Positions 1 to 64,000 of a stretch of DNA of 64,000 nt are shown here, piece after piece (position 1 is the first letter of the stretch; each line of letters begins with the position of its first letter). A program made the position numbers and the translations under genes. The notes below the pieces were generated by a model. It searched no databases. It worked only from the letters and a program-made list of their open reading frames with translations, and was not told the DNA's origin. The DNA comes from Candidatus Methanomethylicia archaeon (GTDB taxonomy: Archaea > Thermoproteota > Methanomethylicia > Culexarchaeales > Culexarchaeaceae), in contig JAVYVS010000001.1 in assembly GCA_038727515.1 (NCBI GenBank), positions 602,946 to 666,945 of the forward strand. Direction: 5' to 3'.

Positions 1-11
1 AAAGATTTATT

Positions 12-1208
12 TTAGCATGGTATTGTTAAGCTATCTATATCCCTTGGATAAAATGTTACAATTTCAACTCCATCATCAGTTATTATTACGGTATCTGAAT
101 GTCTAAAACCGGCAAATCCAGGTATATATATTCCAGGTTCACATGAGAAAACCATACCTGGCTTTAAAATTGTTTGATCACCATCTTCAATCCATGGAGG
201 TTCATGTCCTTGGAGCCCAATACCATGACCAACCCTATGCAAAATGTATTCTGATGGTACACCTTCTTCTTTGAATACTTTAAAAGCAGCCTTATTTACA
301 TCACTACATTTAACTCCTGGTTTAAAAGCATCTAGAGAAGCTTGCTGAGCTTTCAACATTATATTAAAGTATTTGATTTGTTTATCATTTGGTTTTCCAA
401 CGATCATAGTTCTTTCAAGTTCAGAATTATACCCCCCAATTCTAGCACCAGCTCCAGTAACAAGGACATCACCTTCACGTATAACAATATTTGAAGCTAA
501 CATATGTGGATATGCAGAATAAACCCCTATTTGACCTCTAAAACCAGCTGAAGCTGGAAGCATAGTTCCAGGTTCAAATTCAGGTCCAAGAGCTTTAATC
601 ATAGCAAGTGAAGCTTCAAAACTAGCTCTAGCAGCAACTTCAATCTCTAAAGCTCCGGGATAAACATATTCCTGGAGAAGTTTATGAGCTAAATTACCCC
701 ACTTAGCACTTTCCCTTATAAGTGAAAGTTCTTCTTCATCCTTAATAATACGCATATCACTTATAATTTTCCCAAGATTTTCAATTTTAACAGTAGGTAA
801 TACTTCACCTAATGATGGCCCGACATAACCCATAATACCAGGATATCCAGGGGCATCTACAGCAATCTTTTTATCACCAAGTTTTAATTCTTCTAATCCC
901 CTCGCTAAAACTTTCATTGGATGTTCAACACCAGGATATTCAAAATAGACAATCCTCTTTTTAATATGTGGGACTCTAAATTTTGAATGATCTTCTTCAA
1001 GTCTTGGTATAAATAGTATAGGTTCATCATCCACTGGAAGTATTAGTGCAGTAGGCCTCTCAGTTGAAATTATCGTATATCCAACAAGATAGAAAACATT
1101 TAAAGGTGTGAATAAGATCATCGCTTTACACTCACGTTTTTCAAGTTCTTTACGAATATAATTCATCCTTTTCTCATGCGTCTTCCAACTAATAGCATAT
1201 CTACCCAT
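12..1208 (-). CDS. Xaa-Pro aminopeptidase / prolidase (peptidase M24B family)
   Basis: 398 aa; creatinase/prolidase-like N-terminal region followed by M24 pita-bread domain; C-terminal motif HRVGHGIGLQGHEPP typical of M24B metal-binding region. Confidence 0.8.
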   Translation of the reverse strand: MGRYAISWKTHEKRMNYIRKELEKRECKAMILFTPLNVFYLVGYTIISTERPTALILPVDDEPILFIPRLEEDHSKFRVPHIKKRIVYFEYPGVEHPMKVLARGLEELKLGDKKIAVDAPGYPGIMGYVGPSLGEVLPTVKIENLGKIISDMRIIKDEEELSLIRESAKWGNLAHKLLQEYVYPGALEIEVAARASFEASLAMIKALGPEFEPGTMLPASAGFRGQIGVYSAYPHMLASNIVIREGDVLVTGAGARIGGYNSELERTMIVGKPNDKQIKYFNIMLKAQQASLDAFKPGVKCSDVNKAAFKVFKEEGVPSEYILHRVGHGIGLQGHEPPWIEDGDQTILKPGMVFSCEPGIYIPGFAGFRHSDTVIITDDGVEIVTFYPRDIDSLTIPC

Positions 1209-1277
1209 AAAAACACCAAATAAAACTAGATAAATAGAGTATAAAGCTTTAACTAAATAATAAATAAAACTATAAGA

Positions 1278-1856
1278 TTAATCAAGTTCTTCAGGTGAAT
1301 AAGACATTTTACGAAGCTTATCTATACTATCTTTAAAACCGCTTACAAGTAAAAGAATTCCTCCAGTAAGAGTAAAATCTTCCGGAGGATCTTTAATCCA
1401 TCTCTCCCCTGGAGATCTAACAGCCAATACATTAATCCCCATTTCATCAAGTTCAAGCTCAGATAGAGATTTACCATCAATTTCACTTCCTTTACCAACT
1501 CTAATTAGAGAAACACCTTCTTCAGTTTCACTGAAAACCATACTTAATATTGGATGAGATTTAAATCCCCTCATAACAACGTCAGCTATTGAGGCAGCAG
1601 CATCAGAAATAGATTCCATACATAAACTAAGCCTAATAACACCTAAAATGTTATGAATATCTCCGTCAATATCCTTAGCCTTTAAACATTCCAATTCTAA
1701 ATCTGTATGTAATCTATCCACTTCTTCCTCCATAGCTAAAACTTCATGGGCAATACTCTGATCATTGTATAAAAGGGAGTAATAAGCTAAATCAATCATA
1801 GACCTAGACATATCCATTATCTTAATAAGCTTCTCCTCAATAACATTAAAATTCAT
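1278..1856 (-). CDS. PhoU-like domain + TrkA-C (RCK_C) regulatory protein
   Basis: 192 aa; N-terminal helical PhoU-like segment, C-terminal TrkA-C-like block (GKSLSELELDEMGINVLAVRSPGERWI...LLLVSG); paralog of upstream gene with 4-nt ATGA-type overlap. Confidence 0.5.
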   Translation of the reverse strand: MNFNVIEEKLIKIMDMSRSMIDLAYYSLLYNDQSIAHEVLAMEEEVDRLHTDLELECLKAKDIDGDIHNILGVIRLSLCMESISDAAASIADVVMRGFKSHPILSMVFSETEEGVSLIRVGKGSEIDGKSLSELELDEMGINVLAVRSPGERWIKDPPEDFTLTGGILLLVSGFKDSIDKLRKMSYSPEELD

Positions 1857-2482
1857 TTTTCAAACACCTCCCTCAAATCTTTAATTTCACCAGAAACAAC
1901 CTTACTAAAATTATTTAATCCATCCATAGAACCCTTAACTATGAGAACATCATTTTCAAGAATAACCTCGGAATCTTCAGGATCAATGATTATTTTAGAT
2001 CCTCTTCTAATAGCTAAAATATATATTCCAAAATAAACATCTAGATTTAAATCAGCTAATCTTTTCCCAATAAGTATAGAATCTTTATTTGGAATAAATC
2101 GTCTATATTGAGGTTCAACTTTACTTAAAGCATTCTTTAAACATGAAGGTATACCAAGCTTAAGTCTAATAACTTGAACTATATCAGCAGCAGCATTAGA
2201 AATATTATCAATAGCTATTGCAAGTTTCATAACTCCTGCAAGAGTTTCAGCATCTTCTAAATCTCTAACGGCAATAGATGCACTAGCCCAAAGTTCATAC
2301 AATAAAGAATCTATATCCCTTTCAAATTCTAAAACTTCTTCAGCTAGATCAGCATCATCAAAAAACACTGAAGCATAAGCTAAATCCACTATTAAACCAC
2401 ATAGATTCTTCATATCAACTAAAACTTCCTTAACAGGACGAGGCCTATGTCTCCAAATATTAGAATGAGTATGCTCACCCAT
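1853..2482 (-). CDS. PhoU-like domain + TrkA-C (RCK_C) regulatory protein (paralog)
   Basis: 209 aa; TrkA-C-like C-terminus (LIGKRLADLNLDVYFGIYILAIRRGSKIIIDPEDSEVILENDVLIVKGS); tandem paralog of 1278..1856; immediately upstream of MgtE-like transporter gene. Confidence 0.55.
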   Translation of the reverse strand: MGEHTHSNIWRHRPRPVKEVLVDMKNLCGLIVDLAYASVFFDDADLAEEVLEFERDIDSLLYELWASASIAVRDLEDAETLAGVMKLAIAIDNISNAAADIVQVIRLKLGIPSCLKNALSKVEPQYRRFIPNKDSILIGKRLADLNLDVYFGIYILAIRRGSKIIIDPEDSEVILENDVLIVKGSMDGLNNFSKVVSGEIKDLREVFEK

Positions 2483-2566
2483 TTAATCAATAAAACCTCC
2501 AAGACAACTATATAAATTATAATAGTCATATAAATTAAAATTTTATGGAGATTATGAATGAAGTAT

Positions 2567-3862
2567 TCACGGGTAAATAATTAAGCTTAAAATTATAACT
2601 AAAATAGCACCATAAAGATCTGAAATAGATGTTTCAAGAGGTATTACAAAGTTATCAGGATCCCAACCTCTACCATAAGAATAACAACCAACAATATATG
2701 AAACAAACATTATCACGGTAGAACCAAAAAACATAACTAAAAAGCATAATAAGAGCATATTAGATAATGTAGGAATTAAACCAGTTAATGAAGCTAAACC
2801 ATAACCAAGTAAACCATAAACAAACCCCATAAAAGAAGCTGAAAGAAGCATACCAATAAATTCATTAAACATAGTTGAAATAGAAGAAATCTTTGAATCT
2901 AAATATCCTAAGGCAAGCCTAGTAGTGGTAACACTACCAAAAGATGAACCTACACCACCAATAGCATTTAATAATACTGGATAAACCATTAGAATCTCAG
3001 GATAATGAACAATATCTTCGATAAAGCTAGCTAGTAAGAGACCATTAATAACACCATCAAAACTACAAACAAACCCTACTGGAACCGCCTCTCTAATAAT
3101 AGTCCTATACATATCAATCCTCCTATCAAACTTATAAAAATACCAAATCAATATAAGTATTGGAAGAAATAAAATTGGATATATAAGTGTCACCATTAAA
3201 TTTCCACTTAAAATTAATATTACAGAAATGCTATAACAGAGGGAAACAATAAAATCATTAAGAATCCCAACAATGGGATATGCAACAACATCAGGATCCA
3301 ATCCCTTCCTAAAACTAATAAAGGCAGCAAAAATATTTAAGGGAAGAGCAACGAAAGTTGCGACAACACATGTAAATAGACTTGCAATAATAAAATTGGT
3401 GAATTCACCAATGGAAACTTGTTTAAAAATTAAGTTTATGAAAAATGCTAGTAACCCAACTAATATGGAATCTATATATGCCAATAGTATGGAAACCCTA
3501 ATTAAAGAATAAAAATCTATAGTATTATTTCTCCAAGAAGCTTTAATTCGACCTATATTAAGCATGGTGGTTAAATTCCCAGTAAAAACACCAGCAACAT
3601 CACCTCTAATAGTTAAAACCACTGGAAATAATGCTACAACCCAGTGATATAAAATCATGAGAGGACTTAAATTAGAAACAACTCTACCAGATAAAAGTCC
3701 ACCACTACTAAAAGATAAAGCAAATGCACACTGTAGAAAGTTCTTCCAAATAATTCTGCGAGATAATCTAATCAATGTTGCCCCATGATCAGCATAGCCT
3801 CCTAAGACATAGTTTAAATCAAAAATAGTGTTATAATTCATTTTAAATATTTTACTATACAA
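2567..3862 (-). CDS. MgtE-like divalent cation transporter with tandem-duplicated MgtE transmembrane domain
   Basis: 431 aa polytopic membrane protein; two copies of MgtE TM-domain signature (GLDPDVVAYPIVGILNDFIVSL and GRGWDPDNFVIPLETSISDLYGAIL), i.e. SLC41-like pseudo-dimer architecture. Confidence 0.6.
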   Translation of the reverse strand: MYSKIFKMNYNTIFDLNYVLGGYADHGATLIRLSRRIIWKNFLQCAFALSFSSGGLLSGRVVSNLSPLMILYHWVVALFPVVLTIRGDVAGVFTGNLTTMLNIGRIKASWRNNTIDFYSLIRVSILLAYIDSILVGLLAFFINLIFKQVSIGEFTNFIIASLFTCVVATFVALPLNIFAAFISFRKGLDPDVVAYPIVGILNDFIVSLCYSISVILILSGNLMVTLIYPILFLPILILIWYFYKFDRRIDMYRTIIREAVPVGFVCSFDGVINGLLLASFIEDIVHYPEILMVYPVLLNAIGGVGSSFGSVTTTRLALGYLDSKISSISTMFNEFIGMLLSASFMGFVYGLLGYGLASLTGLIPTLSNMLLLCFLVMFFGSTVIMFVSYIVGCYSYGRGWDPDNFVIPLETSISDLYGAILVIILSLIIYP

Positions 3863-3910
3863 TGAAAAGCTTCAATAACAATAAATACAAAATATAAGTA
3901 TGGTGGAAAA

Positions 3911-4930
3911 TTGATCGAAATAAAAAGGGAATTACTAGAAGAAGCAAAAAGCATACACGCAGAATCCATAATAATAGATGGACATTGCGATACAATATTA
4001 CATATGTTTCCAAGACCAAACATACCGGGGAGTAAACCTAGAAGTATATTGGCTAAAAATGATACTGGACATGTAGATTTACCAAGATTAATGGAGGCAA
4101 ACGTAACATGTCAATTCTTCGCTATATACACTGAGCCAATATATAAACCTTTGAAGGCAACAGCAAGAGCTTTAGAGTTGATGGCAAAATTTTATGAGGA
4201 AGTAGATAAATCTGAGGGGAAAATAATAGTGGTAAATAATTCAAGAGATATATTAAATGCAAAAGTTGAAGGAAAATTAGCAGCATTGATATCCATGGAA
4301 GGTGCGGAACCAATACAACATAATCCAATAATACTTAGAATGTTCCATAAACTTGGGTTAAGAGCAATCTCATTAACATGGAATGAAAGAAACATGCTTG
4401 CAGATGGTGTTGGAGAATCAAGAACTCAAAGTAAATTAACAGAATTAGGATTAAACGCTGTGGAAGAGATAAGGAAATTGAAAATGTTATTGGATGTATC
4501 ACATCTAAGTGATTCATGCTTCTGGGATTTAATTGAAAATTTCAAATTCCCCATAATAGCTTCACATTCAAATGCAAGAGCAATATGTAATCATAGGAGA
4601 AATCTAACTGATGAACAATTAAAAGTCTTAGCAGAGAGGGGAGGAGTTACTGGAATAAACTTTTCACCTTCATTCATAGTTAGCGAGGGAAAAGCAACCA
4701 TAGATGATGTAATAAAACATATAGATCACATAGTGAATGTAGCTGGAATAAATTATGTGGGATTAGGATCTGATTATGATGGAATATCATCAACACCAAT
4801 AGGATTAGAGGATGTTAGTAAATTACCAAATTTAACAGCAAAATTACTAGAACATGGGTATAGTAAGAACGATGTGAAAAAGATTCTAGGAGAAAACTTT
4901 CTAAGAGTGATAAAAGAGGTTATTGGATAA
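3911..4930 (+). CDS. membrane dipeptidase (peptidase M19 family)
   Basis: 339 aa; N-terminal IIDGHCDT motif and HSNARAICNHRRNLTDEQL motif characteristic of renal-dipeptidase M19 family; stop overlaps start of next gene (TAATG). Confidence 0.8.
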   Translation: MIEIKRELLEEAKSIHAESIIIDGHCDTILHMFPRPNIPGSKPRSILAKNDTGHVDLPRLMEANVTCQFFAIYTEPIYKPLKATARALELMAKFYEEVDKSEGKIIVVNNSRDILNAKVEGKLAALISMEGAEPIQHNPIILRMFHKLGLRAISLTWNERNMLADGVGESRTQSKLTELGLNAVEEIRKLKMLLDVSHLSDSCFWDLIENFKFPIIASHSNARAICNHRRNLTDEQLKVLAERGGVTGINFSPSFIVSEGKATIDDVIKHIDHIVNVAGINYVGLGSDYDGISSTPIGLEDVSKLPNLTAKLLEHGYSKNDVKKILGENFLRVIKEVIG

Positions 4931-6537
4931 TGGAAGTAGACATATTGATATTAAATGGGAGAATTATTGATGGTACAGGAGGACCATGGTATAAAGCAGA
5001 TATAGCAATTAAAGATGGTAAAATAATAGCCATAGGGAAAATAAGTGGTGTAGATGCAAAGAAAACAATAGATGCAAAAAATCTATTTGTAGCTCCAGGA
5101 TTCATAGATATGCATAGTCATTCAGATTACACGCTACTTGTAGATGGTAGAGCTATGAGTAAAATAATGCAGGGGGTAACAACAGAGGTTATAGGGAACT
5201 GTGGGAGTTCAGCGGCACCGGTAATAGGTGAAATGAGAGAAAATATTGAGAGAAGTAAGGAAATGTATGGTTTAAAAGTGGATTGGACAACTATGGGGGA
5301 ATATATGAATAAATTGGAGGAAGGAGGAGTATCTTTAAATGTCGTTCCATTAGTGGGATATTCAAACATTAGAATTGCAGTGTTAGGATATGATGCAAAA
5401 GAACCTACAGAAAGTGAAATGGATGAAATGAAGGAAATACTCATTAAAAGTTTAGATGATGGTGCATTCGGAATGTCAACTGGATTGAGATATGATCCAC
5501 AATCATTTGCGAAAACAGAGGAGATCATAGAATTAGCAAAGATAGTTTCAAAATACAATGGAGTATATGCAACACATATTAGAGATGAGGGAGATAGAGG
5601 ATCAATAATAGAAGCTGTGGAAGAAGCTATTAGAATAGGTAGAGAAGCCGAAGTCCTAGTTGAAATCTCACATTTAAAAATACTTGCAAAACCATTATGG
5701 AATAAATGCGATGAAATCCTAAATATGATTGAAACTGCCAGAGAAAAGGGGATTGAAGTAACTGCTGATCAATATCCATATGAAGCTAGTGGTACAAGTT
5801 TAATGGCTTGGATACCAAAATGGGCTAATGAGGGTGGAAGAGAAAAGTTATTGGAGAGATTGAGAAATCTCGAATTAAGAGAAAAAATAAAGTTGGAATT
5901 GTATAAGGCTATGGAATATCGTGGAGGATCTGAAAATGCAATAATAAGTAGATATGAATTAGATCGATCACTGGAAGGATTATCAATTAAACAAGTTGCA
6001 GAAAAATGGAATTTAAAAGACGATGAAACGGCAATAAAACTTGTAGAAAAAGCTTTAGAGGGAAAAACGGGTATTGGAATAATAAACTTTAATCAAAAGA
6101 GAGAGAACTTAATAAAGATATTTGTAAAACCGTGGGTTATGGTTGGATCAGATGGATATGCACTTTCACCAGCAGGAGTATTATCTAATGGTATACCGCA
6201 CCCAAGAAGTTATGGTACTTTTCCAAGAGCTATAGTAAAGTATGTTAAAGAAGAGAAGGTTTTAACATTAGAAGAGTGTATAAGGAAGATGACTTCATTA
6301 CCAGCTAACGTATTGGGGTTATGGAATAAAGGACTTATAAAAATAGGTTTAGATGCAGACATAGTAATATTCGATTTCGAAAAATTAAAGGATCAAGCAA
6401 CATACAATGAACCAGCAAAATACCCAATTGGAATAGAATATGTAATAGTGAATGGCGTAGTAACCGTAGAAAAAGGGATTCACACAGGAGAAAAAGCTGG
6501 AAGAGTTTTAAGGAGAAAAAGGGAATATAAATTATAA
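4930..6537 (+). CDS. N-acyl-D-amino-acid deacylase (D-aminoacylase)-like amidohydrolase
   Basis: 535 aa; amidohydrolase-3 N-terminus (ILNGRIIDGTGGPWYKADIAIKDGKIIAIG), metal-binding PGFIDMHSHSD motif as in D-aminoacylases. Confidence 0.65.
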   Translation: MEVDILILNGRIIDGTGGPWYKADIAIKDGKIIAIGKISGVDAKKTIDAKNLFVAPGFIDMHSHSDYTLLVDGRAMSKIMQGVTTEVIGNCGSSAAPVIGEMRENIERSKEMYGLKVDWTTMGEYMNKLEEGGVSLNVVPLVGYSNIRIAVLGYDAKEPTESEMDEMKEILIKSLDDGAFGMSTGLRYDPQSFAKTEEIIELAKIVSKYNGVYATHIRDEGDRGSIIEAVEEAIRIGREAEVLVEISHLKILAKPLWNKCDEILNMIETAREKGIEVTADQYPYEASGTSLMAWIPKWANEGGREKLLERLRNLELREKIKLELYKAMEYRGGSENAIISRYELDRSLEGLSIKQVAEKWNLKDDETAIKLVEKALEGKTGIGIINFNQKRENLIKIFVKPWVMVGSDGYALSPAGVLSNGIPHPRSYGTFPRAIVKYVKEEKVLTLEECIRKMTSLPANVLGLWNKGLIKIGLDADIVIFDFEKLKDQATYNEPAKYPIGIEYVIVNGVVTVEKGIHTGEKAGRVLRRKREYKL

Positions 6538-6541
6538 TTTT

Positions 6542-8500
6542 TTATTGCTTGAGATACCTGTCAAACCATTCTACAATTATCTTTAATCTTTCAACCCTAT
6601 GTTTAGGTTTTCCAGTCCTTGATAGATCATGATTTTCACCAGGTACTAAAACCATTTCTACATTTTTCTCAAAATGTTTTAAAGCAATAAAGAATTGTAA
6701 AGCTTCAACATAATGACATCGATAGTCTTCAAGGCTGTGTAATATTAGTATAGGAGTATTAACGTTTTCAGCGTATATTAATGGAGATTTTTCCAAGAAC
6801 ATTTTTACACTTTCAGGGGCCATAGGTTTAGCCGTTAAATCCCCAAGTATATGATCCAATGCAAATCTATAACCTATATCACTAGTTCCATAGAAGCTAA
6901 TCCAATTTGATATACCACGCATACTTACAGCAGCTTTAAATCTATTTGTATGTGTAACTATCCAATTAGTCATAAACCCACCATAAGATCCACCTGCAAC
7001 TCCAATTCTAGATGAATCAATAAATGAATAATTGGCTAAAACATAATCTAAAGCTTCCATAATATCCATATAATCTCTTTCACCATAATGTCCACGTATA
7101 TCAGAGAATTCTTCACTATAACCATCACTACCACGTGGATTTGTATATATCACAACATAACCCTTTGCAGCATAGACTTGAAACTCATGTATAAAGGATG
7201 CACCATAAGCAGTTTTCGGTCCACCATGAATATACAATATAGCTGGATATTTCTTATTTGGATCGAAATCTACTGGTTTCATTATCCAACCATCTATCTT
7301 TACACCATCACTAGCATTAAACTGGAAATATTCAGGTTTAGATATAGTGTAATTCCTTAAAAACTCAGAATTAAAGTTTGTAATTTTAATTTCTGAATTA
7401 TTATGGAATAAATATAGTTCTTTAGGTTCAGTATCAGTCATGGATATGAAAACAATTAGATTTTCAGATCCTCTCCTAGCAACATCAAAACTTTCAATAC
7501 TCCTATAACCATTAATTACAGGCTTAATAGACTTATCTTCAACATTCACTGAATATATACCTGTGGAACCACCATTATGAGCAATAAAGTAGATAGCGTC
7601 ATCAACCCATTTTGGACCTACATTGACTTCTCCACCTCTAACATCTGAATTCAATGAATTACTAATATTCAAAGTGAATTTCTCAGTTAATTTTTCAATG
7701 TTGAGTGTATTTAAATCAATAATATACAATTTATTATGTGATACTGACCCCCTAGGTAGATTGTGGCCTCTAAAAACTATTTTTGAATCATCTGGACTCC
7801 AACTTAAATAGTTTATGCTCATATTAGATAAAGTTAAACGTTTACTTTCACCAGTTTTAAGGTCATATATGAAGATATCATTAATGTAGGGTTTTAAATC
7901 ATTTAAGGTTGCTATATAAGCTATTTTATCTCTTGAATGATTTAAAGCCATAAAGTTTATATCAAAGTCTCCAGAAGTCAACTGTTTAACATCTTCACTA
8001 AGTATATCAACAATGAATATATGGTTTCTAAGTGTATGTATAAAGCCTCTACCATTAAACCAAAAGTTTATTCTATCAATAATCTTTATATCCTCCTGAA
8101 TAGTTCCAAATGATCCTAGGAAGATTAATTTATTATCATTAATCCAATCAACCTTAAATATTGGCAATTTACGTTTTAAAACCATTCTAAATTCTCCACC
8201 ATCCAATCTACCAATCCAAATTTCGCTTCCAGGCTCTTCCTTCTTCAAGGTTCTTCTAGAGGTAAAAGCAATATATTTACCAGATGGGCTCCATGCAGGT
8301 CTACCATCCTTAGGTCCATTGGTAAATGAGTAAACTTCATTGCTCTTTAAATCCGCTATCCACAATCTGGATATATAATCATTTTCATCTAAACTTGGTT
8401 TAGACAATGTGAAAACCACTTTAGAAGCATCTGGTGATAGTATTGGTTCTGATGGCATTAAAATCTTTGAAAAATCTTCGAAATCCACCTTTTTCTGCAT
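6542..8500 (-). CDS. S9 family serine peptidase (acylaminoacyl-peptidase type) with N-terminal beta-propeller
   Basis: 652 aa; TolB/WD-like propeller repeats N-terminally; C-terminal alpha/beta hydrolase with catalytic-serine motif GGSYGGFMT and His near C-terminus. Confidence 0.8.
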   Translation of the reverse strand: MQKKVDFEDFSKILMPSEPILSPDASKVVFTLSKPSLDENDYISRLWIADLKSNEVYSFTNGPKDGRPAWSPSGKYIAFTSRRTLKKEEPGSEIWIGRLDGGEFRMVLKRKLPIFKVDWINDNKLIFLGSFGTIQEDIKIIDRINFWFNGRGFIHTLRNHIFIVDILSEDVKQLTSGDFDINFMALNHSRDKIAYIATLNDLKPYINDIFIYDLKTGESKRLTLSNMSINYLSWSPDDSKIVFRGHNLPRGSVSHNKLYIIDLNTLNIEKLTEKFTLNISNSLNSDVRGGEVNVGPKWVDDAIYFIAHNGGSTGIYSVNVEDKSIKPVINGYRSIESFDVARRGSENLIVFISMTDTEPKELYLFHNNSEIKITNFNSEFLRNYTISKPEYFQFNASDGVKIDGWIMKPVDFDPNKKYPAILYIHGGPKTAYGASFIHEFQVYAAKGYVVIYTNPRGSDGYSEEFSDIRGHYGERDYMDIMEALDYVLANYSFIDSSRIGVAGGSYGGFMTNWIVTHTNRFKAAVSMRGISNWISFYGTSDIGYRFALDHILGDLTAKPMAPESVKMFLEKSPLIYAENVNTPILILHSLEDYRCHYVEALQFFIALKHFEKNVEMVLVPGENHDLSRTGKPKHRVERLKIIVEWFDRYLKQ

Positions 8501-8553
8501 AATTTATCAAAATAATTATATATTATCCCGATTTATACCTTACACTCCCAAAT

Positions 8554-11535
8554 TTATTTATAGGAGGAGGACCATTCCATAGCGATATGTCTAATGAATT
8601 TTGCAACCATCATAGAAAGTTTTTCAGAAGAACTTCCAATACTCTTAACATACAATAGTATTTTACATTCACCATTATCATCAACATAAATTTCAAGAAT
8701 ATTCCTACTAGTATTCTTTGAAGCTGTACCTGAACCAATATCATATGTAAAAGTTAATTTATGTATATCTCTACCGGAAACCTTATCAACCCTTTTATCA
8801 ACAATTCTAATACTTTCTTCTATTGAAGTTGGATAACTTTTAATCTTATTAAAAACATAACTTAAAAACTCACCGATATATTTAGGATCCAATTTTAATG
8901 GAACTTCATATATATCAATTCTACCTTCAGGTGTATATTGAATATTACGCTTTATATTCCAAAGTTTAGAGGGTACAACTATCAATGCAGATCTAAAGAC
9001 AATTGAAGATCCAATCACTAAAGCGATTAATGAGAGAATTATGGAAAAGAATACCCATAGAAATGAAATCTTTGGGAAAACTGCAATTCTACTGAAAATA
9101 GACATAACTTTATATAAGAAGATTCCAAAGGCATATCCAATGGATCCAGCTGAGAAACCCATAATTATAGATTCATTAATGAAAATTCTAAATAATTGTG
9201 AGGGGGAAGCTCCAAGAGAAGTGATAACAATAGATTCATACTCTCTTTCACGAAGTGATGCGATGGCAGATATTGTAGCGTTTAGTATTATTAAGATCAT
9301 TGGTATAAATGCTTCAAACCCACTTGAAGAAAGATACTCAGCTAAAATCATATTTATACATTCATCACCAATTAAAACAGTTGAAAGTATATTTCCACCT
9401 CTGAGAGCAATAGTTTTACCAATTGAATAAATATCAGTATTAAGTTTATAATATACGTAAACTCTACTCACACTCAACTCAAAACTACTAATGTCAGACC
9501 AATGTATGAAAACAGTTTCACTTGGCTCACAAATTCTAGATTCATAAACATTTGGAACACCATCTTCACCCTTCATACTTAAAATCATCTTATATGGTAA
9601 AACATGTCTACCACTCAATTCACGCAAATTGTAAATAGCATTATCATCAAATAAACCACAAATCTTGAAAAATCTAAATGGATTTCCAACGGGAATGGGA
9701 ATTAAATCTCCAACTTTAAAACCAAGTTTTGAAGCTAGGGATATACTTATTGCAATTTCACCACTTTTACTTGGTAAACCTCCAGTAATAAATGTCGATG
9801 AGACAAGTTTCGCTACTGGATCTGAAGAATCGGAGAAACTTACAATGCCCATTATAGGTGTATTTTCACTAAATCTTGTATATGGAGTAACTCTAGCTTT
9901 AGATTCAGCTCTAAAAGTTTTATATTCAACTTGACCCAATAATTCAATCATATCAAGAACTGAAGAAGGGAGATTTTGTGCATATGGATTATTCTCAGCT
10001 TCACGAGGACTAAAACCAGATACAACATAATGATCTGGAACTCTAATTTCAATACTTAAACCATCAACACCATAATCATTTCTCCTATAATAGGTTAATA
10101 GATCTACTTCAAGAGAAAATGATGTTAAGGCTAGAGAACCAGCTGTAAAAACAATTAGAGAAATTAAAATTAAAATTGTACGAAGCTTTCTCCTCTTCAA
10201 ATTCCTCTTAGAAACAGAAAACAATTCGGCTGAATCAACAATAAATCTAAAACCAATAAATCCACGACTTAAAATCTCTAGTCCAGCTATAAGAATTAAA
10301 GGTGAAAATATTTTGGGGAGAAGGTTAATATCAAATTTTGGGAAGAGAGGATAACTAATAGACAAAATATATAATAAAGATGCATATGAAACTATAGAAA
10401 TAATAATTTTAAATATCAATCGCTCACTAATGAAATACCCGATAGAAACAGAACCAAAAATGAAAAATATCAATAGCAAGTTGATGGATAAAGAAGCTTC
10501 CATATACATCCCATCGATGGTAGAAGATAAACTTTTAAGCAAAACGCAGCAAGACCTTAATGTTGCAAATGAAGCTGAAGGATTATCCCTCTCCAAGTAA
10601 TCTTCAGCTTCATTTATCATTCTATTAATTCTATCAAGTTGAGAGAAAAGACTAGTAGTATAAAAACCATTCATCCTAGCGATATCCAATTTATTTAAAA
10701 CACTATTATACATAGATTTTACAATTCTAAGGGAATCGCTAAGAGAAACATCATAAATAGTAAAATACATAATATCATTTGAAGATAATACTTCAAAATC
10801 ATCAAATAATTTAACACTCAAATAAGATTCTCGAATACTTGGAGTTGTGGTATAAGTAGTTCTACCAAAAATTATAGTTGAAGGAATAGACATAGTCTCT
10901 TGAAAAACACCAGTAATGATTACATTTATTTTATAACCAGCTGGAACAGGAATAACATTACCTTTTAAACCCAACATAGAATATACATTTGATAAATCTT
11001 TAAAATCATATTTCAAAAGACAATTCAAATCTTGAGGCAAATCTTTAACTTCCACTTGATACATAACTCTACTTGCTGGATCACTATAATTAACATGCAT
11101 AAATCCACCAGAAAAAACTAATACTGCAGCTGGAAGCATTGAAAAATTCAAATTTAAACTTTCAATTGTTGAAAGTGGATTTATAGGTATAGATGTACAT
11201 ACTGGAACTCTATCTGGAAATCCACTATTGTAATCAATATGAAAAACGAATATCTTAATGAAGCCACCAGAAAGGTACTTATTGATGTTTAATTGGTAGA
11301 AGCCATTCTCATTTGTTTTCACAGACCCCAAAAAATCACTCCAAGAATAATATTCATGATAAACTATTACAATAGCATCGGAAAGCGCATGCGAATCCTC
11401 AAATTTAAAAACATAACCACTAATGGTGAAATTGGGATTTGACGAAAGTGAACAATCTATTTGCGAAAATAGAAATGAAAAAGTTAAAATCACAAATAAA
11501 GCTCCTTTAATTATGCATTGAATTTTAAAATTCAT
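8554..11535 (-). CDS. large FtsX/MacB-like permease family membrane protein with extracytoplasmic CarboxypepD_reg-like domain
   Basis: 993 aa; signal peptide; CarboxypepD_reg-like beta-sandwich (ISGYVFKFEDSHALSDAIVIV...TNENGFYQLN); two 4-TM blocks, the C-terminal one carrying an FtsX signature (ASLREREYESIVITSLGASPSQLFRIFINESIIMGFSAGSIGYAFG); no ABC ATPase gene adjacent. Confidence 0.5.
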   Translation of the reverse strand: MNFKIQCIIKGALFVILTFSFLFSQIDCSLSSNPNFTISGYVFKFEDSHALSDAIVIVYHEYYSWSDFLGSVKTNENGFYQLNINKYLSGGFIKIFVFHIDYNSGFPDRVPVCTSIPINPLSTIESLNLNFSMLPAAVLVFSGGFMHVNYSDPASRVMYQVEVKDLPQDLNCLLKYDFKDLSNVYSMLGLKGNVIPVPAGYKINVIITGVFQETMSIPSTIIFGRTTYTTTPSIRESYLSVKLFDDFEVLSSNDIMYFTIYDVSLSDSLRIVKSMYNSVLNKLDIARMNGFYTTSLFSQLDRINRMINEAEDYLERDNPSASFATLRSCCVLLKSLSSTIDGMYMEASLSINLLLIFFIFGSVSIGYFISERLIFKIIISIVSYASLLYILSISYPLFPKFDINLLPKIFSPLILIAGLEILSRGFIGFRFIVDSAELFSVSKRNLKRRKLRTILILISLIVFTAGSLALTSFSLEVDLLTYYRRNDYGVDGLSIEIRVPDHYVVSGFSPREAENNPYAQNLPSSVLDMIELLGQVEYKTFRAESKARVTPYTRFSENTPIMGIVSFSDSSDPVAKLVSSTFITGGLPSKSGEIAISISLASKLGFKVGDLIPIPVGNPFRFFKICGLFDDNAIYNLRELSGRHVLPYKMILSMKGEDGVPNVYESRICEPSETVFIHWSDISSFELSVSRVYVYYKLNTDIYSIGKTIALRGGNILSTVLIGDECINMILAEYLSSSGFEAFIPMILIILNATISAIASLREREYESIVITSLGASPSQLFRIFINESIIMGFSAGSIGYAFGIFLYKVMSIFSRIAVFPKISFLWVFFSIILSLIALVIGSSIVFRSALIVVPSKLWNIKRNIQYTPEGRIDIYEVPLKLDPKYIGEFLSYVFNKIKSYPTSIEESIRIVDKRVDKVSGRDIHKLTFTYDIGSGTASKNTSRNILEIYVDDNGECKILLYVKSIGSSSEKLSMMVAKFIRHIAMEWSSSYK

Positions 11536-11626
11536 ATTAAATTCAATAAACTTATATTTAAATACAGTATTGATAAAGATTACCTTTTCAACTTATTGAA
11601 AAAAGCATTTCAATTTAATGCTGCAT

Positions 11627-12253
11627 TTAAGAGACATGATTTTTGAATTTTTCAAATATTGTTGGAGCAACTTTTAAAACTTCCCTCAACATTAATTTAG
11701 CCATCTCTCTAATTTCCCATTGTGAATCTACATTCAATCTCAAATTGAAGAAGTGAAGGAGTTCTCTAGCATTCATAGTAACAACAATAGATGTACCAAC
11801 AGCTTGAGGAACTATATACCTCGCATCCTCCCTAGGTATACCAAGTTTCAATAGTTCTTCATAACAATTCATACAACTTTTCAAGGTTTCAGTAAAGATC
11901 TTCTTAGCTTCCTCATTACCTTCAATCGACGGTGGAATAATAAAGTTATTTGGATCTATTTTAACAACTCTATGACTTTGTTGACTATATGATGCAATTC
12001 TATGTCTAACAAGTTGATGCGATGTCACTCTAGATATACCTTCTATCAAGAATGTAAATGATGCATGTTCAATTGGGCTTAAATGACCCATTTCGATACA
12101 CTGTCTTATAAGCCTCTTAACATCATCATCACTTAACTCCATAATTAACTTATCAGCACCCACAATGCTTCTACACTGTCTAATAGCAGCTGCAACAACC
12201 CTTTCAGGATTTGGAGTATAAGAGAGCAATACAACCCTCATAACAAGCACCAA
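11627..12253 (-). CDS. thyX: flavin-dependent thymidylate synthase ThyX
   Basis: 208 aa; ThyX signature RHRIASYSQQSHR (RHRxxxxxxxSxR). Confidence 0.85.
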   Translation of the reverse strand: MVLVMRVVLLSYTPNPERVVAAAIRQCRSIVGADKLIMELSDDDVKRLIRQCIEMGHLSPIEHASFTFLIEGISRVTSHQLVRHRIASYSQQSHRVVKIDPNNFIIPPSIEGNEEAKKIFTETLKSCMNCYEELLKLGIPREDARYIVPQAVGTSIVVTMNARELLHFFNLRLNVDSQWEIREMAKLMLREVLKVAPTIFEKFKNHVS

Positions 12254-12322
12254 AACACAAACTTATTATATAGTATTTGGAATCAAAATATAAAAGCAAT
12301 ATCTATTGGAAGAGTGGTTTAA

Positions 12323-13603
12323 ATGAGTTTAATGAAAAGGGCAAAAATAGGGTTAAAAGATGAAATAATTAAAGAAGTAGCTAGAAGAGAATTTATAAGT
12401 GAAGAAAAGTTGATTAAATATATTTCTGAGGGAAAGGTAATAATACCAAAAAATGAAGTTAGAAGAGATATTAGAATTGTTGGAATAGGGGAAAACTTAA
12501 CAACTAAAGTTAATGTAAACATCGGTACATCAAATCTACATGTAGATCCAGAAATGGAGATTAGAAAAGCAAGGATAGCTGTAAAATTTGGTACAGATAC
12601 AATAATGGATCTAAGTACTGGAGGAGATTTAGATGATATTAGAAGGAGACTTATAAAGGAAGCACCTATACCATTTGGAACAGTACCAATATATCAAGCT
12701 TTCATAGAAGCAACTATTAAGAAGGGTGCAGGAATACATATGACCGAAGATGACATATTCAATGTAATAGAAAGACAATTGAAGGATGGAGTAGACTTCA
12801 TGACTATACATGCCGGTATAACTATGGAGATAGTAGATAAAGCTATGAGAACAAATAGGATAGCTGGAATTGTAAGTAGAGGTGGAGCGATGCTTGCAGC
12901 ATGGATTATAGAAAATAAAGCTGAAAATCCATTATATAAAAACTTTGAATACCTACTTGAACTATTCTCAAAATATGATGCAGTAATAAGCTTGGGAGAT
13001 GCATTAAGACCTGGATCAATAATAGATGCACATGACTATCTACAAATGGCAGAAATGCTAACAGTATCGAAACTTGTTGAAGAATCATGGAGGAAAAACG
13101 TACAAGTAATGGTTGAGGGACCTGGACACCTACCATTAAATCAAATTGAAGCAAATATACGATTAGAAAAACAATTGTGTAAAGGCGCACCATACTATGT
13201 ACTTGGACCTTTAACAACGGATATTGGAGCTGGATATGACCATATAGTTTCAGCTATAGGTGCAGCTATAGCAGCTGCGAGTGGAGCAGATATAATATGT
13301 TATTTAACACCATCAGAACATCTTGGATTACCAAATGAAGAAGATGTAAAAGAGGGGTTGATAGCTGCAAAACTTGCAGCACATTCTGGAGACATAGTTA
13401 AACTTGGAGAAAGAGCTTTAAAAATAGATTTAGAAATGTCTATAGCAAGAGCAAATTTAGATTGGGAGAAAATGTATAAATTATCTCTAGATCCAGAAAG
13501 AGCAAGGGGGATTCATGAAAGATATGGATTAAAGAGCAAGGTATGCACTATGTGTGGAGAATATTGTGTATATAAAATATTGAAAACAAAAAAGTTAGGT
13601 TAA
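12323..13603 (+). CDS. thiC: phosphomethylpyrimidine synthase ThiC
   Basis: 426 aa; ThiC-like throughout; C-terminal CTMCGEYC Fe-S motif. Confidence 0.9.
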
Positions 13604-13605
13604 AT

Positions 13606-14283
13606 CTAATCCAAATAAACTTCAACTTCTACTTCGCTTCCATCCATAAGATTTAAAGCATTTCTAATCTTTATTGGAGCTAGAATTTCAATTACATCAT
13701 CACCATAATGAGTTCTTTCAACCAAAATTAATGCACAATCAATACTATTAATTTTAGCCTTAAAACATTTAGCACCACCATAACTCCTATAACCATTGGA
13801 AAAACCAGTAATAACTATACCACATAAAGTTTTTAAAATCCTTTTAACTTCAATATCGGAGGGGCCCTTCAATCTTAAATTTAAAGTTCCAGGATATGGA
13901 TCAAAACCAAGTTTCTCAATGAATTGCTTCCTATAATAGGGTATGCTTGTGTAAAATGCACCTTCACCTAAACCACTAAAAACAACACCCTTAATTTTAA
14001 ATTTCCTCGGAAATTCTCCAAATATCTTACCTAAATTAACATATAATTCCCTTAAAACTGAAAGCCCTTTGTCTGTAACTTTAACTTTTTGACCTTTACC
14101 ATGAACGATCCGATGAATAAATCCAAGTTTTTCAAGTTCAATAAGCCATCTTGAAACACTTTGCTGAGATACCCCTAAATAATCTTTAATAACTACAGTT
14201 TTAACATCTATAAAATCATTTACAGAACCCATAATTGCTAGTTGATAAAGTAGTATTAGTAATCTACCCTTCATAAACACCAA
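13606..14283 (-). CDS. ribK: CTP-dependent riboflavin kinase (archaeal RibK) with N-terminal winged-helix domain
   Basis: 225 aa; N-terminal HTH (YLGVSQQSVSRWLIELEKLGFIHR) fused to archaeal riboflavin kinase domain (GEGAFYTSIPYYRKQFIEKLGFDPYPGTLNLRL), as in MJ0056-type enzymes. Confidence 0.75.
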   Translation of the reverse strand: MVFMKGRLLILLYQLAIMGSVNDFIDVKTVVIKDYLGVSQQSVSRWLIELEKLGFIHRIVHGKGQKVKVTDKGLSVLRELYVNLGKIFGEFPRKFKIKGVVFSGLGEGAFYTSIPYYRKQFIEKLGFDPYPGTLNLRLKGPSDIEVKRILKTLCGIVITGFSNGYRSYGGAKCFKAKINSIDCALILVERTHYGDDVIEILAPIKIRNALNLMDGSEVEVEVYLD

Positions 14284-14328
14284 ATAAAATATGAAAAAGA
14301 GAAAATAAAAGTATAGGTTTCTTATCGA

Positions 14329-16800
14329 TCAATGTAGAATGGCATTGAATAGAAATTTAAATGTTGCTGGAGTTTGACATCTACTATAAACTGGAAATCC
14401 AAATAAAACGATCTTTCCATAACCCTTAGGAATACAAGCTACGGCAGCAGCATCATAAAGATATTTTTCACCTAAAATCCAACCACTTAAAAGTGGATTC
14501 GTACTCGGATATTTAGCTACCACATACTCTTCTGGACATTTAAAAGCTGGACTATTTATAAACATGATTGCCGAATCAATATCCATACCAAAACCTATTG
14601 GATGCTTATTATTCACTATGACCCTCAAAATGGACCCTGGAATATAAAATTCCGTTGGTTTTAGATTCTCAAGTACATTTACAACTGGAATCCACATACG
14701 TTTAATGGGAAGCTCACAGCTCTCATCAATTGTTATAAGTTTACCACCATTCAAAACAAATTCATTTAAATTTTCAACACCCACATCACCAATACCACCA
14801 GCATATTCTGGAGGAACCTCTTCAACACTCCTACCATTAACAATATTATTGAGATTTTGACCAGCAATTATTATAACATCAAATCTAGAATTTAAATTGC
14901 CATTTCTAATTTCATTATTCCCAATACTCATATATGGTATATTAAACATTTCGAATAGAAACCTAGCCCAACCTTCATCAGCATTTGGAATCCAATTCCT
15001 ATATAAACCGATTCTAGGAATTTTGAGACTTATCATATTTACATTTGTTAAATTATCACAAGCATATAGTACCACTGGAAGACCTTTTAGGAAGCTGGGA
15101 AGTTTCTCCTTCAATTTATCATCATTTTCAAATACAAAAGCTCCTGGTGGAAGTTTAACATTAGAAATACTAATTTCATTGGGAATTCTATAAACTTTAA
15201 AATTGTTTAATAGAAGATTAATGGCAAGTTTATATGAAGCATTAGACTCTGGTGAAGCCAGTAGATATTTTGCATTTCTATCGCCAATTATAATTCCATC
15301 TGGATATTTAATCTCCTTTAACTCAACGCTTTTAACATTAAATTTACCATTAACTGTATAAACTTTAACATTCATCATTAATGGAAGTGTCCAAGCAGTT
15401 AAATCATATGGTCTTTTAGGCGGTTGTTCTGGGGATTCTCTTAAATCTGGGTATACTTGTACTTCCAGTAATGTTTTTGCATATCTACCATAAGGTTGAG
15501 CAAAATATATTATGAAGGATCCCTTTGGAAATTCTATTCCATCAGCAATGAAAGATTCTTCAGCCACGTTGATTTTAACCAATCCACGATGTAAAATATC
15601 TAAAAGCCAGTACAAATTATATAAATCCTTTTGATTTGGAGGGATTATAAAGGCGAATGGCCCCCCTTCAGGTTTTAAAGCACGTTTAAATATTTCTATG
15701 GTATTTGCAATCCAAAATCTCCTATACTTAGCAGCATTTCTAAGACATGCAATAACAGCGGCAAGTTCATAATCAATAATGTCTCTTAACCTCCAAATAC
15801 CACCACGCCATGGATATGGATTATTCCATCTTTGTTTAGATGGATCTAAACCAATAACAGGTCTTAAATCTTGAGGCTTTATTTCAATGGGAGTAGCAAT
15901 TTTAACGCTTGCAGCTTCAGAAAGTATTCTTATACCACCATGATAATGCTGATAAGCTCTAGCAGGCGTCCAAGCATCGTATATAGCATAGCAAGCTACA
16001 CCCTTAAATCCTCTACCAATAAGTTCATTAGCCATTGAAGAACCCATAAATACTATTTCTTGTTGAAGTATGGGATCTACATTAGGATCTATTGGGTCAA
16101 GATATGGTGGAAGCCAAAGTCTAGGTCCATATGGACCCATCTGATGTAAATCATATACTATTTGTGGATGCCAACGATTATGAACTTTTTCAACGACAAG
16201 TCTAGTTTCAATTAGATTCAACATAAACCAATCTCTATTATTATCATGACCAGCATATTTATGGTAAAGCCATGGTGGAGCTGAACCTTCATATTTAGTA
16301 CCTAAAGTCTTATTATACCAATTTACAACCATTACATGACCATCTGGATTAAGTGATGGAATTAAGAGTAATATTACATTATCGAGGATTTCTTTAAATT
16401 CATCAGAATCTTCTGTTGCAAGTTTATAGAGAAGTTCTATACTCATCTGTGATGCAGCAATCTCGGTGGAATGAATACTACAAGTAACAAGTACAATTGT
16501 TTTACCTTCATCTATAAGTTTTGAAATTTCATTTTCACTAAGACCTTCAGGATTATGAAGCTTTTCCTGTATACTCCTATAATAATCCAATTTCTTCAAA
16601 TTTTCAGATGAAGAAATTATAGCTAGAATCATATCATTGCCTTCAGTGGTTTTACCCAAGAATTCCACTATAACTCTATCTGAGCGTTCTCCAACAATTT
16701 TAAAATACTCTAAAATTTGATTCCAGTTGGCAAGTTTCCTATCTTCTCCAACTTTAAAACCAAGAAATTCTTCAGGGGATGGAATACCCTTTAAACCCAT
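14329..16800 (-). CDS. M14 family zinc carboxypeptidase-like protein (cytosolic, large)
   Basis: M14 motifs HSTEIAAS (HxxE), SLNPDGH, NNRDW; the annotated ORF start at 16878 overlaps tRNA-Gln; trimmed to the internal ATG (MGLKGIPSPEEF) at 16800. Confidence 0.6.
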   Translation of the reverse strand: MGLKGIPSPEEFLGFKVGEDRKLANWNQILEYFKIVGERSDRVIVEFLGKTTEGNDMILAIISSSENLKKLDYYRSIQEKLHNPEGLSENEISKLIDEGKTIVLVTCSIHSTEIAASQMSIELLYKLATEDSDEFKEILDNVILLLIPSLNPDGHVMVVNWYNKTLGTKYEGSAPPWLYHKYAGHDNNRDWFMLNLIETRLVVEKVHNRWHPQIVYDLHQMGPYGPRLWLPPYLDPIDPNVDPILQQEIVFMGSSMANELIGRGFKGVACYAIYDAWTPARAYQHYHGGIRILSEAASVKIATPIEIKPQDLRPVIGLDPSKQRWNNPYPWRGGIWRLRDIIDYELAAVIACLRNAAKYRRFWIANTIEIFKRALKPEGGPFAFIIPPNQKDLYNLYWLLDILHRGLVKINVAEESFIADGIEFPKGSFIIYFAQPYGRYAKTLLEVQVYPDLRESPEQPPKRPYDLTAWTLPLMMNVKVYTVNGKFNVKSVELKEIKYPDGIIIGDRNAKYLLASPESNASYKLAINLLLNNFKVYRIPNEISISNVKLPPGAFVFENDDKLKEKLPSFLKGLPVVLYACDNLTNVNMISLKIPRIGLYRNWIPNADEGWARFLFEMFNIPYMSIGNNEIRNGNLNSRFDVIIIAGQNLNNIVNGRSVEEVPPEYAGGIGDVGVENLNEFVLNGGKLITIDESCELPIKRMWIPVVNVLENLKPTEFYIPGSILRVIVNNKHPIGFGMDIDSAIMFINSPAFKCPEEYVVAKYPSTNPLLSGWILGEKYLYDAAAVACIPKGYGKIVLFGFPVYSRCQTPATFKFLFNAILH

Positions 16801-16836
16801 GAAATTAACTATGTATAGAACATTGTTTAAATTTAT

Positions 16837-16912
16837 TGGTAGCCGGGGGGAGATTCGAACTCCCGTCGACGGGGCCAAAGCCCGCCATGCTTGGCCGCTA
16901 CACCACCCGGCT
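16837..16912 (-). tRNA. tRNA-Gln (anticodon UUG), CCA encoded
   Basis: Reverse complement reads AGCCGGGTGGTGTAGCGGCCAAGCATGGCGGGCTTTGGCCCCGTCGACGGGAGTTCGAATCTCCCCCCGGCTACCA: 7-bp acceptor stem AGCCGGG/CCCGGCT, T-arm GGGAG-TTCGAAT-CTCCC, anticodon stem GCGGG/CCCGT with loop CTTTGGC (U33, anticodon TTG, G37); resembles crenarchaeal tRNA-Gln. Confidence 0.85.
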
Positions 16913-17045
16913 TTTCATAGACTAAATATTTTTAATATAAACCCAATAATAAATTTTCACTTTCATCCATTAATATTTAATGGGGGTAATCAACATATAT
17001 AAATAATTAAGGATTCAATTGAATGTTTTAATATAAAGCGAAATG

Positions 17046-17054
17046 TTTATATAT
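17046..17054 (+). promoter_or_regulatory. candidate archaeal TATA box upstream of tfb
   Basis: TTTATATAT about 30 nt upstream of first ATG (17083) of TFB ORF; A-rich flank upstream compatible with BRE; not verified. Confidence 0.3.
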
Positions 17055-17130
17055 GAGATTTAAAAACTCATATTTCTGACTCATGGATTGTGATTACATG
17101 TGTAATTTAATTTTAAATGGTGATGATAAG

Positions 17131-18084
<954 letters not shown>

Positions 18085-19276
18085 CTTTCTTCATCTTACT
18101 AACAGCAATTCTAGTTGTAACCTTCAAATCTTTAACATCCATCTTCCTAACTTCTAAGAGACCTTTATTTATACATTCTTCAAAAAGCTTCTCACCAAAA
18201 TCGCTTCTAATTATAACAGTAGTCCAACCCTTAGGGGAATCTAAACCACCTAAAGATATATCTGCTAATCTAGCTGTGAAATCGCTACAATAATCACAAG
18301 ATTTACGTCCATAATCTTCTATCTCTTTTAAACTAATGGATAATAGGATTTCATCTCCAGATTTAACTGTAAGATTCCCCTCAGAAATATCAGTTTTAGT
18401 TATCTTATCTAAATTAATCCCCTTACTAACAAGGAAGTTTTTAAATAATGATGAGTAATAGAATGTTTTTGAACAGAATAATCCTAACGCAAATTTAACT
18501 GGTAAACCATATTTTAAAGCTCCATATTCATGGTATTGCATCTTCCTTAAACCAGTAATTTGACATCCTACACCGACAAATCCTACACTTTTAGTTTCAA
18601 ATTCATCTATAGCGGCAGTTAAAGCTTTCAGATTTGGGCTTGCAGTATACTTAGATCCAGCGCATTCCAATACATCCCTCCTATTAAATGCGACTTTCGG
18701 TTTAGGTTTAAATGGTTCTAAAGAATCTAAACCAGATAAAATAGCGCAATCAATAATTCCAGACTCCAATGCATATATAATTATGGTGGATGCTACACCA
18801 CCATCTTGAGCATACTTCAAAATCTCATTGTCAGTAGATCTAGCTGCATAAACACTCTTCAAATAACCTAGAGATTCATGTTTAAAACTAGATGTAAAAA
18901 TCTTTGAAGAAACACTTTGAACATCAAATGTTGTGTGTGGACATTGAGCATAACAAAAACCACAACCAATACATCTACCAACAATACTAGGTTTTTCATC
19001 TTTTTCATCAATAGCTTTAACGGGACATACACCAATACATGCACCACAAAAAGAACATCTATCAGCTCTAATAACTTCACTAAATAAATGACCCCATATC
19101 TTAACTTTAAGTCCCAGAGACCCATCAGGCTTTATCCTAACGCCCAAAATCATCCACCACAAAAATAAGATATCATAAAAACAATTAATAAGGGTTATCA
19201 TAGATTCAATGGAAAAATAAATATATTAGATTTGAGAGACTTTCACGTTATCTAGATAGTTAAAAGTGGATGTAAA

Positions 19277-21055
19277 ATGATAGAAGACTTCCAAGTGAAA
19301 GTTGCAAAATACGTAATGGAATGGGGAGAATGGATAGAGAAATGTGAATTGCTATTACTACTTGATACTGAAAAAGATAAAATTAAGATTTATATGGATA
19401 AATTGTTAAGCCTTCAAAATGATGATGGAGGATTTCCACGTAATTGGATTAAAGGATACTCCTCAGGAATAATCGAAACTGCAAAAGTTATAGAATTGGC
19501 TTCTAAAATAGGTTTAAAAAATGATGAAAGAATAGAAAGAGCAATAAAATTCTTAATTAAAAATCAGCTTGAGAATGGAGCGTGGATGGAAGAATCATTA
19601 GAATATGAAGATAATTCAAATGATGTAATAGTTTCAGCATATGCATTAAAAGCTATAGCGACAGCTGGTATTAAGGGGGAAGTTGTAGATAAATGTGTAA
19701 GATACTTATTGGAAAGTCAAAGAGATGATGGATTATGGCCAAAAACAAAGGCAGGAATAAATCCAGATTTGGAAGCTTCTGGAAGAGTTTTAATAGCATT
19801 GCATGAAACAAAAAATAAGATTGCTACAAAAGCCATTAAAAATGGATTTGAAAGTTTAATGGAAGTATTTATTGAAAAATCAACGAAAGAATGGGATACA
19901 CTCTCAGAAGATATACTACCAATAATTGAAGCAATATCAATTATACAACCAAAGAAAAATACAGCTGCCAGGAAAATAATAGATAGCTATATAAAAGGTG
20001 AAAAATGGGAATTTCAAGATAGAAGAAGTGAAAATACAAACAACCTATTAAACTTAATTAGGGTAATGGCTTTAACAAACATCATAAATAAAGATAAAGT
20101 TAAAGAGGAAATAAACAAATTATTGGAATTAAAATTAAATCTCAAGAGGATTATAGAGAAATTTGAAAATGAAGCCAAAGAGATATTACTATCAAAATTT
20201 GAAAATATAGGGATTAAGAGGAATGATCCTCAGAAGAAGATATTGCTTGGATTATTCATATACTCACTATTAGAACAATTTTTCTGGGCTGCAGAATATG
20301 AACCGCAAACAGAATTTATTGGTGTAATAGATAGAGTTGGAACACTAGATAAAATTGAGAACTACACAGACTATGAAAAGATTAGAAAAGCATTATTTAG
20401 GAGTAAAGCTCTTACTGGAGTTGCAAAAAAGAAGAAGGAGGATGCTGCAAAAAGTATAACGTTATTTGCTAGATTCCTAATACAAAATAATGAAATAAAT
20501 GTATTTGAAGAATTCGTCAAAAAACTAATTGAATTTACATTATTTGAAATAGCGCCAACACTTTCAGGGGCAACAACAGCAAGAAAGCTTGGTCTACTAC
20601 TAAGAAACTACACTAAAAATGAAATTGAAATGTACAAATTATTTGAATCATTAAAATTATCACTGGAATGCTTCCCATCAATAGGATCTAAGATATCAAC
20701 ATTATATCCATACTACACTATATGGATATATAACATATGGAATGAAGTGAGAAAATACATAGAAACTCCAATAGACTGGAATACAGTAAAAACATATATA
20801 AGTATAGGCTTAAGCAATTTAACATTAAAAGATCTTAGGAAGGATCCGAGAAGAGCATCTAAAGCAATAAATAAGCTATCTGAAGAACTATTTCCAGAGG
20901 ATAAAGCAAAAATATCATTACTGTGGATAGCTGGAAGAGAATGGTGTACAAAACCATATAAATGCTATGGGCATATGGGCAGAAAATGCTGGTTCTATGA
21001 TATTTGTATGAGGAGGATGAAAGATGAAGAAAGAAGAAAAAAGAATATGGGATAA
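19277..21055 (+). CDS. hypothetical protein: N-terminal prenyltransferase/terpene-cyclase-like alpha-toroid repeats, helical middle, C-terminal Cys4 module
   Basis: 592 aa; repeats LLSLQNDDGGFPRNW, LIKNQLENGAWMEE, LLESQRDDGLWPKT (QxxDGGF/W type); C-terminus EELFPEDKAKISLLWIAGREWCTKPYKCYGHMGRKCWFYDIC; paralogous over the C-terminal ~300 aa to the next ORF. Confidence 0.35.
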   Translation: MIEDFQVKVAKYVMEWGEWIEKCELLLLLDTEKDKIKIYMDKLLSLQNDDGGFPRNWIKGYSSGIIETAKVIELASKIGLKNDERIERAIKFLIKNQLENGAWMEESLEYEDNSNDVIVSAYALKAIATAGIKGEVVDKCVRYLLESQRDDGLWPKTKAGINPDLEASGRVLIALHETKNKIATKAIKNGFESLMEVFIEKSTKEWDTLSEDILPIIEAISIIQPKKNTAARKIIDSYIKGEKWEFQDRRSENTNNLLNLIRVMALTNIINKDKVKEEINKLLELKLNLKRIIEKFENEAKEILLSKFENIGIKRNDPQKKILLGLFIYSLLEQFFWAAEYEPQTEFIGVIDRVGTLDKIENYTDYEKIRKALFRSKALTGVAKKKKEDAAKSITLFARFLIQNNEINVFEEFVKKLIEFTLFEIAPTLSGATTARKLGLLLRNYTKNEIEMYKLFESLKLSLECFPSIGSKISTLYPYYTIWIYNIWNEVRKYIETPIDWNTVKTYISIGLSNLTLKDLRKDPRRASKAINKLSEELFPEDKAKISLLWIAGREWCTKPYKCYGHMGRKCWFYDICMRRMKDEERRKKNMG

Positions 21056-21974
21056 GTATCTAACAAAATTTTCTGCAAAAATCGAGGGGGGACTCTTAAA
21101 AGATCTAAGAAATGAAATGGATAAGAGAAGTGAAATTGTAAAAACACATTACAAAAGATTGCTAGATAATTTGAACATTACAACAGAAGATACTAGGAAT
21201 ATGCTTATGGATATATTCGTTTACTCAGTATTTGATAAATATAATTGGAAACTAAGAAGTAAAGGTGAAACTCCATCAAAAGAATATAAGAGATTCAAAA
21301 GTGTAGTAACGAAATTTGATTATTATCTTGATGAAGATCTATTATACTATGCCATAAAAGATGAATGCAATGAACTTAGCAATATAAATAAAACTGATGT
21401 AGAAAGAATAATAAAATCAATGTCATACCTAGCTCAAGGATTAGCTAACATAGAAAACTTCGAATTTATAAATTTTGCAGAATCTCTAAGGAGACATATA
21501 ATGTTCAATGTTTCAAAGGATCTACCAGAAAAAATATACAAAATAAAATCTTACTATTATGGTTTGCTTACCATGACTAAGATCAAAGACAATTTAACAG
21601 CTATAGATTCATTGAAAACATCAATATTATGTCTCCCCATAGGAGAGCAACAAATAACAAACATGTACCTATACCTACTATTAATAGTTTTGAATGTATG
21701 GAATGTAAGTGGAAAAACATATGTATACTCACCATTAGACAATGGAGTCTCAGAAGTCCTATTAAGCCTTGGATTAACAGATAAAAGAATAGAAGACATG
21801 GAATATGAAAATACGGGATACAAAGCATACAAAATAATAAGTGAAATGTTATTTCCAGAGGAACCATCAAAAATGATGGTTACTAGGGCCGTAGCAGAAA
21901 GATGGTGTTACCAAAAGAAGATTAAAATATGTGATGAATGTTGGTTTAACAATGTATGCCCAAAGGAATATTAA
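21024..21974 (+). CDS. hypothetical protein, paralog of C-terminal region of 19277..21055, C-terminal Cys4 module
   Basis: 316 aa; shares blocks with upstream gene (LSLGLTDKRIEDM vs ISIGLSNLTLKDLRK; EMLFPEEPSKMMVTRAVAERWC vs EELFPEDKAKISLLWIAGREWC); C-terminus WCYQKKIKICDECWFNNVC (C-x7-C-x2-C-x5-C). Confidence 0.35.
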   Translation: MKKEEKRIWDKYLTKFSAKIEGGLLKDLRNEMDKRSEIVKTHYKRLLDNLNITTEDTRNMLMDIFVYSVFDKYNWKLRSKGETPSKEYKRFKSVVTKFDYYLDEDLLYYAIKDECNELSNINKTDVERIIKSMSYLAQGLANIENFEFINFAESLRRHIMFNVSKDLPEKIYKIKSYYYGLLTMTKIKDNLTAIDSLKTSILCLPIGEQQITNMYLYLLLIVLNVWNVSGKTYVYSPLDNGVSEVLLSLGLTDKRIEDMEYENTGYKAYKIISEMLFPEEPSKMMVTRAVAERWCYQKKIKICDECWFNNVCPKEY

Positions 21975-23231
21975 TTACTCACCAAACTTCTTAGCTTTAG
22001 ATGAGTAACTTAAAAGTATTGGAAGTAAATCTAAACCTCTAATACGTCCAAGTCCACCCTTTAAACAATCTCTTTCACTAAACTTATTAACATCATCATT
22101 AACAATATATGGGCCATAAATAAGTACTGGAACTGGATCTCCGGAATGATCCCTAATAATTATTGGAGAACAGTGATCAGCTGTAATTGATAAATAGACT
22201 TCATACTTGTTTAACCCTTCAATAATCCTTCCAACCATTTCATCCACAGCTTCAATAAATCTAATTTTCTCTTTAATCAATCCATCATGACTAGCAGTAT
22301 CAGCACCTTTAACATGCAAAAATATGAAATCATATTTCTCGGCAGCTTTAACAGCTGCTTCAGCCTTCGCCATCAAATTACTATTTAAACCGCCAGTAGC
22401 ACCTTCAACATTTAGAACATCTAAACCAACAGCTTTTGCAACACCTTTAATCAATGGAACTCCTGCAATACATACACCCTTAATACCATAACGTTCTTCA
22501 AATTTCTTAATATTTGGAAGAGTACCAGCACCTCTACAAAGAATTATATTTGCAGGTTTATGACCTCTGGAAATCCTAGATAAATTAGCTGGGTGAGAAG
22601 ATAGTACTTTAAAACTTTTAATGGTAAATTCATTTAGTATATTGGCTGTCCTTATAGCTTCAGGTGTATTAGATAAAGGTTTTGAAGTAAGGATTTTAAC
22701 ATTCTCCTTTTCAGGATCAGTATCACTAACATCTTTTGAAAGCCCAGATCCCCTTAAAACTAAAACACCCCTATGCTCTATACCGTGTTTAAATATTATT
22801 GAAACATTTGGAGAAGATTCAATTTTAATATCATTAATAGCTTCAGCAAGTAAATCTCCTTCAACAAGATATCTACCAGCCCTTCTATCTAAAACTATTA
22901 AATCATCATTTACTGTAGCAAAATTAGCTCTAAAAGCTATATCTCCAGGAAATAAATCTAAACCTAAACCAAGAGCTTCAAAAGCCCCTCTACCAGTATA
23001 ACATTCATATGGGTCATAACCAAGCAAAGCAAGATTTGCAGGCGCACTACCGGGAGGGATACCTACTCCAATAACATCTATAATACCAGTCAGTCCATTT
23101 CTAGTCAATTCATCAATTGTGGGTTTATTTGCAACTTCAAGAGGAGTCTTATAGTTAAGTTCTGGTATTGCTCTATCACCCATACCATCAACAACAATTA
23201 ATATTATGCGTTTTTCAACCATAGAGATCAT
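21975..23231 (-). CDS. apgM: 2,3-bisphosphoglycerate-independent phosphoglycerate mutase, archaeal type (apgM)
   Basis: 418 aa; archaeal iPGM hallmarks: N-terminal ILIVVDGMGDR metal site, C-terminal ITADHCSP. Confidence 0.85.
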   Translation of the reverse strand: MISMVEKRIILIVVDGMGDRAIPELNYKTPLEVANKPTIDELTRNGLTGIIDVIGVGIPPGSAPANLALLGYDPYECYTGRGAFEALGLGLDLFPGDIAFRANFATVNDDLIVLDRRAGRYLVEGDLLAEAINDIKIESSPNVSIIFKHGIEHRGVLVLRGSGLSKDVSDTDPEKENVKILTSKPLSNTPEAIRTANILNEFTIKSFKVLSSHPANLSRISRGHKPANIILCRGAGTLPNIKKFEERYGIKGVCIAGVPLIKGVAKAVGLDVLNVEGATGGLNSNLMAKAEAAVKAAEKYDFIFLHVKGADTASHDGLIKEKIRFIEAVDEMVGRIIEGLNKYEVYLSITADHCSPIIIRDHSGDPVPVLIYGPYIVNDDVNKFSERDCLKGGLGRIRGLDLLPILLSYSSKAKKFGE

Positions 23232-23257
23232 TTAAATATCTATTGAATAAATTGAAT

Positions 23258-24577
23258 TTAATATTTATGTTTGTAAATAAAGTTTGAAATACACTCCTTG
23301 AGATCAGGCTTTCCAATTTCAGCGAGTTCAAAACTTACCATTGTTGATGGTTTAGCTATTTTGATAAATCTTCTTAAATCAGTGGGTGTAGCTATAACAA
23401 TGCTATCACAATCAGCATTATTTATTGTAGCTTCAAGTTCTAAAAGTTGATCTCTATTATAACCTAGTGCTGGAATTGAGAGGAGATCGTTTTCCTCAAC
23501 AACTTTCTTAATTGAACCAATAGCACATGTTTTTGGTGAAATAATTTCAGAAGCCCCAAACTTTTTAGCAGCAATATATCCAGCACCAAATCTTAAATCT
23601 CCATGGAGTAATGTAGGTCCATCCTCAATAGTTAATACACGTTTACCCTTAATTACATTGGGATCATCAACATAAACTTCTGAAGCAGCTTTAACTATGA
23701 TTGAATTTGGATTTATAGACTTAATATTCTTTTCAACGATTTTAACACTTTCATCATCAACAACATTAACTTTATTGATAACAACAATGTCAGCCATTCT
23801 AACATTAACTTCACCTGGGAAATATTTAACTTCATGTCCAATTCTCAAAGGATCTACAACTACGATTAATAGATGTGGTTTAAAGAAGGGGAAATCATTG
23901 TTTCCACCATCCCAAACTATTATTTCAGCTTCAGCTTCAGCATGTTTCAATATTAATTCATAATCAACACCAGCATAAACAATATAACCTCTACGTATAT
24001 GAGGTTCATATTCTTCCTTCTCTTCGATTGTACAATTATATCGTTCTAAATCTTCTATTTTCTCAAATCTCTGTATTCTTTGAGCTTTTAAATCACCATA
24101 GGGCATTGGATGTCTTACAACAACAAATTTAACATTAAATTCCTTTAGAATATTACAAACACGTCTTGTAACAGTACTTTTACCAGCACCAGTTCTAGCA
24201 GCACATATAGCAATAACAGGTTTACTGGATTCAAGCATAGTATCCCTTGGACCTAGAAGTCTAAAAGATGCACCACAACTCATAGCTATAGATGCCATAT
24301 GCATTACATGTTCATGAGAAACATCGCTATAAGAGAAAACAACTTCATCTACATTAAACTTCTTAATTAAATTTGGAAGTTCAGATTCATGATATATTGG
24401 TATACCATTTGGATAGAGTGGCCCAGACAATTCTGGTGGATATAATCTACCTGCGATACCCGGTATTTGAGTAGCTGTAAAAGCTACAACTCTATAATTT
24501 GGATTATTCCTAAAGAATACATTGAAATTGTGGAAATCCCTTCCAGCAGCACCCATAATAATAACATTTCTAACCAT
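23258..24577 (-). CDS. cyclic 2,3-diphosphoglycerate synthetase-like P-loop protein
   Basis: 439 aa; Rossmann-like N-terminus (IIMGAAGRDFHNFN), Walker A AARTGAGKST; overall resembles cPGS-family proteins; directly adjacent to apgM on same strand; family assignment from memory, unverified. Confidence 0.45.
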   Translation of the reverse strand: MVRNVIIMGAAGRDFHNFNVFFRNNPNYRVVAFTATQIPGIAGRLYPPELSGPLYPNGIPIYHESELPNLIKKFNVDEVVFSYSDVSHEHVMHMASIAMSCGASFRLLGPRDTMLESSKPVIAICAARTGAGKSTVTRRVCNILKEFNVKFVVVRHPMPYGDLKAQRIQRFEKIEDLERYNCTIEEKEEYEPHIRRGYIVYAGVDYELILKHAEAEAEIIVWDGGNNDFPFFKPHLLIVVVDPLRIGHEVKYFPGEVNVRMADIVVINKVNVVDDESVKIVEKNIKSINPNSIIVKAASEVYVDDPNVIKGKRVLTIEDGPTLLHGDLRFGAGYIAAKKFGASEIISPKTCAIGSIKKVVEENDLLSIPALGYNRDQLLELEATINNADCDSIVIATPTDLRRFIKIAKPSTMVSFELAEIGKPDLKECISNFIYKHKY

Positions 24578-24681
24578 AGAAACACCAAGAAAACGAGGGA
24601 AAACAAAAATATAAATTTAAATATTAGGTTAAATTGGAAAACGTTATAACATTATAGAAACTTAATAGAAATATAGGTATT

Positions 24682-25041
24682 ATGAGTGGGAAAAAGGAGA
24701 AAATACCCTTTAGGGTTAAAATGGCTGATGGAAGTATAGAAACAGTATATGCATATTCAGAGAAGCAAGCATTATTCCTAGCATCAAAAAGTGGGAAGAA
24801 GGCGTTGGAAGTTGTAGGAATACTTATGAAGACTGAAGAAAAACCTATTGAAAAAGAAAGAGTTAATGAAAAAAAGATTGAATTATTTGAAAAACTTGAA
24901 GAAGCTTTAAAGAATAAAAGATACATAGAGGCTATAGAATATAAAATACAAATTCAAAAAATGATATCTAATGGAGAAATAAATTGGAATAATGAATTAG
25001 AGAAGAAGTATGGATTATTTGGATTATGGTGTAATAAATGA
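24682..25041 (+). CDS. hypothetical protein (small, Lys/Glu-rich)
   Basis: 119 aa ORF with no recognisable motif; 4-nt overlap with downstream M14 gene. Confidence 0.3.
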   Translation: MSGKKEKIPFRVKMADGSIETVYAYSEKQALFLASKSGKKALEVVGILMKTEEKPIEKERVNEKKIELFEKLEEALKNKRYIEAIEYKIQIQKMISNGEINWNNELEKKYGLFGLWCNK

Positions 25042-26600
25042 TTAAAAGGATTTACCCATACTTCATCACAATAGTGATCTTAACTCAATTTATCCAATTA
25101 ACCCCAATCCTTTCACATACTACCATTGAAAAATTAGAATCTATGGATGTTAGAAGTGGAATATACACGTTGTATGAGCTAAGTGATGGAAGAATCTTAA
25201 ATGTAACATATAATTCATTGAATAAGTACACTAAAACACCATTAATAAATGTAACAATAGATATTTGTGGAAGAACATTATGGGCTATATATAATCTAAC
25301 CAATAGAATGCGAATTTATGGAGAATTATGGAATTGGGAGGTATACCCTCTATGGATACCAAAAATCATTAAAGAAAACGATAAAATACAGTTGTATGAT
25401 CACAGGGTATTCAATGTTATAGGAACAAATGAAACTAGTATAATATTATCAAATAATGAAACGAAACTTATCTATGATGGTTTTAGTGGAGTTTTATTGG
25501 AGGGAGAGATAGAGATATTCAATGAAACATTAAATGCTAAAATGATAAAAACAAATATGAAGTTTAGAAGAGAATACTTTAACAACGTATATTTCGATTG
25601 GAAAACTTTAACAATAAAACTTATGAAATTAGAAAGCAAGTATAAAGATATTCTAAAGATTTATAGTATTGGTAAAAGCCTACTTGGTAGAGAAATATGG
25701 GCTTGTGAAATTACTGGAATTGGAAAAGAGGAAGGAGTTATATTAATTGATGGAGGAATGCATGGAAGTGAAGTTATAGGAGTTAGAGTAGCATATAAAC
25801 TTTTAGAAACAATTTTAGAAGAATACAATGAATTAGTTGGTAAAGGTTTACTTAGAAATCTCAGCATAATAATAATACCAATGTTAAATCCAGATGGTGT
25901 AGAAATGTCAAAATATTCACCACCAATACCAATTATACACATAAAGGATGGTAGATGTAATGCTAATGGTGTAGATTTAAATAGGAATTTTGGGTACTCA
26001 TGGACTCTTGGAGGTTCACCATACTATAATTCAACAACATATAGAGGTGAAGAACCTGAAAGTGAACCAGAGGTAAAAGCTTTAAAAAACATATTATTAA
26101 AGCGTAACATATTGTTTTATTTGAATTTACACTCAGGGGTAAAGCAAATACTAATACCAGCATATCAAGAAAATCCATATCTAAATGTGTATATGGAAAT
26201 AGCCTCAACACTTTCAAATATATATGGGTATGAAATAGCTAGAGGAGGAATATATGGAGGATCTGCAAACTGGTGTCTGATGGGTAGAGATAAACCAGCA
26301 TTATCAATAATAATAGAACTTTACGGTGGAGGAACAAGAACTCTAGAAGTAGATTGGTTTCTATTTTACAATCCAGTAGACATAAGTGAAATAAGTAAAA
26401 TTGAAATATTAAGTTATCAAGCTTTCATACAGATACTATTAAACGTGAATAAATGGAGTAGAGGAATCATAAGAGGAGAAATAGAATCATCAAGTCAACA
26501 AATACTAATAATAGTAATAATATCAATAGCGATCATACTAACTATAATATCATCATATATAATGTCAAGAAGTAAAATTAAGAAGAAAATTAGAAACTAA
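25038..26600 (+). CDS. membrane-anchored M14 family zinc carboxypeptidase
   Basis: 520 aa; N-terminal hydrophobic signal/anchor, M14 motifs GGMHGSEV (HxxE), MLNPDGV, GVDLNRNF; C-terminal TM helix plus basic tail. Confidence 0.7.
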   Translation: MIKRIYPYFITIVILTQFIQLTPILSHTTIEKLESMDVRSGIYTLYELSDGRILNVTYNSLNKYTKTPLINVTIDICGRTLWAIYNLTNRMRIYGELWNWEVYPLWIPKIIKENDKIQLYDHRVFNVIGTNETSIILSNNETKLIYDGFSGVLLEGEIEIFNETLNAKMIKTNMKFRREYFNNVYFDWKTLTIKLMKLESKYKDILKIYSIGKSLLGREIWACEITGIGKEEGVILIDGGMHGSEVIGVRVAYKLLETILEEYNELVGKGLLRNLSIIIIPMLNPDGVEMSKYSPPIPIIHIKDGRCNANGVDLNRNFGYSWTLGGSPYYNSTTYRGEEPESEPEVKALKNILLKRNILFYLNLHSGVKQILIPAYQENPYLNVYMEIASTLSNIYGYEIARGGIYGGSANWCLMGRDKPALSIIIELYGGGTRTLEVDWFLFYNPVDISEISKIEILSYQAFIQILLNVNKWSRGIIRGEIESSSQQILIIVIISIAIILTIISSYIMSRSKIKKKIRN

Positions 26601-27405
26601 TAAACACTAATGAAATAATTAATCCAGTTAATCCACCAATTAGTGTAGAAGTAAAATTGACAATATGGTTATTTATAAAGCTAAATCCTTTAACAAGTCT
26701 AGCTCTACATCCACAAAGTATATGTATAGGATCCTCTGAGAACATATTACATTTATCACACCAATATCCAGCTTGAAAAATTGCACCGATAAAACTATCA
26801 ATAGTAGACCCAATAAAACCAGATACAACAGAAATACAGAGGATTTGAACTAATGAAAATTCAGGTGCAACATTAAACATAAAAGCAGCAAACCCCATTA
26901 ATAAAGATGAGAAGAATATTGCGAATTCACCATATGGAGATATAGCTCCAGAAACACCAGGTTCAACCTTCCTTAAATTTGTTATTAACCTAGGCTTACC
27001 AGGATATAGTAAACCAATTTCAGTAGCTAGAGTATCTGAGAAAGCAGTAGAAATAGCGCCTAGGAAAGCTGCAAAAAAGATGCCGCCACCAAAAGTTCCT
27101 TCACCCAATGCAAATAATGCTGCTACACCACCATTACCAACAACATTCCTCCAAGATCTAGATCCCCCTCTAGCTTCAGCAAAACCCAAACTCCTTTTAA
27201 AATCATATTTATACTTAGTGAATAAACTGGATGCCACATAAAACAGTAGTAATAATGCAAACCACTTAAACCCACCAAAAAGAATAACAATAAAACCAAT
27301 AATAAAAGCAGAAAAAGTTCCAGATAAATCTAGAAATCGAAATTTTATTGAGATTATCGATAAAAAGAGTAGAATGCATAATCCAAGTAGTAATTCCATA
27401 CTCAA
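26590..27405 (-). CDS. DUF92/TMEM19-family integral membrane protein
   Basis: 271 aa polytopic; conserved block AEARGGSRSWRNVVGNGGVAALFA reminiscent of DUF92 family. Confidence 0.45.
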   Translation of the reverse strand: MSMELLLGLCILLFLSIISIKFRFLDLSGTFSAFIIGFIVILFGGFKWFALLLLFYVASSLFTKYKYDFKRSLGFAEARGGSRSWRNVVGNGGVAALFALGEGTFGGGIFFAAFLGAISTAFSDTLATEIGLLYPGKPRLITNLRKVEPGVSGAISPYGEFAIFFSSLLMGFAAFMFNVAPEFSLVQILCISVVSGFIGSTIDSFIGAIFQAGYWCDKCNMFSEDPIHILCGCRARLVKGFSFINNHIVNFTSTLIGGLTGLIISLVFISF

Positions 27406-27492
27406 TCTAAATATGATTGGTAAAACAAATTAAAAACGATTTCTACATAAACAATTTAAACAAAATATTAAACCTATAATTTGGTGTAGAAT

Positions 27493-28842
27493 TTGAAAAT
27501 TTATAAAGCTTTAACAATAGCTGGATCAGATTCCAGTGGAGGTGCTGGAATACAAGCAGATCTAAAGACTTTCTCAGCATTCCAAGTTTATGGTATGACA
27601 GTAATAACAGCTTTAACAGCTCAAAATACCATGACCGTTAAAGGAATACATCCAATACCACCAGAATTCATAAAATTACAATTTGAAGCAGTAGTTGAAG
27701 ATATAGGTGTAGATGCAGCTAAAACTGGAATGTTATATAGTGAAGAAATAATAGATATCGTAGCTGAAGAAATAAGCATTAGAAAGATCCCTTTAATTGT
27801 AGATCCAGTTATGATTGCAAAATCAAAAGCAAAACTATTGAAGGATGAAGCTATAAAAGCATTAAAGGAGAAATTAATACCCATAGCAAAAATAGTAACC
27901 CCCAATATACCTGAAGCAGAAGAAATGGTAAAACACAAAATAAAGGGTTTAGAAGATATGAAAAGGGCAGCCATAGATATAAAGTCTATGGGAGTTGAAG
28001 CAGTAATAATTAAAGGTGGACATCTAGAAGGAGGGAAGGTAATAGACCTACTATATTATGACGATTTATTCTATGAAAATGAGAAAAGGAGGATTGAAAC
28101 TAAAAATACCCATGGAACTGGATGCGTATTTTCAGCAGCATTAACAGCATTAATAGCTAGAAAAGTAAGTATACCTGAAGCCTTTAGAATTGCAAGTGAA
28201 TTTATGGATAAATCAATAATTGAAGGCTTAAATATTGGTAGAGGTTATGGTCCAGTAAATCCAATGGCTAAATTATATGAAGAAGCAAATAGGTATAACG
28301 CATGGATAAATGTTTTAAAAGCATTAGAGAAAATTGAAGAAACAAAAGAATTAGCAGAATTAATACCTGAAGTTAGAATGAATATCGGTGAAGCAATACC
28401 AAACGCAAAAAGCATTAAAGATGTATGTGCAATAGATGGTAGAATAACAGTGGTCAATGGTTTTCCAAGAGCAAATGGACAAGTGAAATTCGGAGCATCA
28501 AAACATATAGCAAATGTAATACTATCAGCAATGGAGATTGATCCAAACATGAGAGCAGCTATGAACATAAAGTATAGTGAAGAGATATTGGAAGCTTGTA
28601 GAAGAGCAGGATTCAAAATAGCTGAATTCAAAAGAAAGGAAGAACCATTGGAAATAAAGTTAATTGAAGGAGGAACATTGAAATGGGGTGTGAAAAAGGC
28701 AATAGAGGATTTAGGAGAAACACCAGATGTAATATATGATTTAGGAGAAATTGGGAAAGAAGCTATGATAAGGATAATTGGCATAAATGCAGAAGATGTT
28801 GTAAATAAAGCCACAAAAATAATAAAAAAATTGAGAATTTAA
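27493..28842 (+). CDS. thiDN: bifunctional ThiD (HMP/HMP-P kinase) + ThiN (archaeal thiamine-phosphate synthase), ThiDN
   Basis: 449 aa; N-terminal ThiD signature LTIAGSDSSGGAGIQADLKTF; about 180-aa C-terminal extension typical of archaeal ThiN domain. Confidence 0.8.
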   Translation: MKIYKALTIAGSDSSGGAGIQADLKTFSAFQVYGMTVITALTAQNTMTVKGIHPIPPEFIKLQFEAVVEDIGVDAAKTGMLYSEEIIDIVAEEISIRKIPLIVDPVMIAKSKAKLLKDEAIKALKEKLIPIAKIVTPNIPEAEEMVKHKIKGLEDMKRAAIDIKSMGVEAVIIKGGHLEGGKVIDLLYYDDLFYENEKRRIETKNTHGTGCVFSAALTALIARKVSIPEAFRIASEFMDKSIIEGLNIGRGYGPVNPMAKLYEEANRYNAWINVLKALEKIEETKELAELIPEVRMNIGEAIPNAKSIKDVCAIDGRITVVNGFPRANGQVKFGASKHIANVILSAMEIDPNMRAAMNIKYSEEILEACRRAGFKIAEFKRKEEPLEIKLIEGGTLKWGVKKAIEDLGETPDVIYDLGEIGKEAMIRIIGINAEDVVNKATKIIKKLRI

Positions 28843-28844
28843 GT

Positions 28845-29492
28845 TTATGTTGGTATCCTAAGCCATTCAAATAGTAGGAATTGCAATCGCCCAACGAATA
28901 AATCAATTCTACTCAGAACGGTATTGGCAAAGGCATATCCGAATGCTAACATCATTAAAGTTTTACCAAGCCTTGGAATAAAGGCTAAAGACCCTGTATG
29001 CAATCTTGGAAATGTGAATATGAAGTAGTAAAGTGCTGTTATCAATGAGACCCATAAGAGGACTTTTCCAATAATATCAAAAATAGTTCCAGTACGGAAA
29101 TCAAGTGAAGCTGTAGCAACAATTTGTGCAATAAAATCAGCTTCAATAGATCTAACAAATGCCGCTGTAACACTTGTACCCACAACTATGGCAATACCAT
29201 ACCTAAAGATCCAATATAATGTACGATGATATCTAAAGTACATCGTTACACCAATAATCAATGGTACGATATACCATGGATCTTTAAGTGTTGGATATAG
29301 GTAATCTATACCGTAAGTCTTGATATTTCTAAGCGCTGCAACAAAAGTATAACCTATAGCAGCACCAACATAAGTGTGTTCAGCAAATTTGAAAACCGGA
29401 TTATCCCTATATGCAATTGAAATACATGCAATTGTAAGAAATGCAGCAACCCATAAGCCAATTTCAGTTATAATATCCACCATAACATTCAC
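28845..29492 (-). CDS. hypothetical polytopic membrane protein (operon member 5)
   Basis: 215 aa, 5-6 predicted TM helices; 4-nt overlap with upstream gene; no recognised family. Confidence 0.35.
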   Translation of the reverse strand: MNVMVDIITEIGLWVAAFLTIACISIAYRDNPVFKFAEHTYVGAAIGYTFVAALRNIKTYGIDYLYPTLKDPWYIVPLIIGVTMYFRYHRTLYWIFRYGIAIVVGTSVTAAFVRSIEADFIAQIVATASLDFRTGTIFDIIGKVLLWVSLITALYYFIFTFPRLHTGSLAFIPRLGKTLMMLAFGYAFANTVLSRIDLFVGRLQFLLFEWLRIPT

Positions 29493-30325
29493 CCTCCTTT
29501 ACGCATACGTTTAGCTAAATGTGCAATATTACCGAGGATTATAAACACTAATATCACCAAATGAGCTCCACTAAATGCATCGGCCTTCTTAATGCCACTA
29601 CTAGGTTTACCTATTAGAAATTCATATTCACCACCAGGTGCAGAACCCACTAAAGCTGTTATCTGTTTAGCCTCGTAATATGGCCTCATGGTGGGTAACA
29701 TCATATCTAAAACGCAACACAAGTACTTAACTTCAGGGCGCATGGTAACCCATTGCCTAATCCAACCAATGGATGTCTCACCAGCAGATGTAAAACATAT
29801 AACCATATAAAAGTCTCTTATGTTGTTTATATTTGCAGCCATTGGAATTTGAGATAATGGTGTACCTTTATAATCAGATGGAACAGCAGCTTTAAAATCA
29901 TCAGCTAAAGCTTTCATAGCAGTTTCACCACCAGCAATATACCCTATATGGAAGTAATCAACACCATACGTCTTACCGTAAATTTTAGGATCAACTTTAG
30001 ACATAAGCATATCATAAACTATAAGTCCAGTAGCATCAATGGAGAAGAATACTAATTTAACTGGCTTACTAAACAGATGATGTAAAGTGGCTACTTGCAT
30101 AGATTCAAAAGCTGGAAATGAACCAAGACTACAATGTGAAACTAGGATATAACTACCTGGAGGTATTGCTTCAATAGCATTATACCACTCCATAACTGGA
30201 GCTGAAACTGGTACTGGTAAACCCAATGGACGTAACAATGGAATAATCATAGCTATTAAGACAATAGTATATAAAACTTCTCTAGGAACTTCTTCAAGAA
30301 TATCTATAAAAGATTTACCAGCCAT
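29489..30325 (-). CDS. hypothetical membrane-anchored protein (operon member 4)
   Basis: 278 aa; N- and C-terminal hydrophobic helices flanking a soluble domain; no recognised family. Confidence 0.35.
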   Translation of the reverse strand: MAGKSFIDILEEVPREVLYTIVLIAMIIPLLRPLGLPVPVSAPVMEWYNAIEAIPPGSYILVSHCSLGSFPAFESMQVATLHHLFSKPVKLVFFSIDATGLIVYDMLMSKVDPKIYGKTYGVDYFHIGYIAGGETAMKALADDFKAAVPSDYKGTPLSQIPMAANINNIRDFYMVICFTSAGETSIGWIRQWVTMRPEVKYLCCVLDMMLPTMRPYYEAKQITALVGSAPGGEYEFLIGKPSSGIKKADAFSGAHLVILVFIILGNIAHLAKRMRKGG

Positions 30326-30327
30326 AT

Positions 30328-31008
30328 TTAATCCCTCCTACCCATATATCCAGTTTCAGTACCAATCAAAGTTCTTATACCAAGAAGAATAGCTCCTAAT
30401 GCAGCACTCATTTGAATAGCTCTATAAGCACCTATACTTGGATAGTTTGCAAACCATGAAATGAAATCACGAGACCATGGAGCATAAACTTGAAATATTG
30501 GTGCAGCAGCCATCAATGATAGGAAGCCTACAATCAACAATAGGGTTGTCTCAAGGTTTCTAGCTCTAAAAACTCTATAGCATCCAGATGCCATATAGAA
30601 TATTAATGATGCATACATGGTTGCATCCAATGGATTTAAAACATATAATGTAAGCCACTCCCAATTTTTCGCTAAGGGAGTATACCATAAACCTGAGTGG
30701 CCAAAGGATCCTACAATTAAGAAAACAACCATAACAAAGAGTAGCCATGCACTGCAAAATCTATCAAAAGCACTTTTAGCCCTCATAATCCTCCTACTGT
30801 GAATAATTGTTACGTTTACTAAACCAAAGCCTACTATGAAATTCGCAAGTAAATTAGCCCAATTTGTCAATGTAACACCATAATATTGTATAGCATATTC
30901 ATGGGGTTGAGTAATCTTCGCTGGAACTAAGAAATATTGTAAAATCATTACTAAACCACATATGAATGTTATTGCTAGAGGTATATGCCTCCTATAAAAT
31001 ATAGACAT
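30328..31008 (-). CDS. hypothetical polytopic membrane protein (operon member 3)
   Basis: 226 aa, about 6 TM helices; 2-nt gap to next gene. Confidence 0.35.
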   Translation of the reverse strand: MSIFYRRHIPLAITFICGLVMILQYFLVPAKITQPHEYAIQYYGVTLTNWANLLANFIVGFGLVNVTIIHSRRIMRAKSAFDRFCSAWLLFVMVVFLIVGSFGHSGLWYTPLAKNWEWLTLYVLNPLDATMYASLIFYMASGCYRVFRARNLETTLLLIVGFLSLMAAAPIFQVYAPWSRDFISWFANYPSIGAYRAIQMSAALGAILLGIRTLIGTETGYMGRRD

Positions 31009-31017
31009 ACAATCACC

Positions 31018-31323
31018 TCACAATTTAAGAAAATCAATAATACCCTTATAACCAGTAAATGTTAGGGTTAATGCACCAACTATACTCAATGCTAAGGCAA
31101 ATAGTTTTGCTAGATCTTGTATAAAAATACTTGACATAGCAGATGGCTCCTTACTTAGATATGCACCTGCAGCAAACATTTCATCACCAATAATAACATA
31201 ATCACAAACCACAGCAAAGAAGGGTATCTGATATACCCTAGCGGTACCAGCAACTTGTATTGAGCCAACCCTATAGAATGTTTCAGCAAACATCATTGAT
31301 TCAGCCCAGAATGGTCCAACCAT
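31018..31323 (-). CDS. hypothetical membrane protein (operon member 2; possibly C-terminal part of interrupted gene)
   Basis: 101 aa; in the same reading frame as 31384..31833, separated only by one TAA (31381..31383) and 20 sense codons. Confidence 0.3.
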   Translation of the reverse strand: MVGPFWAESMMFAETFYRVGSIQVAGTARVYQIPFFAVVCDYVIIGDEMFAAGAYLSKEPSAMSSIFIQDLAKLFALALSIVGALTLTFTGYKGIIDFLKL

Positions 31324-31383
31324 AACATTAGCTGCAGGTCTTTCTCTTTCAGCAATGCCTTGAACAGCTGCTGCAAATGCAAA

Positions 31384-31833
31384 TTAACTACCAGATAAAT
31401 ATCTTATATCATGCTCAGGTTTTGCACGATCCAATTTACCCTCACTTGTATAAGCCTGTTTATATAGTTCTGTAGCAACACCAAGAACAGTGGGGTCGCC
31501 AACGCTGCATATAATCTCTACATCGTATTTAGCGCATAATCTTGCAAGTTCAGCGAAAACAGCTAAACCTGCAACCACCTGTGGAGAAGTAGCTCCCGTT
31601 AAACCAGCATATCCGGGAGTAAAATGCACTGGTTTACCCATTTCAGCAGCTCTACCCACAGCTTCCTCTAAAGCTTCTAATCCAGCAATCTTCCTCCATT
31701 TTAAAGTCCATCCACGCTTTAAAGCATTCATAACAAGAATTGCTCCAACCCACATGAGTATAAGCAATGCTAAATCTAGATATCTACCAGCAACTATCTG
31801 TTCAACATTTAGAATTGCACCAGCAGAATTCAA
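31384..31833 (-). CDS. hypothetical membrane protein (operon member 1; possibly N-terminal part of interrupted gene)
   Basis: 149 aa; TM helix then motif FTPGYAGLTGATSPQVVAGLAVFAEL; locally higher GC than surroundings. Confidence 0.3.
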   Translation of the reverse strand: MNSAGAILNVEQIVAGRYLDLALLILMWVGAILVMNALKRGWTLKWRKIAGLEALEEAVGRAAEMGKPVHFTPGYAGLTGATSPQVVAGLAVFAELARLCAKYDVEIICSVGDPTVLGVATELYKQAYTSEGKLDRAKPEHDIRYLSGS

Positions 31834-32092
31834 AATTTTCCCTCCAAAATTGAGTATTGTAAAATTTTTGGTAACTCAAATAAAATTTTGAAGTTTGTGG
31901 TATATAAGGTTATTGGAGTTAAATGGTATGCAATGATAAAATTTATTTTGTCATTCGTTAAAAAGTAGTGTTGATGGGATGATTGAGCTCGAAAGGTATG
32001 ACCTTAATGGAATGATTAACCCATGCTAAATGACCGTAAAAATTATTTTAATGCATAGAATATAGGTTAAAGGTTGTTTATGGTGATATCTT

Positions 32093-32362
32093 ATGTCCAA
32101 GAAGGCTGGTAAGAAGGCTGTAAAAACTGAGGTTAAGAAGATAGTTAGAGAAATGGTTATTGAATCAGAGCTTGTGGAGAAGGTTAAGAAGGATTTGAAA
32201 AGCTTTCAATATTTAACCCCACTGGTATTGACTAACAAGTATAATGTTAGTTTAGGAGTTTCTAAAAGGGTTTTAAGAAGTCTTGCAGAAGCAAAATTGA
32301 TAGAGTTAGTATCCAACAATCCTAGGACACCAGTATACATTGTTAGAGGAGGGAAAAAGTAA
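32093..32362 (+). CDS. rps25e: 30S ribosomal protein S25e
   Basis: 89 aa, Lys-rich N-terminus, winged-helix core (VLTNKYNVSLGVSKRVLRSLAEAKLIELV) typical of S25e; GGTGAT SD-like motif 6 nt upstream. Confidence 0.75.
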   Translation: MSKKAGKKAVKTEVKKIVREMVIESELVEKVKKDLKSFQYLTPLVLTNKYNVSLGVSKRVLRSLAEAKLIELVSNNPRTPVYIVRGGKK

Positions 32363-32404
32363 TTAGTGTGTAATGAATAAAGGGTTTGGTGGTGACCTTC
32401 AATT

Positions 32405-33814
32405 GTGTTCAAAATATATAATACCTTAACATCAAGTAAGGAAGTTTTCAGACCAATTAATAGAAGTATTGTTAGAATGTATGTTTGTGGCCCAACAGTT
32501 TATGATAAAACCCATATTGGACATGCAAAAGCATATATATCCTTTGACGTTTTAAGAAGGTATTTAGAGTTTAAAGGATATAATGTTTTAAAAGTTGTTA
32601 ATATAACTGATATAGATGATAAGATAATTAGAAAAGCTATTGAAATGAATGTTGATTATAGAGATGTTGCAAAAGAGAATTATGAGGATTTTATTAGGGT
32701 ATGTGAAAAATTGAATATTAGGAAAGCTCATGTATACCCAAAAGCAACAGAACATATTGAAGAAATGATAAAGATCGTAGAGAAACTGATTGAGAAGGGA
32801 TATGCATATGAAGTTGATGGTAATGTTTACTTTAATGTTAGAAAGTTTAGAGATTATGGTAAATTATCAAAGATAAATATAGAGCAAATGAAAACTCAAG
32901 AAGAAGCTCCTGGAAAGATAAATCCACAAGATTTCGCACTTTGGAAGAAAGCTAAAATCATGGAACCATATTGGAATAGTCCATGGGGACCTGGAAGACC
33001 TGGATGGCATATAGAATGCTCAGCAATGTCTTCAAAATATCTTGGGAAACAATTTGATATACATGGTGGTGGAGAAGACCTGATTTTCCCACATCATGAA
33101 AATGAAATAGCTCAAAGTGAAGCATGTTTTGAAAAGAAGCCATGGGTGAAATATTGGGTTCATGTGGGATTATTAATGATGGGTAAAGATAAAATGTCTA
33201 AATCCCTTGGAAACATAATAACTGTTGAAGAAATAACAAAGAAATATTCACCAATGGAGTTTAGATTCTACATAATAAGTGGACATTATAGGAGTCAAAC
33301 AATATTCCAAGAAGAAAGCCTTGAAGCAATGAGAAATGCATATAAGAGAATTATAAATACCATATCCATATTGAAAAACACAGCTATATTTGGAAAGGAG
33401 AAAACAAATGATGATACATTAAAAAATATAATTATTGTTAGTAGAATTAGAAGAAGGATTATTGAAGCAATGGATGATGATTTAAATACACCAAAAGCAT
33501 TAGCAGAATTACATAAATTAACAAGTTTTGTAAATGATAAAGTAATACCAAGTGAAAATGCTATAACAGCAAGATTAGCTTTGAAAATATATAGTGAAAT
33601 GAATGAAATTTTAGGGGTTTTTAAAGAGGTATTTGAAGAAAGAATTGAAGAAGATAAGAGACTAAATGAATTGATAAACTTACTTATATCAATTAGACAG
33701 ATACATAGAGCAAGGAAAGAATGGGAAATTGCAGATTTAATAGCTAAGAATTTAAGAGATATGGGAATAGAGATTTCGGATCAAAAGGATAAAACTATAT
33801 GGTGGTTTAAGTAG
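32405..33814 (+). CDS. cysS: cysteinyl-tRNA synthetase
   Basis: 469 aa; class I signatures CGPTVYDKTHIGHAKAY (HIGH) and KMSKSLGN, Zn-binding Cys/His positions. Confidence 0.9.
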   Translation: MFKIYNTLTSSKEVFRPINRSIVRMYVCGPTVYDKTHIGHAKAYISFDVLRRYLEFKGYNVLKVVNITDIDDKIIRKAIEMNVDYRDVAKENYEDFIRVCEKLNIRKAHVYPKATEHIEEMIKIVEKLIEKGYAYEVDGNVYFNVRKFRDYGKLSKINIEQMKTQEEAPGKINPQDFALWKKAKIMEPYWNSPWGPGRPGWHIECSAMSSKYLGKQFDIHGGGEDLIFPHHENEIAQSEACFEKKPWVKYWVHVGLLMMGKDKMSKSLGNIITVEEITKKYSPMEFRFYIISGHYRSQTIFQEESLEAMRNAYKRIINTISILKNTAIFGKEKTNDDTLKNIIIVSRIRRRIIEAMDDDLNTPKALAELHKLTSFVNDKVIPSENAITARLALKIYSEMNEILGVFKEVFEERIEEDKRLNELINLLISIRQIHRARKEWEIADLIAKNLRDMGIEISDQKDKTIWWFK

Positions 33815-34742
33815 TTTCAATCATACCTAAAGCTTCATATACTGCAGCTAAAAGTATTGGTAATATTATTGTGGCATCACCATAAACAGTAACCTTTTTA
33901 GCTTTAGGTTTAACCTTACCCCAGCTCACAGCTTCTCTAATATGAGCACCACTTAAACTACCATCATATTCAAATGCAGTAGTAACATATACAACATAAT
34001 CCAAACCACCTTTAAATTGATTCCACCATATCGTATGATGTTTTGAAATCCCACCACCAATAATTAATGCACCAGTAATTTCACTATCAAATATTATATC
34101 TGAAAGCTCTTTTTGATCCTTTAATAAATCAATATTAAATTTGTGGGATTGTGAATACATGAATAAACTTGTTCCAAAGGATGAATCCACAATTCCAGGA
34201 ACATATACTGGTATATTCATTAAATATGCTTGTCTTAAAAATGAATTTTGATCTTCCAATACAGCGCCAACTTCACTTAAAATTTCCCTAACCCCCCAAA
34301 CACATTTAATCTTTGTAAGTTTATCAAGTAAATTCCAAGTAAATTTCTCAATGATCAAACCATAAGAAGACTCTGGAATTAAGATGTTTCCAAGTCTGAA
34401 GATTCCATGTTCCTTCAACATAGAATCATCAAGTTGGAAATCTCCATGATAATATTTACCACCCATAGATCTAGCTATATCGTGGTCAATAGATCCACCC
34501 GTAGTTATAATGACATCAATTAAACCCTTACCAATAAGTTCAGATATAACCCCCCTTAAACCAGTTGCCAATAAATTTGCTGTAAAGGATAAGAAAACTT
34601 TACATGAATTATCATTAAACATATCAATTAAAATTCTGTATGCATCATATACAAATTTAGAGGAAAAACCACCCATTAGACCATATCGTTCAACTAAATC
34701 CTTTAAACTCAATTTTTCACAAACTTTAATATCAACAACCAT
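33807..34742 (-). CDS. dys: deoxyhypusine synthase
   Basis: DHS-like throughout (VIITTGGSIDHDIARS, GDFQLDD, GALIIGGGISKHH); annotated ORF start at 34772 is a GTG; first ATG (MVVDIKV) at 34742 used. Confidence 0.8.
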   Translation of the reverse strand: MVVDIKVCEKLSLKDLVERYGLMGGFSSKFVYDAYRILIDMFNDNSCKVFLSFTANLLATGLRGVISELIGKGLIDVIITTGGSIDHDIARSMGGKYYHGDFQLDDSMLKEHGIFRLGNILIPESSYGLIIEKFTWNLLDKLTKIKCVWGVREILSEVGAVLEDQNSFLRQAYLMNIPVYVPGIVDSSFGTSLFMYSQSHKFNIDLLKDQKELSDIIFDSEITGALIIGGGISKHHTIWWNQFKGGLDYVVYVTTAFEYDGSLSGAHIREAVSWGKVKPKAKKVTVYGDATIILPILLAAVYEALGMIETT

Positions 34743-34773
34743 ATCATGCAAGAACTGTGACAATATAAGCACC

Positions 34774-35025
34774 TCAAGTTAATGGGAGCCCTTTACAGTG
34801 AACCTTACCAGAAACTCTCCTAATAAAATTTTTACATGTAAAACATATTAGAAATGGAACTTCACCACCACATATAGGACATGAAATCACTTCTTTACGC
34901 ATATTTGTAAGCATTTTACCTCCAACAACACCCTTAATCTCATCTAAAATTTCTTTGGGGACCTTTTGAACTTTATCCACCTTCTTAATTTCAACTACAT
35001 ACTTAACTTCACTCAAATAATACAC
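34774..35025 (-). CDS. small zinc-ribbon protein, unknown function
   Basis: 83 aa; CPICGG...CFTCK...C Cys motif; directly upstream of dys. Confidence 0.3.
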   Translation of the reverse strand: MYYLSEVKYVVEIKKVDKVQKVPKEILDEIKGVVGGKMLTNMRKEVISCPICGGEVPFLICFTCKNFIRRVSGKVHCKGLPLT

Positions 35026-35114
35026 CTGAAAGACACTTTAACCATGCATAAGATAAATCTTACGATAAATCAAATTTTAATACCTAAACATAATAAATAT
35101 GGTAGGAGAGAATT

Positions 35115-35471
35115 GTGAGTAGTAGAAGTACACCAATAGATTTAGCATCAAAAGATTATCAAGCAGCAAAGAAATATGCAATACAAGTATATTTAGAAGG
35201 GGTAGATGTAGCTATAAAAGTTGCACAACAATCAAAGGAGAAATATGGACTTAGTGAAAAGGAATACATAACCATATTGGATAGCATACTAGACAAAACC
35301 ATAAGCCCACTAAAATATCTAATACAAGAATATGAACATTTACCAGAAGACATAAAAGACTTATTCAGAACAGAAGAAGAAAGAGATATTGAAAGGAGAA
35401 TTTCAGAATTAGTTTCAAAAAGATTATCAAAGATAATTGAAGAAGCAGAAAAATTTGGAAGACAAAAATGA
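35115..35471 (+). CDS. hypothetical small charged helical protein
   Basis: 118 aa, no TM, Lys/Glu-rich; precedes HerA-like ATPase. Confidence 0.3.
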   Translation: MSSRSTPIDLASKDYQAAKKYAIQVYLEGVDVAIKVAQQSKEKYGLSEKEYITILDSILDKTISPLKYLIQEYEHLPEDIKDLFRTEEERDIERRISELVSKRLSKIIEEAEKFGRQK

Positions 35472-35493
35472 TTATGTAAATTGTTTGAGCTAA

Positions 35494-37077
35494 GTGAAGA
35501 ACATTTCAAGTAGGAAATTAATAGTATGTAAATGGAAGAAGATTAGGGGGAGAATAAAAGGTAAAAATGATTGGACAATGGAAATAGCTCCAATATTAGC
35601 CATAATAACAATACTACTTCTAAAGAAGAGTTACTTCATTGATATAATCATGAAGAACATTGAAATAATCATACTAGTAGCAATGACCATAACAATTTCA
35701 ACGATTATCACTGTTAAATTGAAAAACAAAAATAAAGTATTTATTGGGTTAAATGGATTAAGACCAGTCTACCTAGATCTATCTGGAAATAAACATATAG
35801 TGATATTTGGAATGACTGGAAGTGGAAAAACAGAAACTGCAAAAAGAATCCTAAAAAGTGTAAATAAAAAGAAGTTAATAATAGATTGGTCTGGTGAATA
35901 TACCGATTATAAGTCTATTGAACCATCAGAATTAAAAATAGATTTGAAGAAAGAAGATATAATAGATGCCATTATAAGTACATTCCAACTAACAATACCA
36001 CAACAAACATTACTAATAGAAGCAAGTAAAAGAGGGGGAGGATTAAAGGAAATAATAGAAGAAATAAAAAAGATAAACTATCAAAGCGATTCAGGAAGAG
36101 AGGTAAAAGATGCATTAATCAGAAAACTATCCATACTAGAAAAATTAAACTTATTTAATGGAAATAAAAATTTAGCAGAAGTAGAAGCGATAAATTTATC
36201 GAAAATAACATTTGAAGCAAAAAAGCTTGTTACAAACATAATATTGAAATCATTTTATAATAATCCAGAACCAAGAATCCTAGTAATAGAAGAAGCACAA
36301 AACATCATGCCAAGACAAAATCAAGAAACAATAAATGTAACAGAACTGATAATAAATGAAATTAGGAAATATGGTGTAAACGTAATATTAATAGCTCAAA
36401 CTCCAAGCCAAATATCAAACGTATATAGAAATGCGGAATATGTTATAATCCATAGATTAAGATTAACACATCATGAAATCCAAGAACTAGGACTAAAAAT
36501 GGAGGAAGCAGAAAAAATATCAAAATTAAATTTAGGAGAATGTATAATTATAAGTGGAGGGGAGAAGAGAGAAGTCAGGTTAATAGGGGTAAAGGGGATT
36601 ATTAAAAATATAAGCAAAATTAAATATGAAAATACAGTGAAAGATGAAATAGAGCGCATTAATATAAGAAATTTAGAGGAAGATTATGAGATAATCAAAA
36701 GAAAAGTAATAGAACTTGAAGAAAATTATAAACAATTAATTGAAAAATATAGAAGAATAGAGAAGGTAAAAATAGCTGAAAACCCAATAAGCCTCGGGGA
36801 ATTTATAGATAGAACTGAAGATAAATTGGTAAAGATATCAACATCAATAAGTATTTTAAAAGATAAAATGGAATCAATAGAAGAAAAGACCTCTAAAAAC
36901 AATTTGGACAAACAAAATTTTGAAAGTATAATTGGAAAAATAGAAAAACAAACCATTACAAATTCAAATAGAATAATAGAATTGGAGCGAAGGGTAGATG
37001 ACATCTTGGATAAAATGAAGAGATTTGAATATTGGGTTAAGGAGGTAATATCACAAATTGAAGATAGAATACGATAA
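35494..37077 (+). CDS. membrane-anchored HerA/DUF87-type P-loop ATPase with C-terminal coiled coil
   Basis: 527 aa; two N-terminal TM helices (likely start MEIAPILAIITILLL near 35578); Walker A IVIFGMTGSGKTE; Walker B / DEAH-like ILVIEEAQNIMP; about 170-aa C-terminal heptad-rich tail. Confidence 0.55.
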   Translation: MKNISSRKLIVCKWKKIRGRIKGKNDWTMEIAPILAIITILLLKKSYFIDIIMKNIEIIILVAMTITISTIITVKLKNKNKVFIGLNGLRPVYLDLSGNKHIVIFGMTGSGKTETAKRILKSVNKKKLIIDWSGEYTDYKSIEPSELKIDLKKEDIIDAIISTFQLTIPQQTLLIEASKRGGGLKEIIEEIKKINYQSDSGREVKDALIRKLSILEKLNLFNGNKNLAEVEAINLSKITFEAKKLVTNIILKSFYNNPEPRILVIEEAQNIMPRQNQETINVTELIINEIRKYGVNVILIAQTPSQISNVYRNAEYVIIHRLRLTHHEIQELGLKMEEAEKISKLNLGECIIISGGEKREVRLIGVKGIIKNISKIKYENTVKDEIERINIRNLEEDYEIIKRKVIELEENYKQLIEKYRRIEKVKIAENPISLGEFIDRTEDKLVKISTSISILKDKMESIEEKTSKNNLDKQNFESIIGKIEKQTITNSNRIIELERRVDDILDKMKRFEYWVKEVISQIEDRIR

Positions 37078-38878
37078 ATACTTTCCCTATCGAGAATACA
37101 GAAATGGACAAATAGAATTGATAGAAAAAGTTATGGATACAATATTAAATGGTGAAAACATTATTTTAAGAGCCCCATCAGGATTTGGAAAAACCATAAC
37201 AGTACTTACAGCCATCATACCCATCTTAGAAAGATTAGAGGATAATAGAGTTATATGGCTTTGTAGAACACATAGGGAAAATAATAGGGTTATAGAAGAA
37301 ATAAAGAAGATTAAAAATATACCCAATACAATAAATGCTATAACTTTAGAAGCTAGAACAAAGATGTGTATAAAAAGTTTAGATAAAGATTTAAAGAAAG
37401 ATCATGAAGCATTCTCAATATTGTGTTCAGAATTAAGAAGACAAGGGAAATGTGAATATTATGATAAGAAAAAGATAGAAGGTATAGAGATACCACAGGT
37501 ATGTGGTGTAAAAGAACTTATAGAAATATGTGAGAAAAATAATGTATGCCCTTATGAAGTTGCAAAAAGAGAAGCATCCATACGTAGAATACTAATAGCA
37601 AATTATAATTACATGTTAATACCACAAATAATGAAAACCTTAAATCTAAAATTAAAAAACTCAATACTAATAGTAGATGAAGCACATAATCTACCAGAAA
37701 TAGCAGTAAATATGGAAATGGAAAAGATAACAATTAGAGGATTAGAAGAAACTATCATAGAAATGGAGAGAGAAGATTTAATTCAAGAAATAGAGATAAT
37801 TGAACAATTAATGAAAATCATAGTTAAAGAAAGCAATGTGGAAGTAGTAATAGAAAAAGATCGTCTAAAAAGAGCCATTGAAGAAGTATGTGGAAATTTA
37901 AGTGATATAGCATTGAAATTAATTACTGAGGGAGATAGGATAAGACATAGACTTGCAAAAGAAGGTAAGAAACCAATTTCACATATACATCACCTAGGAA
38001 AATTTTTGAAAAAATTTCAAAGCATAGTGGAAAAAGAAGAATATGCAGTATTTTCTGGAAATAGTGAAATGTGGATAGAATGCTTCGATCCATCAAATAT
38101 CCTAAGGAAAATATATGGCACATTTAATGCTACAATAAGTATGTCAGGAACCATAGATGAAAAATATGGAGAATTAATAGGAATACAAAAATATAGATAT
38201 GTAAAAACAACATACACAAATAGCAAAAATATACTACCAATAATTGTTGAAAATGTATCCACAGATTACGAAGAAAGAAGTTTGGAGATGTATCAAAAAA
38301 TAAATGAGTACATATTCATATTATCGGAGAATACTAAGATGGGTATAGGGGTATTCACAGCATCATATAAAGTTTTAGAGGGGCTAATCGAGGCAGGCAT
38401 AAAAAAATTAATGAAACCAATATACATTGAAGAACAAAATGAAGATCCAAGAACAAGCGAATGGAAAATAGAAGCATATAAGGAAAAAGCACGAAATGAG
38501 GGAGCCATATACCTTGGAGTTTGTGGTGGAAGAGCAAGTGAAGGAGAAGATTTCCCAGGAAGAGAAATGGATATAGTATTACTTGTTGGAATACCATTCC
38601 CAGAACCTTCAATAAGAATAGATAAGAAAAATGAATACTATGAAAAAAGATTTGGAGAAAAAGGGAAATTATACAGTTATATTTTACCAGCAATATGGAA
38701 GGCATCACAAGCAGCTGGAAGAGCTATAAGAGGACATGAAGATAAAGGGATAGTGGTATACTTAGATAGAAGGTATAAAAGATATATTGACTTACTCCCA
38801 GAATGGTTAAAACCGAGAAAAATTATAAAAGAACCTGAACAATTAAAAGAGGAAGTAATATTTTTCTTCACACCATAA
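37058..38878 (+). CDS. XPD/Rad3-like (DinG family) Fe-S helicase
   Basis: 606 aa; FPYREYRNGQ N-terminus, motif I ILRAPSGFGKT, Cys-containing Fe-S insertion, DEAH box ILIVDEAHNLPE, C-terminal GRAIRGHEDKGIVVYLDRRY. Confidence 0.8.
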   Translation: MKIEYDKYFPYREYRNGQIELIEKVMDTILNGENIILRAPSGFGKTITVLTAIIPILERLEDNRVIWLCRTHRENNRVIEEIKKIKNIPNTINAITLEARTKMCIKSLDKDLKKDHEAFSILCSELRRQGKCEYYDKKKIEGIEIPQVCGVKELIEICEKNNVCPYEVAKREASIRRILIANYNYMLIPQIMKTLNLKLKNSILIVDEAHNLPEIAVNMEMEKITIRGLEETIIEMEREDLIQEIEIIEQLMKIIVKESNVEVVIEKDRLKRAIEEVCGNLSDIALKLITEGDRIRHRLAKEGKKPISHIHHLGKFLKKFQSIVEKEEYAVFSGNSEMWIECFDPSNILRKIYGTFNATISMSGTIDEKYGELIGIQKYRYVKTTYTNSKNILPIIVENVSTDYEERSLEMYQKINEYIFILSENTKMGIGVFTASYKVLEGLIEAGIKKLMKPIYIEEQNEDPRTSEWKIEAYKEKARNEGAIYLGVCGGRASEGEDFPGREMDIVLLVGIPFPEPSIRIDKKNEYYEKRFGEKGKLYSYILPAIWKASQAAGRAIRGHEDKGIVVYLDRRYKRYIDLLPEWLKPRKIIKEPEQLKEEVIFFFTP

Positions 38879-38920
38879 AAATTAATAAATTAGACCATGT
38901 AAAATAAGTTCAGAGAAATA

Positions 38921-39289
38921 TTGAGCATGGAAGATTATATTTTAGAAATGATCACAGCATCTCAAGAAAAATTTGAAATAAAACTGTTAAGGGCAATAGC
39001 CCCATTAACAACATTCGAAATTATAAAGAAATTACCATTAAAAGCAACATTACTAGTTTATAAGGGGAAAATATACATACCAATAGAAATCAATATCAAA
39101 GGGGAAAAAACTTTGAATAAAGCTTTAAAAGGGGATGTAACATACTCCAGTATAAATAAAGCAATAATAATACATTTAGAAGAAGAATCCGTAAAATCAG
39201 AAACAAAGATTGGAGTAGCTTTAAACATTGAAAATCTAGGTAAGATTAAAAGTGGAACAAGCATATTATTAAGGAGGAAGGAATATTGA
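38921..39289 (+). CDS. hypothetical protein (small beta-rich)
   Basis: 122 aa; no confident family; 4-nt overlap with nrdG-like gene. Confidence 0.3.
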   Translation: MSMEDYILEMITASQEKFEIKLLRAIAPLTTFEIIKKLPLKATLLVYKGKIYIPIEINIKGEKTLNKALKGDVTYSSINKAIIIHLEEESVKSETKIGVALNIENLGKIKSGTSILLRRKEY

Positions 39290-40095
39290 GGGTATATGTA
39301 GCTGGAATAAGAGATTTAAGTTTAATAGATTATCCAAGACATCCATGTATAGTAATATGGTTTCAAGGATGCAACTTTAGATGCCAATACTGCTATAACT
39401 ATGAGTTATGGGAAATGAGAAATGAAAATTTGTTAATGATAGATGAAATAGTTAGGAGGATAATTGAAGTAAAAGATATTGTAGAAGCATGTAAGATAAC
39501 TGGTGGAGAACCATCAATACAATCTGAAGCTCTAATGAGTATTGGAGAAGAATGTAAAAAGATAAAATTAAAATTTGGAATTGATACAAATGGTACGAAT
39601 CCAAGAATAATAGAAAAGTTAATTGAAGGGGAAATAGTAGATCATATAGCAATAGATTTGAAAGCACCATTAAATGTTAATGATTACACAAAAATAGTTG
39701 GAATTAAAATAGAACAAAAAGACCTAGAAAATATAAAGAGAACAATAAAATTAGCTTTTGAAAGCAATTTAGAAAGTGTTGAAATAAGAATCCCAATAAT
39801 TAGGAGTCTAAATAATAATCCAGATAAAATGTTGAATTTGAAAAATGATCTATTAGAGTTGGGATACGTGAAAGCTATTGAAGATGGAAAAAATGTAAGT
39901 ATAGAGGTATTAGAGGTTATACATGAATTAGCTGCAAATAAAGAACTTAGATTACAAAAGAATTTAACAATCAATGAAATAGTATATTTAAGTGAAGCTA
40001 TAGGTTTACCAAAGATATATATTAGACATAGAGATTTAGGTTTAAGGATGAGCTTAAGTCATGCAAAGGAAAACATTAGGAAAATTAAATCTTAA
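39286..40095 (+). CDS. nrdG: anaerobic ribonucleoside-triphosphate reductase activating protein-like radical SAM enzyme (NrdG)
   Basis: 269 aa; radical-SAM motif FQGCNFRCQYCYN (C-x3-C-x2-C) near N-terminus; convergent and overlapping with nrdD; C-terminal extension beyond typical NrdG length. Confidence 0.7.
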   Translation: MRVYVAGIRDLSLIDYPRHPCIVIWFQGCNFRCQYCYNYELWEMRNENLLMIDEIVRRIIEVKDIVEACKITGGEPSIQSEALMSIGEECKKIKLKFGIDTNGTNPRIIEKLIEGEIVDHIAIDLKAPLNVNDYTKIVGIKIEQKDLENIKRTIKLAFESNLESVEIRIPIIRSLNNNPDKMLNLKNDLLELGYVKAIEDGKNVSIEVLEVIHELAANKELRLQKNLTINEIVYLSEAIGLPKIYIRHRDLGLRMSLSHAKENIRKIKS

Positions 40096-42343
40096 TTCTA
40101 TACCTATCTTTCAACTCCCTCCTCTTAGCCATATTCCATCCACTAACATCTTGATAGTATCCAGTAACTCTACTCCACCATTTCACATTATTAGAACCAC
40201 AATTTGGACATTTATCATTTAACAATGGAGAAACAGTTGCACAATCACTACATATAGTTAAATCCTTAGTATAACTGAAATATCCTATTTGAGTTTCCGT
40301 AGCAATTTTCTTCGTGAGTTTAAATAGAGCTTCAGGATCTGGATATGCTTCACCAAGCCATATATGGAATATGTTTCCACCAGATAATAATGGGAAGAAT
40401 TTATGTTCAATATCTATTTTTCTAGCTAATGGGATGTTTGCACCAACATATACATGTGTACCATTGCTATAGTATACTGGGACATCCCTTTCATCGCTCT
40501 CAAGCATCTTCTTAGCGGTTTCCAAATCCCCTTTAACAACTTTACTAGCTGCATCTCTATATTCATCTGATAATAGATCTGCAACTGCAAGCCTCTGAGC
40601 GCAACTTTCAGCTGGAGTTCTAGCTAAAGCAATTTTATAATTAAATTTAGATTCCAATTCATCTCTATATTTACGCATAGCTAAAATTACTTTTACAAGT
40701 AATTTCACAGCTTCATTAGATTCATGCAATTGATAACCAGTATGCCATTGAGCCATTTCATTACCGCCAACTAAACCTATAACGAAAACCAAATTATTGA
40801 AATCCACTGCAGGAGGACCTCTCTTACCAGTTCTAGGATCTAATGGTCTTTGAGTTGCAAAGGGTAGACGTCCATTCTTAATCATAAGGTTCATCCACTT
40901 TAATTTAACTTTAAATACATCTAATGATAAATCCATGAGTCTATATATTTCTTCTAAGAGTTTATCATCATCACCCTTAGCCTTATATGCAACTCTAGGA
41001 AGATTTAAACTAACAACTTGCCATGCACCCATGCTAAAATGTTTACCATCAATAAAGTAAACTTTATCATTAAATGAGGAATCACTTTCAGGGGTTTCAG
41101 TGAAAGAGTATGCACAACATTGGTAACATGATACACCCTTACCATATCCTCTATATGCTGGAAGAGCATTATCAAAGTATGGAGAACCGAATTTTGAAAC
41201 AACTTTATGGACGAGCATCCATTCATCATAGTAATCATCTTTAAGAGCTTCAGGAGTTATGTAAGTTTCAAGTTTTGGGAAATTGAATGGTTTACCCCAA
41301 AAATCACCTTTAAATGCAACTTCATATATAGCTCTAAAGAATAATCTAGCTTCTTCTTCAAAACTTCCATAGGTATCCTCACTAACAACACCTCTATAAA
41401 CAACAGGTTTATCACGCCAAATCTCGGGGACTGTTGGTGAAAGTTGAATATTGGAAAAGACTAATTGACCTCCTCTAGCAACATAACATTGAGTTAATTC
41501 ATAAAACATCATTTGAGCCAATTGTTTGATTTCTTCATATGATAATCCTTCCATAAATGGTGCAAGAAAAACATTATAGTTATAGAAACCCTGTCCACCT
41601 GAGAAATTAGTTTGTGCAGCTGCAAGTATCTTAACTGAATGTAAAATAGCTACTTCAGGATGTTTAGCAGGACCAGCAACACTAGTTTTAAATCCAGTTC
41701 CATCGGGCATTAAACCATAATATAAGAAGTATCGTAAATCATGATCTTGACAGAATGGTCTAGTTCCAAAATACTCTAAATCATGAATATGAATATCACC
41801 CTTCAAATGAGCATCAGCAATATGTATGGGTAGGAGCAAGAGATATTGTTCTTTAGAAAGCTTATCAGCCTTCTTCTTATGGGAAGTTTCAGGATTAGGC
41901 TGTAAATTAGCGTTTTCCTTAGCTTCAAAACCTAATCCAATATCGATGAGATAAGCATCATATACAGGTGCTCCAACTCTAGTTAAAACATTCCTATATA
42001 CTATGTATACAGGCTTATTATTAGACCATTCAAGCAAAATATTATTTACAACTTCTCTAATTAATGGAGCACTCACGAAAAATGCCTTCATACTCTTAAT
42101 TCTACGTTCAGCTTCTAAAGCTATAGCCTCAGCTTCCTCCCTACTTATAGGAGGAATACCAAAGAATTCTTCTGCCAATTGAGTTTCCTTTAAAAGCTGT
42201 TTTACAATTTTAGATCTATCCCAAGGCTCAAAATATCCACTACTAGTTCGAACAAGTATTAATTCATCATCCTTACCCTTAAGATTAACAGTAGATTTAT
42301 CGATCCAACCATTATATCCATTAAGCCAATCAACCAAGCTCAA
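40085..42343 (-). CDS. nrdD: anaerobic ribonucleoside-triphosphate reductase (class III, NrdD)
   Basis: 752 aa; ATP-cone-like N-terminus, C-terminal Zn ribbon CSDCATV...CPNCGS and glycyl radical motif RVTGYY. Confidence 0.9.
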   Translation of the reverse strand: MSLVDWLNGYNGWIDKSTVNLKGKDDELILVRTSSGYFEPWDRSKIVKQLLKETQLAEEFFGIPPISREEAEAIALEAERRIKSMKAFFVSAPLIREVVNNILLEWSNNKPVYIVYRNVLTRVGAPVYDAYLIDIGLGFEAKENANLQPNPETSHKKKADKLSKEQYLLLLPIHIADAHLKGDIHIHDLEYFGTRPFCQDHDLRYFLYYGLMPDGTGFKTSVAGPAKHPEVAILHSVKILAAAQTNFSGGQGFYNYNVFLAPFMEGLSYEEIKQLAQMMFYELTQCYVARGGQLVFSNIQLSPTVPEIWRDKPVVYRGVVSEDTYGSFEEEARLFFRAIYEVAFKGDFWGKPFNFPKLETYITPEALKDDYYDEWMLVHKVVSKFGSPYFDNALPAYRGYGKGVSCYQCCAYSFTETPESDSSFNDKVYFIDGKHFSMGAWQVVSLNLPRVAYKAKGDDDKLLEEIYRLMDLSLDVFKVKLKWMNLMIKNGRLPFATQRPLDPRTGKRGPPAVDFNNLVFVIGLVGGNEMAQWHTGYQLHESNEAVKLLVKVILAMRKYRDELESKFNYKIALARTPAESCAQRLAVADLLSDEYRDAASKVVKGDLETAKKMLESDERDVPVYYSNGTHVYVGANIPLARKIDIEHKFFPLLSGGNIFHIWLGEAYPDPEALFKLTKKIATETQIGYFSYTKDLTICSDCATVSPLLNDKCPNCGSNNVKWWSRVTGYYQDVSGWNMAKRRELKDRYRIKI

Positions 42344-42600
42344 CTCCTCCCTAAAATCTTCAAAATAAATTCACTTCTCAATTTAGAATCTTCAAAAAGG
42401 TCATTTACAAAGAAGTATCTTCCATCAACCTCAAGTATTGGAACTGAAGTTACAAAAACATTATTCATTATGAGTTCAGTCATAACATTAATATTTGATA
42501 TATCCATCTCTAAATATTTAACTCCAATACTACTTAAAAAGTTCTTTAAAATCATACATAAAGGACAGTTTGGCGATGTAAAAATCTTAACAACAGACAT
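42340..42600 (-). CDS. glutaredoxin-like / NrdH-type redoxin
   Basis: 86 aa; thioredoxin fold with CPLC active site at residues 12-15; 4-nt overlap with nrdD. Confidence 0.65.
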   Translation of the reverse strand: MSVVKIFTSPNCPLCMILKNFLSSIGVKYLEMDISNINVMTELIMNNVFVTSVPILEVDGRYFFVNDLFEDSKLRSEFILKILGRS

Positions 42601-42822
42601 ACAAGTTATAATGTATAATTAGGGTGTGTAAAAACTTATCCATTTGATAACATTAATGCCAAAGATAGGTTATGAGGAGAATGAAATTTTTAATAAACAT
42701 TTAAATGCAATATAAAACCGAATGGGAAATATTGGACCCACAACAAAATATCTACACAAAAACTTCAAAGAAAAACGTAATTTAATTAATAGAAACTTAA
42801 ACTAAAAAGGAAAACCATGGAT

Positions 42823-43179
42823 TTAATCTAGTTTTAGAAATGGGGGCTTACTCTTTAATCTAATAATTGGAATAGCAATCCAGCCAGGTTGAATACCATT
42901 AGAAACTCTAATAATCTCTCCACTCTCCTCACTTCTAACCAAAAAGTATTTACCACATATAGATGTCTTACTCTCATAGTAATAGAATACTGGAATACCA
43001 TACCACTTATAGTAATCCCTGTATATAGCTATAATACCCACATAACATGATCCATTATGATCAAAACATAATGCATATACAGGTTGACCTAAACCTGCAG
43101 CAGAAGCCATAAATCTAGCTAGATCATCTAAACTTTCAACTTGTAATGGTATTGGAGGTAAAACTTCCTCTGAAGCCAT
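42823..43179 (-). CDS. hypothetical protein
   Basis: 118 aa, aromatic-rich (YYKWYGIPVFYYYE); no family recognised. Confidence 0.3.
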   Translation of the reverse strand: MASEEVLPPIPLQVESLDDLARFMASAAGLGQPVYALCFDHNGSCYVGIIAIYRDYYKWYGIPVFYYYESKTSICGKYFLVRSEESGEIIRVSNGIQPGWIAIPIIRLKSKPPFLKLD

Positions 43180-43213
43180 AGAGACACCAAATAAATAAGA
43201 AAAAGAGTGGTAT

Positions 43214-44389
43214 TTAATGTTTCCCCATTTTATCAGAAATAAACTTTCTAATTAAATTGACACCTAACTTTATCTCATCCATTGAAGTGGCATAAGATAT
43301 TCTAATATGATTCTCTCCGCCAGAACCAAAAGCATTTCCGGGAATTGTTACAACACCATAATCTAAGAGTTGATTTGAAATACTTATGGAATCTAGGTTA
43401 AGTATTGAGAAATCAGGGAAAACATAGAAGGCACCTTTTGGATTTGGACAGCGAATACCTTCAATGGAATTCAATTCTTTAACTAAGAATTTTCTACGAG
43501 CATCATACTCTCTAACCATACTTTCAACACAACTTTGATCTCCAAGAAGTGCTGCCACACCTGCATATTGAACAAAAGATGAAGGGCAGGTGGTAGTATT
43601 TTGCTGTATCTTATCAATACCATCAATAATGTCTTTATTGGCTATTACAAATCCAAGTCGCCAACCAGTCATAGCATAAGTTTTTGAAAAACCATCAATA
43701 ACAATTAGTCTATCCCTTAATTTATCAAAACTTAACATAGTATATGGTTTAACATCATCATAAACAAGCATACGATAAATCTCATCTGAAATGACATATA
43801 GATCATGGTCTATAGCAATATCTGAGATAACCTTTAATTCATCAATAGTTAATACGCCTCCAGTTGGATTGCTTGGGGAACAAAAGATTATAGCCTTACT
43901 TCTACTAGTTATAGCATTCTTTAGAAATTCTTCATTAAGTTTAAAGGAGTCACCACAATTAACTTCTACAACTCTACCTCCAGCTGATTCAACACATTGC
44001 CAATATGTAGGCCATGCTGGAGTCAATAATATAGCTTCATCATCGACATCAATAATACATTGTAATGCAGCGTATAATGCAAATTTAGATCCAGGAGTCA
44101 CTATAACCTCATTATTTGGATTAATATCAACACCAAAATACTTCTTATAATAAGTTGAAATAGCTTGTCTCAATTCAATTATACCCTTAGAAGAAGTATA
44201 ATGTGTAAACCCTTTATCCAAAGCTTCTATACAAGCATTCTTAATGTGGGTTGGAGTATCAAAATTAGGTTCACCAATACTTAAATCCACAAGTCTCTTA
44301 CCCTGAGATTTAAGTTTTCTAGCTTTTTCACTAACACTTATAGTGGGGGATGGCTTAATGGATAGAATCCTTGAAGCCAATTTCTTCAA
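43214..44389 (-). CDS. class I PLP-dependent aminotransferase (aspartate aminotransferase-like)
   Basis: 391 aa; PLP-lysine motif SKTYAMTGWRLGF; typical AAT-family NPTG motif. Confidence 0.85.
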   Translation of the reverse strand: MKKLASRILSIKPSPTISVSEKARKLKSQGKRLVDLSIGEPNFDTPTHIKNACIEALDKGFTHYTSSKGIIELRQAISTYYKKYFGVDINPNNEVIVTPGSKFALYAALQCIIDVDDEAILLTPAWPTYWQCVESAGGRVVEVNCGDSFKLNEEFLKNAITSRSKAIIFCSPSNPTGGVLTIDELKVISDIAIDHDLYVISDEIYRMLVYDDVKPYTMLSFDKLRDRLIVIDGFSKTYAMTGWRLGFVIANKDIIDGIDKIQQNTTTCPSSFVQYAGVAALLGDQSCVESMVREYDARRKFLVKELNSIEGIRCPNPKGAFYVFPDFSILNLDSISISNQLLDYGVVTIPGNAFGSGGENHIRISYATSMDEIKLGVNLIRKFISDKMGKH

Positions 44390-44475
44390 ATACCATCACT
44401 AACTATTTTCTAATATCAAATTATTATTAAATATTTCCAAGAATAACTTTAAAAAATATGATTTATTATTATAAT

Positions 44476-44757
44476 TTATTTCCTCGTCAAAGTTATTTCT
44501 ATTGCTGATACAGTTCTCGCTTGATCGCCTTCTCCAACACGCTCAGAACCTATTGAAATATTTTTAACATCCACTTGTCCACTGAGAAATCTAGTTTTAA
44601 CTATTTGCGCCACATCAACAGCTTTACTTATAGCTTTGCCACGAGCCTTTATGACGACTTCATCTGCACCTTGATTAAATTGAACTAGAGCTGCTAAAAC
44701 ATAGTTCATAACGGTTTTCTTACCCACTAAAATAACATTACTCTGTCGAGAAGCCAT
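44476..44757 (-). CDS. albA: DNA/RNA-binding protein Alba
   Basis: Near-identical block to Sso10b-type Alba: SNVILVGKKTVMNYVLAALVQFNQGADEVVIKARGKAISKAVDVAQIV; ORF extends to 44778 but MASRQSN start at 44757 matches Alba length. Confidence 0.9.
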   Translation of the reverse strand: MASRQSNVILVGKKTVMNYVLAALVQFNQGADEVVIKARGKAISKAVDVAQIVKTRFLSGQVDVKNISIGSERVGEGDQARTVSAIEITLTRK

Positions 44758-44819
44758 AGAATCCCTCCAGAAATCCATTAGAAACTCTTTAAATAGAAGA
44801 GAAGAAGCTTATTTAAATT

Positions 44820-45173
44820 TTACTCAAAAATTGATTTCTCCATATCCCTAATAAATTTCCTAGCTTTCTCAAATAGCATAAATCCCTTATCTGTAACCCT
44901 ATAATAAGTGGTTTCACCCTCACTAAATTTTTCAATTAATCCTTCTCTAACCATCTTATATATAACTGCGTAAACGGTTATTGTAGAAGGATTAAAATGA
45001 AATTTTTCAGAAATAGCCTTCTTAACTGCATATCCATATAATGGTTTTGAACGTAAAACACTAATAACATAAAGCCATAAATTTTCTTTAGTTAATTTCC
45101 TAACAAGCCTTTCAAAAGCCAAAAAGACACCTAATGAACTTATAATATTTATAGATAAAAATATTTTATGCAA
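44820..45173 (-). CDS. PadR-family winged-helix transcriptional regulator
   Basis: 117 aa; PadR-like LWLYVISVLRSKPLYGYAVKKAI...TVYAVIYKMVREGLI. Confidence 0.55.
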   Translation of the reverse strand: MHKIFLSINIISSLGVFLAFERLVRKLTKENLWLYVISVLRSKPLYGYAVKKAISEKFHFNPSTITVYAVIYKMVREGLIEKFSEGETTYYRVTDKGFMLFEKARKFIRDMEKSIFE

Positions 45174-45219
45174 AACATTTTAGAATTTAAGAGTGTAAAA
45201 GATATTTGAAGGTGAAAAA

Positions 45220-45732
45220 TTGAGTGAAGAAGATAGGGAAAAATTAAAGGCTTTGATAAAGGAGAAGATAGACCAATTAAATAAGGAAATAGAAGTACTT
45301 AAAATGTGTCTAGAAATCATAAGTGAAAAATCAGTAGCAACACAAAAGAAAGCAATGGAAACAACGATAGAAGCAAAAATTCCACCTCCACAACCACAAA
45401 AAATTGAAACCACCGAAAGAAAACTTTTATCAAGTATAAATGAGGGGAAAGAAAACATTGCAAACATATATGTTGAAAAAGAAAAAATAATAATAGTTCC
45501 CGGAAGAAATGTAGAAGTAGATATAAATTCAAGAGATTTTAAAGATTTCTTCATTAAAAAGGTTTTATTGGGGTTGAAGAAGGAGAAGGCAGCAGTAACA
45601 TATGAAGTTAAAGATTCAAATGGAATACTTAAGGAAGTTATAATTAGAAATGTATCTGAGGAGAAGGATATAAGAAGGATAGAGGGAGCAGTAAAATGGA
45701 CTTTTAGTAGATTTCTAAAAACTAAGCCTTAA
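45220..45732 (+). CDS. hypothetical coiled-coil protein, paralog family member A
   Basis: 170 aa; N-terminal heptad region, conserved C-terminal block AVTYEVKDSNGILKEVIIRNV...AVKWTFSRF; paralog of 60228..60815. Confidence 0.35.
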   Translation: MSEEDREKLKALIKEKIDQLNKEIEVLKMCLEIISEKSVATQKKAMETTIEAKIPPPQPQKIETTERKLLSSINEGKENIANIYVEKEKIIIVPGRNVEVDINSRDFKDFFIKKVLLGLKKEKAAVTYEVKDSNGILKEVIIRNVSEEKDIRRIEGAVKWTFSRFLKTKP

Positions 45733-46288
45733 ACCAATTGAGGGAAATATATGTAATACTATTATCATCTGGGTTTATCATAGCTATAATAAATTTCTTC
45801 TTAACACTATGAGACAATCTACCAGCACGAACTATATGTATTGGATCGAGTTTCTCATTAACTGGCAAAACTTCAACTAGAAAAGGCGCATGATCAATTC
45901 CTGGACCATGTTTATAAACAGCAAAATCAGCTCCAAATTTCATACCAGGCCTAACTACAAAGCCTTTATTCCTTAAATCACAATAAACTAGATATAATTC
46001 ATTGAAAAGCTTATGTCTACTCTTAGCAATAGATAAAACTTCATCTCTACTTAAAACTCTACCACCATCAACAACTAAAATAACACCTTTATCCAATAAA
46101 TATAAAGCTTCTATAGGTGATAAAACCAATGGAGAATTAAAATTTAGATCTTTAGGCTTCCTAGCTTTTATTGGCATACCATAAAATCCATTAGCATACA
46201 ATTTCCTACTACAATCAAAATCCCAAACTACAAAGTTTCCTCCAACCCATTCAACCATTATTGATTTATCCATATCAACCACAACCAA
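45722..46288 (-). CDS. endA: tRNA-splicing endonuclease catalytic subunit EndA
   Basis: 188 aa; catalytic-domain signature YLVYCDLRNKGFVVRPGMKFGADFAVYKHGPGIDHAPFLVEV. Confidence 0.8.
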   Translation of the reverse strand: MVVVDMDKSIMVEWVGGNFVVWDFDCSRKLYANGFYGMPIKARKPKDLNFNSPLVLSPIEALYLLDKGVILVVDGGRVLSRDEVLSIAKSRHKLFNELYLVYCDLRNKGFVVRPGMKFGADFAVYKHGPGIDHAPFLVEVLPVNEKLDPIHIVRAGRLSHSVKKKFIIAMINPDDNSITYISLNWFKA

Positions 46289-46349
46289 TATTTACCCCTC
46301 AACACATTTTAACATTAATTAAGGTAAAAATATTATGTGAGGCATTGAA

Positions 46350-47417
46350 ATGTCATACAAGATAAAGATACGGAAAAGTACAATTATAATTGCAGCATCT
46401 TATGGGGTAGGATTAGCAATAATATTTATGTTAATCAATTATATTGGATTGAATAAAGTTTTTGAAAATATAATGAGTAGAATGGTTTACCAATTATTCA
46501 TAGCAACATTCATACTTGACATTGCTGGATTGTTAATATACGCATTAATATGGTATTTACTTTTAATTGGAGTAGGATCAAAAGTGAAATTCATGACTTC
46601 AATAACATCAACTTGGGCTAGCATATTTATAATGTATCTAAGTCCCACAGGTGTAGTACTGGAATTATTGAAACTCGTCTTAACTAATAAGGAGGGGAAA
46701 GTACCCATTGGGAGGGGGATTGCAGCATTAACAATGCAAAGAATAATATATTCCATTAGTTTCATATCCATAGCAATATCAAGCTACATAGTGGTTCAAT
46801 ATAGATATATGGTTATAGGGGAAGCCATTGGTAGAATAATAGCGGCTTTAATAATAATAGCCTTAATCACAGCAATAGCCTTAATAATTGTAGGGAGAAG
46901 AACGGAGAAATTAGAAATGATAATATTTAGGATATATGAAAAATATCAAAATAGAATTGAGAAAATGATATCAAAATACAATCCAACGGAAGTAATAAAC
47001 TCAATATCATCAACAATAAATGAATTTAAAAATTCATTTAAGTCATTATGCTCTAAGAAGACTATACTTATAACAACCTTTATATTAACAACGATAAATT
47101 GGATGTTAAATGTAATGATATTATACGTTGTTCTACTATCACTTGGATATAAAGTTTCAATATGGATCTTAATGTTAATAATGGTATTATGTGAATTCGT
47201 ACAAATGACCCCAATAATTATACCTGGAATGCTTGGAATAATAGAAACAGTAATGACAGCAACATTACAAATCTTTGGAATACCACTAGAAATATCAGGT
47301 ACAGCTTCAATACTAACTAGATTGGCAACCTTCTGGTTCGATATACCAATAACAGCTATTGCAGCATCATATTATGGAATAAAATACCTATTAAAAGGAG
47401 TAATTAAAGAAGATTAA
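46350..47417 (+). CDS. UPF0104/LPG-synthase-TM-like (flippase-like) membrane protein
   Basis: 355 aa, about 8 TM helices, Lys-rich cytoplasmic loop in the middle; topology reminiscent of UPF0104. Confidence 0.35.
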   Translation: MSYKIKIRKSTIIIAASYGVGLAIIFMLINYIGLNKVFENIMSRMVYQLFIATFILDIAGLLIYALIWYLLLIGVGSKVKFMTSITSTWASIFIMYLSPTGVVLELLKLVLTNKEGKVPIGRGIAALTMQRIIYSISFISIAISSYIVVQYRYMVIGEAIGRIIAALIIIALITAIALIIVGRRTEKLEMIIFRIYEKYQNRIEKMISKYNPTEVINSISSTINEFKNSFKSLCSKKTILITTFILTTINWMLNVMILYVVLLSLGYKVSIWILMLIMVLCEFVQMTPIIIPGMLGIIETVMTATLQIFGIPLEISGTASILTRLATFWFDIPITAIAASYYGIKYLLKGVIKED

Positions 47418-47421
47418 CTTT

Positions 47422-49023
47422 TTAACTAGAATCCAATACAATACCACTTAAAGCTCTATCTGAAACAACCCTTACAATCTTAACTTTAGCAATTTTACCC
47501 ACAAATTTTGAAGCAACCTTTGAATTTTCAATAAATATTACAGGTCCATGAATAAATGGATATCCAATAAAACCTTTACCTCTAAGAGAATTAACTATAT
47601 ATGCATCTAAAACAGCTCCAATCCATTTATCCTTCAATTTAGAATTTATTCTTGAAGCTTTATCAACAATTATCTTACCAACAGCATCAACATGACTTGG
47701 GGGAGCTTTAGGAAAATCTGAGAAAGCAGACATCGGAAGTGGAGAAAACCTATATACAGTTATCTTTTCAGCTCCAGCTTTAACAGCTTCATCCATAACC
47801 TTTGAAGTTTCAATAGCAATATTAACGTCTTGATTTGGTAGTCCATGAATAAAGTATGCATATGGAATTAAACCATACTTCCTTAAGAGTCTAATAGCTT
47901 TAATAGCTTGACTAGGAGTTGAAGGTCTACCAAGGGATATGGCATAAGAATCTACTCCAGTTTCAACACCAATACTAGTTGGAGTACCACGTAAATATCT
48001 ACCTAAAACTTTTGCTACTTCTTCATCTACAAGTGAAGGTTTAACATTTTCTATGGAGAAGAAAATTTTTAAGCTAAATTCACTCTCTAAGCTTTTAATA
48101 CTTCCAAGAAGCTTCTCAATTTCATTAAGATTTGGTGGAGGATTTAATGGGTCTGTTAAAGGTTCAGGTTCCACTAGAATATCTCTCCCATAATCTAAGA
48201 AATCTGAAGCTCCCAAGATAAATCGTCTACAACCCATTTCAATTAAACCTTTAATTTCATTTACAATAGATTCTACAGATCTACTCCTAGATGGGCCGAA
48301 AAGGCTTGGAACAGAACAATATCCACAACCAGGTGGAATATTCATTGGGCAATAGTATCTATCGCTTAAAGAACTACTATAACATTTTCCACAATCATTA
48401 CATTTACGTCCATCTGGAAGCATAATTTTAGTTCTAAGAAAATTACTACAACCTCTAACAACTTCAACATAAATTCTACAAGCATAATAACTCCAATAAT
48501 TCCTAACAACTTTAACAGATGGTTTAAATGAATCAAGTTCAAATCTAGACATAAACGGTCTAAGATCATTAACCTTCACATTGGAATCTATACGATAAGC
48601 TAACCCCTTAACATCTTTGATAGATTCTATATCTTCAAAATCAAATTTATTGAAAAATTCTACAAGAGATTTTTCAGCTTCACCAATAAATGCAATATCA
48701 AAACCAGCTTTAACTAAAGCTTCATAAGGATCAGAAGTCAATGGACCTCCAATAATACTCAATCCACCATTAAACTTATCCCATAACCTCTTAATCCTAC
48801 GAGCCATGGGAAGATCAACACTCATAGCACTAACCATTAATACATCAAAATCTTTAAAGATAGAAGTATTTGAAAGAACACTATAATATGGTTTTAAATC
48901 ATAATCAAAACCAAGTTTCTCCAAGACTCCAGCAATAGTTCTCGGCCCACAACCAATAACATCTAACGTCGCATATCTACCAACACTCCCAGAACCAAGA
49001 ACATCAACAATTAAAATTTTCAT
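47422..49023 (-). CDS. B12-binding-like domain / radical SAM protein with Cys-rich insertion
   Basis: 533 aa; N-terminal Rossmann-like MKILIVDVLGSGSVG; radical SAM core with VRGCSNF ... [about 35-aa insert CNDCGKC...YYC] ... PPGCGYCSVPSLFG. Confidence 0.55.
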   Translation of the reverse strand: MKILIVDVLGSGSVGRYATLDVIGCGPRTIAGVLEKLGFDYDLKPYYSVLSNTSIFKDFDVLMVSAMSVDLPMARRIKRLWDKFNGGLSIIGGPLTSDPYEALVKAGFDIAFIGEAEKSLVEFFNKFDFEDIESIKDVKGLAYRIDSNVKVNDLRPFMSRFELDSFKPSVKVVRNYWSYYACRIYVEVVRGCSNFLRTKIMLPDGRKCNDCGKCYSSSLSDRYYCPMNIPPGCGYCSVPSLFGPSRSRSVESIVNEIKGLIEMGCRRFILGASDFLDYGRDILVEPEPLTDPLNPPPNLNEIEKLLGSIKSLESEFSLKIFFSIENVKPSLVDEEVAKVLGRYLRGTPTSIGVETGVDSYAISLGRPSTPSQAIKAIRLLRKYGLIPYAYFIHGLPNQDVNIAIETSKVMDEAVKAGAEKITVYRFSPLPMSAFSDFPKAPPSHVDAVGKIIVDKASRINSKLKDKWIGAVLDAYIVNSLRGKGFIGYPFIHGPVIFIENSKVASKFVGKIAKVKIVRVVSDRALSGIVLDSS

Positions 49024-49034
49024 GTTTTAAAATT

Positions 49035-49313
49035 TCACCTTATGGGACGCCTAATTGTAGCTATAGAATTATCGGCAATACCTAAAGAAGCCATTTGAGC
49101 AGGATTAGCCCAAACCTCCCTTTCAGGTACATTATCATCAACTAAAACCGTCAATATACATTTACGTTTACCAGCAATTACAACCTCGATTTTATCAGAT
49201 ATCTGGAGTTGTTTAACCATTGCACTATTCATTTTAGCCATACCATTTTCAACACCATCAACACGTCTAATCCTCAACCTCTTTTCAGGAACACCTGACA
49301 ATAATTTCACCAA
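49035..49313 (-). CDS. small double-psi beta-barrel (CDC48/VAT-N-like) protein
   Basis: 92 aa; resembles VAT-N fragment (IEVVIAGKRKCILTVLV...WANPAQMASLGIADNSIATIRR); 11 nt upstream of radical SAM gene. Confidence 0.3.
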   Translation of the reverse strand: MVKLLSGVPEKRLRIRRVDGVENGMAKMNSAMVKQLQISDKIEVVIAGKRKCILTVLVDDNVPEREVWANPAQMASLGIADNSIATIRRPIR

Positions 49314-49353
49314 ATAATAGTGGATAACAGGATTATTATAAATATTAATTCAA

Positions 49354-51084
49354 TTATTTAAAGGGTATTCCAAGTTCATCAAAAGATAACTTGTATTTAA
49401 AGTATCCATGAAGTTTATATGGTAATTCATCAACGCTAACTCTAACTTGCCTCCATGAATCTCTATCCCTCAAAGTTACTGTATTATCATTGAGAGATTG
49501 ATAATCAATAGTTATAGCTATTGGAACACCAATTTCATCAGCTCTAGCATACCTTCTACCAATAGATCCAGATTCATCATAATCTACATCAAATCCTTCA
49601 TCCAAAAGTAATTGATAAACTTTTAAAGCATATTCTGGTAAACCATCTTTAGAAACTAATGGTAAAACAACAACTTGTATTGGTGAAATATCCCTAGGTA
49701 GTGAAAGTATACTTCTACCCTCCTTTTCACCATAAGAATACTCTAAAACTGCATAAACAATTCTATCAGCACCAAAAGATGGTTCAACAACATGTGGTAT
49801 TATATGTTTACCTTTAACTTCAACAATTTCACTACTAATAATGAAATCATCTCTTTCAAGTCTAAAACCTTCAACTTCCACATACCCCTTAGACTTAAAC
49901 TCCTCCTCCAAGGAAGAATAATTGATAGAATTGAGAATACGCTTAACATTAGATCCAAACTTAGAATTTAGAGAATCCATATTTGGTATATATTTAACCC
50001 TTTTCTCAATTATCGGTTTATCAAATTGCTTATAAACTCTTAAATCCACACCACTAAAAGCCATATGTCTACTAAGGTCATAATCAGTCCTATAAGAATA
50101 CCCTGCAATTTCAACATATCCCCATCTCTCCAATTTAACAACTTGATCAAAAGTTTGAACGGAATAATGAGCTCTCTCCATGGGTGGTTTATCTATAAAC
50201 ATTTGAGAATTAAAGGGTATGCCAAGTGATTCAGCAAATTTTCTACCTAAAACCATGAAGTAAGCTTGCCATTCATTCAATATTATCCCTTTATCTAAAG
50301 CTTCACTAACAGATATAGTTATAGGATCAAAAGTTTTTGAAGAAGCTTGAGATTGAGGAACAATTCTCAAAAGTTCATTTTTAACATCATCTATAAATCT
50401 ACATTTAGAATCTTCAGGATCAAAGAATAATTCTACCTCCATTATAGTGAACTCTCTAAGCCTTATTGGACCTTGTCTAGGTGAAATCTCATTCCTCAAA
50501 ACACGTCCAATTTGAGCTATACCAATAGGCAATTTACCTCTACAAGCATCATAAACACGTTTAAACGCTAAAAACATTCCTTGAGCAGCTTCAGGTCTAC
50601 CATAACCAACATCTTCACTATACGGTCCAATAACAGTTTTAAACAATAAACTAAACTTTCTAACATCACTAAGAGCGCCTCCACATTCAGGACATTTCAA
50701 TCCCTTTTCATGAATAATATTATTCAAATCATCTTGAGAGAGAGATTCCAATCCACTCATACCAGTTAACTGTTCAATGAGGTGATCAGCCCTATATTTC
50801 CTACCACAAGATAAACATTCCACAAGGAAATCAGTAAAATGCTCTAAATGGCCAGATGCTTCCAAAACCTTACTTGGAAGTATAATGGGGGTCTCAATTT
50901 CAAAAATGAAATCTCTATGTCTATGAATAAAGAATTGCCTCCATTTATTTTCAATCTTATGTTTTAGCAATGTTCCAAGAGGGCCGAAATCAATAAATCC
51001 TCTAACACCACCATAAATCTCCATAGAAGGCCATAGAAAACCTCTTCTCCTTGCAAATTCCATTAAACGCTCAAATCTATCCAT
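49354..51084 (-). CDS. glyS: glycyl-tRNA synthetase (archaeal/eukaryotic alpha2 type)
   Basis: GlyRS N-terminus MDRFERLMEFARRRGFLWPSMEIYGG, class II motifs, C-terminal anticodon-binding domain; ORF extends to 51186 but conserved start is the ATG at 51084. Confidence 0.9.
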   Translation of the reverse strand: MDRFERLMEFARRRGFLWPSMEIYGGVRGFIDFGPLGTLLKHKIENKWRQFFIHRHRDFIFEIETPIILPSKVLEASGHLEHFTDFLVECLSCGRKYRADHLIEQLTGMSGLESLSQDDLNNIIHEKGLKCPECGGALSDVRKFSLLFKTVIGPYSEDVGYGRPEAAQGMFLAFKRVYDACRGKLPIGIAQIGRVLRNEISPRQGPIRLREFTIMEVELFFDPEDSKCRFIDDVKNELLRIVPQSQASSKTFDPITISVSEALDKGIILNEWQAYFMVLGRKFAESLGIPFNSQMFIDKPPMERAHYSVQTFDQVVKLERWGYVEIAGYSYRTDYDLSRHMAFSGVDLRVYKQFDKPIIEKRVKYIPNMDSLNSKFGSNVKRILNSINYSSLEEEFKSKGYVEVEGFRLERDDFIISSEIVEVKGKHIIPHVVEPSFGADRIVYAVLEYSYGEKEGRSILSLPRDISPIQVVVLPLVSKDGLPEYALKVYQLLLDEGFDVDYDESGSIGRRYARADEIGVPIAITIDYQSLNDNTVTLRDRDSWRQVRVSVDELPYKLHGYFKYKLSFDELGIPFK

Positions 51085-51166
51085 AGTAACACCAACATAA
51101 ACTAAAAGGATAAACAAATACATTAAAATATTTCTAGAGGCAAATGATTTAAAACGTCTAGGGGGA

Positions 51167-52078
51167 TTGATGTTTGAAATGAGCAAGTTAAAATTTCATT
51201 TAACTGATGAAAATAAATACTTTAATGGTAGACAATTCAGCATTGAAGAAGCTGAATTCATACTATTTGGAGCGCCATTTGATGCAACATCAACATATAG
51301 AACAGGCTCAAGATATGCGCCTCAAGCCATAAGGTGTGCATCAATAAACATAGAGACATATAGCTTTAGAACATTAATGGATGCGTTAGACTTAAAGATA
51401 CATGATGCTGGAGATCTACCACAAACCTCAAACACGGAGGAAATTATAGAGAGAATAAGTGAAGTTATAAGTGAAATTGTAGAAGATGGGAAAATACCAA
51501 TAATGATTGGTGGAGAACATACAATAACTTACGGAGCGGTAAAAGCATTGAAAAATATATCAACAATAATATTTGATGCACACATGGATTTAAGAGATGA
51601 ATATCCAATGGGTGTAAAGATTGGTCATGCAACTGTTTCTAGAAGGATAGGTGAAGTTTTAGGGGTAGAGAAATTATTGATAATGGGTGTAAGAGCAACA
51701 TGTAAAGAAGAAATAGAGTATGCAAAAAAGATTGGTTTAATCTTTAAAACATCGATGGAAATGATTGAAAAAGAAGTTTGTGAATACATTGGGAAAATTA
51801 GTAATGAGAGGTTGTGGATATCAATAGATATGGATGTATTAGATCCATCAATAGCTCCAGGCGTAGCAAACCCAGAGCCTGAAGGAATAAATTTATCGAA
51901 ATTACTAGACACACTAGAAAAATTAGTTTCAAACAATAGGGTAATTGGTTTCGATATAGTGGAAGTTACACCAGCTTATGATAATGGAATAACATCAATA
52001 GTTGCATCAAAAATAATATTTGAATTAGCATGTATGATAAAGAATTCATTAAGGAATAGTGAATACACTACAATCTAA
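51167..52078 (+). CDS. speB: agmatinase (ureohydrolase family)
   Basis: 303 aa; FGAPFDATSTYRTGSRYAPQAIR, DAHMDLRD, SIDMDVLDP Mn-binding motifs. Confidence 0.8.
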   Translation: MMFEMSKLKFHLTDENKYFNGRQFSIEEAEFILFGAPFDATSTYRTGSRYAPQAIRCASINIETYSFRTLMDALDLKIHDAGDLPQTSNTEEIIERISEVISEIVEDGKIPIMIGGEHTITYGAVKALKNISTIIFDAHMDLRDEYPMGVKIGHATVSRRIGEVLGVEKLLIMGVRATCKEEIEYAKKIGLIFKTSMEMIEKEVCEYIGKISNERLWISIDMDVLDPSIAPGVANPEPEGINLSKLLDTLEKLVSNNRVIGFDIVEVTPAYDNGITSIVASKIIFELACMIKNSLRNSEYTTI

Positions 52079-52211
52079 TACGTTTAACTATTGGAGATCT
52101 AACTTTATAGAAAACTCTATATCCACACATTGGACAACGCATGCCTGGAACAGATTCAAAATCCTTCATATCATTAATTATGTGACCACATCTACCACAA
52201 CGGTAAGGCAT
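52068..52211 (-). CDS. rpoP: DNA-directed RNA polymerase subunit P (RpoP/Rpo12)
   Basis: 47-aa ORF absent from the supplied track (<60 aa): MPYRCGRCGHIINDMKDFESVPGMRCPMCGYRVFYKVRSPIVKRIRL, CxxC..CxxC zinc ribbon matching RpoP; overlaps 3' end of agmatinase on opposite strand. Confidence 0.7.
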   Translation of the reverse strand: MPYRCGRCGHIINDMKDFESVPGMRCPMCGYRVFYKVRSPIVKRIRL

Positions 52212-52319
52212 AATTGTCAAAAGTGATAATTATAAACAAAGATATATATTTTGCCTAAAGTGAAAAGATAAATACTTATAAGGTAAATCAAACTTAATAT
52301 TATTTGATAAGGAGGAATT

Positions 52320-52634
52320 ATGTCTAAGAGTCAGATATGCCCTGTATGTGGTTTACCGAAAGAATTATGCGTATGTCAATCAATAGCTAAAGAACAACAA
52401 GTAATAAAAGTTAAGCTTGAAACAAGAAAGTGGGGTAGAGAGGTAACAATAATAAATGGTATAAATGATAAAGAATTAGACTTATATCAAGTGGTAAGTG
52501 CATTAAAAAGTAGACTTGCTTGTGGAGGAACAGTAAAAGAGGGTAGAATAGAATTGCAAGGTGATCATAGAAGTAGAGTGAAAGAAATACTTATAGAATT
52601 AGGATTTCCAGAGGAGAATATTGAAGTCGAATAA
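52320..52634 (+). CDS. translation initiation factor aSUI1 (eIF1 homolog)
   Basis: 104 aa; N-terminal Zn finger CPVCG...CVC, SUI1 domain ([10 protein letters not shown]...[11 protein letters not shown]); GGAGG SD 7 nt upstream. Confidence 0.85.
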
Positions 52635-52749
52635 ATAAAATACAATAATTGAAATCATAGAAATGAGATAGCGAACCCATAAACTTATTTTAAACTAGAA
52701 ATAAAACTTAAATTACACATTTTAAAATCAATTTAATGATTATTATAAG

Positions 52750-54099
52750 GTGGTAAATATGAGTACAGTAGCAAAATTTGCTAGAGTTGGAGCACATAGC
52801 CATATAAAGGGTCTTGGATTAAAGGATGGAAAAGCATTAATGAAAGCAGATGGAATGATAGGACAAATAAAAGCTAGAGAAGCCGCTGGAATAATAGTTG
52901 AATTAATAAAGCAAGGTAAAATGGCTGGAAGAGCAGTTTTACTAGCAGGACCTCCAGGAACTGGAAAAACGGCTGTAGCAGTAGCTATTGCAAAAGAGCT
53001 TGGAGAAGACGTTCCATTCATAGCAATATCAGGTTCAGAAATATACTCTAGTGAATTAAAGAAAACAGAAGTTTTAATGCAAACTATGAGGAAAGCTATA
53101 GGTGTTAGAATACATGAAATGAGGAAAGTCTATGAGGGATTGGTAACACAATTGGATATAAAAATGACTAGACATCCATACAATCCATACCAGCAAATCC
53201 CAGAAAATGCAAGAATAACATTGAAGACTAAAAGCGAAGAGAGAAGGTTAAGTGTAGGATCAGCAATAGCCATGGAACTTATACAGAAAGGTGTTAGAGA
53301 AGGAGATGTTATATGGATAGATTCAGAAACTGGAAAAGTTACAAGGGTTGGTAGAGGAGAAGAGTATACTGGAGAAAAATATGATATAGAAGCAGAAACA
53401 TATGTTCCAACACCTTCTGGACCAGTATTTAAAGAAAAGGAATTCATATATACTGTAACGCTACATGATTTAGATGTACAAGTACATTCAAGATCTGGAG
53501 GTATATTCAGTTTACTATTTGGTGGAAGAGAAGAAAAGGAAATACCGCCAGACGTAAGACAAGAGGTAGATAATTTAGTTAAGAAGTGGGTTGACGATAA
53601 TAAAGCGGAAATTATACCTGGAGTTATGTTTATAGATGAAGCATCAGCACTTGATATAGAAGCATTTTCATTCTTAACAAGAGCATTGGAAAGTGAACTT
53701 GCACCAATAATGATACTTGCAACGAATAGGGGAATCACGAAGATTAGAGGTACAGATATAGAATCACCACATGGAATACCATTAGACCTTCTGGATAGAC
53801 TACTAATAATAACCACAGAAAAATACAGTAAGGAAGAGATAAGGGAGATATTGAAGATAAGGGCAGAGGAAGAAGATATAGTTATAGATGATGATGCACT
53901 AGAACTACTTACGGAGATAGGAGAGAAAACATCATTAAGATATGCAGTTCAAATGCTTACACCAGCATATATAAATGCTAGAAAGAAGGGTAGGAAAAGA
54001 GTTACTGTGGAAGATGTGGAAGAAGTGAAGAGATTATTTGCAGATGTTAAAGAATCAATGAGATATCTAAAGGAGCATGAAGAAGAAATGCTAAAGTAG
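52750..54099 (+). CDS. RuvB-like AAA+ ATPase (TIP49/TBP-interacting protein homolog)
   Basis: 449 aa; N-terminal HSHIKGLGL, Walker A GPPGTGKT, domain II insertion, Walker B FIDEA. Confidence 0.85.
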   Translation: MVNMSTVAKFARVGAHSHIKGLGLKDGKALMKADGMIGQIKAREAAGIIVELIKQGKMAGRAVLLAGPPGTGKTAVAVAIAKELGEDVPFIAISGSEIYSSELKKTEVLMQTMRKAIGVRIHEMRKVYEGLVTQLDIKMTRHPYNPYQQIPENARITLKTKSEERRLSVGSAIAMELIQKGVREGDVIWIDSETGKVTRVGRGEEYTGEKYDIEAETYVPTPSGPVFKEKEFIYTVTLHDLDVQVHSRSGGIFSLLFGGREEKEIPPDVRQEVDNLVKKWVDDNKAEIIPGVMFIDEASALDIEAFSFLTRALESELAPIMILATNRGITKIRGTDIESPHGIPLDLLDRLLIITTEKYSKEEIREILKIRAEEEDIVIDDDALELLTEIGEKTSLRYAVQMLTPAYINARKKGRKRVTVEDVEEVKRLFADVKESMRYLKEHEEEMLK

Positions 54100-54104
54100 A
54101 GAAA

Positions 54105-54575
54105 ATGATGAAACCTAAGATAATAAATGCAGAAACTATAATTGAAGCAATATCAAAGATAGAGGATGAAGGAGATATAGTAATACATGTTAGAGAACCG
54201 GAAAAAAGACCATTAGCGTTACAAAAGGAATTGGAAGAGGAAGTTATAAGGAGCTATTATCAAGATATTACAACAAACAATGAACTAAAGGGTAAAATTT
54301 CAAGTATTATTAAAGAATTAAAGAGTGATGGAGCTAAAACAGTGATAGAAGAAATTAGAGGGGTAATTGACATAAACCTATTGTATGTTAAGTTATATTT
54401 AGATCATGGGAAACTTAACGCTTCAATTATTACCCCAAGAATAGATTCAAAGGAAGCAATACATAAACTCCTAATATATGTGGAAATAATGTTAGAAGAT
54501 TTATCTTTATCACTAGGATTGGCAAATGGAACTATAACTTTGATGACTATGAAAGTAAACTCAGATAAAAGCTAA
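54105..54575 (+). CDS. hypothetical protein, likely co-transcribed with TIP49 homolog
   Basis: 156 aa; starts 6 nt after TIP49 stop; no family recognised. Confidence 0.3.
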   Translation: MMKPKIINAETIIEAISKIEDEGDIVIHVREPEKRPLALQKELEEEVIRSYYQDITTNNELKGKISSIIKELKSDGAKTVIEEIRGVIDINLLYVKLYLDHGKLNASIITPRIDSKEAIHKLLIYVEIMLEDLSLSLGLANGTITLMTMKVNSDKS

Positions 54576-55772
54576 AATTATACTACCAAAACTAAACATG
54601 GAAAGAAAGACTACTAGGAACCAGCATAAAAACTTCAATAAGCCATAATTAGTTTTTATTGGAAATTTTATTTCACTAAATAATTTCGCCATGAAGAATA
54701 ATGGTATTGGAAGGGTGAGTGTTGAGAGAGCGGAAGCATATAGAGAAAGCTTAATCACATTAACATTAAACATTATTAGAAAAGCTCCAAGAAGAATTGA
54801 AAGAGAACTTAATATAACCTTCCAACCAGATAAAATAGCATACCTAATCTTAGTAATTTCAGCAATATCCGCAATTAGTTCCTCAAGCAATTTAAAACTT
54901 GAAATAACAATAACACTACAACTTAAATAAAATGATATCATAATTCCAAAGATAAAAAATATAGCTCCAAAACCCCCCAATTTCGGTATTAGTGTACATA
55001 GTATATCGCTAATACTATCTACAATTTCCCCACGAACATACAATTGAGATGCACAAATCAACATTACTGAAACACCCAATACTAGGCTTTCAAAAGCTCC
55101 TATAACAATCCCATTATACTTATTGAAAAGATTAGGTAGATTATTAGATTCATCAGATCCCTCATGAACTTCAAATAGAATTAAGTAACCACTAACAACA
55201 CAACCCAATAAAGCCATAACAGTTAGAAGCCAATCCTTAGAAGGAACCATTGAAATTGTTATAAATCCTCTTATAAACTCATCAAAATTACTATTATACC
55301 TAGCTGCTACTGGAATTATAAGTAAAACTAGAAAGCTAACCAAGGATAGAAACATCCTTAGAATTGTAGATGAAGAGAAAATGGCTATAATACATAATGA
55401 TAATGCCATTAATGGGGCCCAAAACTTACATGAAATATTTGTAAAAAATTCTAAAACTAGAGATGCAGCTGTAACTTCCGCAGTAACTGTTGCCGTATTT
55501 ACCATGAACATAATTGAAGAACATATCATTGACTGCCTAACCCCATATTTAAGCTTTATATTCTCTATTAACCCTCTACCAGTAAAAGAACCTATTTGAG
55601 CTGAAATTTGTAGAATAACTATCATTAAGAGGGAGGCTAAGAGTTTAGTCCATAGTAGACTTAAACCGTATTTTGATGCAGCATAACTATTGGCAACTAA
55701 ATCACTGAAACTAAATGTTACACCAGCCAATATCTGTATGATCAAAGATTTAATAGCCCCTTTAGAGGTCAA
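54561..55772 (-). CDS. divergent Nramp-family metal ion transporter
   Basis: 403 aa, about 11 TM; TM1-2 block ILAGVTFSFSDLVANSYAASKYGLSLLW...ISAQIGSFTGRGLIENI aligns to the Nramp DPGN...GYxLLW...vvTG region with DPGN replaced by SDLVAN. Confidence 0.5.
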   Translation of the reverse strand: MTSKGAIKSLIIQILAGVTFSFSDLVANSYAASKYGLSLLWTKLLASLLMIVILQISAQIGSFTGRGLIENIKLKYGVRQSMICSSIMFMVNTATVTAEVTAASLVLEFFTNISCKFWAPLMALSLCIIAIFSSSTILRMFLSLVSFLVLLIIPVAARYNSNFDEFIRGFITISMVPSKDWLLTVMALLGCVVSGYLILFEVHEGSDESNNLPNLFNKYNGIVIGAFESLVLGVSVMLICASQLYVRGEIVDSISDILCTLIPKLGGFGAIFFIFGIMISFYLSCSVIVISSFKLLEELIADIAEITKIRYAILSGWKVILSSLSILLGAFLIMFNVNVIKLSLYASALSTLTLPIPLFFMAKLFSEIKFPIKTNYGLLKFLCWFLVVFLSMFSFGSIILAFI

Positions 55773-55787
55773 AAGTTTATCCCACCT

Positions 55788-56099
55788 TTAACTCTTCTTT
55801 AATATATCCATTAGACGTTCACGATCAATAATTAGATTTACAGAAATACCATTACTAGTTGTAGAAATAGAATCAATTTTAAATAGGGAATCTCTAACTC
55901 CATTACTAAGATCCATCCTACTTAAAACTTTTAAAGCATCATTGCTAACAGTTTGAATATTACTATCAACACTAGATATCAAGTATGGTTTAATCTCATA
56001 ACATTTTTTAGCAATACGTTTTGCAATAACATAGTTGTATATTATTGGGAGTAATCCAGAGAATGCATATATCGAAAACAAGAGGAATTCCTCAATCAT
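55788..56099 (-). CDS. hypothetical small membrane-anchored protein
   Basis: 103 aa with N-terminal hydrophobic helix; 15 nt upstream of Nramp-like gene. Confidence 0.25.
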   Translation of the reverse strand: MIEEFLLFSIYAFSGLLPIIYNYVIAKRIAKKCYEIKPYLISSVDSNIQTVSNDALKVLSRMDLSNGVRDSLFKIDSISTTSNGISVNLIIDRERLMDILKKS

Positions 56100-56206
56100 A
56101 AAGACACCTGAAAAATAATGTGTATTAAGATGGATAAGTCGCTTATTAATTTACGAATGTAAAATATCCTATAAGAATACTACGAGACTACATTGTGAAA
56201 TAAATC

Positions 56207-56884
56207 TTAACCCAGCAATTCCCTTAAGAAATTCATTGTAGCATTCTTAGGATTACTGGATTTAGTTATAGCAGAACCAACAACTATAACTTCAACTCCA
56301 GAATCAATTAACCCTTTAACCTTATCCAAGGTTATTCCACCAGCAACGGCAACTGGGATATTGAGGATTTTACAAGCTTTACGGATATAATCAATTAATC
56401 CTTCATATGCAGATATCCCCAGATACCTCTGAGTATCAATACCCATGTGGAAGCAAACCATATCTACACCTAAATTTTGCACTTCTAAAGCACGTTCTAA
56501 AGGATTTGGAGTGGAAATTAAATCTACAACAATTTTACCATTATACTTCTTACAAGCTTTAATAGCCTCAAGAATAGTTGCATCACTTGCAACACCTAAA
56601 ACACTCATTAAATCAGCTCCAGAGGAAAATGCAAGTTCAGCTTCTATGAACCCCACATCAATACACTTCATATCTGCAAATATTATGGCTTCTGGAATTA
56701 TCCTTCTTAAACTCTTAACAGCATTTACACCAACACATTTAATTAAGGGTGTTCCAACTTCAATCCAAATGTGATCATCAATCCAACATTCACGAGCTAA
56801 ATATTCAGCTAAATTTAAATCAACAACATCAAGCGCCAATTGAAGTGATGGAAAAGATATTTTCCGCATAAATACCAATAACAT
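56207..56884 (-). CDS. hps: 3-hexulose-6-phosphate synthase (HPS; RuMP pathway)
   Basis: 225 aa; LQLALDVVDL, EVGTPLIK, FADMKCIDVG motifs of HPS/KGPDC (OMPDC-fold) family. Confidence 0.75.
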   Translation of the reverse strand: MLLVFMRKISFPSLQLALDVVDLNLAEYLARECWIDDHIWIEVGTPLIKCVGVNAVKSLRRIIPEAIIFADMKCIDVGFIEAELAFSSGADLMSVLGVASDATILEAIKACKKYNGKIVVDLISTPNPLERALEVQNLGVDMVCFHMGIDTQRYLGISAYEGLIDYIRKACKILNIPVAVAGGITLDKVKGLIDSGVEVIVVGSAITKSSNPKNATMNFLRELLG

Positions 56885-56925
56885 GTAGGAAAGAGAAATA
56901 TAAAGGTATTAATATAATTGGAAAT

Positions 56926-58131
56926 GTGAAGCAAAACACAATATTACAAGTAGTATTAGTAATTGTAATATTAGTTGCATCATTTAATTCCAATATTTAT
57001 GCACAACAAGGAATAGGAACTTATACAATAAAATATAGAATTAAAATATCTAATTTTGGTGAAATAGATTATCCACTTACACAGATGAGGAATATGACTA
57101 TTATAGCTACAGACGATTACCAAAGATTAAAAGATTTAAAAGTATTTTTAAATGGTAAAAGTGTAGTAATTCGAGAGACAAAGGTTGATGAGTATAGGAA
57201 TATAATAATTAACGTTCCAGATATACCAGATAAATTACCACCAAAAAATGAGGTTATCATAGAAATAGAGGTTAGTGTAGATCTATATGCTAGAAGTATA
57301 CCGAAAATAAGTTTAGAAGATTCTGGAAGTATAGATGAAATACCTTCAATATTAAAGGAGAAATATTGTAATCTCACTGGATTATGGAGTAAAAGTTTAA
57401 TGGCACAAGATATTGCTAAGAAGTTAATTGGAAATAAAACTAACGCCCTAGAGATGCTATTGACATTAATAAAGTGGATTGAAAGCAACATACAAATACC
57501 ATTAGGTGGAGGTGCTAGAATGCCTCAGTATCCAGATGAAACAATAAAATCAAAAATTGGAGATTGCGATGATCAATCAAATCTATTAGTTGCGATGTGT
57601 AGAAGTCTAGGTATACCAGCATATATACAGATGGCATTCATATATATTGAAGGAAGATTATATGAAGATACTCTATTTAATGGAAGATATAAATTAACTG
57701 CTAAAAATGCTGGAGGACATGCATGGGCAAGGGTGTATATACCACCATGGGGATGGTTAAACGTTGATATGACCTATTACATACCGTATGAAATTAAGGG
57801 TGGATACATGATTAGTATGAATCCATTAGACCATATTACAAATGGAGCGCTATATATAGCTAAAACAATAATAACAGAAAATTATGTATATGGAGATTAC
57901 ATAATGGAATTAAATAAATGGATAAAAGAATTAAATGAATATAATTTAAAGTGGGAAGAAGAATATTCAATAACTCCATATAAAATGGAAAACCAAAACA
58001 TATTTGCAGACCCAATAGTCTTAGGGTCAATCCTACTATTAATTACACTAATAACTGTAACGATACTAGTATATGTAAGGATAACTAAGAGAAAACGTAT
58101 AGAAACAATTAATATAAGTTCAAAAATATAA
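56926..58131 (+). CDS. transglutaminase-like cysteine protease-domain protein, membrane-anchored
   Basis: 401 aa; signal sequence, catalytic core IGDCDDQSNLLVAMCRSLGIPAY with downstream GGHAWARVY (Cys-His-Asp), C-terminal TM helix. Confidence 0.65.
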   Translation: MKQNTILQVVLVIVILVASFNSNIYAQQGIGTYTIKYRIKISNFGEIDYPLTQMRNMTIIATDDYQRLKDLKVFLNGKSVVIRETKVDEYRNIIINVPDIPDKLPPKNEVIIEIEVSVDLYARSIPKISLEDSGSIDEIPSILKEKYCNLTGLWSKSLMAQDIAKKLIGNKTNALEMLLTLIKWIESNIQIPLGGGARMPQYPDETIKSKIGDCDDQSNLLVAMCRSLGIPAYIQMAFIYIEGRLYEDTLFNGRYKLTAKNAGGHAWARVYIPPWGWLNVDMTYYIPYEIKGGYMISMNPLDHITNGALYIAKTIITENYVYGDYIMELNKWIKELNEYNLKWEEEYSITPYKMENQNIFADPIVLGSILLLITLITVTILVYVRITKRKRIETINISSKI

Positions 58132-58147
58132 GTAGATGTGATAAGTT

Positions 58148-58675
58148 ATGGAGACAATTATAGATGTAATAAAAAGTAGAAGGAGTATAAGGAGATTTAA
58201 AAGAGATGAGAAAATTCCAAGAGAAGATTTAATGAAAATTCTTGAAGCATCGATATATGCACCATCAGCAGGGAATAGACAACCATGGGAGTACATAATA
58301 ATTGAGAAGGAAGATGTAAAAAGGAAAATAGCGGAAGCAGCTTATAATCAAATGTGGATTACAGAAGCTCCAACAGTAATAGTTGTATGTGCCAATGAGA
58401 ATAGGAGTGCATTAAGATATGGTGAGCGGGGAAGAACATTATACTGTATACAAGATACAGCTGCAGCAATACAAAACATTCTATTAACAGCACATTCCAT
58501 GGGATATGGAACTTGTTGGGTTGGAGCTTTTGATGAAGAAGAAGTTAGAAGAATATTAAATATACCCATAGGTGTAAGACCAGTAGCAATAATACCAATA
58601 GGCAAACCCAATGAAAAACCATCAATGCCACCTAGAATACCATTAGAAAAATTATTGCATTACGATAAATACTAG
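58148..58675 (+). CDS. nitroreductase-family flavoprotein
   Basis: 175 aa; RRSIRRF N-terminal signature, nitroreductase fold. Confidence 0.8.
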   Translation: METIIDVIKSRRSIRRFKRDEKIPREDLMKILEASIYAPSAGNRQPWEYIIIEKEDVKRKIAEAAYNQMWITEAPTVIVVCANENRSALRYGERGRTLYCIQDTAAAIQNILLTAHSMGYGTCWVGAFDEEEVRRILNIPIGVRPVAIIPIGKPNEKPSMPPRIPLEKLLHYDKY

Positions 58676-58759
58676 GGGAATACAAAAGTATTCTTTAAAG
58701 ATGTTTTACATATGTAAAATGATACGTAAAATATACTTTAAGAACAAAATATTACATCA

Positions 58760-59968
58760 ATGAATGAAAAAATAGTTAAAGTACATAAGAAAATAGCCGA
58801 GAAAATACTAAATTATGGAAGTAGTTACTGGGATGATTGCACAATATATACATCTAAATATGAAGATTCACATATAATACCTGAATTATTAGCAATAAGT
58901 ATAGCAGAAGAAATTGAGGGAACGGTAATTTTAGATACAAGTAGATTGCAAAAAGAGGTAATATTGGAATTCCTAGAAAATTTTGATAAAAAGCCATCAA
59001 TATTTGAATTCAATACTAATAGCGTACCAATACCAGATGCATACAAAATTAAAATTGGAATTGAGAATATTAGAGAGAATGCAAAATTGTTCTCAAAAAT
59101 TATGACTACATATAATGGTAATAGTGAAGTGGAAGAAGAAATAGAAGAAGAAGTCATGTGTCTAGATAATGTAAATGAGCTAAGTAATATAATCATAATG
59201 AGCTACATGCCCCCAAAAATACGTGAAAAAATGAAATTGGAATTAAAAGAATATGTAAAGAAGAGGGGAAAAATGGAGCTAATTATGAATATAGCTGGAA
59301 TAATAGGTGGATTAATGGTGAACCCCATGATGGTAGCCCCAAAAGGAATAGCCATATTACAAGAAACAATAAAGAATATTGGTAGAAAGGATCTTAGCAT
59401 AAATGAAATAGTCGAATGGGCTAAACCAGAAATATTAAGTGAAATTGTAGAAGAAGGTGAAGGAACATTTAAAGAATTAAAACCAAAAGAGTTTAATATA
59501 ATATTCTGTGATTTAAAACATAAAATACACAAACCATTCCAACTATTACTAGTATGGAGTTTAATAAATTCCATTGAGGGAAAAATAGTATTAAGCAATG
59601 CAAATGAAATAACAAAAATAGAATACCTAAGGGAAATTATCAAAATAAAATCTAAAGAGAAAGGATTGAAAATAGTGTACATATTTCAAGGAGAAGAAGA
59701 ATTTAATGGATGGCTTGGAGATAAAAACGTAATATTTAATATAAAAACATCAGATTTAATGAAGATAATTAAGAATGAAGATTTAATGCATATTGCACAA
59801 ATAATACATAACTTCTCAGAAAATAAATGCGTAAACCAATATGATAAAATAAGATTTATAATAAAGTATATGGATGGACCATGGAAATTGATGGAAGTAA
59901 ATATAAATGATGGATGGAAAGACTTCGTAAAAAATATGTTTATTAAATTAATGGAAATAGCTGCATAA
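58760..59968 (+). CDS. hypothetical protein
   Basis: 402 aa, soluble, acidic stretch EEEIEEEV; no family recognised. Confidence 0.3.
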   Translation: MNEKIVKVHKKIAEKILNYGSSYWDDCTIYTSKYEDSHIIPELLAISIAEEIEGTVILDTSRLQKEVILEFLENFDKKPSIFEFNTNSVPIPDAYKIKIGIENIRENAKLFSKIMTTYNGNSEVEEEIEEEVMCLDNVNELSNIIIMSYMPPKIREKMKLELKEYVKKRGKMELIMNIAGIIGGLMVNPMMVAPKGIAILQETIKNIGRKDLSINEIVEWAKPEILSEIVEEGEGTFKELKPKEFNIIFCDLKHKIHKPFQLLLVWSLINSIEGKIVLSNANEITKIEYLREIIKIKSKEKGLKIVYIFQGEEEFNGWLGDKNVIFNIKTSDLMKIIKNEDLMHIAQIIHNFSENKCVNQYDKIRFIIKYMDGPWKLMEVNINDGWKDFVKNMFIKLMEIAA

Positions 59969-60016
59969 ACACATATATTTAAAGGATAAAAATTCATTTT
60001 GAATATTGTGGTTTAA

Positions 60017-60244
60017 ATGCCCAAGATCATTATCAATGAAAAGTACTGTAAAGGATGTGAAATATGCGTAGAAATATGCCCGAAACATGTATTTGAAATG
60101 TCTAAAGAACTGAGTGAAAGAGGTTATCACATACCAAAACCCATTAGACAAAAAGAATGCATAGTTTGTCATCAATGTGAATTATACTGTCCAGATCAAG
60201 CAATAGTAGTATTAGAGGACGATACTCATGAACATGGAAAGTAA
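60017..60244 (+). CDS. 2x[4Fe-4S] ferredoxin (oxidoreductase delta-subunit-like)
   Basis: 75 aa; CKGCEICVEICP and CIVCHQCELYCP cluster motifs. Confidence 0.8.
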   Translation: MPKIIINEKYCKGCEICVEICPKHVFEMSKELSERGYHIPKPIRQKECIVCHQCELYCPDQAIVVLEDDTHEHGK

Positions 60245-60815
60245 AGAACTAGAGAAATTGGCTGAAGCAAAAAAGATATTGACACAAAGACTTGAAGAAT
60301 TAGAAATAGAAATAAGAATGATAAGAGAATGCATAAAGATATTAGATGAAGAATTGCTGAAAAAGAGTTTCATATCAGCTGAAAAATTAATTGAATCAAG
60401 GGAAAAGGAGGTTATTAAAGAGGTTGCATCATATGAAAAGGAATATGCAAAAATAACGTATAGAGATGTTAGTGGAGAAAAAAGTATTGCAAAGATATAT
60501 ATTGATGAAAAGATGAAGAGAATGAAAATAAAAATAGAAGAAGAAATACCGGCAGAAGCATCATTAATAAAAAACTTCTTAATAAGTGGAGTACTGGAGA
60601 AGATGAAGCTAGAAGATGAAGAAAGAGTAGATAAAGGAGAAATAAAACCTGATGAAGCTCTAACATACACTTTGAAAACAGATGGAAACAAATTGAAAGA
60701 GATAATAATAGATAATATTGATAAAGAAGAGAGAAGGGTTAGAGTGAGAAATGCAGCTAAATGGGCTTTCACAAGATTATATGAAAGTATTAGGAGTGGA
60801 GGTTCTGATGAATAA
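60228..60815 (+). CDS. hypothetical coiled-coil protein, paralog family member B
   Basis: 195 aa; paralog of 45220..45732 (EALTYTLKTDGNKLKEIIIDNI...AAKWAFTRL); start overlaps ferredoxin stop by 17 nt. Confidence 0.35.
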   Translation: MNMESKELEKLAEAKKILTQRLEELEIEIRMIRECIKILDEELLKKSFISAEKLIESREKEVIKEVASYEKEYAKITYRDVSGEKSIAKIYIDEKMKRMKIKIEEEIPAEASLIKNFLISGVLEKMKLEDEERVDKGEIKPDEALTYTLKTDGNKLKEIIIDNIDKEERRVRVRNAAKWAFTRLYESIRSGGSDE

Positions 60816-61830
60816 AGAAATATATGAAACAATATTTAACATGCCAAATCTAATGGAGAAGGCATTAATGGAATTAAATTTGAATGGTGATATTAAATAT
60901 AACATAAATAAAGTTGCGTTTTTTGGAATGGGAGGTTCAGGTATAGCTGGAAGAATAATTTCTGAATGGGTAATTGAAAATGGAAAATTACAGATTTCAG
61001 CATATAACGATATGAAAATCCCCAGAAAAATAGATAAGGAGACATTGATAGTTTCAATAAGTTATTCAGGGAATACTGAAGAAACAATAATGGTAGCAGA
61101 AAATGCTTTAAGAGAAAATTATCCTTCTGCAATAATATCCAGTAATGGTAAACTAATTGAAATAGCAGAGAAAAACAATATACCATATGTTAAAATACCT
61201 CAAATATTTAATCAACCAAGAGAAGCATTACCATACCTTTTCATAGCTGCAATAAAGGTTTTAATGGAAATCAATTTCATAAACTCTAAACATATAAAGC
61301 AAATACATGAAACCATAAAAACATTATACAATTTAAGAGAAGAATTATCATTAGATAATGTACCAAGGAAAATTGCAGAGAAAATACATAATAAATTCAT
61401 CTCAATATATACATATGATCCATTAACAGTATCAGCAATAAGATTTAAACAATCATTAAATGAAAACAGTAAAGCCATAGCAAAAGTTGAAGTAATACCT
61501 GAAGCTGGACATAATGCAATAATGGAACTTGAAGAAGACACTAAAATTCTAGGAAAAATGATTATGATATTGATTAGAGAAGAAGATATTGCAAATAGAT
61601 TAATTGAGAAATCAATAGAAACATTTAAGGAATTAGCTGTAAAACGGGAAATGGAATTAGAAGAAATTGTGGTTAAAGGAGGATCAACATTAAGTAAAAT
61701 ATTTTCAGCAATATATCTTGGAGATTTAACCTCTGTGGAATTGGCAAATATCAAGATGATAGATGCTAGGAAAATTGACTCGATAAAATACTTAAAGAGT
61801 AAAATACGTGAATTATATTTACATACATAA
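60808..61830 (+). CDS. bifunctional phosphoglucose/phosphomannose isomerase (archaeal SIS-domain PGI/PMI)
   Basis: SIS-domain motif FFGMGGSGIAGRII; ORF opens at 60751 but ATG at 60808 (MNKEIYETIF) has a GGAGGT SD 6 nt upstream. Confidence 0.7.
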   Translation: MNKEIYETIFNMPNLMEKALMELNLNGDIKYNINKVAFFGMGGSGIAGRIISEWVIENGKLQISAYNDMKIPRKIDKETLIVSISYSGNTEETIMVAENALRENYPSAIISSNGKLIEIAEKNNIPYVKIPQIFNQPREALPYLFIAAIKVLMEINFINSKHIKQIHETIKTLYNLREELSLDNVPRKIAEKIHNKFISIYTYDPLTVSAIRFKQSLNENSKAIAKVEVIPEAGHNAIMELEEDTKILGKMIMILIREEDIANRLIEKSIETFKELAVKREMELEEIVVKGGSTLSKIFSAIYLGDLTSVELANIKMIDARKIDSIKYLKSKIRELYLHT

Positions 61831-61879
61831 ATATAGTAACCCTTAAGTATTATGGAAAATAATATTTATCGGTGGAAAT

Positions 61880-62908
61880 ATGCCTAAGAAAATAGTAAAA
61901 GTTGGTATAAATGGTTATGGAGTAATAGGTAAGAGAGTGGCAGATGCTATAAAACTACAAGATGACATGGAACTTGTGGGGGTTGCAGATATAGCTTATG
62001 ATTATAGGGTGAAGGTGGCAGCATTAAAGGGGTATAACATTTATGCATCAATACCAGAAAAGAGGAGGGAGATGGAAGCAGCAGGTTTAGATGTTAAAGG
62101 GACTTTAGAAGATTTAATGAAGGAAGTAGATATAATAGTTGATTGCACACCAAAAGGTGTAGGTGCAAAAAATAGGTTGATTTATGAACGCCATGGTAAA
62201 AAGGCAATATTTCAAGGTGGAGAGAAACATGAAGTTGCAGGAGTAAGTTTTGTGGCACAATGCAATTATAATCAAGCCATAGGAAAACAATTTGTAAGAG
62301 TAGTTTCATGTAATACAACTGGTTTATGTAGAACTTTAAATGCAATTAAAAATGAATTTGGAATAAAGAGGGCAAGGGCAGTATTAGTTAGAAGAGGATG
62401 TGACCCATGGGAAAGCTCAAGACAAGGACCACTAAACACAGTAGTTCCAGAAGTAAAAATACCATCACATCAAGGTCCAGATGCACAAACAGTTATTCCA
62501 GACTTAAATATTGTAACCATGGCTTGTAATGTTCCAGTAACATTATCGCATATGCATTTTGTCATGGTTGAACCTAAGGAGGTTCCAAGTAGAGATGAAG
62601 TTATAAAGGTATTTCGCAAGACTCCGAGGGTAAAGCTTTTTAGAGCTAGTGATGGATTTGATGGTTTACAAGCCATAATTGAGTATCATAGGGATATATT
62701 GAGACCTAGAGCAGATGTATGGGAAGTCCCCATATGGGAGGAGAGTATAACTGTAAGTGATGGTGAAATATTTTGGATAATGCAGGTACATAATGAAGCT
62801 ATAGTAATACCTGAAAATATAGATGCTATAAGAGCGATGATGGAAATAGAATTGGATGGTTTAAAGAGTATAGAGAAAACTGATAGATCCCTTGGATTAA
62901 TTGGTTAA
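61880..62908 (+). CDS. gap: glyceraldehyde-3-phosphate dehydrogenase, archaeal type
   Basis: 342 aa; VKVGINGYGVIGKRVADAI NAD-binding, catalytic VSCNTTGLCR motif of archaeal GAPDH. Confidence 0.9.
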   Translation: MPKKIVKVGINGYGVIGKRVADAIKLQDDMELVGVADIAYDYRVKVAALKGYNIYASIPEKRREMEAAGLDVKGTLEDLMKEVDIIVDCTPKGVGAKNRLIYERHGKKAIFQGGEKHEVAGVSFVAQCNYNQAIGKQFVRVVSCNTTGLCRTLNAIKNEFGIKRARAVLVRRGCDPWESSRQGPLNTVVPEVKIPSHQGPDAQTVIPDLNIVTMACNVPVTLSHMHFVMVEPKEVPSRDEVIKVFRKTPRVKLFRASDGFDGLQAIIEYHRDILRPRADVWEVPIWEESITVSDGEIFWIMQVHNEAIVIPENIDAIRAMMEIELDGLKSIEKTDRSLGLIG

Positions 62909-62965
62909 ATCTTAAACTAAACATTTAACTTTTTATTTTCATAACATATAATAGTTGAGGATACT

Positions 62966-64000
62966 ATGCTATATAGTGAAATTGTGGATATTTATGAGAA
63001 AATAGAAGCAACAACTAAAAGACTTGAAATGACTGATTTACTTGTAAATTTACTAAAGAAGACTCCGAAGGAAGTTATTGATAAAGTTGTATATTTAACT
63101 CAAGGTAAATTGTATCCAGATTATTATGGAATTGAATTGGGATTAGCGGAAAAACTTGCTTTAAGAGCATTATCGGAAGCTAGTGGAATGAGTGTAAATG
63201 AATTAGAAGATAAATTGAATGAAACTGGAGATATAGGTTTAGTGGCAGAATACTCATTACAAAAGAGGAAGATTAAAACATTAACAGAATTTGTAGCACC
63301 AGCAAAAAAGACTCAATTAACGGTTTCAGAAGTATATAATGTATTGGATGAAATTGCAAAGATAACTGGTGAAGGATCTCAAGATAGGAAGATAAGACTT
63401 TTAGCTGGAATACTTAAGAAGGCAACTCCAAAGGAAGGCAAATATATTATGAGGACAGTAACAGGTAGACTTAGACTAGGAATAGCTGATATGACAATAC
63501 TAGATGCACTTGCAATAACCTTTACACAATCTAAAGAAGCTAGAGCAAGAATAGAAAAAGCATATAACATATCAAATGACTTAGGTGAAGTTGCAAGAAA
63601 ACTTTCTGAAAAAGGAATTAAGGGTATTGAAGAAATAAAGATTTTAATTGGAAGACCAATAAGACCTATGCTAGCTGAAAGATTATCAAAAGCAAAAGAA
63701 ATAATTGAAAAATTAAATGGAGAATTAGCTGCAGAATATAAGTATGATGGAGAGAGGATACAAGCACATAAAGATGGAGAAAAAGTAATATTGTTTTCAA
63801 GGAGAAGTGAAAATATAACACACCACTACCCCGATGTATGTGAACTTATAAAGAATAATATAAAAGCTAAACAAGCAATTGTAGAAGGAGAAGTTGTAGC
63901 AGTAAACATACAAACAGGAGAATTCCTACCATTCCAAGAACTTATGCATAGAAGGAGGAAATATGGAATTGAAGAAGCTATGGAGAAATATCCAGTGACA
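62966..64000 (+). CDS. lig: ATP-dependent DNA ligase (5' portion; truncated by window end)
   Basis: Open frame from ATG 62966 to window end; N-terminal DNA-binding domain typical of archaeal Lig and adenylation motif AAEYKYDGERIQAH (KxDGxR). Confidence 0.85.
   Translation, partial: MLYSEIVDIYEKIEATTKRLEMTDLLVNLLKKTPKEVIDKVVYLTQGKLYPDYYGIELGLAEKLALRALSEASGMSVNELEDKLNETGDIGLVAEYSLQKRKIKTLTEFVAPAKKTQLTVSEVYNVLDEIAKITGEGSQDRKIRLLAGILKKATPKEGKYIMRTVTGRLRLGIADMTILDALAITFTQSKEARARIEKAYNISNDLGEVARKLSEKGIKGIEEIKILIGRPIRPMLAERLSKAKEIIEKLNGELAAEYKYDGERIQAHKDGEKVILFSRRSENITHHYPDVCELIKNNIKAKQAIVEGEVVAVNIQTGEFLPFQELMHRRRKYGIEEAMEKYPVT

Follow-up and report, generated by a model that had tools for sequence, protein, structure and literature searches.

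The window examined here, a 64,000-nucleotide stretch of the genome of a Candidatus Methanomethylicia archaeon, carries on its minus strand an open reading frame of 533 codons (47422..49023, stop codon 47422..47424) that belongs to an unnamed archaeal radical SAM family. The Pfam Radical_SAM model PF04055 matches residues 228-399 with 55.6 bits against a gathering cut-off of 29.5 bits, and the predicted core has the partial (beta/alpha)6 TIM-barrel fold, both of which place the protein in the Radical SAM superfamily. Upstream on the same strand lies a gene for a small double-psi beta-barrel protein of 88-92 aa (49035..49313, 92 aa when read from TTG), the start codon of which is uncertain; GTG at 49310 and TTG at 49301 are alternatives, and the latter yields the 88-aa form of most homologues. 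The two reading frames are separated by exactly 11 nt (49024..49034), and their coordinates and spacing agree with those of the original prediction, a note made from the sequence alone. The small gene is itself preceded by its conserved upstream neighbor, the gene for glycine--tRNA ligase (GlyRS; 49354..51186, minus strand; NCBIfam TIGR00389, 593 bits). Two short motifs can be read from the minus strand at this junction: a Shine-Dalgarno-like AGGTGA (49035..49040), which overlaps the stop codon of the small gene 11 nt from the ATG of the radical SAM gene and may act as a ribosome-binding site, and a TATA-like TTTATAA (49336..49342), which stands about 23-26 nt upstream of the first possible starts of the small gene and is a candidate promoter element for it. 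The small protein gene is probably co-transcribed with the radical SAM gene in the source lineage.

Homology searches recovered 765 homologues of the radical SAM protein, the best of which is 93% identical. The family is monophyletic, has a median pI of 9.07, and is spread over at least 308 archaeal species, with hosts in the Culex-/Methanomethylicia, Bathyarchaeia, Desulfurococcales, Fervidicoccus and Asgard lineages. Neither Pfam nor NCBIfam has a family model that covers it. The original prediction had been unable to assign the protein to a named family, and HMM classification led to the same result: none of the NCBIfam models TIGR04013, TIGR04014, TIGR00089 and TIGR04072 reached its cut-off, the best match being TIGR04013, which gives 127.1 bits, in two matched stretches, where the cut-off is 251. 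TACK (Thermoproteota-type) and Asgard archaea are the groups in which the family occurs, and the enzyme encoded here has three domains.

The AlphaFold model of the protein (pLDDT 94.6, pTM 0.92) consists of a cobalamin-binding-type Rossmann domain (about residues 1-170, 48514..49023), a radical SAM partial TIM-barrel core (about residues 171-445, 47689..48513), and a long helix followed by a five-stranded TRAM-like beta-barrel (about residues 446-533, 47425..47688), all encoded on the minus strand. The N-terminal domain had been described as B12-binding-like, and it does align structurally with MgmA and with B12-binding domains; its PF02310 score of 28.7 bits falls below the 32.1 cut-off, and PF02310 is recorded for most homologues. 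GGP and GExE motifs in this domain are invariant in the family and common to TIGR04013, and residues 1-180 of a 64-sequence alignment contain no conserved cysteine. The C-terminal domain, which the original prediction overlooked, is matched by Pfam TRAM in 10 of 28 family C-termini (best E 4e-6), with a weak match for the query itself (E 0.21), and a search of its profile against PDB sequences returned nothing significant and no solved relative. MiaB aligns structurally over 411 residues of the model. We know of no characterized enzyme in which B12-type and TRAM-like domains occur together. The TRAM domain of RimO serves a protein substrate, so such a domain is no proof of an RNA substrate.

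Cysteines occur at positions 25, 182, 192, 208, 211, 214, 225, 233, 236 and 265 of the protein, and the cluster motif takes the form C192-X40-C233-X2-C236, with the loop cysteines arranged between its first two ligands as C208-X2-C211-X2-C214-X10-C225-P226 (translation of 48316..48450: CSNFLRTKIMLPDGRKCNDCGKCYSSSLSDRYYCPMNIPPGCGYC). Cys192 of the VRGC motif (48448..48450, minus strand) aligns with the first cysteine of MgmA HRGCPGNCTFC and C233-G-Y-C236 (48316..48327, minus strand) with the CxxC of MgmA and RimO; all three residues are invariant, and Cys192 is retained even in variants with a cysteine-free loop. The intervening insert (residues 193-232, 48328..48447, minus strand; pLDDT about 95) is 40 residues long rather than the roughly 35 first estimated, and the four extra cysteines expected in it are indeed present. 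No contiguous CX3CX2C exists anywhere in the 533-aa protein, as the original prediction had presumed, and the CX40CX2C arrangement is a variant of the superfamily motif, not its absence. That the TIGR04013 match is broken into two stretches is consistent with an insertion at the cluster motif.

This arrangement is typical of the family, in which CX40CX2C is the modal spacing. In the 64-sequence alignment, where mean column identity is 52%, none of the seven cluster and loop cysteines varies, and at least 90% of the sequences have P226; judged from the alignment, conservation of the seven cysteines goes far beyond chance. Among 163 full-length members, approximately 153 have exactly four loop cysteines, two have five and six have none, with no member having one to three, which indicates that the four are present or absent together. 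These counts were corrected by hand from a script output of 149 members with four, nine with none, two with five and three unparsed, by reassigning four regex mis-hits (in which a CxxC inside the loop had been matched) and the three unparsed members. Some Asgard variants have a spacing shifted to CX3CX2C within the loop, still with three close cysteines and one distal cysteine. The pattern CX2CX2CXnCP is the classical ferredoxin [4Fe-4S] signature, and the loop displays this ferredoxin-type ligand pattern as a single CX2CX2CX10CP rather than as the pair of CX2C knuckles of a rubredoxin-like site, which the original prediction had raised as something to check; an auxiliary metal site, suggested at that stage, is the natural reading of such a cysteine-rich insert. 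A loop profile searched against the PDB gave only a weak, non-significant match, to a PsrB [4Fe-4S] motif (E 0.57). The original prediction allowed that the insert might be common and already described; it is common within the family, and literature searches found no description of the family or of a cysteine-bearing insert inside the cluster motif.

Six members, including Fervidicoccus fontis A0A7J3ZKK3, have VRGCSN and PGCAYC separated by a cysteine-free loop of 11-26 residues. With TIGR04013 proteins used as the root, a neighbor-joining tree places them within the four-cysteine clade, as two nested lineages (one of which includes Fervidicoccus fontis) that lost all four loop cysteines together and kept C192, C233 and C236. 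The family-specific active-site residues E325, N326, K328, E354, Y390 and Y424, counted over the family as a whole, are retained by 81-84 of the 84 sequences, so the cysteine-free members are unlikely to have lost them. Retention of C192 where the loop cysteines are lost identifies it as the first ligand of the SAM cluster and marks the loop site as separable and accessory. These data strongly support C192, C233 and C236 as the three ligands of the SAM-cleaving [4Fe-4S] cluster, and an expansion of the usual CX3CX2C loop to CX40CX2C that carries an independent four-cysteine site, C208/C211/C214/C225. The distribution across the tree supports just as strongly that the common ancestor of the family already had the four-cysteine site, and that on two or more occasions all four residues disappeared together; so the loop site appears not to be needed for core chemistry. 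The alternative that C225 is the first ligand of the SAM cluster, giving CX7CX2C, was rejected, since the cysteine-free variants have C192 but not C225. Because the site is present in some lineages and missing from their sisters, the family offers a natural experiment on electron delivery to the SAM cluster.

The small upstream protein is built from two interlocked beta-beta-alpha-beta units and is a double-psi beta-barrel, as predicted; the original prediction called it VAT-N-like, but domain 2 of the crenarchaeal ribosomal protein eS6 is its best structural match, ahead of VAT-N. Its link is to GlyRS and not specifically to the radical SAM enzyme. Of the 22 loci with the small gene, 20 have it immediately downstream of GlyRS, and of the two exceptions one (L006) matched only a GlyRS fragment and the other (L005) is on a contig that ends before the GlyRS position. 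The placement of the small gene relative to the radical SAM gene varies between lineages (convergent or 2 kb away in some), and in Thermofilum pendens it is beside neither gene. Because the small gene follows GlyRS where both are present, shifts relative to the radical SAM gene and occurs with neither in Thermofilum pendens, we reject it as an obligate radical SAM partner; gene order identifies it instead as an evolutionary companion of the GlyRS gene. In 80 related loci, the neighbors of the radical SAM gene itself include GlyRS (25/80), SUI1 (about 20) and the tRNA-splicing endonuclease EndA (18). This neighborhood spans several phyla in three different gene arrangements; its GlyRS part is absent from the Bathyarchaeia loci, and the housekeeping neighbors may reflect only conserved ancestral gene order.

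Taken as a whole, the reading we favor, and to which we attach an even degree of belief and doubt, is that of a three-domain radical SAM enzyme with a split cluster loop, a relay through a second cluster, cobalamin as cofactor, and a substrate in RNA or translation; RNA or the translation machinery is the probable target of the family. The four loop cysteines would bind a second [4Fe-4S] cluster located only a few residues from the SAM cluster and feeding electrons to it, with the loop serving as a built-in ferredoxin module that neither takes part in catalysis nor is sacrificed. The N-terminal domain would bind cobalamin, as does that of its closest structural relative MgmA, the reaction may be a radical C-methylation, and the basic TRAM-like C-terminal domain could position RNA or a ribosome- or translation-associated substrate. 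A bolder version of this proposal, about which we are doubtful, is that the family constitutes the first class B-type cobalamin-dependent radical SAM enzyme acting on RNA or a ribosomal component with a ferredoxin module in its SAM-cluster loop, and that the modification it makes in the translation apparatus shared by TACK and Asgard archaea, a C-methylation or another radical modification, is one without an assigned enzyme. Should RNA or a ribosomal component prove to be the substrate, the family would point to a modification that lacks an assigned enzyme in the archaea closest to eukaryotes.

The nature of the loop metal is where another explanation comes nearest to the same observations. 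The cysteines could bind structural zinc or another mononuclear metal that stiffens a long loop in thermophiles, in which case the loop would carry no second Fe-S cluster and play no part in redox chemistry; whole-unit gain or loss of a Cys4 site is just as characteristic of structural zinc, a thermophilic lifestyle is common among the hosts (by record titles), the loop site is dispensable in the Fervidicoccus clade, and Pfam zf-C2H2_11 gives a marginal match over residues 207-220 (E 0.015). However, CX2CX2C followed by a distal CP is a ferredoxin [4Fe-4S] pattern, whereas two CX2C pairs are the rule in zinc ribbons and knuckles, the three-plus-one arrangement preserved in the Asgard CX3CX2C variants is likewise cluster-like, and the host, an anaerobe, encodes further Fe-S radical enzymes (NrdD with its radical SAM activase at 39286..42343), so that we regard a zinc site as somewhat unlikely. 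The Rossmann domain might also be structural or substrate-binding only, in a cobalamin-independent enzyme such as AprD4, which demonstrates that a B12-type domain can exist without cobalamin; the reaction would then be a non-methylating radical one and the substrate need not be RNA. Cobalamin binding by MgmA, the best structural and sequence relative, and the invariance of the GGP and GExE motifs, common to the TIGR04013 family, argue against this, and we consider it unlikely.

Two further explanations would alter the chemistry or the substrate more radically than the cobalamin-dependent enzyme with a ferredoxin-like loop that we prefer. In a methylthiotransferase-like sulfur insertion, the loop cluster would replace the N-terminal UPF0004 auxiliary cluster of MiaB, RimO and MtaB as the sulfur-handling site. 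This is quite unlikely given that the MiaB/RimO model TIGR00089 scores 50.4 bits against a cut-off of 251 and that the N-terminal domain, devoid of conserved cysteines, has B12-domain motifs in common with TIGR04013 and MgmA; moreover, methylthiotransferase auxiliary clusters have three cysteines (PMC9477430), whereas with four cysteine ligands no iron would be free to take up (methyl)sulfide, and lineages without the loop cysteines appear to keep the remaining active site. The original prediction gave lipid-modifying B12-radical SAM enzymes such as GDGT ring synthases as an example, and a GDGT ring synthase or methylase is the second of these explanations. Archaeal enzymes of this type exist (GrsA/B and Gmm; PMC11214058), and a flippase-like membrane protein gene (46350..47417) abuts the 3' end of the radical SAM gene, but that neighbor occurs in only seven loci (six of Methanomethylicia/Culexarchaeia type and one Thermoprotei metagenome-assembled genome), while the broadly conserved neighbors are translation genes. 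The lipid B12-radical SAM model TIGR04072 scores a mere 16.1 bits against a cut-off of 360 (E 0.0034), the TRAM-like domain and basic pI also speak against a lipid substrate, and the nearest relatives prove to be MgmA, the MJ_1487 family and the MiaB/RimO methylthiotransferases. A lipid-modifying role is thus very improbable, and identity with Gmm or GrsA/B is rejected on score and domain content.

Comparison with known systems places the family beside, and not within, several known groups. Its closest structural relative is MgmA, the MCR glutamine C-methyltransferase (TIGR04014/MJ0865 family, PDB 9CCB), which acts on methyl-coenzyme M reductase. Unlike the family described here, MgmA has a contiguous CPGNCTFC, no four-cysteine loop and no TRAM-like barrel, and its model TIGR04014 scores 72.3 bits on our protein against a cut-off of 360. 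In sequence, the nearest family is the uncharacterized TIGR04013 (MJ_1487), with which the radical SAM core and the N-domain motifs are held in common; the canonical relatives that came closest when 1.8 billion proteins were searched proved to be genuine TIGR04013 members, which score 400-450 bits with that model, in contrast to 62-129 bits for members of our family. The two are separated by a sharp gap in E-value (1e-58 versus 1e-21), and TIGR04013 proteins (380-496 aa) have the canonical CX3CX2C, lack the TRAM-like domain and carry other residues at the conserved active-site positions. For MJ1487, the literature searches turned up a single published assignment, a speculative one as BzaE-like (PMC11742838). 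In MiaB, MtaB and RimO the auxiliary cluster is held by three cysteines of an N-terminal UPF0004 domain, as opposed to four cysteines inside the radical SAM loop, and a search for UPF0004 (PF00919) in our protein gave no Pfam match.

Other parallels concern the loop itself. In glycyl-radical activating enzymes the ferredoxin domain follows an intact CX3CX2C motif. A cysteine-rich, ferredoxin-like insertion near the radical SAM motif of 4-Hpad-AE, BSS-AE and IbsAE carries auxiliary [4Fe-4S] clusters that are dispensable for activity, being required neither for SAM cleavage nor for activation (PMC10239695), and this dispensability parallels that of the loop site in our family. The activating enzymes are otherwise unrelated, without B12-type or TRAM domains, and have two CX2CX2CX3C motifs in a separate domain, whereas the present family has one CX2CX2CX10CP between the first and second motif cysteines. 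Radical SAM enzymes are defined by CX3CX2C, and expanded versions exist, such as the CX14CX2C motif of QueE. RadicalSAM.org lists clusters with CX4 to CX11CX2C, such that insertions between the first two motif cysteines are tolerated and family-specific (PMC9477430). These known expansions comprise 4-14 residues and no metal ligands, a class that the cysteine-free variants of our family (CX11 to CX26) resemble, in contrast to the 40 residues and four-cysteine site of the typical members. A family that splits the cluster loop with a 40-residue, putatively metal-binding module represents a new architecture among radical SAM enzymes.

The rSAM gene (47422..49023, minus strand) starts at ATG and encodes 533 amino acids, and a small gene (49035..49313, minus strand; 92 aa counted from TTG) lies on its 5' side across a gap of exactly 11 nt; both reading frames and the gap are as the original prediction placed them. 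Cysteines occupy positions 25, 182, 192, 208, 211, 214, 225, 233, 236 and 265. Because 48316..48450 translates as CSNFLRTKIMLPDGRKCNDCGKCYSSSLSDRYYCPMNIPPGCGYC, the cluster motif is spaced C192-X40-C233-X2-C236, so that the predicted spacing of about 35 residues was too short, while the four extra loop cysteines are present, in the pattern C208-X2-C211-X2-C214-X10-C225-P. No contiguous CX3CX2C occurs anywhere along the whole protein.

The protein belongs to a well bounded family. A search by word index through 5.8 billion proteins returned 765 relatives; the best 120 all have 515-579 aa and align to the query over its full length at 44-93% identity. A 64-sequence alignment (mean column identity 52%) has exactly seven invariant Cys columns (192, 208, 211, 214, 225, 233 and 236) and no conserved Cys in the N-terminal 180 residues. 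An exhaustive HMMER search against 1.84 billion cluster representatives gave 66 matches at E <= 1e-30 and a sharp family boundary: single-stretch, full-length matches of 486-567 aa continue to about 1e-69, P0189, a variant without the loop cysteines, follows at 1e-58, and beneath it are 380-496-aa proteins (E >= 1e-21) with a canonical CX3CX2C and two-stretch matches split at the loop. These canonical proteins are true members of TIGR04013, the MJ_1487 family, and reach 400-450 bits with its model, against 62-129 bits for the query and other members of its family, which is under the 251-bit cut-off. No Pfam or NCBIfam family model other than the generic superfamily domain reached threshold. 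Among 163 full-length members, CX40CX2C is the modal spacing, and the loop holds four Cys in about 153, five in 2 and none in 6, with no member having one to three.

A confident AlphaFold model built from the family alignment (pLDDT 94.6, pTM 0.92; about 95 in the loop) divides the protein into three domains: an N-terminal Rossmann domain (residues 1-170, approximately), the barrel of the rSAM core, and a C-terminal part (residues 446-533, approximately) in which a long helix leads into a barrel of five strands. The closest structural match is MgmA, the MCR glutamine C-methyltransferase (9CCB; score 28.2, 367 residues aligned, 22% identity), followed by MiaB (25.8, 411 residues), RimO (24.5), AprD4 (23.0), CysS and TsrM (22.5), and isolated cobalamin-binding domains (about 10-11); Foldseek agrees. 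In the MgmA crystal, cobalamin is held in the Rossmann domain (PMC11796369). Residues S65, G92-G93-P94 and G114-E115-x-E117 are invariant in the family and common to TIGR04013 proteins, whereas the D21/G24/G26/P27/R28 loop, M67 and D70 are family-specific. TIGR04013 proteins also lack the C-terminal domain, which appears TRAM-like: it matches the TRAM portion of the NCBIfam model for MiaB/RimO up to residue 520, and of 28 members tested, 10 match Pfam TRAM, at E values down to 4e-6 (the query itself only E 0.21). The family is basic, with a median pI of 9.07 and a median net charge of +6 in the C-terminal part.

The HMMER alignment pairs HRGC of MgmA with VRGC (C192) of the query and PGNCTFCQVP with PPGCGYCSVP, and therefore the insertion sits precisely between ligands 1 and 2. 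Six members without the loop cysteines (P0161, P0163, P0168, P0171, P0189 and P0162, the Fervidicoccus fontis protein A0A7J3ZKK3) retain VRGCSN and PGCAYC, with an intervening loop of 11-26 residues and three Cys in the region. When a neighbour-joining tree is rooted with twelve TIGR04013 proteins, all six fall within the four-Cys family, five of them as a single clade and P0189 separately; the branches carry no support values. The family-specific active-site residues E325, N326, K328, E354, Y390 and Y424 are kept in 81-84 of 84 family sequences, a pooled count that includes the six. Collectively, the alignment, the Cys-free members, the tree and the active-site conservation show that the SAM cluster is ligated by C192, C233 and C236, and we conclude that the four loop cysteines form a separate site, ancestral in the family, which disappeared as a whole on at least two occasions while the enzyme was retained. 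The cluster motif is thus split and the four-Cys site separable.

Some Asgard-type variants, such as the Promethearchaeota protein P0176, have CX3CX2C in the loop and an extra Cys four residues before ligand 1. The same replacement of the loop CX2CX2C marks a divergent subgroup (P0176, P0178, P0181-P0184 and P0187) from Promethearchaeota-type and unnamed metagenome contigs, most of which carry the additional Cys in VE-C-VRG-C, giving eight conserved-looking cysteines.

The start codon of the small gene is uncertain, with alternatives at 49310 (GTG) and 49301 (TTG); most homologues are 88-89 aa and start MS.(V/P)PE(K/R)R. The predicted structure of its product (pLDDT 92.6) combines two beta-beta-alpha-beta units in a double-psi beta-barrel topology, the fold originally proposed, and weak sequence matches to the S6e model (E 0.001), eS6 residues 42-106 (E 0.06) and, below threshold, Molydop_binding point the same way. 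The top structural match is eS6 'domain 2' of Sulfolobales-type ribosomes, the matched region being an inserted double-psi barrel in a 2025 cryo-EM study (PMC11698992), and the small protein may be an independent equivalent of that domain that associates with the ribosome. A profile search found 490 unnamed homologues across Thermoproteota (including Thermofilum and Vulcanisaeta) and Odin and Baldr archaea, with none from Bathyarchaeia among the named matches; the related loci are L001-L007, L018, L020 and L023-L078. In Methanomethylicia-type loci the gene lies immediately 5' of rSAM, separated by 1-18 nt; in Desulfurococcales the two are convergent, and in Odin and Baldr the small gene is found 2 kb downstream of rSAM. 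Because 20 of the 22 loci with the small gene have it directly 3' of GlyRS and in the same orientation, its position relative to rSAM varies, and the Thermofilum pendens homologue has neither gene nearby, we reject a dedicated rSAM partnership; the small protein is a GlyRS-linked orphan. Locus L006 matches only a GlyRS fragment, 214 nt 5' of the small gene, and L005 starts 60 nt before the small gene, with the GlyRS position outside it. As read from the sequence of the window, the two genes are probably co-transcribed: TTTATAA lies about 25 nt 5' of the small gene start, and AGGTGA overlaps its stop codon, 11 nt from the rSAM ATG. Desulfurococcales and Pyrodictiaceae small proteins (L023, L025, L027, L031, L040, L041, L052, L058, L062, L068, L071 and L078) have an N-terminal extension of 25-60 residues in which a lysine-rich stretch is conserved and which also contains the motif DIKALVA(V/I)IPPA.

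Elsewhere in the window, another radical SAM gene, whose product has a Fer4_12 domain (39286..40095, plus strand), is convergent with, and slightly overlaps, the gene for NrdD, the anaerobic (class III) ribonucleotide reductase (40085..42343, minus strand). We read the former as the NrdD activase, and the pair (39286..42343) therefore indicates an anaerobic host. A tRNA-Gln(TTG) (16837..16912, minus strand) is the only tRNA or other Rfam match in the 64 kb.

With each GTDB species represented by one genome, a scan detected the rSAM family in 308 of them. The 80 best matches all come from archaeal MAGs: Culexarchaeum nevadense (74% identity, with complete synteny to the window), further Methanomethylicia, Bathyarchaeia, Desulfurococcales, Pyrodictiaceae, Nitrososphaeria-labelled MAGs and the Asgard lineages Odin, Baldr, Jord, Frey, Hel and Asgardarchaeum. 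The host of the window is accordingly a Culexarchaeia-like anaerobe. Contig DATLAV010000204.1 (L051) is labelled 'Patescibacteria group bacterium' and is probably mis-binned, since it carries an archaeal rSAM family gene beside a Bathyarchaeia-type 170-aa ORF. In the 80 loci, rSAM lies near GlyRS (25), aIF1/SUI1 (about 20) and EndA, the tRNA-splicing endonuclease (18), and within a few kb of a 170-aa protein (45220..45732, plus strand) in 27, from Methanomethylicia and Bathyarchaeia. The latter has a coiled-coil-like N-terminus and zero Pfam or NCBIfam matches. A TIP49/RuvB-like AAA+ ATPase gene (52750..54099, plus strand; Pfam TIP49, 489 bits) shares a conserved block with SUI1, an agmatinase-like gene and GlyRS in Culexarchaeum and the related Methanomethylicia-type loci L001, L002 and L004. 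The GlyRS ORF (49354..51186, minus strand), as called, has a TTG start 37 codons ahead of the NCBIfam match and shares 20 nt with a divergent, agmatinase-like ORF of the arginase family (51167..52078, plus strand); the true start is probably an internal Met (MDRFERLMEF...).

The loop probably binds a [4Fe-4S] cluster, because CX2CX2CXnCP is a ferredoxin-type pattern and the PsrB cluster motif, the only match of the loop profile, is weakly matched; that the four cysteines instead hold a structural zinc seems unlikely. C225 is eight residues from C233, and the loop site and the SAM cluster must therefore be close. Most economically, the four-Cys site would serve as a built-in electron relay or stabiliser, since it can be lost with the active site apparently retained, and glycyl-radical activating enzymes have a likewise dispensable ferredoxin domain for which such a role has been put forward (PMC10239695). 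As a relative of MgmA and TIGR04013, the family could well perform cobalamin-dependent methylation, at a little under an even chance, with AprD4 counselling caution. The GlyRS neighbourhood, found in several phyla and in three different arrangements, is consistent with a translation-related role, but may be merely retained ancestral gene order. Together with the TRAM-like domain and the basic charge, the gene neighbourhood leads us to suggest, tentatively, that the substrate is RNA or the translation machinery; an RNA or ribosomal component as substrate would make the family of greater interest.

Our literature searches did not find a description of this family. Long loops occur in other radical SAM enzymes, QueE having CX14CX2C. 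None of the loops that follow such spacings, neither that of QueE nor the catalogued variants from CX4 to CX11CX2C (RadicalSAM.org, PMC9477430), is known to carry metal ligands.
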